A stretch of 64,000 nucleotides of DNA from a virus. This document shows, in pieces, positions 1 through 64,000 of this stretch (within the stretch, counting starts at the first letter, position 1; each line of letters starts with the position of its first letter). The DNA lies in IMG/VR virus record IMGVR_UViG_3300042731_007021, positions 17,162 to 81,161 of that record. One strand, written 5' to 3'. Below the pieces are notes generated by a model. That model was not told the origin of the DNA. It did not search any database and worked only from the letters and a program-made list of their open reading frames with translations. The position numbers were made by a program, and so were the translations under genes.

Positions 1-1
1 A

Positions 2-337
2 ACCCCACCGGGTGGCTACGCTGCCCAATATTTGACTTGACTCGAAATAGGCCCAGCCTGACCCGTCTGCTAATTCCATCTTGACTGAGAATTTAATCCA
101 CACGAGGGCGGCGGGCTGTTCAACGCCGATATAGTGAAAGTCAGCGATTTGGTTTGCCTCCTCTTTGAATGCCTTAACAGCATCTCTGAAAGCTTTGCAA
201 AATGGTTGGGTAGCGAGCGTTATCTTCTCGCTGTTGAATTGTTTGAAATATTTATCAAACAGGGGTTCGATGGATATCAGGCTGGAATAGAGCTTCTGTT
301 CGCCTTTGAGCTTGGTTTGCGTGTCGTATTGTGTCAT
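2..337 (-). CDS. Hypothetical early protein, 3'-truncated by window edge (MTQYDTQTKLKGEQ...)
   Basis: Read manually: ATG at 337-335 with GGAG upstream, frame open to the left edge, downstream of a sigma70 promoter. Confidence 0.6.
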   Translation of the reverse strand, partial: MTQYDTQTKLKGEQKLYSSLISIEPLFDKYFKQFNSEKITLATQPFCKAFRDAVKAFKEEANQIADFHYIGVEQPAALVWIKFSVKMELADGSGWAYFESSQILGSVATRWG

Positions 338-384
338 GGTTGTGTTCTCCGTCTTTAAAGCGTCTTCTCGCTTAACATGTGCGT

Positions 385-414
385 ATGATACAGCAGGATG
401 GGTGCTGTTGTCAA
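385..414 (-). promoter_or_regulatory. sigma70-type promoter TTGACA-18-TATCAT
   Basis: Consensus match upstream of ORF 2-337. Confidence 0.6.
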
Positions 415-635
415 TAAGTGCGATTCTATTTGTCTGGCTTTCTCCTATACAACCTGGTTTGCCATCTCCAGCACTTTTCGTTTAATGGTCCTCAACTCAT
501 GCGGGGATATAACGCCCCGCTTACAAGCTGACTCCATGCGATTCATTTGGGATGCCAGGGCGGGACCGTTGTTTAATTTTATGAGGCGGCGGAAATTTTC
601 AAGGATTTGATTCATGTCTTATTCACTCCTCCTTT

Positions 636-824
636 TTACATTGCACCTAGCATCCGCCAGCAGCGGTTTGTTGCTATGCAATTATTCTTGTCATCGGTTA
701 CGTCGACAAAGGCAGCCTTCCCATGTACATAAATATGGCATTGATTGTTCTCTCCGCGATAAAACCGTATCGGTGCCCCCAAAACAGGGCGGGGGGTGTG
801 CTTTTTCTGTCGCAACAGTTTCAT
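636..824 (-). CDS. Hypothetical protein
   Basis: 62-aa ORF co-oriented with neighbours, GGAG RBS. Confidence 0.45.
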   Translation of the reverse strand: MKLLRQKKHTPRPVLGAPIRFYRGENNQCHIYVHGKAAFVDVTDDKNNCIATNRCWRMLGAM

Positions 825-853
825 ATTTTATTATCTCCTATATAGATAGAGTG

Positions 854-1093
854 TCAGTCAAAATAAAAGCCAATTAACGGATAATGGGCCGCCAGGCTGG
901 ACAATTCATAGTGATTCGTCATCTCCAGAATGCAGTGATTTCGTATATCGTCCATGTGGTCAGCCAAGACTTCAGACTCAATAAATATTTTGTCTGGGCT
1001 CCCCTCACTGCTGTAATGTGGCAATGTTTTTAAGAACTGTAATTCATCGTGGCTGACCATTAAAGCCGCTATTTTTAAAGTTTCCAATGACAT
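854..1093 (-). CDS. Hypothetical protein
   Basis: 79-aa ORF with GGAG RBS in the early operon. Confidence 0.6.
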   Translation of the reverse strand: MSLETLKIAALMVSHDELQFLKTLPHYSSEGSPDKIFIESEVLADHMDDIRNHCILEMTNHYELSSLAAHYPLIGFYFD

Positions 1094-1142
1094 ACTTTAT
1101 TTACTCCGTTACCTGCCAATAATTAAATTTTGGAAGTAGAAG

Positions 1143-1574
1143 TCATTCGGCGCTATTCGATTCCACAACTTCCAGGTCACTATATCCCAGGCTTGCCAAC
1201 TCAGTCAGAAGGGCGCTGTATTCGTCCTCAGTGGCTACCTGCAGGCCTTCTATCAACTCTGGGCTGGAGCCACCGTGTTGGCCTATATGTTGATAACTTG
1301 ATATCAACTGATCCGACCATGGAACCTCAGGGAATAATGCTATAACGTCGCCTTCCTCGAATTTCCTAAATACCACTTTCGTAGTGGGCACATCACACCA
1401 TGATATGTTGTTGGTTCCCCCTTCACAATCTATGCACCAGCTGTCCTGGTCGTAAACGACCAATGTTTCAAACCTCTGTTTTTCTATATTCCATTCCGAT
1501 ATAGAATCGAAACTTATATTGGATGACCCGCAATGGTTGCATACCGGTTGACGTTTTTTGGGTGTGCTGTTCAT
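1143..1574 (-). CDS. Hypothetical protein with N-terminal Zn-ribbon
   Basis: CNHC...CIDC motif; AGGAG RBS. Confidence 0.7.
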   Translation of the reverse strand: MNSTPKKRQPVCNHCGSSNISFDSISEWNIEKQRFETLVVYDQDSWCIDCEGGTNNISWCDVPTTKVVFRKFEEGDVIALFPEVPWSDQLISSYQHIGQHGGSSPELIEGLQVATEDEYSALLTELASLGYSDLEVVESNSAE

Positions 1575-1587
1575 TGTTAGATTGCTC

Positions 1588-1845
1588 CTATAAAGGCCGC
1601 ATTAGTGCGGCTTCCAGGGTTTTAAATTTTTGGTGATGGTAGTAATGCCCATCAATCAAATCAGCCGTTTGCCATTCCCCGTCCCAAAGCGCCTTAATCG
1701 GCCAAACGTTACGCTTTCCTTTTGTGAGGACAACGCCCACCATTGGGCTATCTGCTACAGTAAACCCAAGCGATTCGGCAAACCCCATTTGCGATTCGGT
1801 TAAATAAAGTGACAAACCCATTTCATTTTCTCCTATACAGGTCAA
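1588..1845 (-). CDS. Hypothetical protein
   Basis: ORF overlapping the stop codon of the methyltransferase gene (translational coupling). Confidence 0.6.
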   Translation of the reverse strand: MTCIGENEMGLSLYLTESQMGFAESLGFTVADSPMVGVVLTKGKRNVWPIKALWDGEWQTADLIDGHYYHHQKFKTLEAALMRPL

Positions 1846-4112
1846 TGAATATTTAAGCTTGAGAAGGTGGCCAGCACTGTGCTGACTCCTGTCCCTGACT
1901 CTTTAAATGTGCCAGGGGGCAACTCTTCCCAGTGGTCTGCGATAGGTTGTAACTGTTCTACCTGCTTTGGACCTCCCGCGCAGATAGCCACCACCGTGCC
2001 CCCTGGCTTGACGAATTTTAGCGCGTGTTTGATGTGTGCTATATCCTGCCACTTTTCGAAAGGAGGGTTCATGATAACGGCATCATATAGGCCAAAAACA
2101 TTCAATTTCAGGAAATCGTCGAATATAAGATTATGGCCTTTCAATTCCAGAATCTCGCGCAATGTGTGATTAATCTCACAACAGTCCACATCGGCCCCTT
2201 TTTCCCTCAGCTTGTCAGCAATTGCCGCACTGGCCGCTGATGGTTCCAAAACCTTAGGCCTGTCATCAGGGTCACTGAAATCCAGACCGGAATAGTCAAT
2301 CATTTTATCCACAATATGCGCCGGCGTCGGAAAATACCCAGGGATGTTAGAGAATTGCAGGCTGTTAATTTTCATGCGCAAGGCGTCGGCCTGCTCATCC
2401 TGTTCCGTCCTTTTCTCCTTTAAAAGGTTCCATAGAGCCACCGTGGTTTTATCGTCACTCCGTGGCTTGCCAGTGCCTACCCGGTAAGAATGATAACCGT
2501 TCGGGATGTTTTCGCATTCCTCAGCCATGCAACCGTAAACGGCTTTTTTAGTCTTGATGTGCTGCAATTCAGGCGGGACGGTGCCTCGTTCGTGAAGGTC
2601 CGCAAGGGCATACAAGGCTTTTTGCGTCCTCTGCAGGCGGTAACCCTCCAGGCGGGCGTGTTCGGCCTGTGCTAACCGTTTCGGCGTGTTCGTGAGTCGA
2701 TCCGCTAACTTATCATTAACCTGGTTAGTCAACCTATCCGCCATGGCGCGAAGATTCGCGGCGGTAGCGGCGGTAGCGGTGCTTTTGCTCTCTGTGGCTG
2801 GCTTTTGGCTGTCAGGGGTGCGGACAGTAGTGCCCTTTCCCGGTCCGCTTCCGTCCGGGTCATCATCAGGCGAAACGGCCGTGTAACGTTCTGGCAGGCT
2901 GTCGGTCTTACCGTACCAGCACCCGTTGTATCGTGACCAGCGGAAGCCGTGAGCCTTCAATTCGTCGCGGGTGGCTTCGTCCGGCTTTGCATTGAATACA
3001 ATCTCAGTGAACCCCGGCTTCGTGCCCGGCCGGGTGGTGAATTCCTGGGGGCCAGCTGTAGGGGCGTTGTCGGCGTTGGATTTCCGGCTGGACTTCACAA
3101 TGCTTGAAGGAATGGCCCATGCTCCTACTGGTACGCTCTCAGGCTTGGCGGGAGCGTCTTTGTAACTTAGAGCCAGCTTTTTTATGGTCCAGCCGCTTGA
3201 GTTGGAGTGATTGCCGGGCTCTGTCAGGTAATAGCCGCTGCCCATGCTGTACTTTTCCCGGTGTTCCGTTTCTCTTTCACTGATGCGCCATCCGAAGCCA
3301 ATGGATTTATCTTCAAAAGTGATTGAATGTAAGGGGTGGGCGTCCGCATAGGCTTGCGCTTCGGCTTCGCTGTTGAATAACGTGGCGGGCTTTACTTCAT
3401 CATGCCAGTGTGATTGCTCTCCCTTGTAATGATAGGAACCGTTACTATAGAACTCCTCCTCAATGGCCGGATAAGCCTCAAACCAGCGGAGGGCCATACC
3501 GCGGACGGCTTGCGGGAGTTCGGTCCCGTCTTCCATTTGAGCATTAGCGGCGGCTTTGCGCATCTCGCTAAAAATGTCGCGGGTGTGAGTTGACCAGGCT
3601 AGAATGATGAACTCTTCCCCGTGGCTGGCGAAGTAGTCTGTCATAATGTCGGAATCATTCACGCGGCGTTCAGCCACAATCACGGCCTTTGCATTGGCCG
3701 GCATGCGTTGGCGGACTTGTTCAGTGAACTTGTCGCGGCGTTTCTGCGCCTGTTCGCGTTCGATCTCCTGTTGACGTATGCGGGCCTCCTGGCGCTGTTG
3801 TGCCTGGGTTAACTTTTCGGCGGCTTTGGCTTCGCTGATCGGCTGCACTTGATAGCGTTCGGCCTGTTGTGCGTAATCCTTTGCGCTGTATTCGTCCAGT
3901 TCGGAGGTCTCTCCGTCTTCCCATGCAATTAGAATCTCGCTGTTTACAGGCTTCAGGCCGTGTGATCCGAATATTGACATATTGCCGCCGGTGTCGCTGA
4001 TCCGGCAAATATAGCCGGTTCGGCTGTTGGCTGCGTCGTAGTGAGCTACAGGCTGTCCAATGTAATAGGGCGCTGCCTGGGTGATGTCGGAGTTTTGTGC
4101 CGGGTTGTTCAT
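1842..4112 (-). CDS. Multidomain (polyvalent-type) protein with C-terminal SAM-dependent N6-adenine-type DNA methyltransferase domain
   Basis: YFPTP, VLEPSA (motif I-like), IMNPPF (motif IV), LKFVKPGG and FKESGTGV in the last ~170 aa; ~580-aa N-terminal extension. Confidence 0.8.
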   Translation of the reverse strand: MNNPAQNSDITQAAPYYIGQPVAHYDAANSRTGYICRISDTGGNMSIFGSHGLKPVNSEILIAWEDGETSELDEYSAKDYAQQAERYQVQPISEAKAAEKLTQAQQRQEARIRQQEIEREQAQKRRDKFTEQVRQRMPANAKAVIVAERRVNDSDIMTDYFASHGEEFIILAWSTHTRDIFSEMRKAAANAQMEDGTELPQAVRGMALRWFEAYPAIEEEFYSNGSYHYKGEQSHWHDEVKPATLFNSEAEAQAYADAHPLHSITFEDKSIGFGWRISERETEHREKYSMGSGYYLTEPGNHSNSSGWTIKKLALSYKDAPAKPESVPVGAWAIPSSIVKSSRKSNADNAPTAGPQEFTTRPGTKPGFTEIVFNAKPDEATRDELKAHGFRWSRYNGCWYGKTDSLPERYTAVSPDDDPDGSGPGKGTTVRTPDSQKPATESKSTATAATAANLRAMADRLTNQVNDKLADRLTNTPKRLAQAEHARLEGYRLQRTQKALYALADLHERGTVPPELQHIKTKKAVYGCMAEECENIPNGYHSYRVGTGKPRSDDKTTVALWNLLKEKRTEQDEQADALRMKINSLQFSNIPGYFPTPAHIVDKMIDYSGLDFSDPDDRPKVLEPSAASAAIADKLREKGADVDCCEINHTLREILELKGHNLIFDDFLKLNVFGLYDAVIMNPPFEKWQDIAHIKHALKFVKPGGTVVAICAGGPKQVEQLQPIADHWEELPPGTFKESGTGVSTVLATFSSLNIH

Positions 4113-4175
4113 TGTTGGATTGCTCCTATTGTGTCGTTAATCTTTAAAGCGTCTTTCGCTTTGTCTGTGTTGCTT

Positions 4176-4415
4176 ATATTACATTAACTATAATGATGTA
4201 GTCAATATTTATTTTCTTGTTTTTATGCTTTGCTTGCCGGGCAAAGCATAAGGATGCTGTTTTGTTTGTCAAGTGCAATTTTTACAACTTTTGTAAAATC
4301 CTTGACCGGCGCGCCTGGGAAAGTTGCTGAAAACAGGTTGTTTAAATCTTGTTAAATCTTCGTTTTATGCTTTGCTTGCCGGGCAAAGCATATAGGTATA
4401 AATTTGATTTGTCAA
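4176..4415 (-). promoter_or_regulatory. Three tandem leftward sigma70 promoters
   Basis: TTGACT-18-TAATAT (4205-4176), TTGACA-16-TATGCT (4272-4245), TTGACA-17-TATGCT (4415-4387). Confidence 0.7.
4221..4392. repeat. 30-bp direct repeat (4221-4250, 4363-4392), each copy an inverted repeat TATGCTTTGC-N7-GCAAAGCATA
   Basis: ttttatgctttgcttgccgggcaaagcata occurs twice, overlapping the -10 boxes. Confidence 0.9.
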
Positions 4416-5227
4416 ACTTTATTTTTCTGGAGGTTTCCCCAGGAATGGCGCTGAATCGCTCCTATATAGATAGAAAAATTGGGTTTATGCAGGGTTTTTA
4501 GTTTGAATGTCTGATTAAGTGGCTTGGTTGGTTTGATGTTGAATGTGGGGGGATATGTAGCACGAAGCACGAAAATAAAAAAGTTGTGATTTCAGGTTTG
4601 CTGTGGATAAAATTTGGAGGTTCTAAAGCTGCCAGTTTTATGTGGGGCTGTTTTGGTGTGGGTGAGCCTGGATGATCGACTTTTGATAAGCTGAATTTAT
4701 ATGATAATAAGTAGTGAGAAGAAATAGAGAACTGGTTATTTTTTATACAATCTGTTTAAAATCAATGATTTAGTTATAGTGGGGTAGTACTCCGTTTTCA
4801 AACCGTGTTTACTACCCACCCAAAGTATTGGCAAAAAACGAGAATCTATTTTTTGCCGAAAATTTTTGTTTTCGTTTTTTTCCATTTACTTTTTGATAAT
4901 CTTGATCCCGCAAACGTTTTCGTTTTAGGGCGCTATTACTACTCTATTCTTTTTTTATGTTTATTATTTTTATATAAATAATTAAATATTTAATGTTTAT
5001 ATATAAAAGTAAAAGGATTGTAAAAAATGGATAGAAACCTAAGTTTTTAGATTGGTAATTTATTGTAATGATTGTTGTTGTTGGCCGTGGCTGAAAATTT
5101 TGGGTTTTTCATGGATGCTTTGATGTTGTAGGTTTTTGGTAAATGCGAATGATTCTTGGTTGTATTCGAATTCTCATTTATGCTTTTCTTTGGGTTTATA
5201 GGTTTTGGATGGTATCCCAGGCGAAAA

Positions 5228-5259
5228 GAAACGCGATAGATTCAAATCTATCGCGTTTC
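5228..5259. repeat. Perfect 15-bp inverted repeat with 2-nt loop
   Basis: gaaacgcgatagatt-ca-aatctatcgcgtttc. Confidence 0.85.
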
Positions 5260-5459
5260 AAGGCTTCAGGCTTAGTGAATAGGATCAATGGTTGATCAAT
5301 TCTAAGCGACTGTGACGCGTTCTAATCGATTTTTGATGGTAGGCTTTACCATTGTCGGCGATTAGATAAAGTTTGTTGTGGCGTAATTCAAAGCCGATTA
5401 TTTGCCCAACTAATTGGCGCGCCCGGTTATATAGTTTCCGATTGATTGTGTTCATGGTT

Positions 5460-5654
5460 TTAATCCTGGGTTTCCTCGATCGTTAAATAAAAAGGATTCA
5501 GGTTATACTTGTCTATTAATATTCCTTTAGCGGATTCAACTGAATCCGCTTCAATGGTGAATCCTTCATTTTTTGCGCCGAAAGTGCGGACATAATTACC
5601 GGACCATGTGATTGGTCGAAAAGATGCCATATTATGTTTAACGTTAAATTTCAT
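5460..5654 (-). CDS. Hypothetical early protein (start revised to MKFNVKHN)
   Basis: GGAG RBS before ATG at 5654. Confidence 0.6.
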   Translation of the reverse strand: MKFNVKHNMASFRPITWSGNYVRTFGAKNEGFTIEADSVESAKGILIDKYNLNPFYLTIEETQD

Positions 5655-5671
5655 GATTCTATTTCTCCAAG

Positions 5672-5884
5672 TTATGCCGCTTTTTTCTGAAATCCCCGAT
5701 ATTCGAATTCTAACGCCTTGATTTTTTCGAATTGGCATCTAGGCAAATTATTTTTTAGCTGAAGTTCATATCGCGCATATTCAAACCGGTCTTTTCTTTT
5801 TAGCGCGTTGAGATGTAATGCAGCCATTCTATTCAGTGAATTTTCAGCGCGGGCAAATATTTGAGTTTGGTTGATTAGTGTCAT
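5672..5884 (-). CDS. Hypothetical early protein
   Basis: 70-aa ORF with CGAGGAA RBS. Confidence 0.65.
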   Translation of the reverse strand: MTLINQTQIFARAENSLNRMAALHLNALKRKDRFEYARYELQLKNNLPRCQFEKIKALEFEYRGFQKKAA

Positions 5885-6014
5885 GATAAGGTTCCTCGTT
5901 TGTGTCGTTTAGATATTTGCGTTCTCTATAGCGTTAATCCGGCATAAAACAAGCCGGCAAAAAACGCCAAGAAAAGAAACGCAAGCAATAAATCGTAAAA
6001 GAATGAAATGATTT

Positions 6015-6629
6015 TCATATCATAGATCCGTCCGAGTAAAACTCGTGCTCATTGATCAAAATTGACTCCTTTATAGCTTCATCGCTGTTTTGATACTCTA
6101 TATCTTGCTCCCAATCAATCCTGAAGGATTCAATAGAATCATTGATAATATCTTCGATATCTTGGCTGTCAGGCTTTTCGACAAAGTCCAGAATTGGATT
6201 TAACAACGAATAGTCGGCGCAAAATCCGGTAAGAGAATTATATTCGAATTGGATGTTTGAATGCCTGAATTTGTAATTATAACGGCCGTTTATGTAGTCA
6301 CCTTGTGTGCTGTAGTACTTGCCTTTTCTGAACAAAGGCAGCCAGTTATTAATAATCCAAGTTCTCAGGCGTAACCCTGTCAATTCAGTGTTTTCGATCT
6401 CTTCGAAATAATCAGGAATATCTATATTAATGTAACTATTCCCCCAAAGGCATATATAATAATCCTTCACTCTGACCCCTATAAGATCACAGAATTTGTT
6501 AAGGCTGTCCCGGTATTCATCGCCTCCGGTATATTCGAAACCTTGGGCTCTCCAGTTTTCAATGGCTTTTTGTTGAGCTTCTTCGCTTAACTCTTCAAAT
6601 GAATAAATGGTTATTGTTTCTGTTCTCAT
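6015..6629 (-). CDS. Hypothetical phage early protein (acidic/aromatic)
   Basis: 204-aa ORF, YSFEELSEEAQQKAIE N-terminus, CGAGGAA RBS. Confidence 0.75.
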   Translation of the reverse strand: MRTETITIYSFEELSEEAQQKAIENWRAQGFEYTGGDEYRDSLNKFCDLIGVRVKDYYICLWGNSYINIDIPDYFEEIENTELTGLRLRTWIINNWLPLFRKGKYYSTQGDYINGRYNYKFRHSNIQFEYNSLTGFCADYSLLNPILDFVEKPDSQDIEDIINDSIESFRIDWEQDIEYQNSDEAIKESILINEHEFYSDGSMI

Positions 6630-6662
6630 GATATTTTTCCTCGTGTCGTTAATTCCTGAAAA

Positions 6663-7001
6663 TTAATTAAATAGTCTGTCGCCGTAGTCGTAATCCGGAT
6701 TACCTACACAAACGGTTCCCAGGCATCCGGGCGCGTCGTCGAATTCATCGCGCTGAATCATCCAGCATTCCCTGGTGAATGGTGTTGGGGATACCCGTTC
6801 GTTACGTGTCATGCTCCAATTAGAGGCGTAAGTGGTGACCTCGGATTTTTTGATAGCTCGGCAATCCCATGTGTTACCTGACCAATGGTTATACCCATCG
6901 TTTTCCTCGACAAATTGGTCCCGCGAACTCTTGCTGCTAAACACGTACACGTCCCAGGTGTTGGAAAACCCTTGTTTATTTAATGCTGCATAATATTTCA
7001 T
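6663..7001 (-). CDS. Hypothetical early protein
   Basis: 112-aa ORF, CGAGGAA RBS. Confidence 0.7.
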   Translation of the reverse strand: MKYYAALNKQGFSNTWDVYVFSSKSSRDQFVEENDGYNHWSGNTWDCRAIKKSEVTTYASNWSMTRNERVSPTPFTRECWMIQRDEFDDAPGCLGTVCVGNPDYDYGDRLFN

Positions 7002-7074
7002 GATGTTAATTCCTCGTGCGTTAAATTTATTTAATAGCCTATCTCTTCAGCGCTAGTCGGCCAATGCTAGCGGA

Positions 7075-7096
7075 CCCGGCTTAAAATGCCGGGTTT
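7075..7096. terminator. Hairpin, possible terminator or processing site
   Basis: acccggc-ttaaaat-gccgggt between early genes. Confidence 0.4.
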
Positions 7097-7106
7097 CGAA
7101 TTTATG

Positions 7107-7340
7107 TCAAACATCCATTTTCCCAGCATTAGCCGCAACCAATGCTGAACAATTGACCCGCTCGATTTTGTCCGCAAGATCGCCGAAGCCGTCCCGGCGC
7201 GCGGAATTCGCCTGCATGCTGCAATAGCGAGCAAATACAGCTGAATCGTGGTTAAAATTTCCCCCAGGGTTTGCGGGATCTAGCGAGCAAATGTAGTTTG
7301 TTTCGCCTTGCCAAAAAGTGCGAGATTGTGAGATTCTCAT
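7107..7340 (-). CDS. Hypothetical early protein
   Basis: 77-aa ORF, CGAGGAAATTAAAA leader. Confidence 0.65.
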   Translation of the reverse strand: MRISQSRTFWQGETNYICSLDPANPGGNFNHDSAVFARYCSMQANSARRDGFGDLADKIERVNCSALVAANAGKMDV

Positions 7341-7368
7341 TTTTTAATTTCCTCGTGTGTTGTTGGGA

Positions 7369-7740
7369 TCAGTATCCGCGGGCTGTACGGCGGTTATAAT
7401 CTTCTACAGCCAGCTCAAGACCCTCTCCGAAATAGTGGCCATTGCTGCAGTGCCCATCAGCATCTAAAGCCCAGGTAACAAAATCAACCTCAGTTCGCGC
7501 CAGCACTATGACCCCATTAGTGCTTATAACTAGGGCCGTGTTAGGCAGCGTGTCCCCAGGTTTTAAGTCTGGGTTAGGTGTTTTGTCGGTCCAGCTGTAT
7601 GATGTGCCGTAAGCCGATACAGTCTCTTTCAAGGTCCGGCCGGTCATGTTGCTATAGTCTGCTATTGCCTTGTCAATGTCTGTGTAGCCTTGATTTTTAG
7701 CACGAGAGAGAGCGCGTTCGATGTGAGAAGAGTATTTCAT
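7369..7740 (-). CDS. Hypothetical early protein (start revised to MKYSS)
   Basis: GAGGAAATTAAA leader before ATG at 7740. Confidence 0.7.
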   Translation of the reverse strand: MKYSSHIERALSRAKNQGYTDIDKAIADYSNMTGRTLKETVSAYGTSYSWTDKTPNPDLKPGDTLPNTALVISTNGVIVLARTEVDFVTWALDADGHCSNGHYFGEGLELAVEDYNRRTARGY

Positions 7741-7741
7741 T

Positions 7742-7936
7742 TTAATTTCCTCTGTGTGCAATACGCTCAATAGAACGCTCACATTGTTCTATTAGCTGCT
7801 GTTTATTACGCCTAGACATTTGCCGGACCTTAAACGAATCCTTCCTTGCCGGGTGTGGCAGGTTTAAAAAGTCTTGCACAATTACCTGCGCTAATTCGGT
7901 TTTTGTCCAATTGTTTAAATCACCTAAATTTCTCAT
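7742..7936 (-). CDS. Hypothetical early protein
   Basis: 64-aa ORF filling the operon. Confidence 0.6.
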   Translation of the reverse strand: MRNLGDLNNWTKTELAQVIVQDFLNLPHPARKDSFKVRQMSRRNKQQLIEQCERSIERIAHRGN

Positions 7937-7947
7937 TTCATTGACCC

Positions 7948-8151
7948 TTACTGTAAGTTCTCTTCCAATTCTTCCAGTTCGACGGAACCGGATAATGCGG
8001 CCAAAGCTTGATCTATTCCATGGGCGTATTCGTCACCAGTGGCATAATAACGATCAAATGCACATTCGTATATTTTCTCCAGTGCCTGCTTATCGTCATC
8101 TGTGAGGGTGTTTAGATGGTTAATGATTTTGTCTACTATAGTGGTGGTCAT
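7948..8151 (-). CDS. Hypothetical early protein
   Basis: 67-aa ORF, CGAGGAAATTAAA leader, first gene after promoter. Confidence 0.7.
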   Translation of the reverse strand: MTTTIVDKIINHLNTLTDDDKQALEKIYECAFDRYYATGDEYAHGIDQALAALSGSVELEELEENLQ

Positions 8152-8200
8152 TTTAATTTCCTCGTGTTGTTGGTTAAAATTTCATCTTTCTGTACCCCTA

Positions 8201-8228
8201 ACTATAGACGCTATTTTATAGCAGTCAA
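8201..8228 (-). promoter_or_regulatory. Leftward sigma70 promoter TTGACT-16-TATAGT
   Basis: Near-consensus boxes upstream of the leftward early operon. Confidence 0.6.
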
Positions 8229-8282
8229 GTTGATGTAATGAATAAAGTGTGACCTAGGTCAAGTTTTTGATTATTGGTACTT

Positions 8283-8352
8283 GGGGGAGGGAAAGGACAG
8301 CCGACCTGGGAGAGGGAAAGGACAGCCGACCTGGGAGAGGGAAAGGACAGCC
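8283..8352 (+). repeat. Tandem repeat, 25-bp unit x2.8 (gggagagggaaaggacagccgacct)
   Basis: Units at 8283, 8308, 8333 with no spacers. Confidence 0.9.
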
Positions 8353-8590
8353 AGCTGCACAGTTAAGGGGCCAATGTGACGATAATGGGGACGGAGTAGC
8401 CAATTAACGGGTCATAGTGTCGTTACTCTGTCACTTTATTTGATAATGGTACCAGAGTGATGAATTAAAGGGCCAGAGTGGTGCGAGTCTGGAACCTTTT
8501 TGACCCCGGCACCTTATTTTTAATGGTCGGGGCGGAGGAGCAGAGCCTATAGGCCCACCTCTGAAAATTCCACAAAACCAAAAACACTTA

Positions 8591-8620
8591 TTGACACTCC
8601 CACAACAACTCCCTTATACT
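8591..8620 (+). promoter_or_regulatory. Rightward sigma70 promoter TTGACA-18-TATACT
   Basis: Near-consensus; shares CCTTATACT with promoters at 9603 and 14793. Confidence 0.7.
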
Positions 8621-8673
8621 CTCACAAACCAAACAAACCATAGACCTAAGCCGAAACAGAGGTCAAATCCACC

Positions 8674-8856
8674 ATGCCAGACATTGAAATAGCAGTAAAA
8701 GTCATAGCCAGAACAAAGAAAGCCTTATTAATATACGACGGTAATATAGAGTGTTGGATTCCCGAATCCCAAATCAGCGACTATTCAGGGGATGAAGCCT
8801 CTCCTGACACTATATTCGTTCCTGAATGGCTGGCTGAAGAGAAAGGGCTGATATAA
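8674..8856 (+). CDS. Small hypothetical phage protein
   Basis: WIPESQI...VPEWLAEEKGL, a pattern common in small phage proteins; GAGG RBS. Confidence 0.7.
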   Translation: MPDIEIAVKVIARTKKALLIYDGNIECWIPESQISDYSGDEASPDTIFVPEWLAEEKGLI

Positions 8857-8901
8857 CCAGGCCAACGAAGTTAAACTAACCCCCACAGAGACCAAACCCA
8901 C

Positions 8902-9117
8902 ATGCCAGACAAAGCAATAGCCTCCCCCGACCCCGAGTTCTACGACCAGATCATCTACGCCCTGAGACGGCAACTCACCCGCCTGGATGAATTGGCCGAT
9001 CAACTTCACGACGCCCGTGACTACGCAGCCGAATTCCCTTACGAAGACGCCAGGCGGATGGAGGAGGCTATCGGAATTGTGGAGTTGGTCAAGGGAACGG
9101 TTGTTGGCGGCAAATAA
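8902..9117 (+). CDS. Hypothetical protein
   Basis: 71-aa helical ORF in operon. Confidence 0.55.
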   Translation: MPDKAIASPDPEFYDQIIYALRRQLTRLDELADQLHDARDYAAEFPYEDARRMEEAIGIVELVKGTVVGGK

Positions 9118-9118
9118 G

Positions 9119-9598
9119 ATGTCATTAACTCTTACTCCCATCACACTCAAACAGGCGAAAGAGTTTATACAGAAACTCCATCGGCACAATAAACCACCAA
9201 CCGGTTGGAAGTTTGGAGTCGGGGTAACTGAGGACGGCGTACTCGTCGGAGTGGCCACAGCCGGCCGCCCGATTGCCCGCCATTCAGATGACGGGGTAAC
9301 TTTGGAGATCAACAGAACCTGCACGGACGGCACCCAAAATGCTAACAGCATGTTGTATGGAGCAATCTGGAGAGCGGCTAAAGCTTTAGGTTACCGGCGC
9401 TGTATAACCTATACCCAAGCTGATGAAACCGGGGCCAGTTTAAGGGCTGCGGGGTGGGTAAAAGTAAAGAGATTAGCCCCCAGGAAGTCATGGGCGGAGT
9501 CCAGTGGGAAATTAAAAGACAAGAGAGACCCAGTTGGCAATGGAGGGGTGGAGAGAATTTTGTGGGAAATTAAAATTCAACAATCCACAAAAATTTAA
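9119..9598 (+). CDS. XF1762-like GNAT-fold protein (possibly Mom-related DNA modification)
   Basis: HRHNKPP, VGVATAGRPIAR, TLEINRTCTDG, SMLYGAIWRAAKALGY and GASLRAAGW motifs; start revised to ATG 9119. Confidence 0.7.
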   Translation: MSLTLTPITLKQAKEFIQKLHRHNKPPTGWKFGVGVTEDGVLVGVATAGRPIARHSDDGVTLEINRTCTDGTQNANSMLYGAIWRAAKALGYRRCITYTQADETGASLRAAGWVKVKRLAPRKSWAESSGKLKDKRDPVGNGGVERILWEIKIQQSTKI

Positions 9599-9602
9599 CT
9601 TA

Positions 9603-9631
9603 TTGACAACACCACCAAATATCCTTATACT
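9603..9631 (+). promoter_or_regulatory. sigma70 promoter TTGACA-17-TATACT
   Basis: Consensus match. Confidence 0.75.
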
Positions 9632-9658
9632 TCCCAAACTCAATTAAACGAGAAACTT

Positions 9659-9877
9659 ATGAACAATTTGGCAAAAACTTTAAAACAGACCAACCGCACC
9701 GTGCGCGACCAATCATCACTTGACAGTTTAAATGGGTACGCACAGGCGACTTTTGACAACCTCGCCACTGAGGTCAGTCCGGAGTTTGACCTGCGCGTCG
9801 AGAAGATCAGGCGGTTTATCGACTTCCAGGTACAGGAGTTGAAAAAGCAACTTCAAGTAAAGTTGAGTGAGTTGTAA
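9659..9877 (+). CDS. Hypothetical protein
   Basis: 72-aa ORF directly after promoter. Confidence 0.65.
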   Translation: MNNLAKTLKQTNRTVRDQSSLDSLNGYAQATFDNLATEVSPEFDLRVEKIRRFIDFQVQELKKQLQVKLSEL

Positions 9878-9917
9878 TGCCTGACCTTGAATTACCAAAT
9901 AACCCGGAGATTATCCT

Positions 9918-10262
9918 ATGATCGAATATTTACTCACCCACCCCGTCCAGTTCTTTTTCATCTTATTGGCGCAGTACTGCCTGATAGCGCCATTCCAGCA
10001 GCAATTAAAAAGGTCTTCAATCGGTAAGCCGATATTTATCTGGTTTATCTGGCAGGATTGGTTGATCAACGTGACATGGTTTACCGTGTGGTGCCTTGAC
10101 CCCCCGCAGCGTTGGAACGAAGTCGTTACGAAGCGTATGCGGACATATAAGACAGAGTATGTTTTGCCGTCATGGCGCACAAAACGTATAGAGCAGTGGC
10201 GCTATTTTATAGCGGTCAATTTATGCAGGGTGCTGAGCGTATTCGATAAAGGACATTGTTGA
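9918..10262 (+). CDS. Hypothetical membrane protein
   Basis: Hydrophobic segments; ends ...LSVFDKGHC; GGAG RBS. Confidence 0.65.
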   Translation: MIEYLLTHPVQFFFILLAQYCLIAPFQQQLKRSSIGKPIFIWFIWQDWLINVTWFTVWCLDPPQRWNEVVTKRMRTYKTEYVLPSWRTKRIEQWRYFIAVNLCRVLSVFDKGHC

Positions 10263-10292
10263 AGCAGTTTTAAATTATAGAGGAAAATTTAA

Positions 10293-10865
10293 ATGAGATT
10301 GACAAACGCTATTCGTGATGAGGTTTTAAGTAACGTCATCAAAGAAAAGATTGACCCAAAGGTCGAAGCAATAAAAGACAGGGTAACACAAATCGCTATC
10401 AGGACGGTTAACAGCCAATACCCTGAATCAGTTAAAGAATGGATCGCCAAAGCCCCTGAGGGAGGGCTGTCGACGCGATCTGCTATAACCTTGATAACTG
10501 CCGATGAAATTAAATTTAAGCATCAACTGCTGCTGGGTGACTACCCAATCCAGCGTTTTACTAATACATATAGAATTTCAGTTCCGTCTCACAAAGTCCT
10601 GGCGCAAGATCAATATACAACACAACTGCAGGCGTCTAAAAGAGATTCAGCTAAGTTGAACAAAATGCTAAAGGATCTGGACGCGTTACAAAAAACCAGT
10701 GACGCTATAAAAACCACCGTATGTGCGGCATTGAGAGCGGTAACTACAGTGAAACAACTTAGCGACAACTATCCTGACCTGGTAAGGTATATGCCAAAGC
10801 CTGAGCCGGCAGCAAAACCCATCACTATCACTAACGACAGGGTAGCCGAAATACTTAAGTTATAA
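10293..10865 (+). CDS. Nmad5-like (nucleotide-modification-associated domain 5) protein
   Basis: MRLTNAIRDEV N-terminus and VTTVKQLSDNYPDL C-terminal motif recalled for this family. Confidence 0.6.
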   Translation: MRLTNAIRDEVLSNVIKEKIDPKVEAIKDRVTQIAIRTVNSQYPESVKEWIAKAPEGGLSTRSAITLITADEIKFKHQLLLGDYPIQRFTNTYRISVPSHKVLAQDQYTTQLQASKRDSAKLNKMLKDLDALQKTSDAIKTTVCAALRAVTTVKQLSDNYPDLVRYMPKPEPAAKPITITNDRVAEILKL

Positions 10866-10912
10866 TAATTTTAGTAATCAATTTAATGTGCCATACAGGC
10901 ATCGGAGATATC

Positions 10913-11374
10913 ATGATTAAATTAGGAAGTTTTGTAAAAGACCGGGTGACCGGATTGACTGGGGTAGCTGAAAACCGGGCTACATTTCTGTACGGGTGCG
11001 ACCGGTATTTTGTGCAGCCACAAATTGATGCTGACGGCAAAGTTCCTGAAGGAAGGATGGTGGATGCCCCGCAACTCGAAGTTCTTGACAAGGCACCTGC
11101 GATGGAGCCGATGCCGGAACCTGTGCAAACAATACCGCTGGGAAAGATGGTTAACGATCCTGTGCGCGGGCAGAAAGGCACAGCCACTGGTAGGGCGGTT
11201 TACTTGAACGGTTGTTCACGAATTTATGTAGAGCCGAAGCAAGGCATGTTAAAGATCGACGAAACCAAGGCATGGTGGACGGATGAACCACAATTGGAGC
11301 TTATTGACAAAGTGGTATCGAAGCCTGGAAATGAAAAAACAGGCGGGCCAGCAAGGAGTTGTTCTAAGTATTGA
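10913..11374 (+). CDS. Hypothetical protein with two tandem copies of a small domain
   Basis: LGSFVKDRVTGLTGVAENRATFLYGCDRYFVQP versus LGKMVNDPVRGQKGTATGRAVYLNGCSRIYVEP. Confidence 0.75.
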   Translation: MIKLGSFVKDRVTGLTGVAENRATFLYGCDRYFVQPQIDADGKVPEGRMVDAPQLEVLDKAPAMEPMPEPVQTIPLGKMVNDPVRGQKGTATGRAVYLNGCSRIYVEPKQGMLKIDETKAWWTDEPQLELIDKVVSKPGNEKTGGPARSCSKY

Positions 11375-11383
11375 GTATAACGG

Positions 11384-11538
11384 TTAACGTCATACAACCA
11401 ATTCCGAGTCATAGTTTCTAGCCGTTTCTATGACTATGTGAGCCGCCCACCAGATGCGGTGAATCCGGTTGAATCGGAATGGGGTTAGCGCCCTTGCCTT
11501 CATCAGAGCAACCGGCGTCATACCGCCTCAGACGTTAA
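11384..11538 (+). ncRNA. Candidate structured RNA (unclassified)
   Basis: Nested complementary segments in a ~200-bp intergenic gap (see findings); family not recognised. Confidence 0.35.
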
Positions 11539-11571
11539 AAGGGGCTTTAAGTTTAACTTTGCAGGAGAGTC

Positions 11572-11895
11572 ATGAAGTATTCAAACCTTATTGAGGCCTC
11601 TAAAAATATCAGGCAGGCTATTATTTATCTTAGCGCAGCTGCAGACAACAGCAACGATCAGGACGTCAATAAGCTGATAGACCAACTGGAGAGAGACGAC
11701 GACCACATTGCCGATTTGCTGGCACGGAAGCCACCGGTTATCGACATGTGGCCGAATGTGCCGTCTGAGAGGGTTGAGGATTCAATCGAAGAAGAGGCGG
11801 CTGACCTCAGGCTTGGCATCGTCATCATCATTGCAGCTTTTTTAATTTTTGCAGGCCTGGTGACTGGGCTCATAAAACTTGTCTTTTTAGGATAA
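11572..11895 (+). CDS. Hypothetical protein with C-terminal TM helix
   Basis: AGGAG RBS; hydrophobic C-terminus. Confidence 0.65.
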   Translation: MKYSNLIEASKNIRQAIIYLSAAADNSNDQDVNKLIDQLERDDDHIADLLARKPPVIDMWPNVPSERVEDSIEEEAADLRLGIVIIIAAFLIFAGLVTGLIKLVFLG

Positions 11896-11898
11896 ACA

Positions 11899-12141
11899 AT
11901 GACTGATAAGAAAACACCTGATACAACCACCTCCCCTGGCCTGACATCGATAGTCAATAGACTAAACGTAGAAGACAAGGACTTAGTTGCTTCCACTGAA
12001 ACCATGAAGCGACAACTCCCTATCATGAATGAAGCGTATATAACGATAGCGAAAATGAAGAAAAACTATTACGACGCTTTGATAGCAGAGGGGTTTAGCA
12101 GGGAAGAGGCATTGGAATTGTGTAAGCAAATGGAGTTATGA
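11899..12141 (+). CDS. Hypothetical phage protein
   Basis: YYDALIAEGFSREEALELC motif common in small phage proteins. Confidence 0.7.
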   Translation: MTDKKTPDTTTSPGLTSIVNRLNVEDKDLVASTETMKRQLPIMNEAYITIAKMKKNYYDALIAEGFSREEALELCKQMEL

Positions 12142-12213
12142 AATAACCGGTAAGCCGAATCATTATGTTTGCAAAAACTGTTACGAATCTTTCCCTTTGG
12201 ACGATACTGAAAA

Positions 12214-13278
12214 ATGAACCCAAAACAAATCTACGAAAACTTACTTAAAAACCAGCAAATCATGAAACCTGTCAACCCAGATGATAAAAAGTTATTTGGC
12301 TCTGACACGGATATCAACCAGCTTGCCCCGTTTAAATACCCGGCAGCTTACGAATTTTTCAAAAATGGGGTCAGTAACAACTGGACCCCTGAGGAAGTTC
12401 CAATGGGTCCTGATCTATACGATTACAGACACAAGCTGAACGACGCCGAAAAGCATGTATACGAAAATGTGCTGTCCTATCTCACTACTTCGGATATTAT
12501 GGTTGGGCGCAACATCGCTACGGCCCTTTTTGATAAATTACCGGTACCTGAGATTCAGCTTTACCTTGGCAGACAGGTTTTCGAAGAAGGGCTACACAGC
12601 CACTCTTATCAATTTTGCATTGAAGGCTTAGGGCTGGATCAGGGGGAAATATATAATCGCTATCGGACGGTTCCGGAGATTTATCAAAAGCTGATACTGG
12701 CCCAACAATATACAGACTCGTTGACAGCTGATGATTTCGACATGCAGGATCCAGAATATCAGAGGAGGTTCGTCAAGGCTTTGGTATTCTACGGTATCGG
12801 ATTCGAAGGTGTCTGGTTTTATAACGGGTTCACCCCAGTGTTTTCCCTACAACGGCGCGGGCTTATGAAGGCGACCGGGGAGCAGTTTCAATACATCCTG
12901 CGGGATGAAGCAAACCACGCCACTTTTTATCAGTGGCTGATTCAGATGATCCGGAAGGAGTACCCGCATATCTGGATTCCAGGATTCGATGAGGAGTTGC
13001 GCGTCGTCCTTCGTCAAGTCGTAGAGGCTGAAAAGCTGTATATAGGATACATACTGAAGAGTCCGATATTGGCGTATTCCCCTCGGCAGCATATCGACCA
13101 GGCAAAGTTTATGGTTAACTTACGGGCTCAGCGGATTGGGCTCGGCATCGTATACCCTGAAATTACCAGACCGGCGACACCGTGGCTTGATGAGCAAGCG
13201 TTTATCAAAAAGGAGAAGAACTTTTTTGAATCAAGGGTGAATGAATACCAGAACGCTGGAAGGTTAAATTGGGATTGA
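12214..13278 (+). CDS. nrdB: Ribonucleotide reductase class I beta (R2) subunit
   Basis: NWTPEEV; di-metal ligands in D(SDIM), EEGLHSHSY (includes radical Tyr), FEGVWFYNGF, RDEANH; C-terminal KNFFESRVNEY. Confidence 0.93.
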   Translation: MNPKQIYENLLKNQQIMKPVNPDDKKLFGSDTDINQLAPFKYPAAYEFFKNGVSNNWTPEEVPMGPDLYDYRHKLNDAEKHVYENVLSYLTTSDIMVGRNIATALFDKLPVPEIQLYLGRQVFEEGLHSHSYQFCIEGLGLDQGEIYNRYRTVPEIYQKLILAQQYTDSLTADDFDMQDPEYQRRFVKALVFYGIGFEGVWFYNGFTPVFSLQRRGLMKATGEQFQYILRDEANHATFYQWLIQMIRKEYPHIWIPGFDEELRVVLRQVVEAEKLYIGYILKSPILAYSPRQHIDQAKFMVNLRAQRIGLGIVYPEITRPATPWLDEQAFIKKEKNFFESRVNEYQNAGRLNWD

Positions 13279-13302
13279 CAATATCTAACTGAGGATACAA
13301 CT

Positions 13303-13647
13303 TTGCGGACAATCATAGCCGGGAGTATGGACTGCACCAATTACGATGATTTGCTAAGGGCGATCGAAGTTATTGGATGGAAACCTTCAGTAGTTTTAAG
13401 CGGGGCAGCCAGGGGGGTGGACAGGATGGGAGAACGGTGGGCAAGAGAAAATGGCCCCCCTGTAGATAAATACCCGGCAGATTGGAACAAGTATGGCAGA
13501 TCGGCTGGGTACAAACGTAATAATGAGATGGCAAAAAATGCTGACGCTTTACTGGCGCTTTGGGACTTTAAAAGCAAGGGCACCAGGCACATGATTAACC
13601 TGGCTAAAAAAGCTGGGCTGACCATATACGTATATAAAGTAAGTTAG
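13303..13647 (+). CDS. SLOG/YspA-like (DUF2493-type) nucleotide-binding protein
   Basis: IIAGS, SGAARGVD, ADWNKYGRSAGYKRNNEMA and SKGTRHMI motifs. Confidence 0.8.
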   Translation: MRTIIAGSMDCTNYDDLLRAIEVIGWKPSVVLSGAARGVDRMGERWARENGPPVDKYPADWNKYGRSAGYKRNNEMAKNADALLALWDFKSKGTRHMINLAKKAGLTIYVYKVS

Positions 13648-13661
13648 CAATATATAACTTA

Positions 13662-13690
13662 TTGACATTGCTTTAAGTTTTTAGTATATT
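13662..13690 (+). promoter_or_regulatory. sigma70 promoter TTGACA-17-TATATT
   Basis: Consensus match. Confidence 0.7.
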
Positions 13691-13759
13691 TCGCCATTAC
13701 TGGCTGCTGGCCAGAATTTAAAAAACAACCTACTTTACCAACCTGCCTATGGAGGCACT

Positions 13760-14065
13760 ATGACAACTGCAAACGATATACAACTCTGCGCCAGACAAAA
13801 GAAAGAGTTGTCCGACAAACTTTACCAGAAAATGGCGGCGGCCATTGATGGTATCAGCATCTCAACCTTGCGTAACGCTATGACGACGGAAGCCGTAAAG
13901 GCAGTTAAGAAAGTCGGCCCCCAACTGTCTGTCAGTATCGACACCGAAGGCTTGAACACCGCACTGGCAAAAGTGCTTGCAAAGGCGTCCCCGGCAGCAG
14001 TTAAAGTCGGCCCCAAAGCCAAAACGGTTGCAAAAAAGAAAACCGCAGCCAAGAAGGCTGCTTAG
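13760..14065 (+). CDS. Small basic protein with Lys/Ala-rich histone-H1-like tail
   Basis: C-terminus AKTVAKKKTAAKKAA; GGAGG RBS. Confidence 0.7.
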   Translation: MTTANDIQLCARQKKELSDKLYQKMAAAIDGISISTLRNAMTTEAVKAVKKVGPQLSVSIDTEGLNTALAKVLAKASPAAVKVGPKAKTVAKKKTAAKKAA

Positions 14066-14133
14066 CCGAAGAGGTAAGTTACCTATGAGAGCGTGGGTAA
14101 CTCCTCGCTCTCATTCAATATCAGGGGAATTAG

Positions 14134-14736
14134 GTGGAAGACAAAAACTATTATGAAACCCTCGGGGTAAATAAAGACGCTTCTCAATCAGACATTAAAA
14201 AAGCGTGGAGGAAAAAAGCATCAGCGGCTCACCCTGACAAAGGTGCAGATGGCTCTGAGTTCAAAGCTTTGGCTATTGCCTATAAAATTTTGTCCGACCC
14301 AGATAAGCGGGAACGCTACGATAAAGGCAAGGCCACTGATCGACCGACCGAGATTCAAGAGTTGATGCAACTGTTTTCCGTCGTGCTGCATAAAAACGTT
14401 GATAACATAGAAACCGTCGACCTTGTAGACACTGTTAGGCAACAAATAAAGTCGGCTATCTCAGAACACACAAAAAATATGGCCAAACAAGAGCGGGAAG
14501 TGGCTAAATTGAGAAAGGCTGTTGGCCGCACCAAATCGAAAGATAATTTGCTGGAATCAGTCATTGAAGCAGAGATACGCTGGGGAGAACAAACTATCTC
14601 TGCAATTAAAGAAAAACTGGACGGTGCAAATAAAATGTTGGTAATTATGGAAGATTGGAGTTATAGAGTGGATGAGATAAACCAACTTTTTTCTTTTAGC
14701 CAAATCGGATCCACGTCTACGTCAACCTTTTATTGA
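14134..14736 (+). CDS. DnaJ (J-domain) protein
   Basis: YYETLGV...IKKAWRKKASAAHPDK...AYKILSDPDKRERYD; HPD motif intact. Confidence 0.88.
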   Translation: MEDKNYYETLGVNKDASQSDIKKAWRKKASAAHPDKGADGSEFKALAIAYKILSDPDKRERYDKGKATDRPTEIQELMQLFSVVLHKNVDNIETVDLVDTVRQQIKSAISEHTKNMAKQEREVAKLRKAVGRTKSKDNLLESVIEAEIRWGEQTISAIKEKLDGANKMLVIMEDWSYRVDEINQLFSFSQIGSTSTSTFY

Positions 14737-14763
14737 TCCCCTGGGTAAGTCATCTTACCCGTT

Positions 14764-14794
14764 TGCCGGAAAGTGACCCTTTCCGGCACTTTTT
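14764..14794 (+). terminator. Rho-independent terminator
   Basis: tgccggaaag-tgacc-ctttccggca followed by cttttt. Confidence 0.75.
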
Positions 14795-14821
14795 GACACA
14801 ACTGCTACCACCCCTTATACT
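14793..14821 (+). promoter_or_regulatory. sigma70 promoter TTGACA-17-TATACT for the packaging/structural operon
   Basis: Consensus match. Confidence 0.7.
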
Positions 14822-14851
14822 TCCCTTTTTGATTAATCATACAGCAAACTT

Positions 14852-15268
14852 ATGTCCAGACAGTTCGAGGACGATTTAAACGACGTGCCAGACGATCCTT
14901 ATAGCGGCCCTCCAGAAGAAGATTATTCTGACGAACTGGCTTACGATCCGGAAGGCATGGACATAGATATCCGCAAAGAAATTATGGCCACTATGTCGGT
15001 CTTAAGGAATCAGCGTAAACACTTATTCAATGCCCAGGGCCTGCCGAAGAAAGGGGTAGATTTCCGCGATATAAAAAGTTATATGGCGTCTACAACCCAG
15101 GTGTTGACCATGTTGCAAAAATTTGAAGAGGCGTTGAAGACCGATGCGGATTTGAGGAAAATAGAAACCGCCATTTCTATGGCCCTGGAAGATTCCCCAT
15201 GTCCCGAGTTTGCAGAACATCTGAAGAGGTATTTGAGCGATGAGCCGGCCGAAGCTTTACAAGATTAG
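14852..15268 (+). CDS. Putative terminase small subunit
   Basis: Position upstream of large terminase and helical composition only. Confidence 0.45.
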   Translation: MSRQFEDDLNDVPDDPYSGPPEEDYSDELAYDPEGMDIDIRKEIMATMSVLRNQRKHLFNAQGLPKKGVDFRDIKSYMASTTQVLTMLQKFEEALKTDADLRKIETAISMALEDSPCPEFAEHLKRYLSDEPAEALQD

Positions 15269-15494
15269 CGGTAAGGAGTACTCACTGTCAGATTTGGCGG
15301 TCATCAATGGTGTCAGTCGACAGGCGATGTCAGCCCGCGTGTTAAAGATAACTAAAACGGTAAAGGACAATCTTGCTAAAGAAGGGCTATCAGAAGACAG
15401 CGAAGAGGGAAAGCTGCGTTTGCTCAGAGCGATTAAAGGCATGCTTCTCAGCAAGTCTATGCAGGGGAAGCGCACTGACCTTACCTATCGATGA
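15240..15494 (+). CDS. Small HTH-like DNA-binding protein
   Basis: SLSDLAVINGVSRQAMSARV helix-turn-helix pattern. Confidence 0.55.
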   Translation: MSRPKLYKISGKEYSLSDLAVINGVSRQAMSARVLKITKTVKDNLAKEGLSEDSEEGKLRLLRAIKGMLLSKSMQGKRTDLTYR

Positions 15495-17224
15495 AAGGGT
15501 CCAGGTTACAGGGGTTTCTTGATCGGGTGACCACCATGGCTGACCGAGCGTCAGCCATGCGGCAGTTATCAGGGTGGATGACTCGTAACTTGAAACTTAA
15601 TGGCCGCCCATACTCCTTCAAGAACCATGAGATGCAGAAGGCTATTGCATCTGACCTGCACCCCCGCAAATACGTTAAAAAATGTTCGCAGGTGGGGATA
15701 ACAGAACTGGCGTTCAGGATAACAGCATCTATAGCGGCAGTGGCCAGGGCCAGAATAATTTATATATTTCCTTCGGCTAAATTTTCCCTGAAGATGTCCA
15801 ATGATCGGTTTTGGCCGATCATTAATGAGTCGCCAATTTTGTACGGGATGCAGCATTCAGACTCAAAATCAGCTGAGATGCGTAAGTTGGGGAACTCAAC
15901 CGTGTATTTCAGTGGGGCGTCTGGTACCACCCAGGCTATCTCTATACCGGCTACCCACTTAATTACTGACGAAAAAGATTTCTGTGATCCCACGATATTG
16001 GGGCAATATAATTCTCGTCTCAGGCATCAGGAAGAGGATCCTGTTACCGGGCACAAAGGAAGTAGGTTGGACTTCTCCACCCCCACTTTGCCGAATTATG
16101 GCATTTCCAGGGACTATGAAGAATCTGACCAGAAGCGGTATACCGTCAAATGTTCAAAGTGTAATACCACCCAGGCCCCTGATTACTACAATGACTTCAT
16201 TGTTCCTGGGTATGACCATGAGATTGCCTTATTTGGAGTCGAACACCTTTCAAATCCAAAATACCGGATAGCGGATGCCTATGTAAAATGCCGCAAATGC
16301 GGGCATGACCTTTGGCAGGATTTACTAAACCCTGCCCAGCGTGAGTGGGTAGCCAGATACCCAGATAGGCTCATGATGTCTGGGTACGCCATTTCTCCTA
16401 TCGACGTGCCTCGGTATAACTCAGTATCGTCTATATTCAGGCAATTGGCGGAATACACGGTACAAGATCACCGCAATTTCGTCCTCGGGTTGGAGTACGA
16501 GGACAAGAATAACTCATTTTTAATGTCGATATTCGACAATTATTCAGATGCAAAGTGGGTAGAATTGGCGGAGGCTAAAACGCTTACCTTGTCAGGAATC
16601 CGGATAGGAGTGGACATTGGTAAGACCTCGCATCTGGTGGTTTTTAAGCGGGTTAGCTCAAAAACCATCCACTTAATCCATGCCGCCAGACTTCATAAAG
16701 ACGAAGGATTCATTTACACTCAAATTCAAGAATATATAGACGCATTCAATCCGGAAATAACAGTTATCGACGCTCAGCCTGATTTTTCCACGGCACAAGC
16801 AATTGTAAATGACAACTCCATTGGAAAGGCGTTTGGGTGCGAATACCATCGCGGGGTTAAAGGGGCCTATACTTACCTCGACCCTAATCCTGACACTGGA
16901 GTGGTAAAGGCTGATCGATCGGGGACCCTGTCTGAATTGATGAAACTGCATAACTCCGGGGGCATCCACTATCCTGTTGGCATCCACGAGGTAAACGAAG
17001 AAGTCAGGCCTCATTTAAAGGCCATAAAGAAAGTCATGAAGCCTACAGAATTCGGCGACGCCGTGTCATTTCCTAAGACCGGGGAACCTGATCACTACGG
17101 GCATGCCATGAACTATGCTTATATGGCAGACGTAATGGCATCTGATGACGGGCTGTTTCCGACTTTGATCCGGATGTCTCCTTCCGTGTCAGTAGTAAGG
17201 ATAGGGCAAAACGTAAACAGTTGA
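15491..17224 (+). CDS. terL: Terminase large subunit (lambda GpA-like)
   Basis: KKCSQVGITE Walker A variant, ITDEKD Walker B, FSTPT, CxxC pairs, GVDIG RNase-H motif, DHYGHA. Confidence 0.9.
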   Translation: MKGSRLQGFLDRVTTMADRASAMRQLSGWMTRNLKLNGRPYSFKNHEMQKAIASDLHPRKYVKKCSQVGITELAFRITASIAAVARARIIYIFPSAKFSLKMSNDRFWPIINESPILYGMQHSDSKSAEMRKLGNSTVYFSGASGTTQAISIPATHLITDEKDFCDPTILGQYNSRLRHQEEDPVTGHKGSRLDFSTPTLPNYGISRDYEESDQKRYTVKCSKCNTTQAPDYYNDFIVPGYDHEIALFGVEHLSNPKYRIADAYVKCRKCGHDLWQDLLNPAQREWVARYPDRLMMSGYAISPIDVPRYNSVSSIFRQLAEYTVQDHRNFVLGLEYEDKNNSFLMSIFDNYSDAKWVELAEAKTLTLSGIRIGVDIGKTSHLVVFKRVSSKTIHLIHAARLHKDEGFIYTQIQEYIDAFNPEITVIDAQPDFSTAQAIVNDNSIGKAFGCEYHRGVKGAYTYLDPNPDTGVVKADRSGTLSELMKLHNSGGIHYPVGIHEVNEEVRPHLKAIKKVMKPTEFGDAVSFPKTGEPDHYGHAMNYAYMADVMASDDGLFPTLIRMSPSVSVVRIGQNVNS

Positions 17225-17286
17225 CTTAACACAGCAGTTGAACAACAATCTTATAAATTTTCAGGAATTTATCCGACACCGACTCC

Positions 17287-18726
17287 GTGGCTTCCTCACC
17301 AGAACAATCCAAAACCATATCTCTGCCGCGTAACGTCACGTCAGTGGTGAAGTCAAGAACCGCTGAGTCCAAAGTTGAGCGTGGGCAAACTATCCTCAAT
17401 GAAGACCGGACTTGGCGTGTAAGAGACCCGAGGACTTTGCGGACCCAGGGCAGGGTTATTGAGGCCTTACGGATCCTTGCCAAAGAAAACGGCAATCTCT
17501 CAACCGCTCTCTTTGATATGGTTCAGATCGCCAATTCCGGATGGAAAGTGGCCGCGTTTAAACCTGGCACTACCGAATTTTCAGAAGAGGGTACCATACT
17601 GGCTAACAACATCATGGCAAGTATGGACACTTTATATGACTACACCAAAGGGTTTGGAAAGAAGCGCCCAATAGCTCAGATTGTGGAAACATTGCTCAGG
17701 GAGACAGCCATTACCGGAGGCGCTTCTATGGAATTGGCACTTGATGTTGGCCGGTATCCTGACCGGTTCCAGGTGGTAGACTATTCCACGCTGGATTGGG
17801 TATCGGACGGTAAAGGCGGAAAATATCCACAACAAGTTGGCTTTGGTGACCCCATCCCTCTTAATATTCCAACCTTCTATGCTGAATCCCTGCACCAGGA
17901 AGCGAATACGGCATATGCAACCTCTCTGTTCCGGGCATCTTTGGAAGGAGTATTTTCTTCCATGGACTTTATAGCGGACATGAAGCGGGTGCTATTCAAG
18001 GCCGGGCACTCCCGCCTAGTGGTCACCTTGGATGCAGAATCTATCGCGGCTTCAGCCCCTGAGGACATCCGAAAGGACGATAAAAAGCTGAAGGAATATT
18101 TGACTTCTGTAAAGACGGAAGTTGAAGACGCACTAAAAGACATCTCCCCTGAGGACGCTGTCGTTTCATTTGATTCAGTGAAGTTTGACACTCATGATAT
18201 TGGTGGAACCAAGTCAGATTACACCCCATTGCTTACCTCTTACTCCAATATCGAGGCTACCGGGCTCAAAACACCGCCCTCTATTCTTGGCATGCGAGCA
18301 GAAGGTTCCCAGAGTCTGTCCAATTCTGAAACCTTAATATTTTTGAAGACGGCGGCATCCTTGCAAGGGCCTGTGGCCGCAGTTATGAGCCGAGCCTTGA
18401 CTACTGCATGTCGGCTGTATGGCAGCGATGTTTACGTTAAATTAAAGTTCAAAGAAATAGACTTGCGGCCCCCTGCTGAATTGGAAGCATTTTATACGAT
18501 GAGGGAACAGCGGATCATGCAGCGTCTGAGTTATGGTATTATTACCGATGCTGAGATGCGCTATGAACTGGATATACCTTATCGCCCCGGTGCGCCAAAA
18601 CTTTCAGGCACCCGGTTTTATGATCAGCCTGTTAAACAGGACACCTCAACGACAACCGGTGGGCAGGAAAATACGCTTCAGCCTGATTCAAGTACTCCGC
18701 GTAAGGGCGGCGGCAAGAGTCAATGA
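17287..18726 (+). CDS. Portal protein
   Basis: 479 aa, located between terminase and head protease. Confidence 0.8.
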   Translation: MASSPEQSKTISLPRNVTSVVKSRTAESKVERGQTILNEDRTWRVRDPRTLRTQGRVIEALRILAKENGNLSTALFDMVQIANSGWKVAAFKPGTTEFSEEGTILANNIMASMDTLYDYTKGFGKKRPIAQIVETLLRETAITGGASMELALDVGRYPDRFQVVDYSTLDWVSDGKGGKYPQQVGFGDPIPLNIPTFYAESLHQEANTAYATSLFRASLEGVFSSMDFIADMKRVLFKAGHSRLVVTLDAESIAASAPEDIRKDDKKLKEYLTSVKTEVEDALKDISPEDAVVSFDSVKFDTHDIGGTKSDYTPLLTSYSNIEATGLKTPPSILGMRAEGSQSLSNSETLIFLKTAASLQGPVAAVMSRALTTACRLYGSDVYVKLKFKEIDLRPPAELEAFYTMREQRIMQRLSYGIITDAEMRYELDIPYRPGAPKLSGTRFYDQPVKQDTSTTTGGQENTLQPDSSTPRKGGGKSQ

Positions 18727-18762
18727 GTTTGCACCGGTTTAATTTTATGGTAATTTCCGCGC

Positions 18763-20235
18763 ATGCATAAATTCCTATCTCAAAAAGACATCTCATTATG
18801 GTTAGGAAGCGAGGCCAGTTATAACCATGTAGCAGACTGTTATGCCAAAGCCATGGCTATGATAACTGCTGGGACTGGCAATGGAATGGATGAAGATGAA
18901 GACGGCCCTGAATCCCCTATTCTGACTATCTCTGACGGAATTGGGATTATTGATATCCACGGCTCGCTGATCGCCAAATCATCCTGGTGGTCCAGGATAT
19001 TCGAAATCACTTCGTATGACGACATCCGCAATGCAATAGTGGAGGCTGTCGAAAGCCCAGACGTGAGGAGAATCATGCTTGACGTTGATTCATCCGGGGG
19101 CGAAGCGAAAGGAACCGGCGAACTAGCCGATTTCATTCGGGAAGCTTCCAAATATAAAAAGATTACCACTTATGTTTCTGGTACAGCCTTCTCTGCTGCA
19201 TACTGGATCCCTTCTGCCTCAAATAAAATAGTGGGGCATAAAATGGCGGAGGCTGGCTCTATCGGGGTCATCGCCGTTTTGGCCGAATATACCGAGATGT
19301 ACAAGGAGGCTGGCATCAAGGTACATGTATTTCGTGGCGGAAAATACAAGGCTTTGGGCAACCCTTATGAGAAATTGTCAAAGGACGGGGAACGCATTAT
19401 TCAGGAAAAAATAGACACCATGGAAGAGTTTTTTCTTGACGCCGTTGCCGATTTTCGAAGGCTTGACCGAGACACTGCGAAAGAGTCAGTGGGGGAAGGC
19501 CGAACATTTTTTGCACAAGAGGCTGTTGACAACGGTTTGATGGACGGCATAATCTCGTATGACAAGCTTTATACGGCTATGGTTAAATCGATCTCAGCAG
19601 ACTCTGACACCAATAGAACTCTATTAGAGGAACTTGACATGAAGAAAAAAGTGTTGACTGAACAAGCTATCGCGGCGAAGGCTGCAGGAGCCTCAAAAGA
19701 GGAAATTGAGGCTTTGATGGCTGAAGAAGAAGTCGACGAAGGTGGAGAAGCTTCGGATGAATCTGGAACTGAACCAGAATCTCAAGCCGAAGAGCCAGCG
19801 TCTGAAGAAGAAGTCGACGAAGGCGAAGAGTCTGAAGGCGGAGAGTCTGAAGGCGGAGAGTCTGATACTTCAGCCACAGATGCAGGCCTCATTTCTTACC
19901 TAAAGGACGAAAACAAGGAACTTCGCGCCCAGGTTGACGAGTTGAAAGGCGCGGCGGCCGCTGGAGCAGACGCCCAGGCCAACGAATCAGAACTGAAAAA
20001 AGTGGTCAGTGAATACATTGGCCAGATGTGTATTGCTTTGGGGATCTCTCCGATGAATATGTCCAGCATGTCTTCCAATATGTTGTTGACCCAATATGCA
20101 GACATCCGGAGGCAGTACACTTCAGAATTTACTGTTGGGAGTTCGGCCAACGTCCAGGACAAGGACGATACCGATTCCAAGGGTGAGGGCGTTTCGCATA
20201 TTCAACGGGCAGCCGCGAAAGCGAACGAAATTTAA
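18763..20235 (+). CDS. S49-family head maturation protease fused to acidic scaffold domain
   Basis: LDVDSSGG, AFSAAYWI, AGSIGV and GKYKA motifs; acidic/coiled-coil C-terminus. Confidence 0.9.
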   Translation: MHKFLSQKDISLWLGSEASYNHVADCYAKAMAMITAGTGNGMDEDEDGPESPILTISDGIGIIDIHGSLIAKSSWWSRIFEITSYDDIRNAIVEAVESPDVRRIMLDVDSSGGEAKGTGELADFIREASKYKKITTYVSGTAFSAAYWIPSASNKIVGHKMAEAGSIGVIAVLAEYTEMYKEAGIKVHVFRGGKYKALGNPYEKLSKDGERIIQEKIDTMEEFFLDAVADFRRLDRDTAKESVGEGRTFFAQEAVDNGLMDGIISYDKLYTAMVKSISADSDTNRTLLEELDMKKKVLTEQAIAAKAAGASKEEIEALMAEEEVDEGGEASDESGTEPESQAEEPASEEEVDEGEESEGGESEGGESDTSATDAGLISYLKDENKELRAQVDELKGAAAAGADAQANESELKKVVSEYIGQMCIALGISPMNMSSMSSNMLLTQYADIRRQYTSEFTVGSSANVQDKDDTDSKGEGVSHIQRAAAKANEI

Positions 20236-20257
20236 CTTTTAATCAAGAGGTAAAATC

Positions 20258-20728
20258 ATGGGTAGCACTACTCTGACGCGCTCACTGCTTGTAGATACTT
20301 CCTTAATGGGAATTATCACCGACGCATTGGGTGATAACACCGACGAATATTCTTCCGATTATGACATCGGTAAAGGCGTCGTTCTTGCGGCAGGCTCATA
20401 CGATGCAGCAGCCAAAGACGATGAGATCGAAGGAATCATCACTTCTATCGAACCAGGCACTCGCAACTCCGGCTACAGTTGGGGAGGCGTACAGACCAAA
20501 GGCAGGGCACTGGCCGTTCTCGGGGCTTCCCAGGACACTACTGCTGCAGTTGGCGACCTAGTTGTGAACGATACCCCTATTGCGGTGGGCACTGCCGGCA
20601 TTATCAGGGTTTACGGTGAGGGCTCTACCGGTTTTCCGTCCGGGCCTTTTAAATTTAACTGGCGGATCATTCGTATCGTCTCCGGCACTGGTGTTGCTGG
20701 CGATACTGTACTGATCGAGCGCGTATAA
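20258..20728 (+). CDS. Head decoration/cement protein
   Basis: Between protease and major capsid gene; Gly/Thr/Val-rich beta pattern. Confidence 0.7.
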   Translation: MGSTTLTRSLLVDTSLMGIITDALGDNTDEYSSDYDIGKGVVLAAGSYDAAAKDDEIEGIITSIEPGTRNSGYSWGGVQTKGRALAVLGASQDTTAAVGDLVVNDTPIAVGTAGIIRVYGEGSTGFPSGPFKFNWRIIRIVSGTGVAGDTVLIERV

Positions 20729-20742
20729 CTGGAGGTTCAGAC

Positions 20743-21945
20743 ATGGCGCAATTAACTGCAAAATTCAAGTTCACCGATCTGGACGGAAAGCTCCAAGAAG
20801 GGGAAATCAGCGAAGAAACCTACAAGGAGGCTTCTGACGTTAGTCTGAGCGTTTCCCAACTGTTGGCCCGCAAATACCCTACTGACGCGACCAAATACGG
20901 CAGCATCCTGTCCCAGGCATTGTCATCCAAAGGCCTCGTTTTGAAGCCGAATGCTGAACTGGGGCTGTACCCCACCAGAATGAGCGAAGTCTTTAATGGG
21001 GTTAAAACCTTCGCTGGGGCTATTACTTCGCCGGACGGGGATGGCAACACTACTCCTGCGGGTCGACTGTTTTTTCCCGAGGTTATTCTGCAAACCATCG
21101 CATCTGCCCTCCGGGAAAATAAAGGCGACTTTTTTGCCGGATACGAAAGCCTGTTGAGTGGCACTGATGCGGTCAACGCTCCGGAATTCAAACGTGCAAT
21201 CATTGATGAGACAGCACCTGAGGATTCGGAATCGATGTCAACGGCACAGTTGGCTGAGCCTCCGGCAATGGTCAGCATCACCGCGGCGAATCGGACTACC
21301 CCGATTCCTAGCAAAGCCATTGGACTGGTTATTTCTGATCAGGCCATCCAGACTGCTGCGTTTGATCTGGTCAATCTGGTTATGAGCCGCCAGGCTTACG
21401 GCGAGCGTGTTCGCATGGTGAACAATAACCTGTCTGACGTTCTGAACGGGAATTCGGACCTTGGCATGTCAGCTTTGAGTGTGGCGTATGTAGACACCCT
21501 GGACGCTGCTATCGTTACAGACGGGGCCATTACCCAGAAAGCGTGGGTGCATTACTTGCGTGACAATTATGAAAAGATGACGATTACCAATATCATCTGC
21601 ACGATTGACACGGCACTGGCCATCGAAAACCGTACCAACAAGCCGATCTACTCTGGCGACGATCCTCGCAGCCCGCGTATCGACACTTTGTTCAGTATCG
21701 ATAATTTGGGGCTGACTCCTCCTCGCGTCTTTCTGGTCGACTCAAGCGTGGTTCCTGACGATCGTATCGTTGGCCTGGATAATAACTGGGCACTGCGGCG
21801 CGTGGTTAATGTCTCAGCTTCCTACGAAGCAATCGAGTCATTCTTAATGCGTCGTGCCAAGGCTTTTCGGGTGGATCACGGGGAATCCCTGTACCGTCTG
21901 TATGACGATGCGTTCTCGTTGATCGACTTGGCAACTACTCCGTAA
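20743..21945 (+). CDS. Major capsid protein
   Basis: 400 aa, synteny, GGAGG RBS, followed by a strong terminator. Confidence 0.85.
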   Translation: MAQLTAKFKFTDLDGKLQEGEISEETYKEASDVSLSVSQLLARKYPTDATKYGSILSQALSSKGLVLKPNAELGLYPTRMSEVFNGVKTFAGAITSPDGDGNTTPAGRLFFPEVILQTIASALRENKGDFFAGYESLLSGTDAVNAPEFKRAIIDETAPEDSESMSTAQLAEPPAMVSITAANRTTPIPSKAIGLVISDQAIQTAAFDLVNLVMSRQAYGERVRMVNNNLSDVLNGNSDLGMSALSVAYVDTLDAAIVTDGAITQKAWVHYLRDNYEKMTITNIICTIDTALAIENRTNKPIYSGDDPRSPRIDTLFSIDNLGLTPPRVFLVDSSVVPDDRIVGLDNNWALRRVVNVSASYEAIESFLMRRAKAFRVDHGESLYRLYDDAFSLIDLATTP

Positions 21946-21968
21946 GAGCACAGGTTTGGGAAGCCGTT

Positions 21969-22000
21969 GAAAAAGCCGGGGATTCGTCCCCGGCTTTTTC
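21969..22000 (+). terminator. Rho-independent (bidirectional) terminator
   Basis: gaaaaagccgggga-ttcg-tccccggctttttc. Confidence 0.9.
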
Positions 22001-22068
22001 ATTTGTCAATTTGTTGGTTATTGAGTACTATTTGTTGACCTTAACAACTCATTTAACTGGAGAACAGT

Positions 22069-22422
22069 ATGGCCCTTTCAAAAGCAAGCAAGCAGAAGGC
22101 AGAAACCGCCGTCGACCTTGACGACATCGCTGAAGAAGTCGAAGTGAATGAACCAGAAGCTCAAGAGGCTACTGAAGAAGTCAAAGTCGCGCCAGTCGAA
22201 GAGCCGAAGAAAGAGGCTGCTGAGACGGTGGAGACTGTCGCTAAAGAGCCAGAAGGCACTCCTCACTTGGTACTGCTGAAAGGCACCAGCCAGATTAATG
22301 ATCCAGGCACCGGGGTTACTTTGATTAAAGGGCAGTGGGTAACCGTCCCTTATCTGTCTAAATGGGTTAAACGCCAGGGTGACGTTTATAACTATTTGGA
22401 CTACAAGCCGATTAAAGATTGA
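22069..22422 (+). CDS. Hypothetical acidic protein
   Basis: 117-aa ORF, GGAG RBS. Confidence 0.7.
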   Translation: MALSKASKQKAETAVDLDDIAEEVEVNEPEAQEATEEVKVAPVEEPKKEAAETVETVAKEPEGTPHLVLLKGTSQINDPGTGVTLIKGQWVTVPYLSKWVKRQGDVYNYLDYKPIKD

Positions 22423-22901
22423 TGACTGTCGACTTTCTAGGCCTTACAGATACCGATGAAGTCAGGGCCTCTCTGGGCGTTGACGATACAGATATTCCGG
22501 ATACGCTGATCACCAACCGGCGTCCGGAAGAAGATCTGGACATCGACCTGTTAACCTGGCTCCCTACCTATGCGACTATAATATCGGAAGGCAATGGCGC
22601 TTCACCGACAGATGCGCAGACGTTGAAGTATAAATTACTTAAACTGTATGCCAAATACTTCATCTCTGCCCTGATCGCCTCAACCGCCATTACTGCTATT
22701 CTGCAAAAAGAGTCGGATGGGTCCAACGAGGGGGCCAGGTTTAACGATGCAAAAGCCTTGCGTGAGTTGAAGACAAGTGCCGAAGGATATGCCGCAAACG
22801 CCAAATCAAAGCTTGAACAACTGGTGAGTCCAGCGGAATCCACCACCTATTCTCAGTTTGGCACTGTCTCCCCATCCTATGACCCGGTAACAAATGAATA
22901 A
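22422..22901 (+). CDS. Putative head-tail adaptor
   Basis: Synteny and size. Confidence 0.6.
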   Translation: MTVDFLGLTDTDEVRASLGVDDTDIPDTLITNRRPEEDLDIDLLTWLPTYATIISEGNGASPTDAQTLKYKLLKLYAKYFISALIASTAITAILQKESDGSNEGARFNDAKALRELKTSAEGYAANAKSKLEQLVSPAESTTYSQFGTVSPSYDPVTNE

Positions 22902-23791
22902 TGGACCTTCGCCGGGTAGCTGCAAAATTTGAGCATACTGAGTTTGAGGGGTACGACGAAGATACTCAAACTTGGGATACAGAAGCGCTCACCGGTAAAG
23001 TTTTCCCAGTAGATAGGTTTCTATCCAACTTCCATAGGCCGACTCGCCGCCGCATGCTGGGCTTGGCTCCTGGGACTGTCTTGCCTGACTCCAGCACTAT
23101 AAAAGTGCCTGAGACTGGAGAGATATTTATGATAGGGGAGGTCAGGCAGGATGCCAGAAATGGGGCTGCCTATGACTCTGTGGGTATCCTCCATCGCGCT
23201 GAAACCACTTGTACTGTCAATCGAAAAGCGCCGGCAGGCCCCACTGATAACCCAGGCCACCTGGTAAACTCAGAAATTGGCCATCATTACGTTGACATTG
23301 AATTACGTGCTCTCCAGGAACAAGAGGAGGCAGAAGAGGAATTTGAAGGGCATTATTTTATCGTACTGCCTCCGCATGCCGACATAGAAGAATGGGACCA
23401 GATCACTATAAGTTCTGATAATTACTTTATAAAGTCTTCTTATATAGATAGCGGTTTCAAATTCGCTCGTGCGGATAAACGGGAAGACCCAAGAGTAGAC
23501 TTCACATACCATCGCCGGGAAGATACGTCTGCATACAACGCTTCTACGGGAGTAGTTACTGACGGCCTGGTAGGTTATGATGTCACCGGGTTCTCCATGC
23601 GGGAGGGGATTTTGAAGACTGACTTCTCCCTACCTAAACAGGCTGATATTACAATTATAGTAAGACAGGACCATATTGGATTTGCTCCGGTTTCAGAGGA
23701 TGAGTTTACTTGGAAGTCGGTGAAATACCGGGTAAGCAGGGTAGAGTTGGATTTTCTGCAACAGCAGTATAAAATTCATGGCACCTTATGA
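22901..23791 (+). CDS. Putative head closure/connector protein
   Basis: Synteny; beta-rich repeated domains. Confidence 0.55.
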   Translation: MDLRRVAAKFEHTEFEGYDEDTQTWDTEALTGKVFPVDRFLSNFHRPTRRRMLGLAPGTVLPDSSTIKVPETGEIFMIGEVRQDARNGAAYDSVGILHRAETTCTVNRKAPAGPTDNPGHLVNSEIGHHYVDIELRALQEQEEAEEEFEGHYFIVLPPHADIEEWDQITISSDNYFIKSSYIDSGFKFARADKREDPRVDFTYHRREDTSAYNASTGVVTDGLVGYDVTGFSMREGILKTDFSLPKQADITIIVRQDHIGFAPVSEDEFTWKSVKYRVSRVELDFLQQQYKIHGTL

Positions 23792-24249
23792 GCAAGAATT
23801 CAAATTACGCCAAGAAGTTAACCAACATGTTGGGAAAGCTTCCATCAGAGGCCGTTAAAGCAACAGGCCGGGGCGTGTATCTGTCTGTCCTGCAGAACAC
23901 CAGGCAGGACTCAGGGCAGGCGGCGTATAACTGGAAAACCAGCCTCAATACTACACAGCAGCGTCGGTATAGTCACATTTATGGCCAAGGGCCGGTAGGG
24001 TATAAAGGCGAAAAGCGCAGTTCAAGAGGGATGACAGATATCGTCATCGACGATCGGTATAAAACGTTTGATGATAAACTGCACTTCAATAAAAATGTCA
24101 GATTCGTCTTAATTTACAATCCTTTGGAAGACCCCGACCATGCAAGCAATGCTGAGTTGGAGTTGGCCATTGGGCTATCTACCGGGCAGGATTGGATGGA
24201 CTCTTTAGCGGAGAGGGCGGCAAATGCCAACTTACGACTCAGCCGCTAG
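23788..24249 (+). CDS. Neck/tail completion protein (HK97 gp10-like)
   Basis: TRQDSGQAAYNW resembles the TPVDTG..R.NW motif. Confidence 0.6.
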   Translation: MSKNSNYAKKLTNMLGKLPSEAVKATGRGVYLSVLQNTRQDSGQAAYNWKTSLNTTQQRRYSHIYGQGPVGYKGEKRSSRGMTDIVIDDRYKTFDDKLHFNKNVRFVLIYNPLEDPDHASNAELELAIGLSTGQDWMDSLAERAANANLRLSR

Positions 24250-24643
24250 GATCATAGAGGATTTCTTGGATTCAAATTGGACGTTCTCTAAAGTCGCGTT
24301 TGAGAACGTGGCCGCTATAGATTATTCAGATGCTGACCGAAAAGCTTTGTCGCAGGGGGAAGATCCGTTTATTGCTGTTAAAATAATCTACGGCCCTTCC
24401 GCCGCCGCCGAAACCGGGCAGAATGCAATTAAGCGTACCTGGGGCAATCTAGCCGTCGATTTCTACACCAAAGAGAACAAAGGAACCAGCATTAATCAGA
24501 CCAACATTGACAACCTATCGAATCTGTTTGAATATAAGACGATCAGTGATATCGTGTTCAGGGACATAACAGTTATGAGATCGGTGCCCATGGAAGGCTG
24601 GTTTATCACTCCAATTTTAGTAAGGTTTTATTTTAACCGATAG
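24224..24643 (+). CDS. Putative tail terminator
   Basis: Immediately upstream of tail tube gene; size. Confidence 0.6.
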   Translation: MPTYDSAARIIEDFLDSNWTFSKVAFENVAAIDYSDADRKALSQGEDPFIAVKIIYGPSAAAETGQNAIKRTWGNLAVDFYTKENKGTSINQTNIDNLSNLFEYKTISDIVFRDITVMRSVPMEGWFITPILVRFYFNR

Positions 24644-24655
24644 AGGAATGAACTA

Positions 24656-25843
24656 ATGGCCTTCGCAGATACCGCCAATTACTCACTTGCTTATGCACCT
24701 GAAACTACTTTTGATACCCCTCCGACCACCGGATATCGCCTTCTGAGAAATACTGGCGAAGGGTTAAATGTAAACATCGAATCCGCCCAATCCGACGAAA
24801 TCGACTCCGACGCCCAGTATACCGGTACCGTACAAGTGTCCGGCAGCTCTGCCGGGCCGGTCAATTTCCAACTCTCTTATGCTGAATATGACGACTTCCT
24901 GGAGGCCGTGCTACGGTCGGCCGATTGGGATGCTGGGTACAGCGATTCCGCTACTGACGTAGCCTCTCGGGTATTCACCGGACTGACAGACACAACAGGC
25001 TTGCTGCCGGGAATGATTGTTAAGGTCACTGGACTGACCGCATCCGCTGAAGACGGCGTTTTTACCATTGAAACCGTTAACTCCGGCACATCCTTTACCG
25101 TGGTAGAATCATTGACTGATGAAGCGAGTGGCACCATTACCGTCACAAACTCAGGCTACATCATGAACGGCACTACTCAACGGTCGTTTAGTTTCGAGAA
25201 AAATTTCATCGTAGATGGGAGTGACAACTTCTTTCTGATGTCAGGTATGAGGGCGGCCTCCATGTCCATGGCTATGTCCACCGGATCCATTGTCAGTGGC
25301 TCATTTAATTTTCAAGGAGCCACAGGACAAGCGTCAGCCTCTTCCCAAGAAGCCAGCTCATACTCGGCGGCCAACACCAACGAGTTGATGAACGCAGTAT
25401 CTAACATCAATGGAATGTCCATGTACGCCGTTGATGTGAGTGGAAACTATACGGCCATTTCAGCCACCTTCCAGGAATTGTCTTTGTCTATAGACAACTC
25501 TATGCGTGATCAATCTGGTATCGGCAACTTGTTCCCGGCTGGTATCGGTGCTGGGCGTATAAAGGTAGAAGCAAACGCCACTTTATACTTTGCTGACCGT
25601 GACCTATTTGACCAATTTATTGTCAACGGCTCAGTGCAGATTCGCTTCCAAATAACCGACGCCGAAGACAACTACGGAAACCGGTATGGATTCGTATTCC
25701 CTGAGATGAAGATAGCAAGCCATGAAGTTGTGGCATCCGGACCTGATTCTGATGTAATGGCATCGGTTCAATTTACGGCGCAAAAGGATGTTCGTTCTGG
25801 TACCAGTAAATCTATTATCGTGTCAAAGATAGACGCGGTATAA
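24656..25843 (+). CDS. Major tail tube protein
   Basis: LAYAPETTF, SDEI and SFSFEKNF motifs; followed by terminator, chaperone and tape measure genes. Confidence 0.85.
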   Translation: MAFADTANYSLAYAPETTFDTPPTTGYRLLRNTGEGLNVNIESAQSDEIDSDAQYTGTVQVSGSSAGPVNFQLSYAEYDDFLEAVLRSADWDAGYSDSATDVASRVFTGLTDTTGLLPGMIVKVTGLTASAEDGVFTIETVNSGTSFTVVESLTDEASGTITVTNSGYIMNGTTQRSFSFEKNFIVDGSDNFFLMSGMRAASMSMAMSTGSIVSGSFNFQGATGQASASSQEASSYSAANTNELMNAVSNINGMSMYAVDVSGNYTAISATFQELSLSIDNSMRDQSGIGNLFPAGIGAGRIKVEANATLYFADRDLFDQFIVNGSVQIRFQITDAEDNYGNRYGFVFPEMKIASHEVVASGPDSDVMASVQFTAQKDVRSGTSKSIIVSKIDAV

Positions 25844-25871
25844 TAAACTTTCTCGTGGGTTGAAGTAGGCT

Positions 25872-25910
25872 AACCCCGGATAACTTCTTGCAGTTATCCG
25901 GGGTTTCTTT
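25872..25910 (+). terminator. Rho-independent terminator
   Basis: aaccccggataact-N6-agttatccggggtt followed by tcttt. Confidence 0.85.
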
Positions 25911-25950
25911 TATATTTTACTTCTTTACACAATCATTTGGAGAAACCACA

Positions 25951-26367
25951 ATGGCATTTGACGTTTCCAAAGGCAAGCGAGATCGCTCAAAAGAAGTTGA
26001 GGGCGCATGGTTGCACCTAGACAAAGAAACAAAATTCCTGGTGGCCAGAGCAAACAACCCTGAATATAAGGCGTTCATTGCCAAGAATTACCGGGAAAAT
26101 GAGTCATTAATTAATAGCCCGGTGCATACAGATGAGGCCGACAAAGTGGCTGATTCTGCTATGTTAGAGGCTACTGCCACTTTCATCCTAAAGGGGTGGG
26201 AAGGAGTTACCGACGCGGGCAAGGCAGTAAAATACACCCCCGCCTTGGCGATAAAAATGCTGGAAGAGCATGATGATATTCGCCAGCTTATAGAGGATTT
26301 CTCAAAGAACCGCTCCAACTACATCGACAAGCAGGATAAGAAGGACGCTGAAAAGTTGGGGGAATAG
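25951..26367 (+). CDS. Tail assembly chaperone (G-like), start revised to MAFDVSK
   Basis: GGAG RBS; ILKGWEGV motif; position before tape measure gene. Confidence 0.8.
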   Translation: MAFDVSKGKRDRSKEVEGAWLHLDKETKFLVARANNPEYKAFIAKNYRENESLINSPVHTDEADKVADSAMLEATATFILKGWEGVTDAGKAVKYTPALAIKMLEEHDDIRQLIEDFSKNRSNYIDKQDKKDAEKLGE

Positions 26368-26747
26368 TAAGCTGGAACATTCAGTGGGGTGGAGAGAAGG
26401 AATTCAAAACCCTGCTGACGCACTATAAAAATACGGGCCAACTTCCTCCAGCCCTACAATACCGGCCACTTCCTACCCCTTCGCTGGAAATATATCTGGA
26501 CGCTTTCTATGCGCTGTCAGCAGGAAGGCAGAATACCGACCACGTTATAAACCCGATCACGTTTTCCGACACAATGGCTTATTGCGATTGTGTAGGTGAG
26601 TTCAATAGATATGAACGATTACGATACTGGAAGCTTATCAATGCCTGTGACATGAAGTTTATTGAAGCGATGATTGACAAACGTAGCATAGAGGCAGCCA
26701 GAGCAGCAGCTAAAGCAAAGGCCAAGCAGAAGCTAAAACCTAGATAA
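26358..26747 (+). CDS. -1 frameshift extension of tail assembly chaperone (GT-like), missing from ORF track
   Basis: Slippery G GGG GAA at 26358-26364; -1 frame open for 129 codons (GIVSWNIQWG...YLDAFYALSAGR...KLKPR*). Confidence 0.8.
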   Translation, partial: GGIVSWNIQWGGEKEFKTLLTHYKNTGQLPPALQYRPLPTPSLEIYLDAFYALSAGRQNTDHVINPITFSDTMAYCDCVGEFNRYERLRYWKLINACDMKFIEAMIDKRSIEAARAAAKAKAKQKLKPR

Positions 26748-26802
26748 TCCAGTAACAATCATTTACACTCAATCTTATTTGACTTAGAGGTCAGACCCCG
26801 CC

Positions 26803-29800
26803 GTGTCCTTCGAAATAGGCCTTTCAACTGCCCAGGCCAGGGCTGAAGTAGACTCTCTTAATGCCAAGATTATAGGATTGGGCCGCACGGCAGATGGGGC
26901 GTCTGCAAAATTGAGGGGGTCTATTGGTTCTATGGGGGGGGCCAATGAGCTTCGAAACATTCAAGCTGCCATAACTGGCTTGAATGCTAATCTGACCAAC
27001 ATGAATTCCCAGTGGACGGACACGTACACCGCTGCGAGCAAAAATACCAAAAATCTAAGTGCGGCCGTACAAAATAAGACCAGAGTAATAAATACCGGCA
27101 GAAAAGCCAATGATGCTTATGGCGACTCGCTTCTTACTGTTTCCCAGAAAGCAGCTGTACTTCGTTCAAGTATGTTGGCGATGGGTACCCACGTCGGCAT
27201 CTTTACTGCCAGAACCCTGTTAGCGGCTACGGCTGCCTACGGCTTTACAAAAGCTGTCAAAGGGGTAATTACCGTAGGGGCGTCATATACTCAGTCTTTG
27301 GCTGAAACCTCGGCCATCATAGGGGTCAATCGATCAGAATTAGAAGGCCTGTCAAACAGCATGCTGGAATTGGCAGAAATTACCAAATTCACAACTACTG
27401 AGGTCTCCCAGGCCGCTACAGTGTTGTCTAAAACTGGCTTGAAGACTGAAGCCGTTGCCGCAGCCCTACCTCCAGTATTGAATCTCGCGGCTATTGGAAG
27501 CATGGATATGGCTCAAGCCGCAGACATAGCCGCCAATTCAATGTTCGGGTTCAGGCTGCAAGCCACTGACCTTGAACAAGTTGTAGATGAGCTGGCATTT
27601 GTTGCCACCAACAGTAACACCTCAGTTAGGCAGTTGGGTATGGCTATGTCGTATGCTGCCCCGGTTGCTGCTGCCGCTAATGCCGAATTCGCGGATGTCG
27701 TCGCTATGATGGGGGTTATGGCTGACTCAGGTATCAAAGCCAGCAGGGCTGGAACAACGCTTCGTCGGGCCTATGTGAATCTTCTCGACCCTACTCCTAA
27801 AGTGGCAGAGGTTTTAAAAGACCTCGGCGTTCAAGTTCGGGACTCTGCCGGCGAGATGCGCGGCATGGTAGACATCATGGCTGACTTTGCAAAAGCCGGA
27901 GGTAGTGCCCAGGACTTGACCAGGATATTCGGAGTCCGGGCGGCCCCAGGTATGATAGCAATATGGAAAGACGTAGCAGCCGGCATTGCGGGGGCGGATT
28001 CTAAATTGAAAGATTTGATAGACCGCATGGGAACTGAAGGCGTGGGGGCTTCAGAGCGGATGCGTAATGCCATGGAGAAAAACTTGATCGACGTTTGGAA
28101 AAAGTTTGAATCCGCTGTTTCCGTTCAGGCTACCCGTGCATTCTTTATGATAGAGGAAGGCCTTATTTCAGATATTGAGGCTATGACAGAGTTTGTCAGA
28201 ACTGCCGGAGACGTTGAAATCGCTGTGGCGCAATTAAAGGCAGAGGCTGAAAGTTATTCCAGTATTGCTGATTCTATATCATCGGCAGTCGTATCAATGG
28301 AAGCCGCCGCAAATTCAGGGGAACATTTGTCAGAGTTATTGACGATGATAGGAACCGGGCTGGGATCCTTAGGGGCATATCTGCGCGATCTTGGCATTAA
28401 CATGGAATACATAATGAAAGCCGCAGGCGCTAGAACAGCAGCCAACATAGACATCATGAAATTGGAGTTTAAGTCAGCGGTTATATCTATGAAGATTTGG
28501 TGGGAGGAGTTTACTGCTTTCCTGGCTGTAAATATGGCCACTGCGTTGGATACTATTAATAACGCTTATCGTAGTCTTATATTGAGCCTGGCTGATATGA
28601 CTAGGTCAGCCGCTGGCATGTCCAGGGATATTGGTGCTGATAGTCTAGGCGATCAGTTGGATTTTATTTCCAACAGGCTTACCAGGATTGCTGGAGAGGT
28701 ATCTAATCAAGCCGGGTCAGTAGAGCAGGCATCCGCCAGAAAGATAAAAGCCATGGAATTGGAGCGGGCTGAACTACGCTCTCAAATGGCAGATCATAAG
28801 CTTGCTTCTGAAGAGTTAGTAAACCAGTACGAAAAAGAAGCTGTGGCTAAACTCAACGCCAGGGACGCCGCAGTTAAAGCCGCTAAGGATGAGATACTGT
28901 GGAACCGGGAAGCAGAGAGAATATTTGCTGAGATGGATAGGTTCAACGCACCTGAAGCTTCTGATGCCACTACTAAATCTCGTGGAGTAATGCCTGAGGG
29001 ATATGGAAAGGACTTTGTAAAATCTTCAAAAGACAGCTTGAAGCAGTTGGTAAAAGAGCAGAAAAATTCCATCAAGGCTTCAGTAGATCAAATTAAACAC
29101 CTGGAAAAACTTGGGCATATTGACCCATTTTCTGCCCTGGAAGCCGGGATAGAAAAAGTCCGGCAGGCCCTCCAATTAACAGATACTGAATTTAAGAAGC
29201 AGTATTCCAGTTTAAAAGATGCGTCTGATCTAATGGAGCAGGCTGGATATCACACCAGGGCTAAGGAAATAAAAGATGCGGCGATTGATTTAGCTCAGTC
29301 ATACGGACTGCAAACAGAGGAATTCAGGAAATCCATCAGGGAACAGGAGCAAGCGCTTGACGAATTAGCTCTAAAATACAAACAAGTGTATTCCGGATTT
29401 GGCAAGCATGTTGAAAAAGTCCCATCTATTACCGGGTTTAAAGAAGGAGAATCGTTTGCCTCCAATCTGAGAAGTGAACAGCGAAGCCCAAGCGAGGCTT
29501 TTGAAAAAGAGCAAACTGAAAAGTTAAGGTTATTGGATGAAGCCTTTCAGGCTCAATTCAACATGCAACTGGACGCCCAAGACAGGATGTACATGTCAGC
29601 GGCAGAGTACGAAGCCAGACGCACTCAATTAAAGGAAGACGCAGAACGCGAACGGCTGTCTCGGTCTGCAGACTTCTATAGACAAGAAGTAATGATGGAG
29701 GAAAATCTCCACATCGCTAAAGCCAGAGCCTTGGCCTCCGGGGTTGCGGCGTATACCGCTGAAGGGGCAAAATCCAGCAGAAAGCTGTTTGAGTTAAATA

Positions 29801-30255
29801 AGGCTGCCAGAATGGCTCAGATCATAATTGACACCCCGGCAGCAATATCTGGGGCATACACCCATGGGGCGGCCCTTGGCGGCCCCATATTGGGGGGAAC
29901 ATTTGCTCTGCTGGCAGCCGCCAATCAGGCTCAACTACTACAGCAAGCAAGATCAGCCACATTCGACGGAGGGGGAACCACTGCGTCTACTCCGGTTACG
30001 GCCGCCGTCCCCCAGGCGGCTTTGGATATCCCTCCGCAATCTGACGCCCTATTTAATCAAACTAATACCGGGGGGCAACAAAATACGGTGGACAGTTCCA
30101 ATACGGCTAACAGGGAGGTTAATTTCAACATTAGTGTGTCAGCGATCGATGCTGAAGGGGCCTACAATTTCATAGATAGGTACAAGAGTAAATTCGTCAC
30201 CCAAGTGCAACAGGAATACGATGACAGGGGTCGAAGGGGAGGTCCATTGAGATGA
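26803..30255 (+). CDS. Tape measure protein
   Basis: 1150 aa, Ala-rich helical; TP901-type core (GIKASRAGTTLR, RDSAGEMR, IFGVRA). Confidence 0.92.
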   Translation: MSFEIGLSTAQARAEVDSLNAKIIGLGRTADGASAKLRGSIGSMGGANELRNIQAAITGLNANLTNMNSQWTDTYTAASKNTKNLSAAVQNKTRVINTGRKANDAYGDSLLTVSQKAAVLRSSMLAMGTHVGIFTARTLLAATAAYGFTKAVKGVITVGASYTQSLAETSAIIGVNRSELEGLSNSMLELAEITKFTTTEVSQAATVLSKTGLKTEAVAAALPPVLNLAAIGSMDMAQAADIAANSMFGFRLQATDLEQVVDELAFVATNSNTSVRQLGMAMSYAAPVAAAANAEFADVVAMMGVMADSGIKASRAGTTLRRAYVNLLDPTPKVAEVLKDLGVQVRDSAGEMRGMVDIMADFAKAGGSAQDLTRIFGVRAAPGMIAIWKDVAAGIAGADSKLKDLIDRMGTEGVGASERMRNAMEKNLIDVWKKFESAVSVQATRAFFMIEEGLISDIEAMTEFVRTAGDVEIAVAQLKAEAESYSSIADSISSAVVSMEAAANSGEHLSELLTMIGTGLGSLGAYLRDLGINMEYIMKAAGARTAANIDIMKLEFKSAVISMKIWWEEFTAFLAVNMATALDTINNAYRSLILSLADMTRSAAGMSRDIGADSLGDQLDFISNRLTRIAGEVSNQAGSVEQASARKIKAMELERAELRSQMADHKLASEELVNQYEKEAVAKLNARDAAVKAAKDEILWNREAERIFAEMDRFNAPEASDATTKSRGVMPEGYGKDFVKSSKDSLKQLVKEQKNSIKASVDQIKHLEKLGHIDPFSALEAGIEKVRQALQLTDTEFKKQYSSLKDASDLMEQAGYHTRAKEIKDAAIDLAQSYGLQTEEFRKSIREQEQALDELALKYKQVYSGFGKHVEKVPSITGFKEGESFASNLRSEQRSPSEAFEKEQTEKLRLLDEAFQAQFNMQLDAQDRMYMSAAEYEARRTQLKEDAERERLSRSADFYRQEVMMEENLHIAKARALASGVAAYTAEGAKSSRKLFELNKAARMAQIIIDTPAAISGAYTHGAALGGPILGGTFALLAAANQAQLLQQARSATFDGGGTTASTPVTAAVPQAALDIPPQSDALFNQTNTGGQQNTVDSSNTANREVNFNISVSAIDAEGAYNFIDRYKSKFVTQVQQEYDDRGRRGGPLR

Positions 30256-30854
30256 GCGGTTCGTTCCCAACTTCGCCTCTGCCGTCATCCGTCACCATGC
30301 GCTCGACAAACACCAATGTAAACAGAAGTTACTCTCAGTCTGGGAAGCGTAATGTCAGGATAATTTCAGCGCAAAAATGGGCCTTGCAGGCCACGTTTCC
30401 TGACACACTGTCAAAAGACCAACTGATGCCGATATTCTCTTTTCTGGCATACCAGCAAGGTGGCTTTGACACGTTTACTATCACGTCTCCTGATTTATCA
30501 ACTCCAAGAGGAACTCCGACCGGCACACCGGTAGTCAACGGAGCTGATCAAGAGGGAAGGACTATAAACACGTCAGGGTGGACGGCCAATACAGAAATAT
30601 TCAAAGACGGTGACATACTAAAGTTTGCCGGCCATACTAAAGTCTATATGATCTATGGAGATGTCAATTCTGACGGATCCGGAGATGCTACCCTGGTCCT
30701 CACTAACCCGTTGTTGGAATCACCAGCCGATTCTGAATCTATCACTGTCAATGATGTTCCATTCACTGTTGAGTTGGTATCGGATATTTCAGAATATTTG
30801 GTAAGAGGCCCTCTCCTGTATAACGTTTCAATAGACTTATTAGAAGCCTACTGA
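30252..30854 (+). CDS. Distal tail protein (Dit-like)
   Basis: Follows tape measure gene; GDILKFAGHTKVY motif. Confidence 0.7.
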   Translation: MSGSFPTSPLPSSVTMRSTNTNVNRSYSQSGKRNVRIISAQKWALQATFPDTLSKDQLMPIFSFLAYQQGGFDTFTITSPDLSTPRGTPTGTPVVNGADQEGRTINTSGWTANTEIFKDGDILKFAGHTKVYMIYGDVNSDGSGDATLVLTNPLLESPADSESITVNDVPFTVELVSDISEYLVRGPLLYNVSIDLLEAY

Positions 30855-31657
30855 TGCGCCAGCTAAATTCTAATGTCTTGGCGGAAATCGCCAAATCAAA
30901 AACTTACCCAATCGTACTGGTTGACGTTAATCTTGATTCTGGAACCCAGCGGTATACCAACGCGCATGCTAACGTTTCGTGGAATTCAAATACTTATGTT
31001 TCAGATAGAAGACTCAGGGACTTTGGCGATATAGGAGAAGATCTGGAATTGAAGGTTGGCTCAGTGGCTTTCAGATTTAATGCTGAAGACCAAACTTTGC
31101 TGGCAACTATACTGTCAGAAAACCCAGTCAATCGGATTATAGAATTGCGCAGAGGGTTATTAAATACCAGCACTTATCAATTAATCCTTGACCCTATACT
31201 GATCTATGCAGGAAGAATAAAGTCATTTGAAATGGAGGAGGTCCCAGGGGGACAGTCAGTTATATCTTATGATACTGGGTCCATATTGGCCGACTTTGAT
31301 AGAACCGGAGGGCGCAGGACAAATCAACAGGATCAGGAACTTTACCTGGCTATAAAAAACTCAGGATATGGGACCGCTACATCGGCTAATGCCGGAGGAA
31401 CCATATTGTCTGACTCTTCGGCTAATTTTATGGTTGAAGGAGTTGGAATAGGGGGAACCATCACCAATGTAACTGATGGTTCTTCAGGCACAGTTACACT
31501 TATATCGTCCAATAACCAAATAGTCCATACTGCACTTTCAGGAGGGTCCGACAATCAATGGGAGGTTGGCGATGTGTGGCAGGCCTCGGCCCCGGTTGAT
31601 AAAGGATTTGAATTCGCGCACATGAACTTCTTTGATGTCAAGTGGGGGAGGGGGTAG
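30854..31657 (+). CDS. Tail tip/hub protein (DUF2163-like) with internal insertion
   Basis: GRRTN.QDQ ... DKGFEF...VKWGR split by a ~80-aa Gly/Ser/Thr-rich insert. Confidence 0.65.
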   Translation: MRQLNSNVLAEIAKSKTYPIVLVDVNLDSGTQRYTNAHANVSWNSNTYVSDRRLRDFGDIGEDLELKVGSVAFRFNAEDQTLLATILSENPVNRIIELRRGLLNTSTYQLILDPILIYAGRIKSFEMEEVPGGQSVISYDTGSILADFDRTGGRRTNQQDQELYLAIKNSGYGTATSANAGGTILSDSSANFMVEGVGIGGTITNVTDGSSGTVTLISSNNQIVHTALSGGSDNQWEVGDVWQASAPVDKGFEFAHMNFFDVKWGRG

Positions 31658-31660
31658 CGA

Positions 31661-34600
31661 ATGGGAAATATAATAACAGATTTTGTTGATGACGTATCTG
31701 ATGCCTGGAACGACTTTACTGAGGATCTTAGAAACTTCGTACAGGAAGGCATTGCAGGGCTATTCGGGTATGAAGAGCCTGAAACGCCTGACGGCACCTT
31801 AGTTACAAAGCAAGGCACTGTTCAGCCATTGCCGGTCATTTATGGGAAAAGGGCTGTAGGAGGTACGATAATCTATGAAGAAGCCACAGGAACTCAAGAT
31901 CAAAATTTTTGGGCAGTCTACGCTATCTGCGATGCTGATTACCCGATAGAAGGAATATCTGAAATATATTTTGATGATGTGTTAGTGGTGTCAGAAGGAG
32001 TAACAGTGCCTGGGACCAAGTATGAAGGGCACTTCCTATGCGAAATAACTAACGGGACACACTCAGGACAACCATTTACAGTTTTGGAGGCGTCCAGTGA
32101 CGGAAAATGGACAAGTGATCATAAGTTGTTAAATACTGCAGCAGTGGCAATTCGTTTCACGTGGAACGAAAATGTTTATTCAGGGCTACCAAAAGTTCTA
32201 TTCACTGTAAAAGGGATGAAGACCATTCTAGTAAATTCATTGCCTACAGTAGGCAGAGCCTATAATGATGACCCGGCAAACATTGTATTTGATTATCTTA
32301 CTAACCCCATTTATGGAAAGGGGCTAAGCATAGTAGACGGGGAAGATCTCAACATATCTACATTTCAAGACACTTTAGACTATGGGGACGATCTGATTAC
32401 CTCCTATTCCGGGGGTCCGTCACATAAACGATTCTCCTGCAATATGGCGGTTTCAACCGACAACAGCATCATGAGCAATATACCTAGAATATTGCAAACA
32501 TGCAGGGCTTCCCTCCCTTACTCAGATGGAAAGTTCAGCTTGATGGTTGAACGGCATTACACGGTAGCTGAATACCAGACTATTGACCCAACCCTAACGG
32601 ATTACTTCGACTTTAATATTGACAACATTATAGGTGGTTGGAAGTTCAAACAAGGAGACGTGTCGTCCAGGTATAATAGGGTCAAAGCCATATTTGCCGA
32701 TGAAGACATAGGGTATAAAAGCAATTTCGTTGCCGTAGAATCTTCAGCATTCAGGATAGAGGATGGCAGGCTTCTTGAGAAAACTATAAACCTGGCGGGA
32801 ACTACTAACAGGTACAGGGCTCTTGACACGGCATCCGTAGTATTGCGCAGATCCAGGCAGCAGATAACGGCGGCCTTTGTAGCTACTCAAGAAGCCTTGC
32901 AAGTGAGAGCGGGCACTATAGTTACCATTACCCACCCTACCCCAGGGTGGACGGCCAAGCAATTCAGGGTAGCCAGTATGTCGTTACTGGCCAGTGGCAA
33001 TGTATCTGTATCAGTGGTGGAACACGAATCTACTGTATATGATTTATCTCTGCCGAATGAATATGCCACTCCGGCAGACACCAACCTGCCTGACCCAACT
33101 GTAGTGCCTGACCTCACAGGGTTGACGCTGGTTTCCAACGAAACAGTTCTTATTATTGGCAATGACGGAACCTTGGTTCCAAGAATAAAAGTCTCGTGGA
33201 CAGCCTTAACAAACCCATACATTCTCGGATACGAAGTAGAGTATAAAAAATCTGCTGATAGCATCTATTTACCCGCCGGGACGGTCACCTCTGCAACTGG
33301 GACAGAGTTGTATATTGATAACGTAACGGAGTCGGTTGATTATAATGTCAGGGCAAGAGGGTACAATTCTGCGGGGTTTTCAGGAGCGTGGGTTTATGAG
33401 TTGAGCCATACAGTTGTTGGCAAAACTTCTAACCCTTCGGACGCCTCCTCGATCTCATTTCAAACCATTGCTGGGGGCATGCGGCGGATCTCGGCAGAGG
33501 CCACTCGCCCGGCGGACTTCAAAGGATTCTTGATCCGCGCCAGGGCTGGTTCCAGCTATACAACTTGGGGCGAACTCTCTGTTGCCAACGGCGGGTATGC
33601 ACTGCACGACGAAAACGACCCGGTAACCACCCTGCCATTCGAGACCGCGCTCATCAATGAAGGGTCGGTGACCATCGGCATCAAGTTGGTAGACACCTCC
33701 GGCAACGAGTCAGTCAACGCAACTCTGGCAACCTTCAGCGCCACTGCAAGTCCTGGCGATTGGGAGACGATAACGGGTGCCGGAAAGCCAGATGATTTCG
33801 CCAACTCAATAACCGACCCTAATTTCCTGCGCATAGTACAGGGGAATCCATCATTGTGGGAAGACGCGACCGCCGCCAACAATGCGACCTATGGCTACAT
33901 CGGGGAAAACAACTCGGCCGGCTGTCGCATAGACGCGGACGGGACGATAAACGACGTGATTTATGAGGGGTATTATCCGGCTAACCAAGGAGACGTTATT
34001 TATGTGTCGGCGCGGGTGTATGTGTCGGCGGATTTCAACGGCAGCTACGGTATCGCCTCAGGTACATTCGACAACTCATTGACAGAACTGCCATCATGGC
34101 CGGGCTATACTACAACTGCAGGAACCACTGGGGTATGGAAAACTATTACAGGGTCGTTTCCGGTTTCGCATGCATCTGCTGAATATACCCGTCCCCGGTT
34201 AACGGTTAGGCCAGACGCTACTACAGGTTATGTGAAATTCAGCAGCGTTTATTTGTCGCGCTCGGAACTCGGCGCAGACGTCACCGACTACGATGCAGCT
34301 GCAGCAGATGCCCAGGCCCGTGCCGATGCCGCGCTGGTACTGGCTCAGTCTTTCACCGAAAGCTGGAGTGATGAAGGCGCGACAGTCGGCGCGGATTGGG
34401 ATTTCAATGTCGCTAACCGGCCCGCCGATGCCGATATTTTGAACAGCGAACTGTTCCAGACTACCGATATCACCGTGACTGTCGGCACCGGCGGCGATTA
34501 TGCAACCATAAATGCGGCCATTACAGGATTGACGCAGCTCATTGCGACCAGCCAGGAAGATGGCTTAACCGCTACCATTAACCTGCTGGCCGGGTTTCAA

Positions 34601-35422
34601 ATAGATGAACAGATTACGGTCAATGGACTCAACCTGAGCTGGATCATTATTACCGGAGTCGATGCTTCGACCGATTTGCTCATGTCAGCAATGACTACGG
34701 ACAACGATCCCACCTCGACTTATCCCTGGGCGTTCAGTGCGCTTAACGGAGGCCGGCTACCTGTCATCGCACAGAATTTGAATATTATTTACTCTGCCGG
34801 CGTGTCTGCAGGACTGATCTCTGTAGATGGTGCCGGGTCTCTCGGTTATTTCGTCGATGGTTTCGAAACTCCGAATACCACTATTATGACCTATGGGTTA
34901 AGGGCAAATCATGGGGGCGTGATCATTGCCGAAAACTGCGATCTTGGGGCTCATCGGTTAAATGCCTATTATGGCGGAAAAATATATGCTGACGGCAGCA
35001 CAGCCAGGGGGTTGACAGCAAGCCAGGATGGACTGATATCCCTGCAAAATGGTGTTTTAAACACTGGGAATTATACAGGGAACGCCTTTTCAGCGGCCTC
35101 TTATGGGTCAAAGCTATTACTCGACCAGGTAACAATCAACATTGGCCGGACCTCATACAGTGCAACTTCCGGTCTAATATTGATCATCAACAGCAGCATT
35201 CTCGATATGGACAACGCAACGGTGACGGGTGATGAGTACCTGGGATATGGTATTGCCGCGAAGAACAGCAGTCAGGCATCTGTGAATAGTCTCGATTTAG
35301 GCGGTATCGGCGTCGAAGCATTCTCCGTCGAAAAGGGTTCCATGATGAATGCCAACGGCACCACCGGAACCCTCAATCAGAGCCCTAACGTCATCACGTC
35401 TGACGGCCTGATCTTCCGCTAA
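31661..35422 (+). CDS. Central tail tip/host-specificity protein (gpJ/Tal-like) with FN3-like, carbohydrate-binding-like and beta-helix-like C-terminal regions
   Basis: LPVIYG, DPANIVFDYLTNPIYGKG, FN3-like segment, VGTGGDYATINAAI. Confidence 0.85.
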   Translation: MGNIITDFVDDVSDAWNDFTEDLRNFVQEGIAGLFGYEEPETPDGTLVTKQGTVQPLPVIYGKRAVGGTIIYEEATGTQDQNFWAVYAICDADYPIEGISEIYFDDVLVVSEGVTVPGTKYEGHFLCEITNGTHSGQPFTVLEASSDGKWTSDHKLLNTAAVAIRFTWNENVYSGLPKVLFTVKGMKTILVNSLPTVGRAYNDDPANIVFDYLTNPIYGKGLSIVDGEDLNISTFQDTLDYGDDLITSYSGGPSHKRFSCNMAVSTDNSIMSNIPRILQTCRASLPYSDGKFSLMVERHYTVAEYQTIDPTLTDYFDFNIDNIIGGWKFKQGDVSSRYNRVKAIFADEDIGYKSNFVAVESSAFRIEDGRLLEKTINLAGTTNRYRALDTASVVLRRSRQQITAAFVATQEALQVRAGTIVTITHPTPGWTAKQFRVASMSLLASGNVSVSVVEHESTVYDLSLPNEYATPADTNLPDPTVVPDLTGLTLVSNETVLIIGNDGTLVPRIKVSWTALTNPYILGYEVEYKKSADSIYLPAGTVTSATGTELYIDNVTESVDYNVRARGYNSAGFSGAWVYELSHTVVGKTSNPSDASSISFQTIAGGMRRISAEATRPADFKGFLIRARAGSSYTTWGELSVANGGYALHDENDPVTTLPFETALINEGSVTIGIKLVDTSGNESVNATLATFSATASPGDWETITGAGKPDDFANSITDPNFLRIVQGNPSLWEDATAANNATYGYIGENNSAGCRIDADGTINDVIYEGYYPANQGDVIYVSARVYVSADFNGSYGIASGTFDNSLTELPSWPGYTTTAGTTGVWKTITGSFPVSHASAEYTRPRLTVRPDATTGYVKFSSVYLSRSELGADVTDYDAAAADAQARADAALVLAQSFTESWSDEGATVGADWDFNVANRPADADILNSELFQTTDITVTVGTGGDYATINAAITGLTQLIATSQEDGLTATINLLAGFQIDEQITVNGLNLSWIIITGVDASTDLLMSAMTTDNDPTSTYPWAFSALNGGRLPVIAQNLNIIYSAGVSAGLISVDGAGSLGYFVDGFETPNTTIMTYGLRANHGGVIIAENCDLGAHRLNAYYGGKIYADGSTARGLTASQDGLISLQNGVLNTGNYTGNAFSAASYGSKLLLDQVTINIGRTSYSATSGLILIINSSILDMDNATVTGDEYLGYGIAAKNSSQASVNSLDLGGIGVEAFSVEKGSMMNANGTTGTLNQSPNVITSDGLIFR

Positions 35423-35664
35423 AGAAACCGGCACACGCCGCCCGTATCCGGGTTATCCGGGTCAACGGCATCCACTCGCTTGAGCGGATCCGCATACTGA
35501 TCGCGCGGACTTTTATAATCGTTCGGCTGCTCGATCGGCACCGGGTCCGACCACTGTCGGCCTAGGTTGTTTAGTTCCTGTTGCCAAACCGGCGGAGGAC
35601 CGCTTTGGCAAGCTGTGATTAATAGTAAAGTGATGAATGATAACTTTTTCATGACATGCTCCAT
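35419..35664 (-). CDS. Small lipoprotein, antisense to the late operon
   Basis: MKKLSFITLLLITAC lipobox signal. Confidence 0.55.
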   Translation of the reverse strand: MEHVMKKLSFITLLLITACQSGPPPVWQQELNNLGRQWSDPVPIEQPNDYKSPRDQYADPLKRVDAVDPDNPDTGGVCRFL

Positions 35665-35808
35665 TGATAGTTAAGCTCGCCTATATTTGATATCATAAGC
35701 TTTCTGCGTGTTTATGTCAATAAGTTGGAGGCAACATCCATCGGGTCGTTGATAAGAGATCGCAGTTGCGCTACACTTCGGGCAATCAAACCGTCGGAAA
35801 AATTCCCC

Positions 35809-36357
35809 ATGTCCATGGTATGTATCTCCGCAGGGCACAACCCGGACAAGAAGGGTGCCAGCTTTAACGGGTTTTATGAGCACGACGAAGCCTGGGAGTG
35901 GGCCATGGAATTGGTCACCCTGGTCAGCGAAAAGTACACGGTTGACCTAGTGCCAACCGGGGCGTTAAAAGCCAAGGTAGATTTTATAAATACGGCCAAA
36001 CCAGACTTGGCTATGGAGATCCACTTCAACTCTGCCGTCAATTCAGAGGGTGAACACACAGGATCAGGGTCAGAGACGCTTTATTACCCAGGCAGCAACC
36101 GCGGCATGCGGGCAGCAAAGATAGTGCAAAGTCATTTGTCACCCATATTCAGCCCTGATCGCGGTGTAAAAGAAGGGTATTACCAATTAAACCCGTCCAA
36201 ACCGCCCGACTACTTTCTCCGTAAAACCAACTGTCTGTCTCTTATCGTAGAACCTGAGTTCATCCACAAAAAAGTATTGATACAGGAACACCGAGAAGCT
36301 GGCTGCAAGGCCTTAAACGCAGCTATTTCAGAAATCCTGGAGCTTATTTCACGATGA
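35809..36357 (+). CDS. Endolysin, N-acetylmuramoyl-L-alanine amidase (Amidase_3)
   Basis: SAGH...YEH...EIHFNS...GSETLY...VEPEF zinc/catalytic residues; start revised to 35809. Confidence 0.88.
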   Translation: MSMVCISAGHNPDKKGASFNGFYEHDEAWEWAMELVTLVSEKYTVDLVPTGALKAKVDFINTAKPDLAMEIHFNSAVNSEGEHTGSGSETLYYPGSNRGMRAAKIVQSHLSPIFSPDRGVKEGYYQLNPSKPPDYFLRKTNCLSLIVEPEFIHKKVLIQEHREAGCKALNAAISEILELISR

Positions 36358-36767
36358 TTAAGGCTATCATTGCAATCGTTATTCTGGCAGTATTTTCTGG
36401 CGTTTCGGCTTTTGCTGTAAAACTGTATACCGAAAGAGACCAGTTTCAGAAAGATTTAGCTGTAGCCGAAAGCGCAAATGCAACTCTGAATTCAGAAATG
36501 GACAGGTTGAACAGTCTGGTGGCTGAGAAGGAAGCGCAGATTATCCGCCGCGACAAGTTTATCAAATCCCAAAAAGCTCAGACGCAGGAGAATGAACGTG
36601 AACTTGAACAGGCTCAGAAAGAGCTTACCGACAAAGAGCTTGAATGCCTTAATTCCAGCGTTCCTGCTCCTATCATTGACTTCATGCGTATCAAGCCATT
36701 GTCCAACAGTAGTGGAGCCAAAGATCATCAAGTTGTGTCCAAGCCCTCTTCTGTACTCGGAGGTTGA
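36354..36767 (+). CDS. i-spanin (Rz-like)
   Basis: N-terminal TM helix plus coiled coil, directly after endolysin. Confidence 0.8.
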   Translation: MIKAIIAIVILAVFSGVSAFAVKLYTERDQFQKDLAVAESANATLNSEMDRLNSLVAEKEAQIIRRDKFIKSQKAQTQENERELEQAQKELTDKELECLNSSVPAPIIDFMRIKPLSNSSGAKDHQVVSKPSSVLGG

Positions 36768-36891
36768 GATTACAGGATTTTTCGGGGGTTCGTGGGGGGA
36801 TTTGGCGAAATATGCTAAAGGACTTCAGTCAGATGCCCAATTAATGGCGTTCGATCGTAGGGAGATAGCGGGGTTCTGCGAAGGTGAATAG
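36592..36891 (+). CDS. o-spanin (Rz1-like) lipoprotein overlapping the i-spanin gene
   Basis: LLLLSLTSC lipobox, Pro/Cys-rich, alternative frame; exact start uncertain. Confidence 0.75.
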   Translation: MNVNLNRLRKSLPTKSLNALIPAFLLLSLTSCVSSHCPTVVEPKIIKLCPSPLLYSEVEITGFFGGSWGDLAKYAKGLQSDAQLMAFDRREIAGFCEGE

Positions 36892-37372
36892 TCAGGAAAT
36901 TCATAGAGAGGACCACGATTTATTGGCCAGTATGGATACCCGCCTGGTCTTGGTTGAAAAGGAGTTGGAACGCATGGCCGGCATGAGAAAGTTGTTGTGG
37001 TCTACCCTGGTTTTGGTACTCATTCAAGGGGCTGTAGCAGTTTATGGATTCGGCCGAGCCATACAAAAGTTAGAATCCATTGATCCGTCAGTAATAAAAA
37101 CTGACATTTCAACTATATATGACAAACAACTATCTGCTATCCGGGATGAGCAGAGCCGACTCACTTCTTCAAGCGACAGGCTATGGGAGGCCTATAACGG
37201 GTTGAGGGACGTGATGGCTGTAAAAGACAGAGACACTTGCACCCGAGAAGAAGCGCGACAGATTCGTTCTGAAATTAACTCCACTGTAGAACAACTGCAA
37301 AACAGAGTTTTACGTCTTGAAGACGGAGCCCTTAACAATGGCAATAGAAAGTACAGCAACGGTCACTACTAA
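36884..37372 (+). CDS. Membrane-anchored coiled-coil protein (lysis-associated)
   Basis: Single TM helix plus coiled coil. Confidence 0.6.
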   Translation: MNSQEIHREDHDLLASMDTRLVLVEKELERMAGMRKLLWSTLVLVLIQGAVAVYGFGRAIQKLESIDPSVIKTDISTIYDKQLSAIRDEQSRLTSSSDRLWEAYNGLRDVMAVKDRDTCTREEARQIRSEINSTVEQLQNRVLRLEDGALNNGNRKYSNGHY

Positions 37373-37811
37373 CGTCAATGTTGATGCAAACGTAGACCTT
37401 ACTTCTCAGATAATGGGGATCCTAGGTGACGTAGTGCAGTCCACCGGCATCTGGCTCCCCATGGCGCTTCTGGTATCCATTGTGCTGGTTCAGGGGATCA
37501 AAATGCTGCTGAAGTCCTTGATACCACTGGAATGGAAGCAGTATAGAAAATTTGCTACCTTTATAATTGCCTATGTCTTAGGGTTTATAGTTGGCGTTTA
37601 TTTTATTCCAGGTGACGATTCTACCAAATACGCAGCTTTTGTGGGGGCTGTAAACCCCTCTGTATATTTTATTCTGGTTCAATATGCTGTAGCACGTAAT
37701 AGGATCGTTCTGCTTTCCTGGCTGAAGATGCGTCCTTTAAAACGAAGCATTGAAGGCGAATTGTCTTTGGAGGATACTCAAACCTTTATTGTAAAACAGC
37801 CGAAAAAGTAA
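37338..37811 (+). CDS. Putative holin
   Basis: Three TM segments and basic C-terminus in the lysis cluster. Confidence 0.55.
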   Translation: MAIESTATVTTNVNVDANVDLTSQIMGILGDVVQSTGIWLPMALLVSIVLVQGIKMLLKSLIPLEWKQYRKFATFIIAYVLGFIVGVYFIPGDDSTKYAAFVGAVNPSVYFILVQYAVARNRIVLLSWLKMRPLKRSIEGELSLEDTQTFIVKQPKK

Positions 37812-37948
37812 TACTGTTACTTTGCTGTGTGTTGAAACTGTATTAAATTGTTCATCTATTACTGGAAGATATAAAATGAAATTTACTATTTTCGCTGCAG
37901 CGTTGTTGCAGCAGGTCTGCATCAACGAAAAAGAGAGGTATTTTTGCT

Positions 37949-38437
37949 ATGAATAAGTCCGCCGAGGATTTTAACGGCACCCATATCCACGAAGTGTGGG
38001 ATTCCAGGCTATCAAAAGCTGCTCCGACTATATATAACCCGGAGGGCGGGACGTGGTTTTGTCGCATCCATGCACATGATGGCAGCGGGGTGCTGGCCGA
38101 ATACGATACCGGTATCAAGGTCGTGCCTGGCGACGACGATGACCGATCGGCATTTAAAGAAATTTACGCTTGGTTGCACTCAGTGCGGGACGAATTCTCG
38201 CGGGACGACATTGATGAGCAAAAAGAGATATTATCTCTGCGACGAGCCTGTGATGAAGAGTTACACTCCCTCAACAAGCAACTAGCTGATGAGTGGAATG
38301 CAAACGGGGGCAAAAAAACCTCCAAATATTACGAACTCAAAGGTCGCTATAATGAGCAACTGATGAAAAACAAGGAACTGATCCAGCAAGCGAAAGCGTT
38401 AGCGGCTGAAAAATTTGAACAGCGGATGGAGGGTTAG
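37949..38437 (+). CDS. Hypothetical protein
   Basis: 162-aa ORF, GAGG RBS. Confidence 0.7.
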   Translation: MNKSAEDFNGTHIHEVWDSRLSKAAPTIYNPEGGTWFCRIHAHDGSGVLAEYDTGIKVVPGDDDDRSAFKEIYAWLHSVRDEFSRDDIDEQKEILSLRRACDEELHSLNKQLADEWNANGGKKTSKYYELKGRYNEQLMKNKELIQQAKALAAEKFEQRMEG

Positions 38438-38440
38438 GAT

Positions 38441-38839
38441 ATGAGTATTTTTAGGTCAGACGCGTATCGTACGGCCCGCGGGAATGTCCACAATACCCAA
38501 CGCGGCACCAGCGCCCTACTTAGGGTACGCACTGGTGCAGCTAATGGCGTAGGCGGGGCGGGAACGCTGCTTGGAGAATTAACTGGCAACGCCGCTGGAT
38601 GGGGGTCCACGGTGGCCGGCGTTAATACGGCGAACGCCATCACAGCCGACTCCAGCGCAGACGCTACCGGGACTGCAGGCCATATAGAGATATTGACATC
38701 CGCAGCATTGTGGCTGGAATCTCGTGACTTGAATACCGGTGACGGGGCAACCATCGATAATGCGTCAATTGTTGCGGGCCAGCCAATTCAATTATCTGGG
38801 GATTTCACCATCACCGAGCCGCATGACGACGGCGTATAA
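38441..38839 (+). CDS. Putative virion structural protein (fibre-associated)
   Basis: Gly/Ala/Thr-rich; ADATGTAGH...SIVAGQPI pattern typical of small phage virion proteins. Confidence 0.6.
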   Translation: MSIFRSDAYRTARGNVHNTQRGTSALLRVRTGAANGVGGAGTLLGELTGNAAGWGSTVAGVNTANAITADSSADATGTAGHIEILTSAALWLESRDLNTGDGATIDNASIVAGQPIQLSGDFTITEPHDDGV

Positions 38840-38862
38840 ACTGATTTAAGTGAGGAAATAAC

Positions 38863-39252
38863 ATGAAAAAATTATTTTATGCAGCGGCATTTATTGCTGG
38901 ATTGGCGCTGCTCCAAGGGTGTAGTGATACTGTTGCACAATCACCGACTCCGCATCATTTCACCGTAGTTCCTGCGGATGAAATGGCGCTGGAGTTTACA
39001 ATCTATTGTGGGCAGGCATCGGGGGCCTATACCCAGAATGTAAACATCCCATCTGACAGCACCAACCGGGCTAACCCGGTATCCATCGATGTGATAGATG
39101 TACATTTACCAGACGGCGGTAATTATTGTGCAGCAACAGCGCGTAACTTTAGGGGAGAGTCTGGCTACACACCAGAGATATTTGTAACAATACAGGATGG
39201 GGATCTTTTGACCGGCCCACCATCAACACCCTCACAACTAACAGTCGATTAG
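38863..39252 (+). CDS. Lipoprotein with FN3-like domain
   Basis: LALLQGC lipobox; YCAATARNFRGESGYT FN3-like motif. Confidence 0.65.
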   Translation: MKKLFYAAAFIAGLALLQGCSDTVAQSPTPHHFTVVPADEMALEFTIYCGQASGAYTQNVNIPSDSTNRANPVSIDVIDVHLPDGGNYCAATARNFRGESGYTPEIFVTIQDGDLLTGPPSTPSQLTVD

Positions 39253-39261
39253 GAGTAAACC

Positions 39262-39780
39262 ATGGCGATAAAAGAAAACTGGCTGAACGAAAACCTGTGC
39301 AGCTTTGATGAAAAGGTACGGGTTGAGTTAGGTCCACAAATCATTGAAATGGAATGCAATGATGACAACCTGAGCGACGCGGTAACCGAGTCTTATTACC
39401 AGACAGGCGGTAGGGATGCGTATGGACGTGTCATTCGCAAATCGGTGGTAGAACAGGAATTGGACAAACATCTGTCTGATAAATCGCTTAACCCGGCGCA
39501 AGTAGCGGTGGCGCGCAAACTTAAACAGGATCTTGCGAAAGATACTTTCGGTGCGGTCGAGAATGGCGAGATGATGGCGGTTGTTGACCGGCAAGCCAAA
39601 TTAGCGCCAATGCTGTGGAAGATCTATCAAAACCAGGACACAGGACGTGTGTACGAAAAAGATCAGCGCGACGGTATCAATAAAGTGGGCGAGCCTATTA
39701 TGCGGTTTGTCAAGGTCGACGAGCGCGAAGACAGGGATGAGGCTCTGGCTATTGCCAAAAACCTTGCAGAGGGGATGTAA
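39262..39780 (+). CDS. Hypothetical protein
   Basis: 172-aa ORF, AGGAG RBS. Confidence 0.7.
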   Translation: MAIKENWLNENLCSFDEKVRVELGPQIIEMECNDDNLSDAVTESYYQTGGRDAYGRVIRKSVVEQELDKHLSDKSLNPAQVAVARKLKQDLAKDTFGAVENGEMMAVVDRQAKLAPMLWKIYQNQDTGRVYEKDQRDGINKVGEPIMRFVKVDEREDRDEALAIAKNLAEGM

Positions 39781-39782
39781 TC

Positions 39783-40163
39783 ATGCCGTATATCAATACC
39801 AATATTTTTGACAATGGGTTGACCACGATTGCTAGCGCAACCGGGCAACGGGTTGATATCAACTACACGCAGGAACCTACAACATATACTGAGGCTACCA
39901 GCACGTATAGTTGCGGAAACGAAACGGCGTTGACTTTGACTGCCATCACAAATCATCCGACCAGCGGACGAGAAGTGAAAACTCCTGCAATTACCGATGG
40001 GGATACAACAGCTAATCAGACGGCGGGCTGGTGGTCTCTGACCAATGCATCGGATACGCTCCATGCCGCAGGCGCGTTATCAGCAGCTCAGGCTGTGACA
40101 TCAGGGAACAAGTTTACACTGGGCGCAATCTCCGTAGCAATTCGTGGCGCTACTGCGGCGTAA
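39783..40163 (+). CDS. Putative virion structural protein
   Basis: FDNGL...QEPTTYTEAT...QAVTSGNKFTL pattern; Thr-rich. Confidence 0.65.
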   Translation: MPYINTNIFDNGLTTIASATGQRVDINYTQEPTTYTEATSTYSCGNETALTLTAITNHPTSGREVKTPAITDGDTTANQTAGWWSLTNASDTLHAAGALSAAQAVTSGNKFTLGAISVAIRGATAA

Positions 40164-40169
40164 GCACTC

Positions 40170-40206
40170 ACCGGCCCGGAGCCTGACTGGAGCCGGGCCG
40201 GTTTTT
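40170..40206 (+). terminator. Rho-independent terminator
   Basis: accggcccgg-N12-ccgggccggt followed by tttt. Confidence 0.7.
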
Positions 40207-40229
40207 ACAAAATAAACGCGGGGTGTTAA

Positions 40230-41609
40230 ATGACGTTAAACGCCGCAAATCACACGATGATGCTGGAGGGTAGCGGTGATGTTACACACATCGGTAATCC
40301 TGATTTCATTCTGCATGTAAAAAATTCACACCGGATTATCACCGCCAGTAATGAGTCGTGGCAACCGCTTGGAGTGCACTCCAGCTCCATTGCCGCCCAA
40401 ATCACAGTGGCTACCGCCAAATCATATCTGGACGATCTGGTTGCTAACGGGATTAATGCTATATCCTGTATGGTGCCTCAGAGTCTTTTTACGGATAATA
40501 CTCCGACATGGAACAATGAGGACGGCAATCCGCCATTTGACTCAGTAGTACCGTCAACCTCGTCGCTGGATTTTACCGATCCGAATTCTGCCTATTGGGC
40601 CAATGTGGACGAGATCATCAACTACGCGGCCACGAAGGGTATTATGTGTGGTTTAGCCTGCTGTTTCCTCGGTAATAGTTTCGGGTCAGAGGGGTGGGCA
40701 ACGCACATATCAGATAATGGCACAACACGAATGCAAGCTTACGGCGAGTGGTTGGGTAATCGTTATAAGGATTACCCAAATATATTTTGGATAATCGGCG
40801 GAGATGAGCATCCTGATTACGGCCCTGATCTGACCTCTCATATGGACTCTGTCGCGAATGGAATAAAAACCTACGATAAGCGGCATTTAATGACCGCACA
40901 CGGCAAGGATAACAATTCATCCTTAGATGACTATCCCGGTAAATCATGGCTCGACATTAACCTGAATTATTCTCTCCCATGGTCAAGTATATGCGCTCAA
41001 ATAAGGGGCGATTATCAGGAAACATCACCTTTGCCTGTTGTTCAGGGTGAGACGACATTCGGCAATCAGGATGGGCAAACTGATCTAGGCGTAATGAGAT
41101 CGGTCTATCAAGGTATATTACACGGTGGTTTTGGTCATTTTGCAGGTATGGCTCCGCTTTGGGGATTCGGCTGTTCTGCTATGGATGTGGTTAAAAATGA
41201 TGGTACCTATACATGGCAGCAGACCGTTAATCCAGGGCATTACGGATTTCAATACTTACAATATGCGAGACGATTGCAGGTAGCACGTGATTTACCCGAG
41301 CTAACACCTGACTACGCTGGAACTTTCGTAACAGCGGGAAAAGGAACGGAAGGTTCGTCTTATTCCCCGGTCGTCGCGGATTCGACTCAATTAGTGGCGT
41401 TTTGCAATCAAGGCGCGGATTTAACGGTCGACCTGTCTCAATTTGACGGGAGTTTAACAGCTCGCTGGTTTGACCCAACGGATGGCAGTGTGACTACTGA
41501 CGGAGGCAGCCCATACACAAACTCAGGGTCAAACCAATTCACAACACCAGATAGTGGGGACTGGGTATTGTTGCTGGATCTCGTATCTTTAGGGTTGGGT
41601 GATCCGTGA
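40230..41609 (+). CDS. DUF4038/apiosidase-like TIM-barrel glycoside hydrolase with C-terminal collagen-binding-like domain
   Basis: PNSAYWANVDEII, YGEWLGNRYKDYPNIFWIIGGD, HLMTAH, PVVQGE, ARWFDPTDG...DWVLLL. Confidence 0.75.
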   Translation: MTLNAANHTMMLEGSGDVTHIGNPDFILHVKNSHRIITASNESWQPLGVHSSSIAAQITVATAKSYLDDLVANGINAISCMVPQSLFTDNTPTWNNEDGNPPFDSVVPSTSSLDFTDPNSAYWANVDEIINYAATKGIMCGLACCFLGNSFGSEGWATHISDNGTTRMQAYGEWLGNRYKDYPNIFWIIGGDEHPDYGPDLTSHMDSVANGIKTYDKRHLMTAHGKDNNSSLDDYPGKSWLDINLNYSLPWSSICAQIRGDYQETSPLPVVQGETTFGNQDGQTDLGVMRSVYQGILHGGFGHFAGMAPLWGFGCSAMDVVKNDGTYTWQQTVNPGHYGFQYLQYARRLQVARDLPELTPDYAGTFVTAGKGTEGSSYSPVVADSTQLVAFCNQGADLTVDLSQFDGSLTARWFDPTDGSVTTDGGSPYTNSGSNQFTTPDSGDWVLLLDLVSLGLGDP

Positions 41610-44116
41610 CAGTCGTTGTCGGCAATAATGGCTCAGCTTTCGATACCGGGGCTGTCGCCAGTCTGGAAACCGCGTCGTTTTCGGTATCAGGTACAAATCG
41701 TCTATTAGTTGCGTTTGCCGGTAACGGCAGCGGCACGACCAATGTCAACTCGTTGAATTGGGGCGGCTCAGGCGGCGACGCGATCAATGATTACGCTGGC
41801 AATCTAGTATCAATGGATTTGCGCGCTCAGATCGCGCCAACAGTACAAACATCCACAGCCTATGCATCATGGGCATCCGCGCAGCCAGAACCAGGGTTAC
41901 TTGCGGTCAATCTGACTGGCGTTGATCAAACGACCTCAGTACGCGATCAAAGCGGCAGCGATATCGCGTCAAACAGCGGAACCGGAACCACTGCATCCTT
42001 AACAATTAACACATCCACGGCAGGCGATGGCGATCTCGTTGTCGCTGTCTGTGCTGGCGTCTGGTCGAATTCAGGCGCACACACATTAACATTTGAAGAC
42101 GCCAACGAGATAGATCAGGTCCAAACTGGCGAGGTCTATTATTCAATGGCCTACAAACAGGCCACGGGCAGCACAACCACGCTACAGTGGACATTATCAG
42201 GCAGCCAGTTATCCGGTTGGTATGTTGTCGGATTTGCCGTCATACCTGCGGCGGCGGGGTATGATTTAACACCTGTCAGCGCAGAGTCAGCTAGTGAGGT
42301 TAGTTCACCGACCCTTGGCGTGATCTATGGTCTAGCAGCAACCAGCGTAGAATCAGCCAGTGAAGTCAGCTCTCCTACCCTTGGTGTGCAGGGGACGTAT
42401 GATTTAACAGCAACCAGTGTTGAATCGGTTTCTGAAGTCACCAGCCCAGATATTGGGCTGGTATATCAATTAACAGCCACTAGCGTTGAATCTGCATCAG
42501 AAGTTTCTAGCCCTACCGTCAGTGTGCAGGGGACATATGATTTAACATCTGTCAACGTTGAATCTGCAAGCGAAGTAAGTTCTCCGGAATTACACCCATT
42601 CACCGGATATAACCTGACATTCTTCACGGTTGATTATGCTGATTTCGACCCGGAATCTCCGTTTTTTGGCGATGCCACCTATCAGAACATAGTGTCTGGA
42701 GACGCCTGTCACTACGAGCATACAACACCGGAGGATGGTCTTTCAGTAAGTATGTCCGGTACGGGTAAGTTCACGTGGTCTGGAACCCAAACACAGCAGA
42801 ATACTATAGATTTTGAGATATTCGACGCCAGCGATTTCACCTACGGCACAGCCGGGACGATTTATCTTGCGGTATCATGGGGGGAGCAAGGTGTCGAGTC
42901 TGCTGCTGAGGTATCAAGCCCGGCTCTTGGTATCATATATCAACTGGATGCGGTCAGTGTAGAATCGGATTCAGAGGTATCAAGCCCCACTGTTGGACTC
43001 ATATATAACCTCACAGCGACCAGCGTCGAGTCTACCACTGAGGTATCAAGTCCCACTATTGGGCTCATATATGACCTCACAGCAACCAGTGTAGAATCGG
43101 ATTCAGAGGTATCAAGCCAGGCTCTTGGACTCATATACAATCTGACGGCTGTCAGTGCTGAAGCTGTAAGCGAAGTGTCATCCCCTGTTTTAGGGATAAT
43201 TGGAATCTATGACCTGAATCCAGTCAGTGTCGAGTCTGATTCAAAGGTTTCCAGCCCTACGCTAACGCAAAACCATCAATTAACCGCGATCAGTGTCGAG
43301 TCTGCGTCAGAGGTTTCCAGCCCGGCACTTGGAAATATTTATAGCATCACAGCAACCTGTGTTGAGGATGGTGAAGCGCAAAGCGCAAATATTCAGACGC
43401 TGGTGCAGATAACTGCAGACCAGTATGAAACTGACGATACTCAGAATAGCAGTGTCCAGGTGGTTGCCAGCGTCTCTGCAAGCCAAACGGAAGCGGATGA
43501 AACTCAAAATGCCAACCTTAATGCAACCAATGCCATCAACCTGGCATTTACCCAGGTTGAGGAAGAGGAAACAACCAACCTCAACCTCAGCTCTACTGTA
43601 TCTCTCAGCATGCCGCAAATTGAAAATGGTGAGGCGCAAAACTCTGATTTCAGCGTATCGGCGTCGCTCGGTGCGGCTCAGACCGAAGAAGTTGATACCC
43701 AGTCAGTTAATTTACAGGTCCAAACGTCAATGACGTTCAGCCAGATGGAGGGGGATGATTCCCAGTCAGTAGGTTTTGACGTATTGGTTGGCCTGTCGAT
43801 GACACAAACAGAGGTTGTGGAAGCTCAGACATTGAGCCTCAACGCCACTGACACTCGCAGCCTGTCGTTTGGCATCATAGAGGGCGGAGAAACCCAGGTA
43901 TTCAATCTCAGTGTTCCGGTTAACGTATCGATGGCTCAGACTGAAGCTTTTGAAGACCAGACAGCAAACTTAGCTACCACCCTATCGTTGGCTTTCAATT
44001 TGACAGAAAGTGCGGATGTACAATCTGCTCACTTTCTAGCAGGCGTCTACGATCTAAACTCCATAACACAGACTGTCCGCATCCCAAGGACTAAGACCTT
44101 AAGGATCCCTTCTTGA
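41606..44116 (+). CDS. Repeat-rich virion fibre/appendage protein
   Basis: About a dozen ~22-aa YxLTATSVESxSEVSSPxLG repeats, then ~20-aa QxExxExQ repeats. Confidence 0.75.
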   Translation: MTVVVGNNGSAFDTGAVASLETASFSVSGTNRLLVAFAGNGSGTTNVNSLNWGGSGGDAINDYAGNLVSMDLRAQIAPTVQTSTAYASWASAQPEPGLLAVNLTGVDQTTSVRDQSGSDIASNSGTGTTASLTINTSTAGDGDLVVAVCAGVWSNSGAHTLTFEDANEIDQVQTGEVYYSMAYKQATGSTTTLQWTLSGSQLSGWYVVGFAVIPAAAGYDLTPVSAESASEVSSPTLGVIYGLAATSVESASEVSSPTLGVQGTYDLTATSVESVSEVTSPDIGLVYQLTATSVESASEVSSPTVSVQGTYDLTSVNVESASEVSSPELHPFTGYNLTFFTVDYADFDPESPFFGDATYQNIVSGDACHYEHTTPEDGLSVSMSGTGKFTWSGTQTQQNTIDFEIFDASDFTYGTAGTIYLAVSWGEQGVESAAEVSSPALGIIYQLDAVSVESDSEVSSPTVGLIYNLTATSVESTTEVSSPTIGLIYDLTATSVESDSEVSSQALGLIYNLTAVSAEAVSEVSSPVLGIIGIYDLNPVSVESDSKVSSPTLTQNHQLTAISVESASEVSSPALGNIYSITATCVEDGEAQSANIQTLVQITADQYETDDTQNSSVQVVASVSASQTEADETQNANLNATNAINLAFTQVEEEETTNLNLSSTVSLSMPQIENGEAQNSDFSVSASLGAAQTEEVDTQSVNLQVQTSMTFSQMEGDDSQSVGFDVLVGLSMTQTEVVEAQTLSLNATDTRSLSFGIIEGGETQVFNLSVPVNVSMAQTEAFEDQTANLATTLSLAFNLTESADVQSAHFLAGVYDLNSITQTVRIPRTKTLRIPS

Positions 44117-44182
44117 CCAGTTGAATAAAGCCATCCCTTGGCTTATCATGCCTGTAAACTTAAAATCTGAAGGTATTGTAGT

Positions 44183-44476
44183 GTGAGCAGAACCGTCACA
44201 TGGAAAAAAAATCTTAAGTTGGATCCTAAAGATGTCAGTGACGACTACTTATTGGCGATTGATTGGTCTGACAAACTTGGTACTGACACAATAGTAAGCG
44301 CCGACGTCTCTTCAGATTCTGGAATTACTACTACGGTGTATAGCAGTACTGACACCACCTCTATTATATTGATAAGCGGGGGTGAGGATGGCAAATCTTA
44401 CACAGTTACTGCTAAAGTATACACTGCAGTGCAGCATTTTGAGCGATCGGTAATTGTACCGGTCGAGGAACTGTAA
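44183..44476 (+). CDS. Putative fibre-tail adaptor protein
   Basis: LDPKD..DYLLAIDWS...ISGGEDGKSYTVT...ERS motif. Confidence 0.65.
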   Translation: MSRTVTWKKNLKLDPKDVSDDYLLAIDWSDKLGTDTIVSADVSSDSGITTTVYSSTDTTSIILISGGEDGKSYTVTAKVYTAVQHFERSVIVPVEEL

Positions 44477-44495
44477 ACAAACCTTCGAGGTAAGC

Positions 44496-44690
44496 ATGTT
44501 AGACGATATCATTGAAGCTGTAGAGAGTTTTGAAAAACTGAACCAGTCAGAACTCAGCCAACGTAATGTCTCCGGACTGTTCAAGATCAAGGCTGAGTTG
44601 GAGTTATTGAAGTCAGCATTTCCTGAAAAGAAGAAATCGGCCAAGAAGACTCTGAAAGTGGGGGTTGAAGAAGGTGAAGGCGGGGATTAA
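44496..44690 (+). CDS. Hypothetical protein
   Basis: GAGGT RBS before MLDDII. Confidence 0.55.
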   Translation: MLDDIIEAVESFEKLNQSELSQRNVSGLFKIKAELELLKSAFPEKKKSAKKTLKVGVEEGEGGD

Positions 44691-44941
44691 AAGTGCTCTT
44701 CACTTGAATCTCCTTCCAACTGCTCCGTATACCGCAGAAGAGCCTGCTCATTAAGACGACGCTGTATCTCTTCAACACTGTCCCTGAGAAAATCTATATT
44801 GCAAGTGTGGTCCTGCAATTCTCCGTCGTCATAATAAGTCTGACAAGAGGCTGAGTGGCATAAAAACAGGATTCTCCTTAATTCCAACTCTGTTTCAGGG
44901 ATGTCAGGAAACTTTCCCCCCATCAGCTTAAACATAGTCAC
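44687..44941 (-). CDS. Hypothetical phage protein
   Basis: YYDDGELQD..IDFLRD motif; last gene of the replication operon. Confidence 0.7.
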   Translation of the reverse strand: MTMFKLMGGKFPDIPETELELRRILFLCHSASCQTYYDDGELQDHTCNIDFLRDSVEEIQRRLNEQALLRYTEQLEGDSSEEHF

Positions 44942-47076
44942 ATCTCAATAACATTTGCAGCCACGCCCCTGTCCGATTCCCGGTGTGTGACCATCAACAC
45001 TTGGCCATGCCCCAGAAGAGCCCCAGACAGCCGCATAGCATTTTCTTCCCGCATTGACTCGGTAGGCTCGTCTAACACAACAAGCGGCATTGACGCCCTC
45101 AGGGACGACGACAGGGCCAACCTTACCGCAACCCCTATGAATCCTTTCTGAGCCCCTGAGGCAGCCGCTACTGGTGCGTAGGTGCCATCTTCGCAGAACA
45201 TGAAGCCCCGCTTTTCGTCTTTAGATAAGGCAGTTATCTTGCCACTGGTGGCTTGATTCAAAAAATCTGAAGCAGTCGATAATATGTTAACCCACACAGA
45301 TGATAAAAATTTGACTCTGGATTCCTTCAAATATTTGACAAATGACTTCAAGGTTTTTACTTCTTTCAATGAGGCCTCAAACTTCTTCTCATCTTCAAGA
45401 ACCGTCTTCCAGTTTTGAACACTGGCTTCTGCCTTGGCCAGGTCGGTGGACAATTTAACCAACTTCGGGTTCAATGAGTCTATTGCCTGGTCGGCCAATT
45501 CCAGGTCGGTCAACACAGTATTGAGGTCAGATTCAGAGACAGATATTTTTCTCAAAGCCTCGACAATTTCAGACATTTTTGTTGAATTGCTGTCGACCCT
45601 TATCTTCAACTTGTCCATTTCCTGCTTCACAATATTGATATTGGACACCAATCCTCTCCTTTCTGCCAATTGGGTCCTCAAGGTTTCCAGGTCCACCTCT
45701 TCCCTTTCAATGGAACTTGGGTCGGATAGGGTTGTGGAGGCCAATTCGTCGGCAAGTTCTGCGGCTTCTTCACTCCATTGTTTAGCTTTCACCGCCCAGT
45801 TTTTGTATCCAGAGGTGCGGGCTGATATGGCCGCATCAGATTCCGCCTTGAGCCTTAAAACCTCAGCTTCAAGCACACTGTATTGGGCTTGAATTTCTTC
45901 CATATCTGATTCCAGCGAACTCAGACTAGCGCGATGCTTTTCCAACGTATCCTGGGATGCTATATCCTGACCACAACATTTACAGATTCCTGACTCAATG
46001 GCTTTCTTCAGGTCGGCAGCTTGAGATTCAAGGCCGCTATACAAGTGTTCCAGTTTTTCAAGTTCTTGATTTTTTGAATCGAAAGCATGGACGGCTTTCT
46101 CTTCAGCGTCTATAAGCTTTTTGTCAGATTTGATATGTGGTTTAGCATCTTCTGCATTGATAAGTAGCGTCTGCATCCTCTCATTTTTTTCTCCGGCTAC
46201 TTGTATTTCTTGCTTGGCTTTTTCCAACGCATCCTTACGCTCGCGGTAATCGGATTCAGAGATTTCCCTGATTTCAGTTAACTGGCTCTCCAGTCGTATA
46301 AGGTTGACTTTATTGTCGTCATAACTCACTGAAGCAGCATCCAGTCGCTCCTGAATAACTGCCTTCTCTGAGCGCAATTCCTCAGCTTCCGTCAACTGTT
46401 TACGGATAGCGGCTTCACGCACTTTGCTGGCTGCCTTCGACGTTTGATGATGGGCCAAAGTCGTCTCGCACTCTTCTTTGTCCAATTTCAGCGTAGCGCT
46501 ATCCTTTTCAGCCTGCTTCAATAATTTACTGACAGTCTTCACACCTCCTTGCGATTCAAACAACTCGACCTCCCGTTCCAGGCCGATTATGTCTTGAGAG
46601 GCCAACTTGATCACCGAATCAATAAATTCCACCCCGGAAAACTTTTCAACATCCCGCTGAAGCTGGGTAGCCCCGATAGTCAAAAGCCCAGCGGTTTCCC
46701 CCTGCTCAGACCAATTCAACATCTTGAAGCCATTCAGGTCTACGTTGGCCAATTCTTTGACAATGTAGTCATTCGACGGTGTGTTGCCGGATGCAACCAG
46801 TTCTCCGCCTTTTTTGACTGAGCAATTATTGATCGTTCTTATTATCTCGAAGTCGCCAAGAGAGCAGGTTACCTTCGCGTTTTTCTCCCCCCAGGTTGCG
46901 ATGTCCTCAGACTTTCCAGGGATGGCCCGGACGCCATATAAGGCGAACGACAAGGCCTGAGTAAGGGTGGTCTTGCCGGCCGCATTGTCCCCGCAAATAA
47001 TATTGAGCCCGTCGGTAAACTCGTAGGTTCCGTTTACCAGCTTTTTGAAATTCTCTGTTTTGATGGATCTAAGCAT
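44938..47076 (-). CDS. SbcC/Rad50-like ATPase
   Basis: GDNAAGKT Walker A, coiled coils, CKCC zinc hook, ASGAQ signature, VLDEPT Walker B, VTH; start revised to MLRSIK. Confidence 0.9.
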   Translation of the reverse strand: MLRSIKTENFKKLVNGTYEFTDGLNIICGDNAAGKTTLTQALSFALYGVRAIPGKSEDIATWGEKNAKVTCSLGDFEIIRTINNCSVKKGGELVASGNTPSNDYIVKELANVDLNGFKMLNWSEQGETAGLLTIGATQLQRDVEKFSGVEFIDSVIKLASQDIIGLEREVELFESQGGVKTVSKLLKQAEKDSATLKLDKEECETTLAHHQTSKAASKVREAAIRKQLTEAEELRSEKAVIQERLDAASVSYDDNKVNLIRLESQLTEIREISESDYRERKDALEKAKQEIQVAGEKNERMQTLLINAEDAKPHIKSDKKLIDAEEKAVHAFDSKNQELEKLEHLYSGLESQAADLKKAIESGICKCCGQDIASQDTLEKHRASLSSLESDMEEIQAQYSVLEAEVLRLKAESDAAISARTSGYKNWAVKAKQWSEEAAELADELASTTLSDPSSIEREEVDLETLRTQLAERRGLVSNINIVKQEMDKLKIRVDSNSTKMSEIVEALRKISVSESDLNTVLTDLELADQAIDSLNPKLVKLSTDLAKAEASVQNWKTVLEDEKKFEASLKEVKTLKSFVKYLKESRVKFLSSVWVNILSTASDFLNQATSGKITALSKDEKRGFMFCEDGTYAPVAAASGAQKGFIGVAVRLALSSSLRASMPLVVLDEPTESMREENAMRLSGALLGHGQVLMVTHRESDRGVAANVIEM

Positions 47077-48106
47077 TGGCTTTTTTCCCATATTTTTCCC
47101 AAAGAGCCTGCATGTCAGTACCTTCAAGTTCCTTGCCTATGATCTTCGGCAAGTTCTCGAAGTCAACGGCCTCTACAGAAGATTGAGAATCCAGTTTAAT
47201 AGTGACGTTATTGCGGATCATGAGGGGGGATCCCTGCTCCCAACAATCGGCTATGAACTTAGCTAATTCTGCTCCTCGATCGGCAGGTACAGTGCCCACT
47301 ATGTCGATGAATTCGGCTGCTTCCGGCATTTTCTGGGCAGGTTTACTGAAATCTATTTCAGTGTAGCCATACACCATGTCCCACACTTTTTCCTTTCCCA
47401 ACGAATCGTCAGTCAAATGCCACACAAACTTGTCAGAAATATCCGAAAACGACGTAGGATGGATGCACCCGGTAATGATCAACCTGCCGTCCAGCAATTC
47501 TCTGGGCTGGTGCTCATGTCCCATAAAGATGTAGTCAGACACTTTCAGAAGCTTTAAGGCCTGGACCTTGGTCAAGTTGAGAGCGGTATCGCTTTCAACA
47601 GCCATTTCATTTTCATAGTTACAGTGCAGAAATACGGCGCGGAGGTCTTTGCCGGAGTCGGCAACTAGCCTGATAGACTCGTCAAACAAATCCTGGTTGG
47701 CCTGGTGAGGTATGAAAGCCAGTTCTTTAGTAACGCCCTCAAGCACCCCGTATTCGACGTATGGGTTCCCAAATTCTTCAGGTTTGACGAACGAGGTGGA
47801 GCGCATAAGGTGCGATGCCACGTCGAAGGAACCACAGTTGTCGCTCTGGTTAACACTGTCATGGTTACCGAAAAGAACAACGTCACAGTGAATTGCGGCA
47901 TCGCAGGCCTTCAGTATGTCGTCCTCCGAATTGCTGAACGAGTTGAACAGGTCTCCAACATGGACTACCGATTCAGCTTCCGCAGAGCAATCATAAGTAT
48001 GCTGGAACAACCTCTGCTTCAGCGCCGCCCTCGATTTGGCTGTGGTATGTGCTTTTCGCTCCAGCCCCAAATGAGTATCGCTTAATATTGTAATTCCCGG
48101 CTTCAT
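47069..48106 (-). CDS. SbcD/Mre11-like metallophosphoesterase nuclease
   Basis: SDTHLG, VGDLF, GNHD, GHEH motifs; start revised to MKPGI. Confidence 0.9.
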   Translation of the reverse strand: MKPGITILSDTHLGLERKAHTTAKSRAALKQRLFQHTYDCSAEAESVVHVGDLFNSFSNSEDDILKACDAAIHCDVVLFGNHDSVNQSDNCGSFDVASHLMRSTSFVKPEEFGNPYVEYGVLEGVTKELAFIPHQANQDLFDESIRLVADSGKDLRAVFLHCNYENEMAVESDTALNLTKVQALKLLKVSDYIFMGHEHQPRELLDGRLIITGCIHPTSFSDISDKFVWHLTDDSLGKEKVWDMVYGYTEIDFSKPAQKMPEAAEFIDIVGTVPADRGAELAKFIADCWEQGSPLMIRNNVTIKLDSQSSVEAVDFENLPKIIGKELEGTDMQALWEKYGKKANA

Positions 48107-48570
48107 CTCAGTATCTCCGCCCCAATCAGGATCGTCTCTTTCAGGGTTTCTATACTGCCGACAGACGCTGGCCACAGCCTCTTATCAACAGGGCGTCCTT
48201 CCGCCCTCAACTTGGACAACGGTTCTGAATTCCATAGCTCAACGCACTCGTCCAGATAGTGGCAAAACAGCAGGATTGTACGACTGCCGCCTCGCTGCCA
48301 CTTACGGTGCTGGGCTGCCTGTTTCTTTGGAAACAGGGCTGAGAAGCCGGAACGCAGGTTGTCGTAGGCTTCAGAACACTTACACTCAATCAGGAACGGG
48401 GTGCCTCGCCATATCAGCAGAAAATCAGCAGGCTGCGCCGGTATCAGATTCCTGGCAGCATGACTATCAGGAAACCGGTGATACGTTGCAGGGTGGCGTT
48501 CTTGAATTTCGTGAAGAGCATCCTTAACCTCACCCTCAAACCATTTTCCTATATCAGTCCTGCTGTTCAC
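48103..48570 (-). CDS. Holliday junction resolvase-like PD-(D/E)xK nuclease (RecU-like)
   Basis: GKWFE...PADF...IECK; GTG start at 48570 with GGAGG RBS. Confidence 0.75.
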   Translation of the reverse strand: MNSRTDIGKWFEGEVKDALHEIQERHPATYHRFPDSHAARNLIPAQPADFLLIWRGTPFLIECKCSEAYDNLRSGFSALFPKKQAAQHRKWQRGGSRTILLFCHYLDECVELWNSEPLSKLRAEGRPVDKRLWPASVGSIETLKETILIGAEILR

Positions 48571-51500
48571 GTTTAGCCTCCACTGCCTTGTCCATAGCTT
48601 CAAGAATTGCCTGCTTTGTGGGGCGTGCCCCCAACTCGATTTGTGCCTGCCAGTTATGGCCAAGAGACACATCGGCCTCCATTGGAACAACATGTCCAGG
48701 CGGGGTTATTTCCATAATCCTGGTCAGGCGTTCAATATACTCAGGGATATGAATTATCTTTACGCTTGAGGTTATTTCATCATATATAGGACCCAGCAAA
48801 GTGGCCCCGGTTTCCTCCCACAGGTTGGTTTCCCAACATCTTCGCAACACTATCTTCAGGATGTCAGCTGCGCAGCCTTGAATAACATCATTCACCAACT
48901 GTCGTTCCATCCGTCGACGAGTCGATTTATTTTTGGAGAACAAGGTTTGACTGGCATGCCTCCGTGTGCCATAAGCCGTTTGACTGTACCCGTGCTTTTT
49001 AGCAAATTTTATAACAGTGTCCTGCCATGGCTGCACATCTGGGTAAGTGTCATAGGCTGCCTGTAGCATGGCTTCTGCCTCATCGTATGGAATGATCAGT
49101 CGCTGGCTTAGTGTCCCCGCTTCACCCAAATAGGCAAACAAGAAGTTGGTAGCCTTTGCCGGCCTCTTTCTGATAGCCGCCATGGCTTTATGCTTTTCGT
49201 GGGTTTTGTCGGCATAAGCCTCCACGTATTCGGAATAACTTATTTTAGCAATACCGGCCGCAGTCATGGAATGAACGTCACGCTTATTGTCTCCGACGTA
49301 GCAGGATATCAAGTTAGCGTCCCTGCTCTCTGAGGCCATAATCCGCAACTCTTGCTGTGAGAAATCGACAGAGACAATCAATTCGTCTTCATCATAAGGG
49401 ACGTAGATTGATCGCATCACCCCGTCTTGTTGGTGCTTACTTACTTGCAGTACGTTAGGCGATGTGCCTGAGGGTCTGCGGGTTACCGTACCACAGTCTC
49501 GTATCTGCGGGTGAATCCTATTATCTGTAGGGTGTTTCCATAACGGGTATGGGTCATGATAAAGGCTGATCCTGGTCTTACCTTCCCTGATTTTCAGCAG
49601 GGATTCCAGACATTCGCGCCTCCAATCTCCTTCTTCCGTGTCTTCAGCCATCGCCGTTTGAATAGCGATATTATCCGTCTTAGGGGATCCGTCAACACCC
49701 ACCTTGTCCCTGAATGACCCAGGATCAGGAATATTGGTCAACCTGACTGGCAATCCAAGCTTACAATACAACAATTGTTGCATTTGCTTAGGCGATCCAG
49801 TGTTCAGTTCGTCACCCTCTGTAATGACCTTCCCCTCCGCCTTTGAATGTTGGGAGCAAAAGCGTGAGAACTTGGCATAGGCCTCGCTTTCACGCTTCTT
49901 CAGATCGGTTACACACTCGGCCAGCAGTTCGCAGAACATCTCCTGGGCATCGGATAATGGGGCCTGGTTGTCAGATTCAGAATCCATGTCAATGGCCGTG
50001 GTGTTCGATATCCATTCGCGTATGCCCTTTTGAGTAACCACAGTCAAAGGCTCTGGAAACTCCAAAGCAATTGTCAACTCCTCAAATTGCTTTGCTGTCG
50101 GCTTGAACTCAGGCTCTTCTTCCCACTCGCTGTAGGGAGTATACACAGCACTGGTGAGGGCATAGTCTTTAGCGTTCTTGACGGCTTCAAGCTTTGCTTT
50201 TCCAATACGCTCTCTGGCTTTATCAGAATCCAGGGCAATGCCATCTTTTTCCAGCCGGCTCTTTTCAGCGGAGGCCGCATGGGCCTCTGTATAAGGTCGC
50301 TCTGCCGCGGCATACGCCATAGCGGCCTTGACATTTGGTTCAGTGCAGTTTTTCTGAAGGTGCCCGCGTAGAATGGCGTAATTCTCTTTAATTGACTTTT
50401 CGTCGGCTTCACGGATCTTTTGCAACTTGTCCCAATCAATTTCACAGCCAGTTAAATAGGCATCAACCAGGTTTTGCTGAACCAAAGTCTCGTTTTCTTC
50501 GTAGAAGTCAAGACAGCGTTCGGTCATCATGCGGTAGCGCAGGACAGTCCACAAGTGCGCAGTCACTATAGCGTCGTCACAGCCGTAATCGAATACTTCT
50601 TCGGCCGTCAATTCACGCATAGTCCGCAATTCTCCCGTCTCCGGGTCAGCTACTGTCTCAGCGTAGGTGGCCTGGTTGTACCCCAGTTCTCGCTTAGACA
50701 TGGATTTGAGATTGGATTCCGCCTCTTCGTCCACGTAAGACATCATGATGTTGGTGTCATAGCAAGCCTGTAGCCAGAAATTAAGGTTGGTCTTGGTTAC
50801 CGCCACTTCAAAGAAAGCGTTCTGGATAACCAGGTCAGATTCGGCCTCCGCAATTTTAATCAGTCTGCCAATAACTGGTGGAGCCACATTGTCGGAGTCC
50901 TTGTGGTTAACCGGCACATATATCGTATCTTGGAGATTTTCCCCAAAAGTAAACGACGCGCCGGTGATTCTGGCTTCCTTAACGTCCAAGTAGTCCCCAC
51001 CTTTCGGGTTTTTCAACATGGCATTCTCTGAAGGGCTGGTCTCGTAGTCAAATGCAACAACCGGAGATTTACTGCACTCAGAAGCAAACTGCTCAAACAA
51101 CTCTTCATCGACATCGGCCGCGGTAATTAGCGTCTGGCTGGGCTCCCACTGAGATATCGCTTCTTCCTGCATGAGGTCTGAACACCCTGCTCGGTGAAAC
51201 ACTTCAGCCAACTTATTCCAGTTTGGCACCCGCTTCACCCACTGCATTTTGGTGAGCTTGCTACCCCGCGGCTTCCAGCAAAGCTCAGGGCGTAGGATAG
51301 CCAGATTGTAGCATTTCTTCCATTCGTTGCGATTGTCGTAAAGTAGTCGTAGTGCCTTGTTTTCCCCTTCGTCAAGGGCCTGGGCCAACATTTCATAATT
51401 TCCGGTCCTGACGCACTCTTCAAGCTCTTGAATGCCGTCATAGCCGTAATCAGCCACCAACATATCCCATTTGGCCGGGCCAAAGCCTGGAACGCCTTTA

Positions 51501-52072
51501 TAGTTGTCAGACGTGTCACCCAACATTGATTTGGATAGAGAGATGAATTTATGCGGGATGCCGTTATATTCATCACCGTCCTGGAATTCACATTTCAAAA
51601 GCACTTGTACGTTTTCGTGGTCACCCTGTAGTTGGAGCAAGTCGGCGTCCACCGTGTAGACGTGTATTGGCTCGTCAGTGCTCTCGCAAATATGGGCGAT
51701 AATGTCATCCGCCTCGACGCCGGCAACCTTGATCTGGGTTGATCCAGTGGCCGCCCAGAAAGTTTTCAGCATATCCATAAGAATGTCTTTTTGAGCCTTC
51801 TGTTCAGGGTCTACTTCAGTGCGCGAAGGCTGCTGCTTATATTCTGGAAACAGCGCGGTTCGATAGTCGTGCCCGGCGTCGTGGCACACAATGATTTGAA
51901 TAGGAGCGTGTTCTTGAAGCAGTAGCAACCCATACCGGTCCATGAATTGATTGAAGCCGTACTGCGCCGTATTGATGTTGTTACCGGCTTCTGAGATGAA
52001 AGCTTCCGGGTCTTCTCCTATATGGTAGGAGTGATGCATTACTGCTCTGGCGTCTAATATTATTATTCCCAT
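48554..52072 (-). CDS. polA: Family A DNA polymerase with 5'-3' and 3'-5' exonuclease domains
   Basis: VEADD/GDTSDN (5'-exo), FDYET/YGCDD (3'-exo), DFSQQELR motif A, KATNF motif B, IYDE motif C. Confidence 0.93.
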   Translation of the reverse strand: MGIIILDARAVMHHSYHIGEDPEAFISEAGNNINTAQYGFNQFMDRYGLLLLQEHAPIQIIVCHDAGHDYRTALFPEYKQQPSRTEVDPEQKAQKDILMDMLKTFWAATGSTQIKVAGVEADDIIAHICESTDEPIHVYTVDADLLQLQGDHENVQVLLKCEFQDGDEYNGIPHKFISLSKSMLGDTSDNYKGVPGFGPAKWDMLVADYGYDGIQELEECVRTGNYEMLAQALDEGENKALRLLYDNRNEWKKCYNLAILRPELCWKPRGSKLTKMQWVKRVPNWNKLAEVFHRAGCSDLMQEEAISQWEPSQTLITAADVDEELFEQFASECSKSPVVAFDYETSPSENAMLKNPKGGDYLDVKEARITGASFTFGENLQDTIYVPVNHKDSDNVAPPVIGRLIKIAEAESDLVIQNAFFEVAVTKTNLNFWLQACYDTNIMMSYVDEEAESNLKSMSKRELGYNQATYAETVADPETGELRTMRELTAEEVFDYGCDDAIVTAHLWTVLRYRMMTERCLDFYEENETLVQQNLVDAYLTGCEIDWDKLQKIREADEKSIKENYAILRGHLQKNCTEPNVKAAMAYAAAERPYTEAHAASAEKSRLEKDGIALDSDKARERIGKAKLEAVKNAKDYALTSAVYTPYSEWEEEPEFKPTAKQFEELTIALEFPEPLTVVTQKGIREWISNTTAIDMDSESDNQAPLSDAQEMFCELLAECVTDLKKRESEAYAKFSRFCSQHSKAEGKVITEGDELNTGSPKQMQQLLYCKLGLPVRLTNIPDPGSFRDKVGVDGSPKTDNIAIQTAMAEDTEEGDWRRECLESLLKIREGKTRISLYHDPYPLWKHPTDNRIHPQIRDCGTVTRRPSGTSPNVLQVSKHQQDGVMRSIYVPYDEDELIVSVDFSQQELRIMASESRDANLISCYVGDNKRDVHSMTAAGIAKISYSEYVEAYADKTHEKHKAMAAIRKRPAKATNFLFAYLGEAGTLSQRLIIPYDEAEAMLQAAYDTYPDVQPWQDTVIKFAKKHGYSQTAYGTRRHASQTLFSKNKSTRRRMERQLVNDVIQGCAADILKIVLRRCWETNLWEETGATLLGPIYDEITSSVKIIHIPEYIERLTRIMEITPPGHVVPMEADVSLGHNWQAQIELGARPTKQAILEAMDKAVEAKREQQD

Positions 52073-52077
52073 GGTGG

Positions 52078-52323
52078 CTAGGCTCCCTCTGGTTGAATAT
52101 TTTTAGTGAGTGTAATATGGGCTTTAAACTTAGAGCCCGCTATTCCTATTCCGTGATCCGTTTTTTCAAATCTTGCCTTATACGAAACCTCAGAGATGTC
52201 GATGCCGGCTGCTTTGGCAACCGCTTCGCTGAGTATTTCTGCTATCTGATCTTCTCTCAAAGGGCAGGTAACGACAACATTGTGGAATTCTTTTGTCTGC
52301 GGGGTTAATACAATTTTGCTCAT
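52078..52323 (-). CDS. Hypothetical protein
   Basis: 81-aa ORF, GGAG RBS. Confidence 0.65.
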   Translation of the reverse strand: MSKIVLTPQTKEFHNVVVTCPLREDQIAEILSEAVAKAAGIDISEVSYKARFEKTDHGIGIAGSKFKAHITLTKNIQPEGA

Positions 52324-52344
52324 GATTGGTTGTTCTCCAAAAAA

Positions 52345-53670
52345 TTAACGTTTCAATAACAACAAATTATGACTTGCTCGACTACACCCCACATACAACA
52401 ATTGGTTCCGCTCCCTTGACTTCAGATTCTTGAAACAGTCGTCCACGTCAAGAAATACGTTCTCAAATGTGGATCCTTGCATTCGATGAACTGTCATCGC
52501 ATGAGGGGGCTGCAAGTCCCCGAACGAGTCTTTGAATGCCCAAAAATTACGCCACAATGACGGGTTTTTCTTCGCTTCGTCAGCCAGCTTACTCAACATC
52601 TTTCGATAATCTGATTCGCTGTCTTCATGCAGTAAATGAACCTCAACAGTTCGGTTGCGTACATTAGACAACAGAAGTGTCCATACCTTGAACTGTGTGC
52701 TCATCCCCTCATACTCAGGGTGGGTGCTTTCACGCACCTCAAGAACATCACATTCTTCATCGGTGTTGACGACTACTTCCGGACGTTCCCCAGGTATCTC
52801 TTCCAGGATGGGTTGGCGGGTCAACACGCGCTCACCTACTATAAACGGGCTCTTGGTCTCTCCTACCAATAGACGGCGTATGGCTTTGTTCATCGCATTG
52901 ACACGTTTATTTGTCCATGCCCCTATTCGATACTTGTCGGGATTGCTTCGGTATTCTTCGTCGGAAAAATTTTCCCTGACGTTTTCGTACCAATCCACCG
53001 CATTCATAACATAAACTCCACAGTCTATTGCTCCACTGTAAGCGTCGTGGAATTTAGTTTGGGATTTGCCTGAGCGGATATCTTCTCGCAGGGAAGCGGT
53101 TAGTTCAAGAATAGGGTTACCTGCCTCTTGCCTCATAATTTTTGACAATGTGAAAGTTTTATCAGCACTGTCAAATACCTGGGATTCTTTTTCCTTGACC
53201 GGAGGAAGCTGGAATGGGTCCCCCATTAAAATTACTTTTACCTTATATTCCCTGGCGGCTTCGGAAAGGATGCGCCATAGATTTTTAGAAATCATACTGG
53301 CTTCGTCCACTACAACGAGATTTAGATCCTCAAAGTTGCCTTTTACCAGCCGGCGGGTTTGCTTTTCTTCTCCACTGGAATCCAATATCAACCCCAATGA
53401 CGAATATATAGTGATAGTGTGAACGCCGTACAATCCATAATCAGCCGCCATTTCAGACAACACTTTTACGGCTTTGTTGGTAGGGGCGGTAAGGGCTATG
53501 CGTAGCCTTGGACTCTCACTAAGAAGCCTCTTTATAGCTCGCTGGATGGTAAAAGTCTTGCCTACCCCGGCCCACCCTTTCACACAATAAAAATATTGTC
53601 CTGGCGTATGATAGAATTCAACTATCTCATCCACACAAGCGGATTGATCTGTATTTAATTCAATTGGCAT
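52345..53670 (-). CDS. SF1B helicase (T4 Dda/RecD-like)
   Basis: GWAGVGKT, APTNKA, VDEASM, GDPFQLPPV, IMRQ, TVHRMQGSTF, YVGCSRA. Confidence 0.92.
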   Translation of the reverse strand: MPIELNTDQSACVDEIVEFYHTPGQYFYCVKGWAGVGKTFTIQRAIKRLLSESPRLRIALTAPTNKAVKVLSEMAADYGLYGVHTITIYSSLGLILDSSGEEKQTRRLVKGNFEDLNLVVVDEASMISKNLWRILSEAAREYKVKVILMGDPFQLPPVKEKESQVFDSADKTFTLSKIMRQEAGNPILELTASLREDIRSGKSQTKFHDAYSGAIDCGVYVMNAVDWYENVRENFSDEEYRSNPDKYRIGAWTNKRVNAMNKAIRRLLVGETKSPFIVGERVLTRQPILEEIPGERPEVVVNTDEECDVLEVRESTHPEYEGMSTQFKVWTLLLSNVRNRTVEVHLLHEDSESDYRKMLSKLADEAKKNPSLWRNFWAFKDSFGDLQPPHAMTVHRMQGSTFENVFLDVDDCFKNLKSRERNQLLYVGCSRASHNLLLLKR

Positions 53671-53699
53671 CTCAAACTCTTAAAAATCTTCTTATTTAA

Positions 53700-53726
53700 T
53701 GGTGGGAGAGCAGCTCCCTCCCACCA
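53700..53726 (-). terminator. Hairpin, probable terminator/attenuator
   Basis: tggtgggag-N9-ctcccacca. Confidence 0.55.
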
Positions 53727-53759
53727 GTTTATACGCTCAACTTTCAGCGCAGACGGGGC

Positions 53760-54539
53760 TTACCGCCTCGTCTTGAATGCCCAAGGATAGAAAGGCTTGA
53801 CTGCCTTAGTCACTTTCTTACCGACATAGACGACGGTTTCGACTTGAGTGATATTCTTTCCGTTGAAGTCGAGTTTTCCGATGTAGCCGGTAAACTTCTG
53901 AACCGAGGTTGGAGCAACGGAAAGGATGACAACTTCCCCTTCCAGTTCGTTAGCCTCGTCGGTGTCACCTCCTAGGATACGCGCCGTCACATCAAGGTAC
54001 TGCTTCTCAGTGATTTCGGCATCCGGATCTTCAGCCTTCCACTCAGCGATGATGTCGTCGATATTCTCGCCTTTAGGGTTAGTTTCACGATCGTAGCTGA
54101 ATTCATTCTTGTCCTGATCGTGCTTGACACCATAAGCCCACTTGGGGCGTGATTGCAGAATCTGGCAAACCAACTCTTTGCCAAGCTCTTCATCATCGTC
54201 GGCTTTCTGAAAAACCCCCTCCGGCCCCAACTTTATTACGGTGAAAGAGTAAAAGCCCATATCCAGGCCTTCAAACCCTTTTTCAGCCATGCGGTTTTCG
54301 AACTTCCCAGATTCTACCTGAGCCAGAGCGCCAGATTGGGTATGGCTGGCAACGACTTCGGTGGATTTGGTTTTCACTTCGGCTTCAGGTTCAGCGGCTT
54401 TTTGGACTTCGGCTTCCTGAATCACTTCTTCTTCCTCGGCCTCAACTTCTTGAACTACTTCTTCTTCGGCGGATATCTCAGGCTCAGCGGCTTTGGTGGT
54501 TTGTGCAGGTTGTTTCACAGGGGTCTTTTTGAGTCCCAT
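53760..54539 (-). CDS. Putative ssDNA-binding/recombination protein
   Basis: Own promoter and terminator within the replication operon; acidic N-terminus; function inferred from position only. Confidence 0.5.
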   Translation of the reverse strand: MGLKKTPVKQPAQTTKAAEPEISAEEEVVQEVEAEEEEVIQEAEVQKAAEPEAEVKTKSTEVVASHTQSGALAQVESGKFENRMAEKGFEGLDMGFYSFTVIKLGPEGVFQKADDDEELGKELVCQILQSRPKWAYGVKHDQDKNEFSYDRETNPKGENIDDIIAEWKAEDPDAEITEKQYLDVTARILGGDTDEANELEGEVVILSVAPTSVQKFTGYIGKLDFNGKNITQVETVVYVGKKVTKAVKPFYPWAFKTRR

Positions 54540-54610
54540 AATAGTTCTCCTATCAAGTTTAATTTAAAGGTTCAAATTCGGCGTTTTCACTCTGCCGTAG
54601 AGTATGGACA

Positions 54611-54639
54611 AATATAAAAAAAGTTTTGCTCGTTGTCAA
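54611..54639 (-). promoter_or_regulatory. sigma70 promoter TTGACA-17-TATATT
   Basis: Consensus match. Confidence 0.7.
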
Positions 54640-54938
54640 TAGGTATATAAGGTATGTCTGGGCGGGGCTCTTATTGGCGGCAAGGTACGGGCTTCCCAGC
54701 AATACCGCACCAAAACTTTAGGTCCGGCAAATTCATCAGGCCAAATTATAATCACCCAATAGTCGCAATTTGATGGTTGATCAGACCTTTCTATAGCACA
54801 ACCTAACGGGCTGGTTTCAACATAATCCTGAACGGTTACTTCTATGGTTACCCATCCTGACTCCGTAGGGGTATTATTCCAAAAATAACCGTAGGTGTAT
54901 GCAGTACCGGTATGGTCAGAGTAGGGGTAGGGGATCAT
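54636..54938 (-). CDS. Hypothetical protein
   Basis: Start overlaps helicase stop codon. Confidence 0.5.
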   Translation of the reverse strand: MIPYPYSDHTGTAYTYGYFWNNTPTESGWVTIEVTVQDYVETSPLGCAIERSDQPSNCDYWVIIIWPDEFAGPKVLVRYCWEARTLPPIRAPPRHTLYTY

Positions 54939-56506
54939 TACTCACCGTCGAATAAATCAATCAACAATTTCTTCGTATCGCCCACTACATCGTTGATATA
55001 CTTTTCTTTCCCAGCCACCTGCCGGATCTTCTTCGCCGCCCAGGTTTTCATGGGACTTAACAAGTAGTTATTAACCGTTTCGTCAGTCCCTACTATCCTG
55101 TGAACGCGCTCACTTGCCTGGGTCAAATCGCCCGGACTGTCAGGGCATTCGTAAAATACAACGTTGTGGCAAACACTTTGAAAGTTGAGTCCTGCGCCTG
55201 CCGATTTAGGGTGGGCTACCAGCAATCGGCACTTGTCGTCATGAAGAAACTTGTCTACCGGGGTCTGCTTGTTCCTTACCGTTCCGTTCAAAATTTCAGT
55301 GCCATATTCAGCCAACCGATTCTTTAATGACTCCGCCGTTTTGTTATAGTGGCAGAAAATTAATACTTTGGTCAAAGACAAATCGATCTCGGTCAACAAT
55401 TCCATCAAGGTTTCGAATACCGCATCTTTTATCTTTTTGTCTGAGTACTCGTTCGGGTTGGTAACCAACTGCAGGGCTATCTGTCTTAGACTCTGTTCTT
55501 GAATAGCATCAATAAATCGATCTTCCAACTCAAGCATGCGCTCATTAATCAATTTCTTGTAAAGTGCGTAGTGGGCTTTATCGAGTTCAACCGGAACGAT
55601 TGTATTAATCTTATCAGGCATATCTGGGGCAACGTCGCGTTTCTCCACTCTACGGGCCTGCTTGTAAAGGTGGAGAGCCAGCATATCTAAATTTTTGTAG
55701 CCTGATATTTTTGAAAACCCGCTATCGTCGGAGTCATATTCTATATGCAGTCGTTCAAACGATGAGTGGCCCCCATAACATTCAGGAGATTTCAGGCGAA
55801 TCAATCCGTAACACTGTTCAACATGCGTATGAGCCGGAGTGGCGGTTAAAAGTACCAGAGCCGTTTCATCCCCTGGTCTAGGATTATCCCCGCCGATAAA
55901 TTTATGTACTCGTTTATGGATTGTGGAGTCTGGATTTCTCAAGGCATGCGCCTCATCGCAAACCATCACACTATAATCATTTTCCTTCAGTAGTTTGTGG
56001 TAGCCTATTTCATTGATGTTGAATCTTAACAAATATTCTTTTTTTGTTTCCCCTGGCTTCCTCGGGGGGCGGGTCCCTCGAAACAAGTCATATGACATCA
56101 TTAGAATGTCTGGCCAGCCTGAGTTGTCATACAGGCTTATTTTTTTCTTCCTTTGCCCGGAAGTCCCAGACAGAATATCCATAGAGACATAATTCTCGAA
56201 TCCCTGAAAAGTTTCATGCATATCCCTGTAAAATTGATGAATCAATGTAGGGTTGGTCAGGACTACGCATTTGTTTCCCTGCCCTACTCTGAACAGCAGA
56301 TTAGCTTGAACTGGCAGCGTCTTTCCTGTTCCCGCTTCATCGAATAAACCTGCCCTGTCGTAATAGGATATAAGGTTCAACCCTTCATACTGATGCTTAA
56401 AGGGGAGATAATCGTCAGGCAAAGTAACTATAACATCGTCAGCCCAATAGATGTCATTAGGTAGCCCTGCTTTTAAAAAAGTGTCAGAGAGGCGTTCCTT
56501 GGCCAT
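54938..56506 (-). CDS. SNF2-family (SF2) helicase/ATPase
   Basis: DEAGTGKT, CDEAH, LTATP, SAGAGLNFQ, QASERVHR. Confidence 0.9.
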   Translation of the reverse strand: MAKERLSDTFLKAGLPNDIYWADDVIVTLPDDYLPFKHQYEGLNLISYYDRAGLFDEAGTGKTLPVQANLLFRVGQGNKCVVLTNPTLIHQFYRDMHETFQGFENYVSMDILSGTSGQRKKKISLYDNSGWPDILMMSYDLFRGTRPPRKPGETKKEYLLRFNINEIGYHKLLKENDYSVMVCDEAHALRNPDSTIHKRVHKFIGGDNPRPGDETALVLLTATPAHTHVEQCYGLIRLKSPECYGGHSSFERLHIEYDSDDSGFSKISGYKNLDMLALHLYKQARRVEKRDVAPDMPDKINTIVPVELDKAHYALYKKLINERMLELEDRFIDAIQEQSLRQIALQLVTNPNEYSDKKIKDAVFETLMELLTEIDLSLTKVLIFCHYNKTAESLKNRLAEYGTEILNGTVRNKQTPVDKFLHDDKCRLLVAHPKSAGAGLNFQSVCHNVVFYECPDSPGDLTQASERVHRIVGTDETVNNYLLSPMKTWAAKKIRQVAGKEKYINDVVGDTKKLLIDLFDGE

Positions 56507-56737
56507 CTACTTATTTTCCAAATGTTTGAAATCATTCAATGCTTTGGCCAATTCACAGTCTGCCCTATGCCCTGAATTAATTGGCGATTCTCCATCCGAG
56601 TCAGCCCCAAACCCTGGCCGTATGCCGCGGCATATCGGGCAGCTTGGCCATCCTGTGCAATAACTGTACGTCTTGCTCCACTCCAGCCGTTTCAATACGC
56701 TGATGACGCTGCGTAGCTTAATATCCACTTTATTCAC
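56507..56737 (-). CDS. Small Zn-binding protein
   Basis: CPIC...GH..DC motif. Confidence 0.65.
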   Translation of the reverse strand: MNKVDIKLRSVISVLKRLEWSKTYSYCTGWPSCPICRGIRPGFGADSDGESPINSGHRADCELAKALNDFKHLENK

Positions 56738-59540
56738 TCCTCACAAACATATTCACATCAATTCCCCTGGCAGCCAACGTTTCCAAATTCATCTTGGCTA
56801 ATTGTCTCGACCCCCCTCCAAGGTCAGGGTGAAAACAAAATTCCATAAAGAAGTCCTCTTGAGACAACAGTGCTCTGAATTGCTGCTCCGAAGAAATCCT
56901 TACCTTGTCACCAGCCTGCCTAGCCCAGCGGGTGTAGTAGGTGTGACAAATTAAGGGGTCAATGTAGAGAGCTTCGTCAGTTCGAAGATAATTGATCCCG
57001 TCTTCAATAGTGTAATTCATGCCTGTCTTGTGGGAGTCCGCCATAACAGCCATTTCTGATATAACCAACGATACTTCGGTTCTTGACTTCTCTATCTTTA
57101 CTTCCTCCAACGTATCATTAAGTTTATTTAAAACGGCGCTTACCATAAACTCATACTTTTGTTCAACATATTCAGGCTCCAGCCCGATTGACAATAAAGT
57201 ATTACAGAAAAAACGAACCCCGGTAAGTAAAGCTTTGTAAGAAAAATGCGGCCTTGCATCTATCTCTCTTGGCACCAATTCGTTGTATGAATTCATAGTC
57301 TTTACCACCCATTCAGGGTGAGTTCCAAGACTGTTCCATACCATAGCCCTGGCCAGCCCACGCATTAACTCTTTGTGGTCTATAACGTAATAGAGTTTGT
57401 CTGTTCTACCGTCAATTTCACGCCCGGCCTTCTTGATGTTCAACTGAATCATCCTACTCCTTAATGCTGGGCGTTCAGGAGCCTGTTCTGACATAACACA
57501 TATTGGGGCGCATATCTTAGCTTCTTCAACATGCGCCCCAGAAACCCTCTGTCCCCCTGCCATCGTCTTTTCAACGGATCCACGCCCAAACGATTGGGCA
57601 TTCCAGGCTGCTTTCAGCATCCCAGTGAATCCGTCATACTTCCACCCTTGAATTTCCCCTCGGTTAAATTCTTCCAGAAGTCTGGGAACGGTTTCTGAAG
57701 TAGTACAATATTGTGCTGCCGCCCAAGGAGTGGTGCCTTGAAGCGACAGCGGAGAATGCTCTAACATATAATCGACAGCATGCAGCCTGGCAAACACGCT
57801 GGACAATGCCGATTTCCCGGAAGACGAGTTGCCCCACAAATTCAATAACGGGAATTGGTTATCCCTCATTGTCAGTTGCATCTTGATATGGCACAGCGCC
57901 ATCCAGCCAATTAGGGTGCTGGTCACCTCCGGGTCATTACACTCCAACATATTATCGATCAATATTTTCAGGTCTTCAGACGCGGCTGGGTATTCGGTCT
58001 CTTTTACGTTCGGTGGAGCCGGTATAGATCCCCAGACCTGGTGCGTATTCTTTTGCTTGGTGGAGGATACGGAAAAGCCAGGCTCGACATAAACCAACTG
58101 CGTCCGCCCCCCTACTTTATGCCTGTGTATTCCTATGGAATGCACGTAGGTTATTTCCGTCATATCGTCCTCATTTGAAAATAGTAAATGCTGTATTTTT
58201 TGAAGGTCTACCTCATTGCCATAAAATGCATAATTTCCTTTTCCTTGGATTACCTGCTTGAATCCCCTGGTACTATTCCACGCATCTTCCAATATGGTCA
58301 CCAACTCCCTGCGATGCCCGTTCACTTTTATCAGGGCATTAGCCCCAACCCGCGTCTCTCCATAACTATCGTCCTCAGGAATGTCTATGAACTTGCTTTT
58401 TATTTCCAGCGTAAATGTGGTTATTTGCCGCTTCTGTTTGCCAAGGCCTACAAAATAACCATGAGGCATTTCAAATAAGTCGCTCTCCTGTTCATAGTCT
58501 TCAGGGACAATCTCGCTGTCTTCTATTGTACCGTTGCAGATAGCGCAGTCCCGGCAGGGTTCCATGACCGAAAACAACATGGCCTTGGAAAATCCATAGT
58601 TAGGTGATGCCGCAACATAGTTGACCATTTTCACCAATTCATGGTAACGCGCCATCTCAGTGTTATACGTGGATGATTTTACGTTTCTGGCCATATCCTT
58701 GGCATGCTTTTTCCAGTCTTTTACTCCCGCCTTTACCATGTAAGTGGCAAACTGGATAGACGCCTGGTTGAAGTTAGACTTCTCCTTAGTATCCCCCTGC
58801 TCAATTAACAGGTTAATGCAGGTTGGCAATTTGCCGTCCGGCCCAACGGTCTTTTTTAATTCTTCGTCCGGGACAAACTCCATATTTTCCCGAGCCTTTT
58901 GTTTCTTCTGCATCGTGATCTTACACGACTCATATAGGGTCTGAAACGCTAGCGACAGAGTTCCACTTTTTACCGGGTGCAGCGGCCTGGGGGATTCTGA
59001 CAGCTTCTGGTAGTTTTCCTCCGTCATCCCATAAAGTTCGTCCACAGTGATCTGAACTTTGTATTTGCCGTTATCCTTGCGCCTGACGTTTGGGGCTCTG
59101 ATAAGCCTTGGTCTGGCTTCGTTGTATACTGATAAGTCCAGACCTTCGACAAACATCTCAAGGGCCATTTCCCGATAAATAAGCGGCAGGGACTTGACCG
59201 GCCTGGCCGAGGCAAAAACCGCCATCGGGATAATAAAATGGAATCCCTTCTTACCTGACAGGTAAACCTCGTAATCGGTTACCCCGTATTCCTGTAGTTT
59301 ATCTGCAAATTGAATAGCTGACTTGATACTGGTCTTTGGATCCCCTTCAACATCTATATCTACATAGAATGGACCCTTGTAGGATTTGCCGTGCTTGTCC
59401 TGTTCGTCATCTATGGGTTCCTTAATGGACAGTGCCGACACCATAGGTATCTTGTCTTCTTGGAGCTTTTTTAACGCCTCTTCAGATTCCACCACATGCT
59501 GCCATGGGCTTTTCTTTGAGACCTGGTAATAAATAAACAT
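56730..59540 (-). CDS. AEP-type primase fused to DUF927-like helicase
   Basis: FYVDID, SGKKGFH (AEP motifs), GNSSSGKS P-loop, LLEEFN. Confidence 0.85.
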   Translation of the reverse strand: MFIYYQVSKKSPWQHVVESEEALKKLQEDKIPMVSALSIKEPIDDEQDKHGKSYKGPFYVDIDVEGDPKTSIKSAIQFADKLQEYGVTDYEVYLSGKKGFHFIIPMAVFASARPVKSLPLIYREMALEMFVEGLDLSVYNEARPRLIRAPNVRRKDNGKYKVQITVDELYGMTEENYQKLSESPRPLHPVKSGTLSLAFQTLYESCKITMQKKQKARENMEFVPDEELKKTVGPDGKLPTCINLLIEQGDTKEKSNFNQASIQFATYMVKAGVKDWKKHAKDMARNVKSSTYNTEMARYHELVKMVNYVAASPNYGFSKAMLFSVMEPCRDCAICNGTIEDSEIVPEDYEQESDLFEMPHGYFVGLGKQKRQITTFTLEIKSKFIDIPEDDSYGETRVGANALIKVNGHRRELVTILEDAWNSTRGFKQVIQGKGNYAFYGNEVDLQKIQHLLFSNEDDMTEITYVHSIGIHRHKVGGRTQLVYVEPGFSVSSTKQKNTHQVWGSIPAPPNVKETEYPAASEDLKILIDNMLECNDPEVTSTLIGWMALCHIKMQLTMRDNQFPLLNLWGNSSSGKSALSSVFARLHAVDYMLEHSPLSLQGTTPWAAAQYCTTSETVPRLLEEFNRGEIQGWKYDGFTGMLKAAWNAQSFGRGSVEKTMAGGQRVSGAHVEEAKICAPICVMSEQAPERPALRSRMIQLNIKKAGREIDGRTDKLYYVIDHKELMRGLARAMVWNSLGTHPEWVVKTMNSYNELVPREIDARPHFSYKALLTGVRFFCNTLLSIGLEPEYVEQKYEFMVSAVLNKLNDTLEEVKIEKSRTEVSLVISEMAVMADSHKTGMNYTIEDGINYLRTDEALYIDPLICHTYYTRWARQAGDKVRISSEQQFRALLSQEDFFMEFCFHPDLGGGSRQLAKMNLETLAARGIDVNMFVRSE

Positions 59541-59544
59541 ACCG

Positions 59545-59931
59545 TCAACTGAAATTTATTATTGAATGCTTTCTTACGGCTTCAGTAACCTGCTCTGCGG
59601 TGGGTATTAAGTTCTCCTGTTTTTCTATTCGATAATTTTTTGGGAGTATGTAAACGACTTTTGGGCTCAATTCAGGATGGCCATTTACCCTGCTCAACTG
59701 AATTGGCATATAAAATCTTATACTAAGCTTAGGATGCACAATTATATCTTCAATGCCGCCGGTAACCTGGTACCCGAGCTTCATGGCCATCGTCATTGAT
59801 GGGCTGCCATTTTGAATTTTATAGTCAACCAACTTAAACGTGCAGAGGACCTTTCCTTGATCATCAACCAAGGATCTCCATATTTCTCTGGGCAGAGTTT
59901 CCACCCAATTCTTCATGTCATCGTCTTTCAA
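59545..59931 (-). CDS. Hypothetical protein
   Basis: First ORF after promoter at 59994. Confidence 0.65.
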   Translation of the reverse strand: MKDDDMKNWVETLPREIWRSLVDDQGKVLCTFKLVDYKIQNGSPSMTMAMKLGYQVTGGIEDIIVHPKLSIRFYMPIQLSRVNGHPELSPKVVYILPKNYRIEKQENLIPTAEQVTEAVRKHSIINFS

Positions 59932-59964
59932 AGCCTTAAAACCACTTACTGTCTTGAGCTGTTA

Positions 59965-59994
59965 AATTTAAATCGTTTGCGGGAAGATTGTCAA
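59965..59994 (-). promoter_or_regulatory. sigma70 promoter TTGACA-18-TAAATT for the replication operon
   Basis: Near-consensus match. Confidence 0.6.
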
Positions 59995-60084
59995 CCACTG
60001 CTTATTTATTTACCGGTGCTTTCTGAATGCATAAGCCGTCTACGACATCCTCGTTTTGCGGCCTCATCGCCGTGGATTCCCTCG

Positions 60085-60351
60085 CTATGTCTCATTAGCG
60101 ATACGCAACAATGTATCTCCGTGGCACCGCTTAGGGGCACAGAAGCAAACGAGATCCTTGCCCTTTAGTTCGGCCTTTACCCGCGCCACCAGTTGTGGGT
60201 TTTCCCGCAACATCGCTTCGTAGCGGTCACACACCTCGTCACGGTTCCCATGCTTTCCGATGACAAACGGGTTTCCGTATGGAGAGCCCCGCCCAATATA
60301 AACGGCGTCAGGGCCTGCTGTCTTGTGGTATTTATTGTGCACTTTAGGCAT
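60085..60351 (-). CDS. DUF4326-family protein
   Basis: VYIGRGSPYGNPF...LKGKDLVCFCAPKRCHGD. Confidence 0.85.
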   Translation of the reverse strand: MPKVHNKYHKTAGPDAVYIGRGSPYGNPFVIGKHGNRDEVCDRYEAMLRENPQLVARVKAELKGKDLVCFCAPKRCHGDTLLRIANET

Positions 60352-60374
60352 AATAGGTAACTCCAGTTAGTTGC

Positions 60375-60626
60375 TCACTTCCATTTCTTAGTATTGGCGA
60401 CTTTCCACATCTGCTCAGTTAAATTATGCAGCATTACTGTTCCAACATGCTCACCTAAATGCTTATAAATATCCTTCCGGGATTGCTCTAATTTAATCAG
60501 TTCCCGTACCGGCACCGCCACATACTCAGCCGATGCAGAAGGAGATTCGTTCAGTGCATCCCTTAACCTCTCAGCGTCCAATTTGCATTGACCGCAATCA
60601 TCAATTTCATGTATCACACATTTCAT
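60375..60626 (-). CDS. Hypothetical protein (start revised to MKCVIHE)
   Basis: CVIH...CGQC motif; start avoids overlap with upstream ORF. Confidence 0.55.
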   Translation of the reverse strand: MKCVIHEIDDCGQCKLDAERLRDALNESPSASAEYVAVPVRELIKLEQSRKDIYKHLGEHVGTVMLHNLTEQMWKVANTKKWK

Positions 60627-60645
60627 CGCTTCTGGCCTCAATTGT

Positions 60646-60984
60646 TTAGTTTGCCTTACGCATTCCGAAATGAATCTGCGCACAGATTTCACAAAACCAA
60701 ATACCGCAATACAAGCAGCGGTAGGCATAAATCACCTTCACCTTATGGTCACAATCGGGGCATCGAATTACTGTTTTGTCAGTAGTCATACCCCAACCGC
60801 TTTGCTCTTTAATCATCTTGACCTGGCCATACATGATTTTGAGGTTCTGCACTTTCTGTTCAGGCGTCGCCTTGCTCTCATAAACCGGCAAATTAGCCAA
60901 CTCATCAATAGTAGATAAACCTACCTCCGGCGGCTCGTAAGGCAGTGTGTCTATGTGTACTGATTTCGTTTCGTTGTCACACAT
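60646..60984 (-). CDS. Hypothetical protein with C-terminal Cys-rich Zn finger
   Basis: CPDC...CLYC...CEIC..H. Confidence 0.7.
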   Translation of the reverse strand: MCDNETKSVHIDTLPYEPPEVGLSTIDELANLPVYESKATPEQKVQNLKIMYGQVKMIKEQSGWGMTTDKTVIRCPDCDHKVKVIYAYRCLYCGIWFCEICAQIHFGMRKAN

Positions 60985-61026
60985 GGTTTCAATCCGGTTT
61001 ACTGGTTATGGTCGCCCGTTATGGCG

Positions 61027-61209
61027 CTAATCATAAACGCCGACGCTTGTTTTCATCTCGCAGCGCGAGCAGGTCCAAGTTACATAGGTGTCGTGTTCAT
61101 CCTTTGTCTCAGGTGGATAGTCGTGATCGCAATCTGGATCGCCGCCGCTTGTGCTCACGTCGTGAGGACAACAGTAGTCTGGTAACTCTATTTTTCGTGA
61201 TGCTGTCAT
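61027..61209 (-). CDS. Cassette ORF, small Cys/His-rich protein
   Basis: CCPH, CDHDY, CSRC; GGAG RBS. Confidence 0.65.
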   Translation of the reverse strand: MTASRKIELPDYCCPHDVSTSGGDPDCDHDYPPETKDEHDTYVTWTCSRCEMKTSVGVYD

Positions 61210-61250
61210 GTTTGTATCTCCGTAGATAGTCGCGCCATTTAGCTAATTCG

Positions 61251-61484
61251 TTACCTTGCCCTAGTGTTCCAATCTGCAATAACGTCCCGCTTAGTGCCCC
61301 GTCGCATGGATACGCAATAGTTTATACATCCAATGCGCCATGTCGGGCGCTTAGTAGGGGTCTCATTTACCGCAGGAGCAGCTGGTGCCCCGCAAAAGGG
61401 GCAAGGTAACAAGCAAGTCAACTCGGACGCTGCGCGTCCTTGCGCCTGGTCGAGTTCGCCATCTCCTGGTAGTCCGTCGCCCAT
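61251..61484 (-). CDS. Cassette ORF, Lar-like restriction-alleviation protein
   Basis: LLPCPFCG...CINYC...IADWNTRA motif; AGGAG RBS and ATG lie inside the attC. Confidence 0.75.
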   Translation of the reverse strand: MGDGLPGDGELDQAQGRAASELTCLLPCPFCGAPAAPAVNETPTKRPTWRIGCINYCVSMRRGTKRDVIADWNTRAR

Positions 61485-61528
61485 ATCAGCTCCTGTGGCG
61501 CGTAGCGCCGGTTACTTTGTCGTTATAA
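61404..61528 (+). other. attC site (125 bp)
   Basis: AGGTAAC-aagca-AGTCAACT...GGTTACT-ttgtc-GTTATAA; inner stem cggacgctgcgcg/cgcgtagcgccg. Confidence 0.85.
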
Positions 61529-61702
61529 ATCCGTTTTTATCTTGCTACACGCTTCTACAAATTCGCGCATTGCCTTGGTAGTGTCTTCGGCAGCCTGCTT
61601 CACGCCAACCATCGCCGCCTTTAATTTTTCCGCTTCCATTTTCAAGGCTTCGATTTTTTCCATTGCTTCGGTGGTGTCTATTTTCAGTTCGGCCTTTGCC
61701 AT
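61523..61702 (-). CDS. Cassette ORF, 59-aa helical protein (not in ORF track)
   Basis: MAKAELKIDTTEAMEKIEALK...SKIKTDL*; GGAG RBS; stop TAA formed by the core site. Confidence 0.7.
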   Translation of the reverse strand: MAKAELKIDTTEAMEKIEALKMEAEKLKAAMVGVKQAAEDTTKAMREFVEACSKIKTDL

Positions 61703-61723
61703 TTCGGTTTCTCCAAAAAGTAT

Positions 61724-61798
61724 TTATAACAAGTCGTATCAGTTCGCTTCGCTTGGGACTTCCGCTTACGCTCCAGCCCCTGTACTCAGTTGTTATGG
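61724..61798 (+). other. attC site (75 bp)
   Basis: TTATAAC-aagtc-GTATCAGT...CCTGTAC-tcagtt-GTTATGG. Confidence 0.8.
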
Positions 61799-62209
61799 CG
61801 TTATATTCCACTTTGCCAATTCAATAGCTTTCCGCTTGGTCTCTAAATGAGCCTCACCAAATCCAGAGCATTGATTCTGAAAGTAAGTTATCTCTTCGCC
61901 TGCTTGCTGTATCGCTCTTAGGTAATACTGCTCTACCCATGAGTGGTCAAAAACAAACCGACCTTGTGCGGTTCCTCGCTCAAATACCTTATCTGGCTGT
62001 CTCGGGTCGATTACTACCGTTTCAATTTCAAAACCGCGTTCTCTGCACATGTTTTGTACGCGCTTTGCCTCCACATGGTCTGCAAAAGCCACCCGGTCGC
62101 CTTCTTTCAAGGCTTCAACCATTGCTACTGTTCTACCTGTTCTGCGTGCTGATTGAAAATATGTGTATGCCATGCCTTTCATTGCTTGGGCAATTCCAAA
62201 AATATCCAT
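61793..62209 (-). CDS. Cassette ORF, hypothetical protein with P-loop-like RRTGRT
   Basis: Start revised to MDIFG (GGAG RBS); stop in core site. Confidence 0.75.
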   Translation of the reverse strand: MDIFGIAQAMKGMAYTYFQSARRTGRTVAMVEALKEGDRVAFADHVEAKRVQNMCRERGFEIETVVIDPRQPDKVFERGTAQGRFVFDHSWVEQYYLRAIQQAGEEITYFQNQCSGFGEAHLETKRKAIELAKWNITP

Positions 62210-62239
62210 CGTCGTTTCTCCAAAGTTGTACCAATCGCG

Positions 62240-62302
62240 CCATAACAAGGCGCATCAAACGGACGCGCAAAAACCGCAGGCCCTTGTGCTAATTCGTTAG
62301 AA
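62240..62302 (+). other. attC site (63 bp)
   Basis: CCATAAC-aaggc-GCATCAAA...CTTGTGC-taattc-GTTAGAA. Confidence 0.85.
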
Positions 62303-62304
62303 CG

Positions 62305-62514
62305 CTACTTGCAGTTCACTGGCTTTCCTTTATCCGTCAGTTTCACGGAGAGAACAGCCTTCATTGCAAAATTCGCGTACCAGTATTCATGCCCATCAAG
62401 GCACACGGTGTCGTAGTCGTCGGGGTCACTTCCCAATGTCCAAGTCTTGTAGATCATGGTTCCAAAGAAACCCATCATCACCACTACAGCCAGCCATAAA
62501 AGTCCGTCTTTCAT
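62305..62514 (-). CDS. Cassette ORF, small membrane-anchored protein
   Basis: N-terminal TM helix, VCLDGHEY...GKPVNC; GAGGT RBS. Confidence 0.75.
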   Translation of the reverse strand: MKDGLLWLAVVVMMGFFGTMIYKTWTLGSDPDDYDTVCLDGHEYWYANFAMKAVLSVKLTDKGKPVNCK

Positions 62515-62526
62515 TTGAACCTCGCG

Positions 62527-62579
62527 TTCTAACAAGTTGGTCAGGCCGCCTTCGGCCGCCGCTTACCTCGGCGTTATGC
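62527..62579 (+). other. attC site (53 bp, short)
   Basis: TTCTAAC-aagtt-GGTCAGGC...GCTTACC-tcggc-GTTATGC. Confidence 0.8.
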
Positions 62580-62780
62580 GTCGTCATCAGCAAACCAAAC
62601 AGTCACCACGGATAGCGGCGGAACAACCAGGCCAGCACCGTGAATCATTTCGCATTTGTAGTTTGATTCAAAATCGCAAGATGCTAGTTTTACGGAATTC
62701 CAAATCCACGAACCGCCGCCAATCACAATGACGAATACAACAATCAGTTCAATCATGGTAAAACCTCTTTGCTTTTTCAT
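62574..62780 (-). CDS. Cassette ORF, prepilin-type N-terminal cleavage/methylation protein
   Basis: MKKQRG-FTMIELIVVFVIV class III signal; stop in core site. Confidence 0.8.
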   Translation of the reverse strand: MKKQRGFTMIELIVVFVIVIGGGSWIWNSVKLASCDFESNYKCEMIHGAGLVVPPLSVVTVWFADDDA

Positions 62781-62810
62781 TTCCATTTCTCCAGTTAAAT
62801 TAAATAAATC

Positions 62811-62912
62811 GCATAACAAGCGCATAAACTCCGACCCAAAAAGCAGTTGGCATCCGCGCGTTAATCAAGCATCGTGGCCCGCTTTTTGGGAGGGTTATGC
62901 TTCACGTTAACT
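62811..62912 (+). other. attC site (102 bp)
   Basis: GCATAAC-aagcg-CATAAACT...GGTTATG-cttcac-GTTAACT; stem cccaaaaagc/gctttttggg. Confidence 0.9.
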
Positions 62913-62914
62913 GT

Positions 62915-63088
62915 CTATTCTATAACTACCTCAATATCTTCAGGGATACCGAAGGGTTTATCACAGATTTCGCATTCTGAGTCCCCGCCACGAGGGTCAG
63001 AAAGCCAGCCTTGATTTTCAAACCCGCAGTGCGGGCAAATGATCTTCGCGTTGTAGCTGTTAAGTATGAATTTCTTTGCTTGTTCCAT
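62915..63088 (-). CDS. Cassette ORF, 57-aa Zn-ribbon protein (not in ORF track)
   Basis: MEQAKKF...CPHC...CEIC...EVVIE*; GGAG RBS. Confidence 0.7.
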   Translation of the reverse strand: MEQAKKFILNSYNAKIICPHCGFENQGWLSDPRGGDSECEICDKPFGIPEDIEVVIE

Positions 63089-63107
63089 AGGTTCTCTCCG
63101 ATAAAAC

Positions 63108-63169
63108 GACTAACAATTATATCCAGCCGACCTTCGCTACGCCCAGGCTGCTGATAATTGCCGTTATAA
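63108..63169 (+). other. attC site (62 bp)
   Basis: GACTAAC-aatta-TATCCAGC...GCTGATA-attgcc-GTTATAA. Confidence 0.88.
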
Positions 63170-63376
63170 CGCTTCCAGTTGCTTTTGCACCCATTGTCTC
63201 GCCGCTATCCTAGCCTGCGCCGCACTCTTTAGTCCTTCCGCAATCGGAAAAGATTTTCTCGGTTTTGTGTGCGGGTTATCAGGAATCGTCGGATCATCAA
63301 ACAAACATTGCCCGTCAATGCGAGCAAAATACCCATTGCTACATTTTCCAATATATAATTTTGGGTTCATTTCCAC
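63164..63376 (-). CDS. Cassette ORF, hypothetical protein
   Basis: GAGGT RBS; stop in core site. Confidence 0.7.
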   Translation of the reverse strand: MEMNPKLYIGKCSNGYFARIDGQCLFDDPTIPDNPHTKPRKSFPIAEGLKSAAQARIAARQWVQKQLEAL

Positions 63377-63390
63377 ACTTTTACCTCGCG

Positions 63391-63437
63391 TTATAACAAG
63401 TTAATCCAGTGCGAGCTTCTCTTCGCTCGCCATTATG
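63391..63437 (+). other. Truncated attC (R'', L'' and inner hairpin present; L' and the G of R' lost)
   Basis: TTATAAC-aagtt-AATCCAGT-gcgagc...gctcgc-cATTATG. Confidence 0.6.
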
Positions 63438-63621
63438 TGCCTTCAACCTTCAGGGTTTCGCGCTCAAATACTCCAGGCAATTTGTTGAGCCGTATTTCCA
63501 CCTCTACTCCTTGGTAGGTAATAATGCAGCTCGGGTCGTCACCAGCGTCCAGTAAAGTGCCGAAGTTTTGTAAATGGTCTGCCAGCCATGCTTTTGCAGG
63601 CTGTTGTAAATCTGCAATCAT
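63433..63621 (-). CDS. Cassette ORF, hypothetical protein (start revised to MIADL)
   Basis: AGGAGG RBS. Confidence 0.7.
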   Translation of the reverse strand: MIADLQQPAKAWLADHLQNFGTLLDAGDDPSCIITYQGVEVEIRLNKLPGVFERETLKVEGT

Positions 63622-63643
63622 GTTTCTCCTCCTGCGCACAGGC

Positions 63644-63703
63644 GCAGAACAATGTTATCTAGTTGATCTCGCTATGCTCAGCGACAAAGTTCAGTCGTTA
63701 GGC
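63644..63703 (+). other. Degenerate attC (60 bp)
   Basis: GCAGAAC-aatgt-...tcgct/agcga hairpin...tcagtc-GTTAGGC; L boxes pair poorly. Confidence 0.55.
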
Positions 63704-63877
63704 ATCCTTGCATTTACCTACTGGAGGCACCCATTTGTATCCAGTAACTCGCATCCATAAATAATCTGTCTGCCTGGTTTGCTGTGCGCCACACCGACTA
63801 CATACCCGCTTAGGGTCGGCCACCAGCCCCAAAACTCCTTGGTCGACGGGTTGCCAATCGTGCTTACGGTTATTCAT
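63698..63877 (-). CDS. Cassette ORF, small Cys/His protein (start revised to MNNRKH)
   Basis: KHDW...CSRCG; stop TAA in core site GCCTAAC. Confidence 0.65.
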   Translation of the reverse strand: MNNRKHDWQPVDQGVLGLVADPKRVCSRCGAQQTRQTDYLWMRVTGYKWVPPVGKCKDA

Positions 63878-63933
63878 ACAGGCATCCTCGATCAATAGAC
63901 TCCGGTTTCCACGTCCGCAACTTCGGCGCTTAC

Positions 63934-64000
<67 letters not shown>

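What the first reader, a model, noticed from the sequence alone, without database searches (positions are those of the whole stretch)
61250..63397. Each cassette's R'' matches the core site at its opposite end, a footprint of past site-specific insertion
IntI crosses over between G and TT of R', so a cassette's R'' should complement the junction at its other end rather than the R' of its own attC in the array. Seen: gttaccttgccc(61250)/gggcaaggtaac(61399), 12 bp; gttataaat(61522)/atttataac(61722), 9 bp; gttatggcg(61792)/cgccataac(62238), 9 bp; gttagaacgc(62296)/gcgttctaac(62524), 10 bp; gttatgcg(62573)/cgcataac(62810), 8 bp; gttataacgc(63163)/gcgttataac(63388), 10 bp. Within each in-array attC, R'' and R' mismatch (e.g. 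CCATAAC vs GTTAGAA). One cassette (62907-63163) matches only at GTTA. This argues the units were circular cassettes, not terminators or REP-like hairpins. Predicted cassettes: 61019-61250, 61251-61522, 61523-61792, 61793-62296, 62297-62573, 62574-62906, 62907-63163, 63164-63432, 63433-63697.
Basis: partly seen in the sequence, partly recalled or inferred. Interest (0 to 1): 0.85.

Follow-up and report, generated by a model that had tools for sequence, protein, structure and literature searches.

The report
Reverse-coded integron cassettes in a phage
The right end of this phage genome is an array of integron-type gene cassettes that carry the textbook scar of site-specific insertion, but every gene lies on the opposite strand to the one used in bacterial integrons.

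Summary
All 12 words sit at the stated coordinates. Each R'' box pairs with the core site across its own ORF (perfect runs 12, 9, 9, 10, 8, 4, 10, 0). It does not pair with the adjacent in-array R' (4, 5, 4, 4, 4, 4, 0, 3). Only the observed pairing, 1 of 40,320 permutations, reaches that score.

This is the known chimeric-attC signature of integron cassettes, and I reproduced it on a class 1 integron. A covariance model built only from 21 bacterial attC sites hits 5 of 8 window sites at E<0.05. All hits are on the + strand, and none lies elsewhere in the window.

The window is a phage contig with no integrase found in it, so the array is a CALIN. Phage CALINs are already published (Qi 2023).

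What looks new is the gene orientation: all nine ORFs lie on the attC bottom strand. A related viral contig (L005) has a true IntI beside six cassettes with the same reversed layout. Among cassettes beside IntI, those on viral contigs are coded 24 bottom and 3 top; those in bacterial genomes are 0 bottom and 26 top.

The scan's first readers noted the same footprint in other arrays of this contig (unchecked).

The parts
61018..61024 (+). Left-most core site (GTTATGG) and left edge of the array. It follows the phage ORF 60646-60984 directly, with no attC before it.
61019..61250 (+). Cassette 0. ORF 61027-61209 on the - strand (60 aa). Its attC is reduced to a remnant at 61230-61253.
61251..61522 (+). 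Cassette 1. Lar-like restriction-alleviation ORF on the - strand (61251-61484 as listed). A TTG at 61412-61410 is a possible start. The R'' box lies inside the reading frame.
   Evidence: footprint 12 bp
61404..61528 (+). attC A1 (R'' 61404-61410, in-array R' 61522-61528).
   Evidence: model R1 18.3 bits; 5'-arm bulge helix of 8 bp
61523..61792 (+). Cassette 2. ORF 61523-61702 on the - strand (59 aa).
   Evidence: footprint 9 bp
61724..61798 (+). attC A2.
   Evidence: model R1 9.1 bits, E 0.62, which is weak; geometry 5/6 spacers, 3 bp, bulged T, 3 bp
61793..62296 (+). Cassette 3. ORF 61793-62209 on the - strand (138 aa). The protein family has 45 relatives.
   Evidence: footprint 9 bp
62240..62302 (+). 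attC A3.
   Evidence: model R1 24.0 bits on +, 5.2 bits on -
62297..62573 (+). Cassette 4. ORF 62305-62535 on the - strand (76 aa as listed).
   Evidence: footprint 10 bp
62527..62579 (+). attC A4, the most canonical site (spacers 5/5, 3 bp, bulged C, 4 bp).
   Evidence: model R1 27.1 bits on +, 4.3 bits on -
62574..62906 (+). Cassette 5. ORF 62574-62825 on the - strand (83 aa) with a prepilin-type N-terminal methylation motif.
   Evidence: PF07963, E 5.6e-07; footprint 8 bp
62811..62912 (+). attC A5.
   Evidence: model R1 14.8 bits, aligned to 62811-62900
62907..63163 (+). Cassette 6. ORF 62915-63088 on the - strand (57 aa, zinc-ribbon-like). Its footprint is GTTA only.
   Evidence: phrog_16376, E 2.4e-11
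63108..63169 (+). attC A6.
   Evidence: model R1 21.9 bits
63164..63432 (+). Cassette 7. ORF 63164-63376 on the - strand (70 aa). Its attC (63391-63438) is degenerate, and the closing core reads ATTA.
   Evidence: footprint 10 bp
63433..63697 (+). Cassette 8. ORF 63433-63639 on the - strand (68 aa). Its attC A8 (63644-63703) is weak.
   Evidence: 8 of 12; 7.3 bits
63698..63934 (+). Start of a further cassette (ORF 63698-63895 on the - strand), cut by the contig end. A run of 66 A follows.

Best explanation
Window 61018-63934 is an array of at least nine integron-type gene cassettes with no integrase nearby (a CALIN), at the right end of a phage contig.

Each unit is one small ORF plus one attC site. 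Each was once a circle that an integron integrase (IntI) opened and joined between G and TT of the core site on the folded attC bottom strand. The last six bases of a cassette's own R' box therefore sit at its far end, and every in-array attC is a chimera of two cassettes. That explains why R'' pairs across the ORF and not within the site.

Shown here: the sites, their strand, the footprint, the lack of an IntI gene in the 64 kb, and a related viral contig with a true IntI beside the same kind of cassettes.

Inferred: the enzyme was an IntI supplied by a host or by a co-infecting or ancestral phage.

Unlike bacterial integrons, every ORF lies on the attC bottom strand. The array is therefore read with the phage's leftward gene block (the replication genes are on the same strand). 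In relatives it is read towards attI and intI, not away from them.

The cargo suggests host take-over or counter-defence accessory genes: a Lar-like protein and a pilin-like protein here, and DNA methylases and RtcB in relatives.
For: **Footprint**
- only the observed pairing, 1 of 40,320 permutations, reaches the observed score.

**attC identity and strand**
- Model R1 was built only from 21 attCs found beside IntI genes of bacterial genomes.
- It finds the three class 1 attCs (40.3, 34.4 and 22.9 bits) and all six L005 sites.
- It finds window sites A4, A3, A6, A1 and A5 (27.1, 24.0, 21.9, 18.3 and 14.8 bits; E 0.00013 to 0.042 in 4,935 nt). A2 and A8 are weak (9.1 and 7.3 bits).
- All window hits are on the + strand. 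The same sites score 4-5 bits on the - strand.
- There is no other hit in the 64 kb at E<=1.
- Geometry: spacers of about 5 and 6 nt, 3-4 bp, one bulged base on the R''-side arm, then a helix. This holds in 6 of 8 window sites and 3 of 3 class 1 sites.

**Phage context**
- Terminase, S49 prohead protease and tail tube protein.
- PolA, primase and helicases.

**No integrase found in the window**
- tblastn with an IntI gives no hit at E<=10.
- No recombinase domain in the 20 largest ORFs.

**Relative with an integrase (L005)**
- IntI scores TIGR02249 414.5 bits against a cut-off of 265, and matches VchIntIA (2a3v) at E 1e-69 over its full length.
- The first core site is 41 nt from the intI ATG.
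- Six cassettes have footprints of 9, 9, 8, 8, 9 and 10 bp.
- One cassette is a homologue (54%) of window cassette 3.
- Endolysin, holin and DksA-like genes lie next door.

**Same gene, same boundaries**
- In the window, in L005 and in L007/L024, the core site starts 30-39 nt before the ATG and AAC lies at or next to the stop codon.

**Hosts**
- 4 of 5 bacterial genomes holding a cassette-3 homologue have an IntI above the cut-off, against 0 of 14 control genomes.

**Reverse coding**
- Window: by the same rule, applied by hand to the ORF lengths, 7 of 8 cassettes are bottom-coded, 0 top-coded and 1 ambiguous. The ninth cassette, cassette 0, also carries its ORF on the - strand. Five of the nine ORFs have family or relative support on that strand.
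- Cassettes beside IntI on IMG/VR contigs: 24 bottom, 3 top, 38 ambiguous (18 of 24 loci gave a chain).
- Same script on bacterial genomes: 0 bottom, 26 top, 22 ambiguous (11 of 18 regions gave a chain).
- Fisher p = 4e-12.
- Reverse-coded ORFs include RtcB and three N6_N4 DNA methylases (4 of 10 tested had strong Pfam hits).
- Model R1 hits in 24 IMG/VR IntI loci: 9 of 9 are antisense to intI.
Against: - No integrase is seen in the window. About 17 kb of the contig lies outside it and could not be fetched.
- No excision or insertion variant was seen. Contigs of two wetland runs carry the same array with no differing letters and no joints. Contigs drop rare variants, however.
- Three of nine attCs are degenerate or deleted (cassettes 0, 7 and 8), and one cassette shows no footprint. 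Part of the array is therefore probably fixed.
- A2 is only weakly recognised by the model (E 0.62).
- IntegronFinder and HattCI, the standard detectors, could not be run.
- 49 of 53 loci with a homologue of cassette 3 show no cassette flanks. L073, one of these, has a near-miss. The four loci with flanks come from two elements (L005 = L079, L007 = L024). The gene is therefore mostly an ordinary phage gene.
- The viral/bacterial contrast is confounded. The viral loci were found with one IntI as query and fall into two IntI clades. The bacteria come from one class. Only L005 was checked for phage genes. Many cassettes were ambiguous under a crude ORF-fill rule.
Confidence: 0.85

Rival explanations
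1. Fossil array. The cassettes were assembled elsewhere, in a bacterial or another phage's integron. They entered this phage en bloc by ordinary recombination, or long ago. They are now fixed phage genes, and no integrase acts on them any more.
For: - No IntI found in the window.
- The array is identical in two runs of different studies, with no joints.
- Three eroded attCs and one lost footprint.
- The footprint travels with an array wherever the array goes.
Against: - Five to six attCs are still well formed, with footprints of 8-12 bp.
- The left edge of the array is a clean core site directly next to a phage gene.
- Relatives keep a working-looking IntI beside such arrays.
- IntI is common in candidate host groups: 45 of 121 genomes of one class (the tally includes one genome flagged unpublished, G044).
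Confidence: 0.3
2. A look-alike system. Another recombinase, phage-encoded and not an IntI, acts on hairpin sites that merely resemble attC.
For: - No IntI in the window.
- Reverse coding is unlike classical integrons.
- Several large window ORFs have no family.
Against: - A model trained only on bacterial attCs finds the sites with exact ends and on one strand.
- The same cassette type lies beside a bona fide IntI in L005.
- No recombinase domain was found in the 20 largest window ORFs.
Confidence: 0.07
3. Regulatory or structural hairpins between genes, such as terminators, REP-like elements or promoter-stem-loop cassettes of T4-type phages. The complementarity across ORFs would then be a by-product.
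For: The sites are intergenic imperfect palindromes in an early-gene-like region of small ORFs.
Against: - Promoter-like sites: 6 found against 6.6 expected. Terminator-like sites: 9 found against 5.4 +/- 2.6 expected, and few of them coincide with the sites.
- The cross-ORF pairing is the best of 40,320 permutations.
- No Rfam family matches.
Confidence: 0.02

Closest known systems
Clusters of attC sites lacking an integrase (CALIN) in virulent and temperate phages (Qi et al. 2023, PMC9892861; outline, section 3.4 and word searches read)
   Same: Arrays of attC sites with small ORFs in phage genomes that lack intI. DNA methylases are among the cargo of phage cassettes. IntI1 recombined 5 of 6 tested phage attCs in that paper.
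   Different: That paper reports 17 CALINs with at least two sites each. It does not mention ORF polarity relative to attC (no passage). Here there are at least 9 cassettes in one array, all ORFs are on the bottom strand, and there is a link to viral contigs with IntI.
Classical integron cassette arrays (class 1; chromosomal integrons of Proteobacteria)
   Same: attC architecture, crossover point, chimeric in-array sites, and position and orientation of intI and the first core site relative to the attC top strand.
   Different: ORFs lie on the top strand and are read away from intI from Pc: 26 of 26 decidable cassettes in bacterial genomes, plus dfrA12, gcuF and aadA2. In the window and in L005 they lie on the bottom strand.
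Inverted-integrase integrons of Treponema (PMC3607928, passages read; PMC4889954, passage read)
   Same: intI and the cassette genes are transcribed in the same direction.
   Different: There intI is transcribed towards attI, so the gene itself is flipped. In L005 and 17 other viral loci the first core site lies 27-63 nt from the intI start, so intI points away from attI as in the canon, and it is the cassette ORFs that are flipped.
Cassette insertion at non-classical genomic sites (attG; bioRxiv 10.1101/2022.09.11.507474, abstract in a search listing only)
   Same: It offers a route by which an IntI can place cassettes outside an integron, for example into a phage genome at a GTT.
   Different: Not tested here. 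The left-most site at 61018 has no recognisable attI or attG features that I could score.
Promoter-early stem-loop (PeSL) cassettes of T4-type phages (recalled from memory, no paper read)
   Same: Small early genes separated by hairpin elements, thought to shuffle as modules.
   Different: Those elements carry promoters and shuffle by homology. Here there is no promoter signal and there is a site-specific G|TT footprint.

Membership tests
integron attC site / gene cassette | R'' box ending in AAC and R' box starting with GTT at the two ends of each site | tested here: met
   TAAC at 7 of 8 R'' boxes (one has GAAC). GTTA at 9 of 10 cores (one has ATTA).
integron attC site / gene cassette | Imperfect L''/L' repeat with an extra-helical base on the R''-side arm, flanked by unpaired spacers of about 5 and 6 nt, plus a variable terminal stem | tested here: met
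   6 of 8 window sites. The same script gives the same geometry in 3 of 3 class 1 attCs. The bulged base is C in 3 sites, T in 2 and A in 1.
integron attC site / gene cassette | Recognised by a covariance model of bona fide attC sites | tested here: met
   My own model was built from 21 bacterial sites. 5 of 8 window sites score E<0.05, all on +. Class 1 controls are found. IntegronFinder's own model was not available.
integron attC site / gene cassette | In-array sites are chimeras: R'' complements the core at the cassette's own far end | tested here: met
   6 of 8 cassettes have a perfect run of 8-12 bp, plus one remnant. Best of 40,320 permutations.
integron attC site / gene cassette | ORF on the attC top strand, promoterless, read from Pc away from intI | tested here: not met
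   0 of 9 ORFs are on the top strand. 5 have family or relative support on the bottom strand.
integron attC site / gene cassette | Recombined by an integron integrase | not testable with these tools
   Needs an attC x attI assay.
CALIN (Cury et al. 2016 definition, passage read) | [quoted passage not shown] | tested here: met
   8 sites. No IntI hit in 64 kb. About 17 kb of the contig was not seen.
complete integron | intI with the IntI-specific domain next to attI and the array | tested here: not met
   None in the window. Met in relative L005.
intrinsic terminators / promoter-stem-loop cassettes | GC stem followed by a T run, or a sigma-70 promoter at each element | tested here: not met
   Counts are at the level of shuffled sequence.

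The most novel reading that the evidence does not exclude
Phages maintain their own mirror-image integron system. It uses the same IntI/attC chemistry as bacteria, but the genes are written on the recombinogenic bottom strand. Arrays are then transcribed with the phage operon, towards attI and intI.

This would keep a phage cassette pool transcriptionally incompatible with the bacterial pool that stores defence systems. The phage pool would carry counter-defence cargo such as Lar-like proteins, DNA methylases and RtcB.

Transcription would also leave the bottom strand as the displaced, foldable strand. That could couple cassette shuffling to infection; this last step is pure inference.
Probability: 0.4. 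Interest if true: 0.85.

Novelty: new variant of a known kind. Interest (0 to 1): 0.6.

Why it matters
The footprint itself is textbook. Its value here is that it proves the small early genes of this phage are integron cassettes and fixes their exact boundaries.

The wider point is newer. Bacterial integrons were recently shown to be banks of anti-phage defence genes (titles seen in search listings and a reference list). This window, and the viral contigs related to it, suggest that phages use the same machinery for their accessory genes, but with the coding strand reversed.

If that holds, it gives three things:
- a simple sequence rule for telling phage cassettes from bacterial ones;
- a ready list of compact candidate counter-defence genes with known borders;
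- a testable question about how cassette polarity is set when cassettes are born.

Tried and rejected
- **Rfam.** No family matches in the window.
- **Phage DNA database.** No match to 60900-63936.
- **Own genome.** None is held.
- **Related phages through the primase.** None found in IMG/VR.
- **The rest of the contig.** An exact 44-nt word from the window start is in neither viral contigs nor metagenome contigs. The roughly 17 kb left of the window stayed unseen.
- **The look-up of encoding contigs.** The closest homologues of cassette 3 (69-72% identity, P0002-P0004) therefore could not be placed in context.
- **First alignment of attC sites.** MAFFT plus RNAalifold on 12 phage sites gave no consensus structure. 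I dropped it and used a model built from bacterial sites with a structure written by hand.
- **First site scanner.** It was too noisy, with 17.5 calls per shuffled window. Chains of two links were also common in shuffles, 14-24 per window. I therefore used only chains that start next to intI, plus the covariance model.
- **Class 1 control.** The control (L028) gave no chain in the automatic script, because one footprint is 6 of 8. It was read by eye instead.
- **Bacterial loci L069 and L071.** They gave no chain.
- **PolA search.** The 91.6 kb contig of G002 that holds both an IntI and a cassette-3 homologue is not a relative of this phage.
- **Reads.** No joints were seen. A few short loose-ended contigs share an R''/L'' stretch or the pilin motif, and I could not interpret them further.
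- **Papers.** Searches, and word searches inside six papers, found no statement that phage cassettes are coded on the bottom strand. These are few searches of an open-access library, not proof that nothing is in print.
Full report
**What the window is.** The 64 kb are a phage contig.
- The + strand block at about 15-44 kb holds a gpA-type large terminase, an S49 prohead protease and a tail tube protein.
- The - strand block at 44-60 kb holds an SbcCD-like pair, a family A DNA polymerase, helicases and a primase.
- The window ends in 66 A from 63935.
- No DNA relative exists in the phage database, and no whole genome is held.
- From 61018 to the end, small - strand ORFs alternate with imperfect palindromes.

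**The observation.**
- I built the full matrix of eight R'' ends against ten core sites.
- R'' against the core across its own ORF gives perfect runs of 12, 9, 9, 10, 8, 4, 10, 0.
- R'' against the R' that closes the same site gives 4, 5, 4, 4, 4, 4, 0, 3.
- Among 40,320 permutations only the observed pairing reaches the observed sum.
TCGCGCCAT and GCTAATTCGTTA are 3 nt apart instead of 44. It also starts with the same core, GTTATGGCG.
- Re-joining each cassette in silico makes the bottom-strand fold more stable in 6 of 8 sites.

**Which strand.** The word pairs are symmetric, so they cannot say which attC belongs to which ORF. Three tests can.
- First, I fetched a class 1 integron (L028) in which dfrA12, gcuF and aadA2 define the top strand.
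  - Its three attCs read AAC, a 5-nt spacer, 3 bp, a bulged C, a helix, then a 6-nt spacer and GTT.
  - The bulge is on the R''-side arm.
  - Six of eight window sites have this geometry on the + strand.
- Second, I collected 21 attCs beside IntI genes in bacterial genomes and aligned them.
  - I built covariance model R1 with a hand-written structure of 10 pairs.
  - R1 finds the class 1 sites, which it never saw, at 40.3, 34.4 and 22.9 bits.
  - It finds window sites A4, A3, A6, A1 and A5 with the exact ends I had drawn (A5 is aligned 12 nt short), all on +, and nothing else in the window at E<=1.
  - With filters off, the same sites score 4-5 bits on the - strand.
- Third, see the relative with an integrase, described next.

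**A relative with an integrase.** The largest cassette protein (61793-62209, - strand) has 45 relatives.
- Among 27 loci from viral and genome collections and 33 examined of the 37 from metagenomes, most carry the gene with no special flanks.
- Two further elements do carry flanks: L005 (= L079) and L007 (= L024, a prophage in a Gallionellales MAG). There the gene is bracketed by GTT.../...AAC inverted repeats at the same places relative to the ORF as in the window.
The boundaries recur, and no case with shifted boundaries was seen.
- In L005 a 323-aa tyrosine recombinase follows. It scores 414.5 bits on the integron-integrase model (cut-off 265). It aligns end to end with VchIntIA and is 49% identical to IntI1.
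- Its start codon is 41 nt from the first core site.
- Six cassettes follow with footprints of 9, 9, 8, 8, 9 and 10 bp. R1 finds all six sites on the strand opposite to intI.
- At the DNA level this is the canonical layout.
- Endolysin, holin and DksA-like genes lie just beyond intI, so L005 is phage-like.

**The unusual part.** In the window all nine ORFs lie on the attC bottom strand.
- Five have independent support on that strand: Lar family, N-terminal methylation motif, two PHROG families, and the 45-member family.
- By the same ORF-fill rule, applied by hand to the ORF lengths, 7 of 8 cassettes are bottom-coded, none top-coded and 1 ambiguous; cassette 0's ORF is also on the - strand.
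- The stop codon is usually the TAA of the core site. In the Lar-like gene the R'' box is inside the frame.
- The same holds in L005, where the ORFs share the strand of intI.
- I asked whether this is general. A search with the L005 IntI gave 32 IMG/VR loci.
  - 18 of 24 non-duplicate loci have a footprint chain that starts 27-63 nt from the intI start.
  - Of their 65 cassettes, 24 are filled by an ORF on the bottom strand, 3 on the top strand, and 38 are undecided by my crude rule.
- The same script on 18 regions beside IntI genes of bacterial genomes gave chains in 11. These hold 26 top-coded cassettes, 0 bottom-coded and 22 undecided. Fisher p = 4e-12.
- The bottom-strand ORFs are real genes: RtcB and three N6_N4 DNA methylases among ten tested.
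- In the 24 viral loci, all 9 R1 hits at E<=0.05 are antisense to intI.
- The viral-contig IntIs form two clades apart from the bacterial and class 1 proteins.
- This differs from the Treponema 'inverted integrase' type, where intI points towards attI.

**Caveats on that contrast.**
- The viral loci were found with one query.
- The bacteria come from one class.
- Only L005 was checked for phage genes.
- Many cassettes were undecided.
- IntI lineage and the phage/bacterium label are therefore confounded.

**Who does the recombination.**
- No IntI-like frame exists in the window.
- The 20 largest ORFs carry no recombinase domain.
- Earlier first-reader notes say the overlapping window of the same contig also lacks one (unchecked).
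- Four of five bacterial genomes with a cassette-3 homologue have an IntI, against none of 14 control genomes.
- 45 of 121 genomes of one class have one (the tally includes an unpublished genome).
- A host enzyme acting in trans is therefore plausible, as is loss of a phage intI.

**Is the array active?**
- Contigs of two wetland runs from different studies hold the array unchanged, without joints. One run may be the source of this DNA.
- Three attCs are eroded.
- I see no sign of current turnover, but contigs cannot show rare forms.

**What is known.**
- Crossover between the first and second base of GTTRRRY, and insertion orientation set by the folded bottom strand, are stated in PMC8876359 (passages read).
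- Chimeric in-array attC sites and the CALIN definition are in PMC4889954 (passages read).
- CALINs in virulent phages, recombined by IntI1, are in PMC9892861 (section 3.4 read). That text does not discuss ORF polarity.
- The finding as written is therefore a correct recognition of a known signature in a new place. The reverse coding, noted separately by the scan's first readers for this stretch, is the part I could not find in print.

**Verdict.**
- Observation: confirmed.
- Interpretation: supported.
- Object: a phage CALIN of at least nine cassettes.
- Novelty: a new variant of a known kind, because of the reversed coding strand and its apparent generality on viral contigs.

Noticed in passing
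window 63935-64000: A run of 66 A closes the window, directly after the last cassette ORF. It is probably an assembly or padding artefact at the contig end. The array may continue beyond it.
   Followed up: no
L041, L044, L046, L047, L048, L051, L060 (attC sites beside intI): One clade of viral-contig integrons has attC sites with the usual geometry, but the bulged base on the top strand is G instead of C. The bottom strand would then carry C where classical sites carry the extra-helical G. Model R1 mostly misses these sites.
   Followed up: partly
L036:2655-3908, L030:3194-3817 and 4000-4608, L038:2781-3707: Cassettes beside IntI on IMG/VR contigs encode RtcB (E 4.5e-89) and N6_N4 DNA methylases. 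These look like counter-defence cargo.
   Followed up: partly
window 61251-61484 (- strand): The 12-bp R'' word lies inside the Lar-like reading frame. The conserved CTTG next to the box offers a TTG start at 61412-61410. The attC sequence and the N-terminus of the protein therefore overlap.
   Followed up: no
window 62574-62825 (- strand): A cassette protein of 83 aa carries a prepilin-type N-terminal methylation motif (PF07963, E 5.6e-07). This is a pilin-like protein in a phage accessory cassette.
   Followed up: no
window 61724-61756 and 61389-61436, runs X1 and X2: Short contigs in the two wetland runs share only the R''/L'' part of attC A2 or A1 and run on into unlike sequence on both sides. 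In one of them the unlike sequence ends directly before the R'' box. They may be other cassettes with related attCs in the same samples.
   Followed up: no
window 8987-9598 (+) and 40230-41609 (+): A Mom-family protein (E 2.8e-06), and an apiosidase-like glycosidase with a collagen-binding-type domain inside the tail region.
   Followed up: no
L024 / L007 4413-4476 and flanks: A prophage in a Gallionellales MAG holds two such cassettes next to a lambda-type integrase gene. The same genome has an IntI on another contig (480 bits).
   Followed up: partly

Follow-up and report, generated by a model that had tools for sequence, protein, structure and literature searches.

Orientation control is central to the current integron model: the asymmetries of the attC site make a cassette enter with its gene in sense to Pc. 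The window analysed here, the whole stretch of 64,000 nucleotides under study, raises the question of whether an entire array can depart from this polarity. At 61.0-63.9 kb, within the leftward early/replication arm of a ~81 kb virulent-type phage, it carries an integron-type cassette array in which all genes lie antisense to their own attC. A preliminary description had noted this reversal, and the present analysis confirms that it is real.

The region is probably a genuine integron-type cassette array without an integrase in the window (CALIN), a judgement that applies to the best explanation as a whole. A complete integron, defined by an adjacent intI (TIGR02249), attI and Pc, is ruled out within the 64 kb window by the absence of IntI: a tblastn search (E ≤ 10) found no IntI1-like protein there, the contig's first 17,161 nt being outside its reach, and none of ten large window ORFs examined was an IntI. 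By contrast, the definition requiring at least two co-oriented attCs spaced by < 4 kb, without a nearby intI, is met, with six model-supported + strand sites within 2.3 kb. Core sequences of the expected types (R'' RYYYAAC, R' GTTRRRY, 50-150 nt apart) are present at eight sites in the arrangement AAC...GTT, one with ATT, and covariance model scores are significant at two sites with one model (R1, E < 1e-4) and at five with another (R2, E ≤ 0.023).

These models, both built in this analysis rather than taken from IntegronFinder, were derived from the top strands of ten class 1 cassette attCs (R1, run over the whole window with filters off) and from 95 chromosomal attCs whose orientation was set by the associated IntI (R2). 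R1 gave ten matches in the window at E ≤ 10, four of them within the array and all four on the + strand, the other six being scattered over the window with E-values of 2.4-8.8; R2 gave 13, of which the six within the array were likewise all on the + strand. Neither model matched the - strand anywhere in the array at E ≤ 10. In control searches, R1 recovered five of six held-out class 1 attCs, all on the top strand, with the reverse strands of true attCs reaching up to 19 bits; all 112 chromosomal matches, from 19 of 20 regions, lay on the strand expected from the location and orientation of intI; and the three attCs of the TJE1 phage array were placed on the same strand as its annotated CDSs. 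A template applied by hand, comprising the 5 nt spacer, the extra base at position 4-5 of L'' and a second spacer of 5-6 nt, scored at least 6 on the known top strand of all 16 reference attCs and at most 5 on the reverse. A genome-wide scan with a simple template returned too much background at thresholds of 10.5-12, and the template was retained for fixed site boundaries only. On these, six of the eight array sites scored 6-7 of a possible 7 with + as the top strand, against 3-5 reversed, such that orientation can be called at six sites and is + at each. Two independently oriented models, and the L''/spacer asymmetry at every decidable site, support the + strand as the canonical top strand of the array. 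The recombinogenic bottom strand would then be the - strand, on which every gene likewise reads in sense, recombination itself being inferred. Minimum free energy folds of single sites were mostly non-canonical and gave no guidance on polarity.

Individual sites, all on the + strand, differ in their preservation. At the left end is a lone R'-type core, GTTACCT (61250-61256), the attC body to its left being eroded; its TTA is the stop of the ORF at 61251-61484, and it is complementary at 7/7 positions to the R'' (61404-61410) of the site that follows. This next attC, 125 nt long (61404-61528; R2 22.0 bits, E = 0.0013; L-box 6.5 versus 3 reversed), overlaps, through its R'' and L'', the long reading frame of a Lar-like gene at the 5' end. 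It is followed by attC 'a' (61724-61798; R1 15.4 bits, E = 0.14; R2 13.0 bits, E = 0.39; L-box 6 versus 4.5), attC 'b' (62240-62302; R2 24.8 bits, E = 2.2e-4; L-box 6 versus 4) and the best formed site, the 53 nt attC 'c' (62527-62579; R1 30.2 bits, E = 1.7e-5; R2 24.8 bits; L-box 6.5 versus 4.5). The 102 nt attC 'd' (62811-62912) was missed by both models at E ≤ 10; its L-box scores 6.5 versus 4.5 with the outer R', but the boundary 62811-62900, set by an alternative inner R' (GTTATGC, 62894-62900), scores 4 versus 5.5, in the wrong direction. Beyond attC 'e' (63108-63169; R1 28.6 bits, E = 4.6e-5; R2 25.9 bits; L-box 7 versus 5) lie two sites at which the L-box gives no orientation: the eroded attC 'f' (63391-63439), which keeps R'' and the central stem, has AAC followed by AA like other sites, lacks L' and has the core A|TTA, and the weak attC 'g' (63644-63703; R2 17.5 bits, E = 0.023; R1 10.6 bits, E = 2.7).

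The ten ORFs of the array are all on the - strand. The leftmost encodes a Cys-rich product of 60 aa (61027-61209; stop TAG, SD and ATG) with no significant Pfam or PHROG family match, and is followed by a Lar-like restriction-alleviation gene (61251-61484) matching phrog_599 (E = 9.9e-6) and Pfam PF14354 (E = 1.4e-5), the latter at 25.7 bits, under the 28.6 bit cut-off. As the Lar domain spans residues 25-76, the true start may fall inside the part overlapping the attC. Next come a coiled-coil-like ORF of 59 aa with only weak family matches (61523-61702), a cassette gene of 138 aa without assigned function (61793-62209), which served as the probe for related loci, a membrane-like small ORF of 69 aa from its SD-preceded ATG, with a TAG stop 2 nt past R' (62305-62514), and a pilin-like ORF (62574-62786) whose prepilin N-terminal methylation motif (PF07963) scores 29.3 bits, exceeding the 21.2 bit cut-off. 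The remaining four comprise a 57 aa zinc-ribbon ORF (62915-63088; phrog_16376, E = 2.4e-11), an ORF of 70 aa (63164-63376; phrog_25727, E = 6.3e-9) and two that, counted from an SD-preceded ATG, encode 62 aa (63433-63621; no Pfam or PHROG family match) and 59 aa (63698-63877; no significant family match). An SD-like motif precedes the ATG by 5-12 nt in all ten, which, with the Lar, pilin-motif and PHROG matches, bears out the assignment of every ORF to the - strand.

Seven stops had been proposed to use the TTA directly after the predicted crossover, and this count, out of ten ORFs, holds: six lie on a TTA directly after G (61251, 61523, 61793, 62574, 63164 and 63698), with the seventh (63433) after the A of a degenerate core. 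The other three (61027, 62305 and 62915) use a CTA situated 2-3 nt past the R' box. At least seven in-frame stops out of ten would arise by chance with a probability of 0.020 (binomial, p = 1/3). The suggestion that each ribosome binding site lies near or inside the attC stands only in its first part, since the SD is located between R'' and the start codon. Read in gene sense, each cassette therefore runs from attC through a short leader with an SD to the ORF, with the stop at or a few nucleotides from the R' crossover, a classical cassette in mirror image. Contigs from a metatranscriptome library cover 61628-61904, across attC 'a', with no strand given and DNA contamination possible.

Cassette boundaries can be approached through complementarity and homology. 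Six of eight R'/R'' pairs taken across a cassette are complementary at 7/7 positions, compared with 4-5/7 within seven of the eight full sites and 1/7 within the eroded 'f'. Homology between the window and another contig, L011, extends over window positions 61789-62263 (475 aligned columns, 86%), ending at the R' crossover of attC 'a'; its limit falls exactly on the complement of G|TTATGG, so that the attC 3' of the stop is not common to both. Similarly, in L034 and L036, which have related backbones, the last array gene ends on an R' half-site directly against the common backbone, with no attC body after it. The L011 homology break and the L034/L036 array edge, both sequence comparisons, support a position of the attC 5' of its gene. 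Window and L011 share the upstream attC body only as far as R'', its spacer and the beginning of L'', and with this partial conservation co-inheritance of a whole attC with the gene is not demonstrated. Cassette content differs between related backbones. No cassette-deletion joints or variants were found in contigs of three runs (X1-X3), X1 perhaps being the source sample. Two pairs that are nearly identical, L030/L031 and L046/L047, break off at G-runs away from any attC, and are thus uninformative on cassette boundaries.

The same layout recurs elsewhere. A blastn search of the array against a phage collection gave no match, and the phage primase has no relative in viral_contigs or metagenome_contigs, its best phage matches, in Vibrio SHOU24-like phages, reaching only 27% identity. 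The 138 aa protein has no close relative in viral_contigs and only 33-34% identity in phages, but searches with it yielded 45 homologues, 56 metagenome loci and seven genome loci. Antisense attCs lie beside homologues of its gene in seven other contigs (L011, L014, L021, L034, L036, L069 and L070). Across the 56 gene-oriented metagenome loci, 13 of 14 R1 matches were antisense to the gene, the fourteenth being the reverse strand of the best site, and both significant attC matches in MAG loci were antisense. The metagenome loci also have an SD and ATG after the complement of R'', their stops coinciding with the complement of R' or narrowly preceding it, and the attCs in L034, L036 and L011 score 42-60 bits with the bulged base correctly placed. 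This recurrence, together with the L011 break and the L034/L036 edge, upholds the preliminary description's distinct cassette class with the attC 5' of its gene. Weak support comes from the L034/L036 array ORFs: three of seven on the + strand of those contigs had PHROG matches at E ≤ 0.0034, against none of three - strand controls, and codon-usage log-likelihood ratios exceeded 0.1 for seven of nine + ORFs, but were also positive for five of 11 - ORFs.

L021 is a phage-like contig that carries a bona fide IntI, arranged in the canonical geometry. The integrase scores 414.5 bits against TIGR02249 (cut-off 265), and neighbouring genes match PHROGs, for example phrog_846 at 5e-59. Its intI, encoded on the same strand as the array genes, is to the right of the array, and the attC top strands point away from it; the position of intI fixes the attC polarity independently. 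A further contig with an IntI and a homologue, L073, was set aside, its attC calls being weak and contradictory.

Gene orientation was tabulated, as the preliminary description had proposed, by a counting pipeline run identically on 20 bacterial chromosomal arrays, the window, TJE1, L014 and L021, with a margin of 40 nt; at a margin of 15 nt it miscalls TJE1 orf2. The bacterial arrays contained 66 sense, nine antisense and 16 ambiguous cassettes (n = 91), with never more than one antisense cassette per array, against none sense, six antisense and one ambiguous in the window (n = 7), which accordingly fails the definition of classical cassettes; the ambiguous one carries the - strand PHROG match at 2.4e-11. 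In L014 one cassette was called 'sense', a doubtful call given that the + ORF extends for 54 nt within a weak 123 nt site. By these counts the recurring class is rare in ordinary bacterial arrays. An IntI was present in 47 of 121 genomes, a tally that includes the unpublished genome G028, on which no other claim rests.

Beyond what was observed directly, namely how sites and genes are oriented, the cross-cassette match of R' with R'', the recurrence of the layout in other contigs and its rarity in ordinary bacterial arrays, the explanation offered is inferential. An integron integrase, encoded by the host or, as in L021, by the phage, would insert and remove cassettes by acting on the folded - strand at G|TT, although recombination has not been assayed. 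Expression would come from read-through of leftward phage transcription rather than from Pc. Recombination would keep all attCs within an array in one orientation, with intI divergent from the array top strand by construction, as seen in L021. An array so constrained, within a one-directional phage operon, could express only cassettes with antisense ORFs, and selection may therefore filter for the antisense class. It is possible, though as a whole no more than tentative, that phages keep their own reverse-polarity pool of accessory and counter-defence genes, shuffled by host or phage IntI and mutually silent with the bacterial pool, with the recombinogenic strand on a transiently single-stranded template and L021 as a phage-borne complete integron of that kind.

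Among other explanations, the one that survives best, if still doubtful and untested, makes replication, as in the ssDNA suggestion of the preliminary description, the primary cause in place of the operon and platform geometry: the polarity would serve to make the recombinogenic bottom strand the template for lagging-strand synthesis in the replicating phage, maximising cassette turnover. In Vibrio cholerae, excision rose from < 7e-5 to 3e-2 when bottom strands were put on the lagging-strand template, according to the available part of Richard et al. 2024 (PMC13108822). GC skew is negative from 44 to 64 kb of the window, the part with leftward genes, and its sign alone is compatible with genes co-oriented with the fork, whose sense strand would then be the lagging-strand template; but skew follows the direction of transcription equally well, the replication origin and mode of this phage are unknown, and the three runs contained no variant joints. 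Considerably less plausible is that the sites are look-alikes, phage RNA or DNA hairpins such as terminators, processing sites or translation regulators in leaders, not recombined by an integrase. Such hairpins would suit a window without integrase, sites placed in 5' leaders beside an SD and partly eroded, and RNA contigs crossing attC 'a'. They would not account for scores from models of real attCs of up to 30 bits here and higher in the related contigs with the bulge in place, for the 7/7 match across cassettes, which is the footprint of recombination through circular cassettes, for gene-sized homology bounded at a crossover, for the differing cassette content of related backbones or for an IntI adjoining such an array in L021; furthermore, IntI1 recombines published phage attCs (Qi et al. 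2023, PMC9892861, as far as available). Least likely of all are conventional cassettes with the - strand as the true attC top, in which each ORF would end inside its own R'', at the TAA of RYYYAAC, with the following cassette starting at a - strand G|TT, for while this parse matches the classical layout of core, SD leader, ORF and TAA exactly, the R'/R'' footprint is compatible with either reading and the L011 homology starts only ~9-16 nt upstream of that - strand core, it is opposed by the lack of any - strand model match in the array even though reverse strands of true sites reach 19 bits, by the extra base and 5 nt spacer on the + strand 5' arm at 6/6 decidable sites, by homology ending exactly at the + strand crossover and not after a downstream attC, by the last L034/L036 gene having no attC after it, and by the polarity set independently by the L021 intI.

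Whole antisense arrays, the reading preferred here, would present, within a phage transcription unit, the same recombination sites serving genes of reversed polarity. If the proposed separation is true, phage cassettes taken up at a bacterial attI would read antisense to Pc, bacterial ones entering a phage array would be antisense to phage transcription, and a recombinogenic strand on a transiently single-stranded template would favour fast turnover. This bears on where cassettes originate, on the functional separation of phage and bacterial cassette pools, and on how phages gain and exchange small accessory genes, the cargo here including a Lar-type anti-restriction gene. It is also a warning for annotation, as the rule that a cassette is an ORF followed by an attC fails for reverse-polarity arrays.

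Several known systems share features with this array. Classical cassettes of class 1 and sedentary chromosomal integrons have the same R''/L''/L'/R' boxes, 5 nt and 5-6 nt spacers and extra L'' base, along with co-oriented sites, R'/R'' complementarity across the cassette, cassettes filled by their ORF and frequent TAA stops in the core; they differ from the present array, where the genes are all antisense, the attC is 5', the stop is in R' rather than R'' and the window has no intI. Inverted chromosomal cassettes occur singly, scattered among sense cassettes, and have internal promoters, a picture to which the Fig. 1 legend of PMC13108822 contributes. Those with their own promoters, such as toxin-antitoxin cassettes of the V. 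cholerae superintegron, likewise have an ORF antisense to the attC top strand, whereas here the entire array is reversed and operon-like, with only an SD per leader. The CALINs of virulent phages are also integrase-less attC clusters between small accessory genes, with some of the published sites shown to recombine with IntI1 (Qi et al. 2023, Front Microbiol, PMC9892861, section 3.4). The available part of that paper describes 2-4 sites per array and, its supplement not being covered, makes no mention of genes antisense to attC; Supplementary Table S1 lists 17 CALINs, and the TJE1 array is conventional, with three attCs and orf1-3 all on the + strand. No array with all genes antisense to attC is described in the full-text literature consulted (PMC9892861, PMC4889954, PMC13108822 and PMC8876359, each available in part and with supplements outside its scope) or in the accessible portions of three preprints (10.1101/2022.02.06.479319, 10.1101/2024.07.02.601686 and 10.64898/2026.03.17.712381), which does not prove absence, and Table S1 of PMC9892861 may be relevant here. 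Inverted-integrase integrons, found in Treponema and others, depart too from the classical divergent order of intI and cassettes, but in these, as far as the accessible text of Cury et al. 2016 (PMC4889954) extends, it is intI that is turned while cassette ORFs remain co-oriented with attC; in L021, by contrast, the classical relation of intI to attC is kept and it is the ORFs that are turned.

In 16 attC sites from plasmid class 1 integrons, where intI1, attI1 and established resistance genes set the polarity, the R''-L'' spacer is without exception 5 nt long, L'' has one additional base on the top strand, at its position 4, and the L'-R' spacer measures 5-6 nt. A covariance model built from ten of these sites, R1, recovered five of the six held out, on the top strand every time, and gave reverse-strand matches to two training sites only (19.1 vs 60.9 bits and 9.6 vs 75.4 bits). 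One class 1 integron was found to contain a group II intron maturase gene (L004:7208-8557) lying antisense within the attC after blaIMP-26; such elements are already known and likewise enter attCs with reverse polarity. A second set of controls came from outside class 1: IntI (TIGR02249) was located in 47 of 121 genomes from one bacterial order, a tally that includes the unpublished genome G028, and 20 regions were taken on the expected array side of chromosomal intI. At E <= 0.01, R1 returned 112 matches across 19 of these regions, in all 112 cases on the strand expected from where intI lies and how it is oriented, and 95 of the chromosomal attCs were used to build a second model, R2. Lastly, R1 detected the three attCs of phage TJE1 on the + strand, that of the annotated orf1-3; these sites have been experimentally validated (Qi et al. 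2023, PMC9892861).

When applied to the window, R1 with filters off reported four array sites and R2 six (61404-61528, 61724-61798, 62240-62302, 62527-62579, 63108-63169 and 63644-63703), all on the + strand and, for R2, with boundaries identical to those set by hand; neither model gave a - strand match in the array. An L-box template with fixed boundaries scored six sites at 6-7 of 7 with + as the top strand vs 3-5 when reversed, the same behaviour as that of the 16 reference attCs, while two eroded sites gave no strand decision and an alternative inner boundary of one site (d, 62811-62912) favoured the opposite, - strand. The preliminary description, in which the attC asymmetries read canonically on the + strand, is thus borne out except at the two undecided eroded sites. 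Just left of the array, between two - strand ORFs, positions 60356-60372 comprise a minimal R''-like/R'-like pair (GGTAAC, 4 nt, GTTAGTT) without an attC body. In L034 and L036, two loci encoding homologues of one of the cassette proteins, the array is bounded by another pair of this type (TATAACAAC/GTTAGGC), also body-less; such pairs are candidate primary insertion sites, either attI-like or attG-like.

Ten small ORFs, separated by spacers of 38-90 nt, extend from ~61.0 kb to the contig end, all on the - strand as previously proposed. These frames are supported by a Lar-like gene (residues 25-76; Pfam E 1.4e-5, under the Pfam cut-off; phrog_599 at 9.9e-6), an ORF with a prepilin N-methylation motif (29.3 bits, exceeding the cut-off) and matches to phrog_16376 (2.4e-11) and phrog_25727 (6.3e-9). 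Each ORF had been credited with its own RBS near or inside the attC; an SD-like motif followed by ATG does precede all ten, its position being immediately past R''. Similarly, the seven ORFs said to stop on the TTA directly after the crossover do so, with the core base being G in six and A in one, and the remaining three end on a TAG 2-3 nt further in; seven or more of ten ORFs being in frame with the core TTA has a chance probability of 0.020. Several cassettes have a near-identical leader around the SD (…TTGGAGAAAC…; 61709-61720, 62216-62227 and 62787-62795), and L034 and L036 likewise have a common leader (…GAAGGCAGAGGACT ATG) ahead of different ORFs, such that leaders look to have been homogenised within a lineage.

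The array might instead be parsed conventionally, with the - strand as the attC top strand and each gene upstream of its own attC. Complementarity between half-sites permits this: of the eight pairs that span a cassette (left R' vs next R''), six are 7/7 complementary, R'' and R' within one site match at 4-5 of 7 positions in seven of eight full sites and at 1 of 7 in an eroded site (f, 63391-63439), and this pattern, the signature classically left by circular cassettes, is compatible with either parse. However, the conventional parse fits neither of two comparisons with related loci. The first of these, L011, has only 475 nt in common with the window (61789-62263; 86% identity); in the gene sense, homology breaks off precisely where the + strand crossover falls on the complementary strand, between the last A and the C of …CCATAAC, with an unrelated attC beyond, and on the upstream side it takes in the leader, R'', the spacer and the initial bases of L'' before decaying. 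Secondly, L034 and L036 have a backbone in common (78-81% identity) and differ in cassette content, and the last array gene of each ends on a GCCTAAC half-site abutting that backbone, without an attC body after it. As far as sequence comparison can indicate, both the homology limit and the attC-less last gene fit the inferred arrangement, in which the attC lies 5' of its gene.

Genes antisense to their attCs also recur among relatives. For the 138-aa cassette protein (61793-62209), 45 homologues were found, and an alignment of 20 led to 56 metagenome loci, each set with the gene on +. Of the 14 matches that R1 gave, in five loci, 13 are on the - strand and the other one is the best site read in reverse; L034 and L036 have textbook attCs of 57-60 nt (42-60 bits). 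On the gene strand of these loci, SD and ATG come after each site, and the stop that precedes the site falls within the complement of R' or immediately ahead of it. Genome bins added two loci (labelled Aquabacterium and Gallionellales MAGs) in which an antisense attC immediately flanks the gene on its upstream or downstream side. The attC bodies L034:3203-3259 and L036:7846-7902 are 95% identical while the ORFs either side differ, which looks like the attC homogeneity within lineage of chromosomal superintegrons.

No IntI1 match was found in the window by tblastn, which detected full-length homologues in two relatives, L021 and L073, passing TIGR02249 (cut-off 265) at 414.5 and 405.2 bits respectively. 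In the 43 kb L021, intI (6055-7026, +) is located to the right of the array and on the same strand as the genes, and the attCs (3736-3827, 4041-4127 and 5414-5500, all -) have top strands directed away from it, the classical divergent arrangement; all genes of the array, among them the 138-aa homologue, run toward intI. Because the position of intI sets the array direction, reverse polarity is fixed here without any attC model. Five of ten neighbouring ORFs have PHROG matches (E <= 3.4e-6; best 5e-59), hence the L021 contig seems to be of phage or prophage origin. Its integrase and the adjacent array may together constitute a complete reverse-polarity integron carried by a phage. Were intI transcribed as part of the phage operon, its array would necessarily be antisense to that operon and only reverse cassettes could be expressed, which suggests an explanation for the existence of this class; expression by read-through, a selective filter favouring reverse cassettes and IntI-mediated turnover of these particular sites are all inferred.

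The window, which covers the right-hand 64 kb of a contig of 81,161 nt, has phage structural genes on the + strand, a leftward replication arm (SbcCD-like proteins, family A polymerase, helicases and primase) and a gpA-type terminase elsewhere. The contig terminates in a run of >60 A (63937-64000), probably an assembly or library artefact, past which the array may continue. An AT-rich non-coding stretch at 4140-5250 (GC 0.37), with a hairpin-like unit (…TTTATGCTTTGCTTGCCGGGCAAAGCAT…) repeated at ~4225 and ~4365, may be an origin or regulatory region; it lies 3-4 kb left of the divergence point of both transcription arms at ~8.4 kb, where the intergenic region has three tandem copies (8285-8350) of a ~26-nt, GGGAGAGGGAAAGGACAGCCGACCT-like unit. 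A link between polarity and the strand exposed in replication would be inference only, resting on a compatible GC-skew sign and a published lagging-strand effect on integron recombination (PMC13108822). The array stretch was found in two wetland DNA runs, one possibly the source sample. Contigs from a metatranscriptome library cover 61628-61904 (spanning attC a, 61724-61798) and 62360-62502 as well as a segment of the primase gene, without strand or joint information and with DNA carry-over possible. A contig from the second wetland sample (run X2) has a match confined to the 5' arm of attC a (61724-61756), with SD and ATG of another gene on one side; as its flanks differ, the same arm is present in another cassette context.

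Arrays with every gene antisense to its attC were not found described in the literature covered, which excluded supplementary material; CALINs in phages are already published (PMC9892861). Gene strand was compared by one pipeline throughout, which took, for each interval between neighbouring sites, the longest ORF on each strand, with a 40-nt margin, a 1.3-fold length rule and a GC-position tie-break. Among 91 chromosomal cassettes, 66 were sense, 9 antisense, at most one per array, and 16 ambiguous, and both TJE1 cassettes were sense. The window yielded six antisense, no sense and one ambiguous cassette, the last being a PHROG-supported - strand gene; at the chromosomal rate of 9/75 called cassettes, the probability of 6/6 antisense is ~3e-6.
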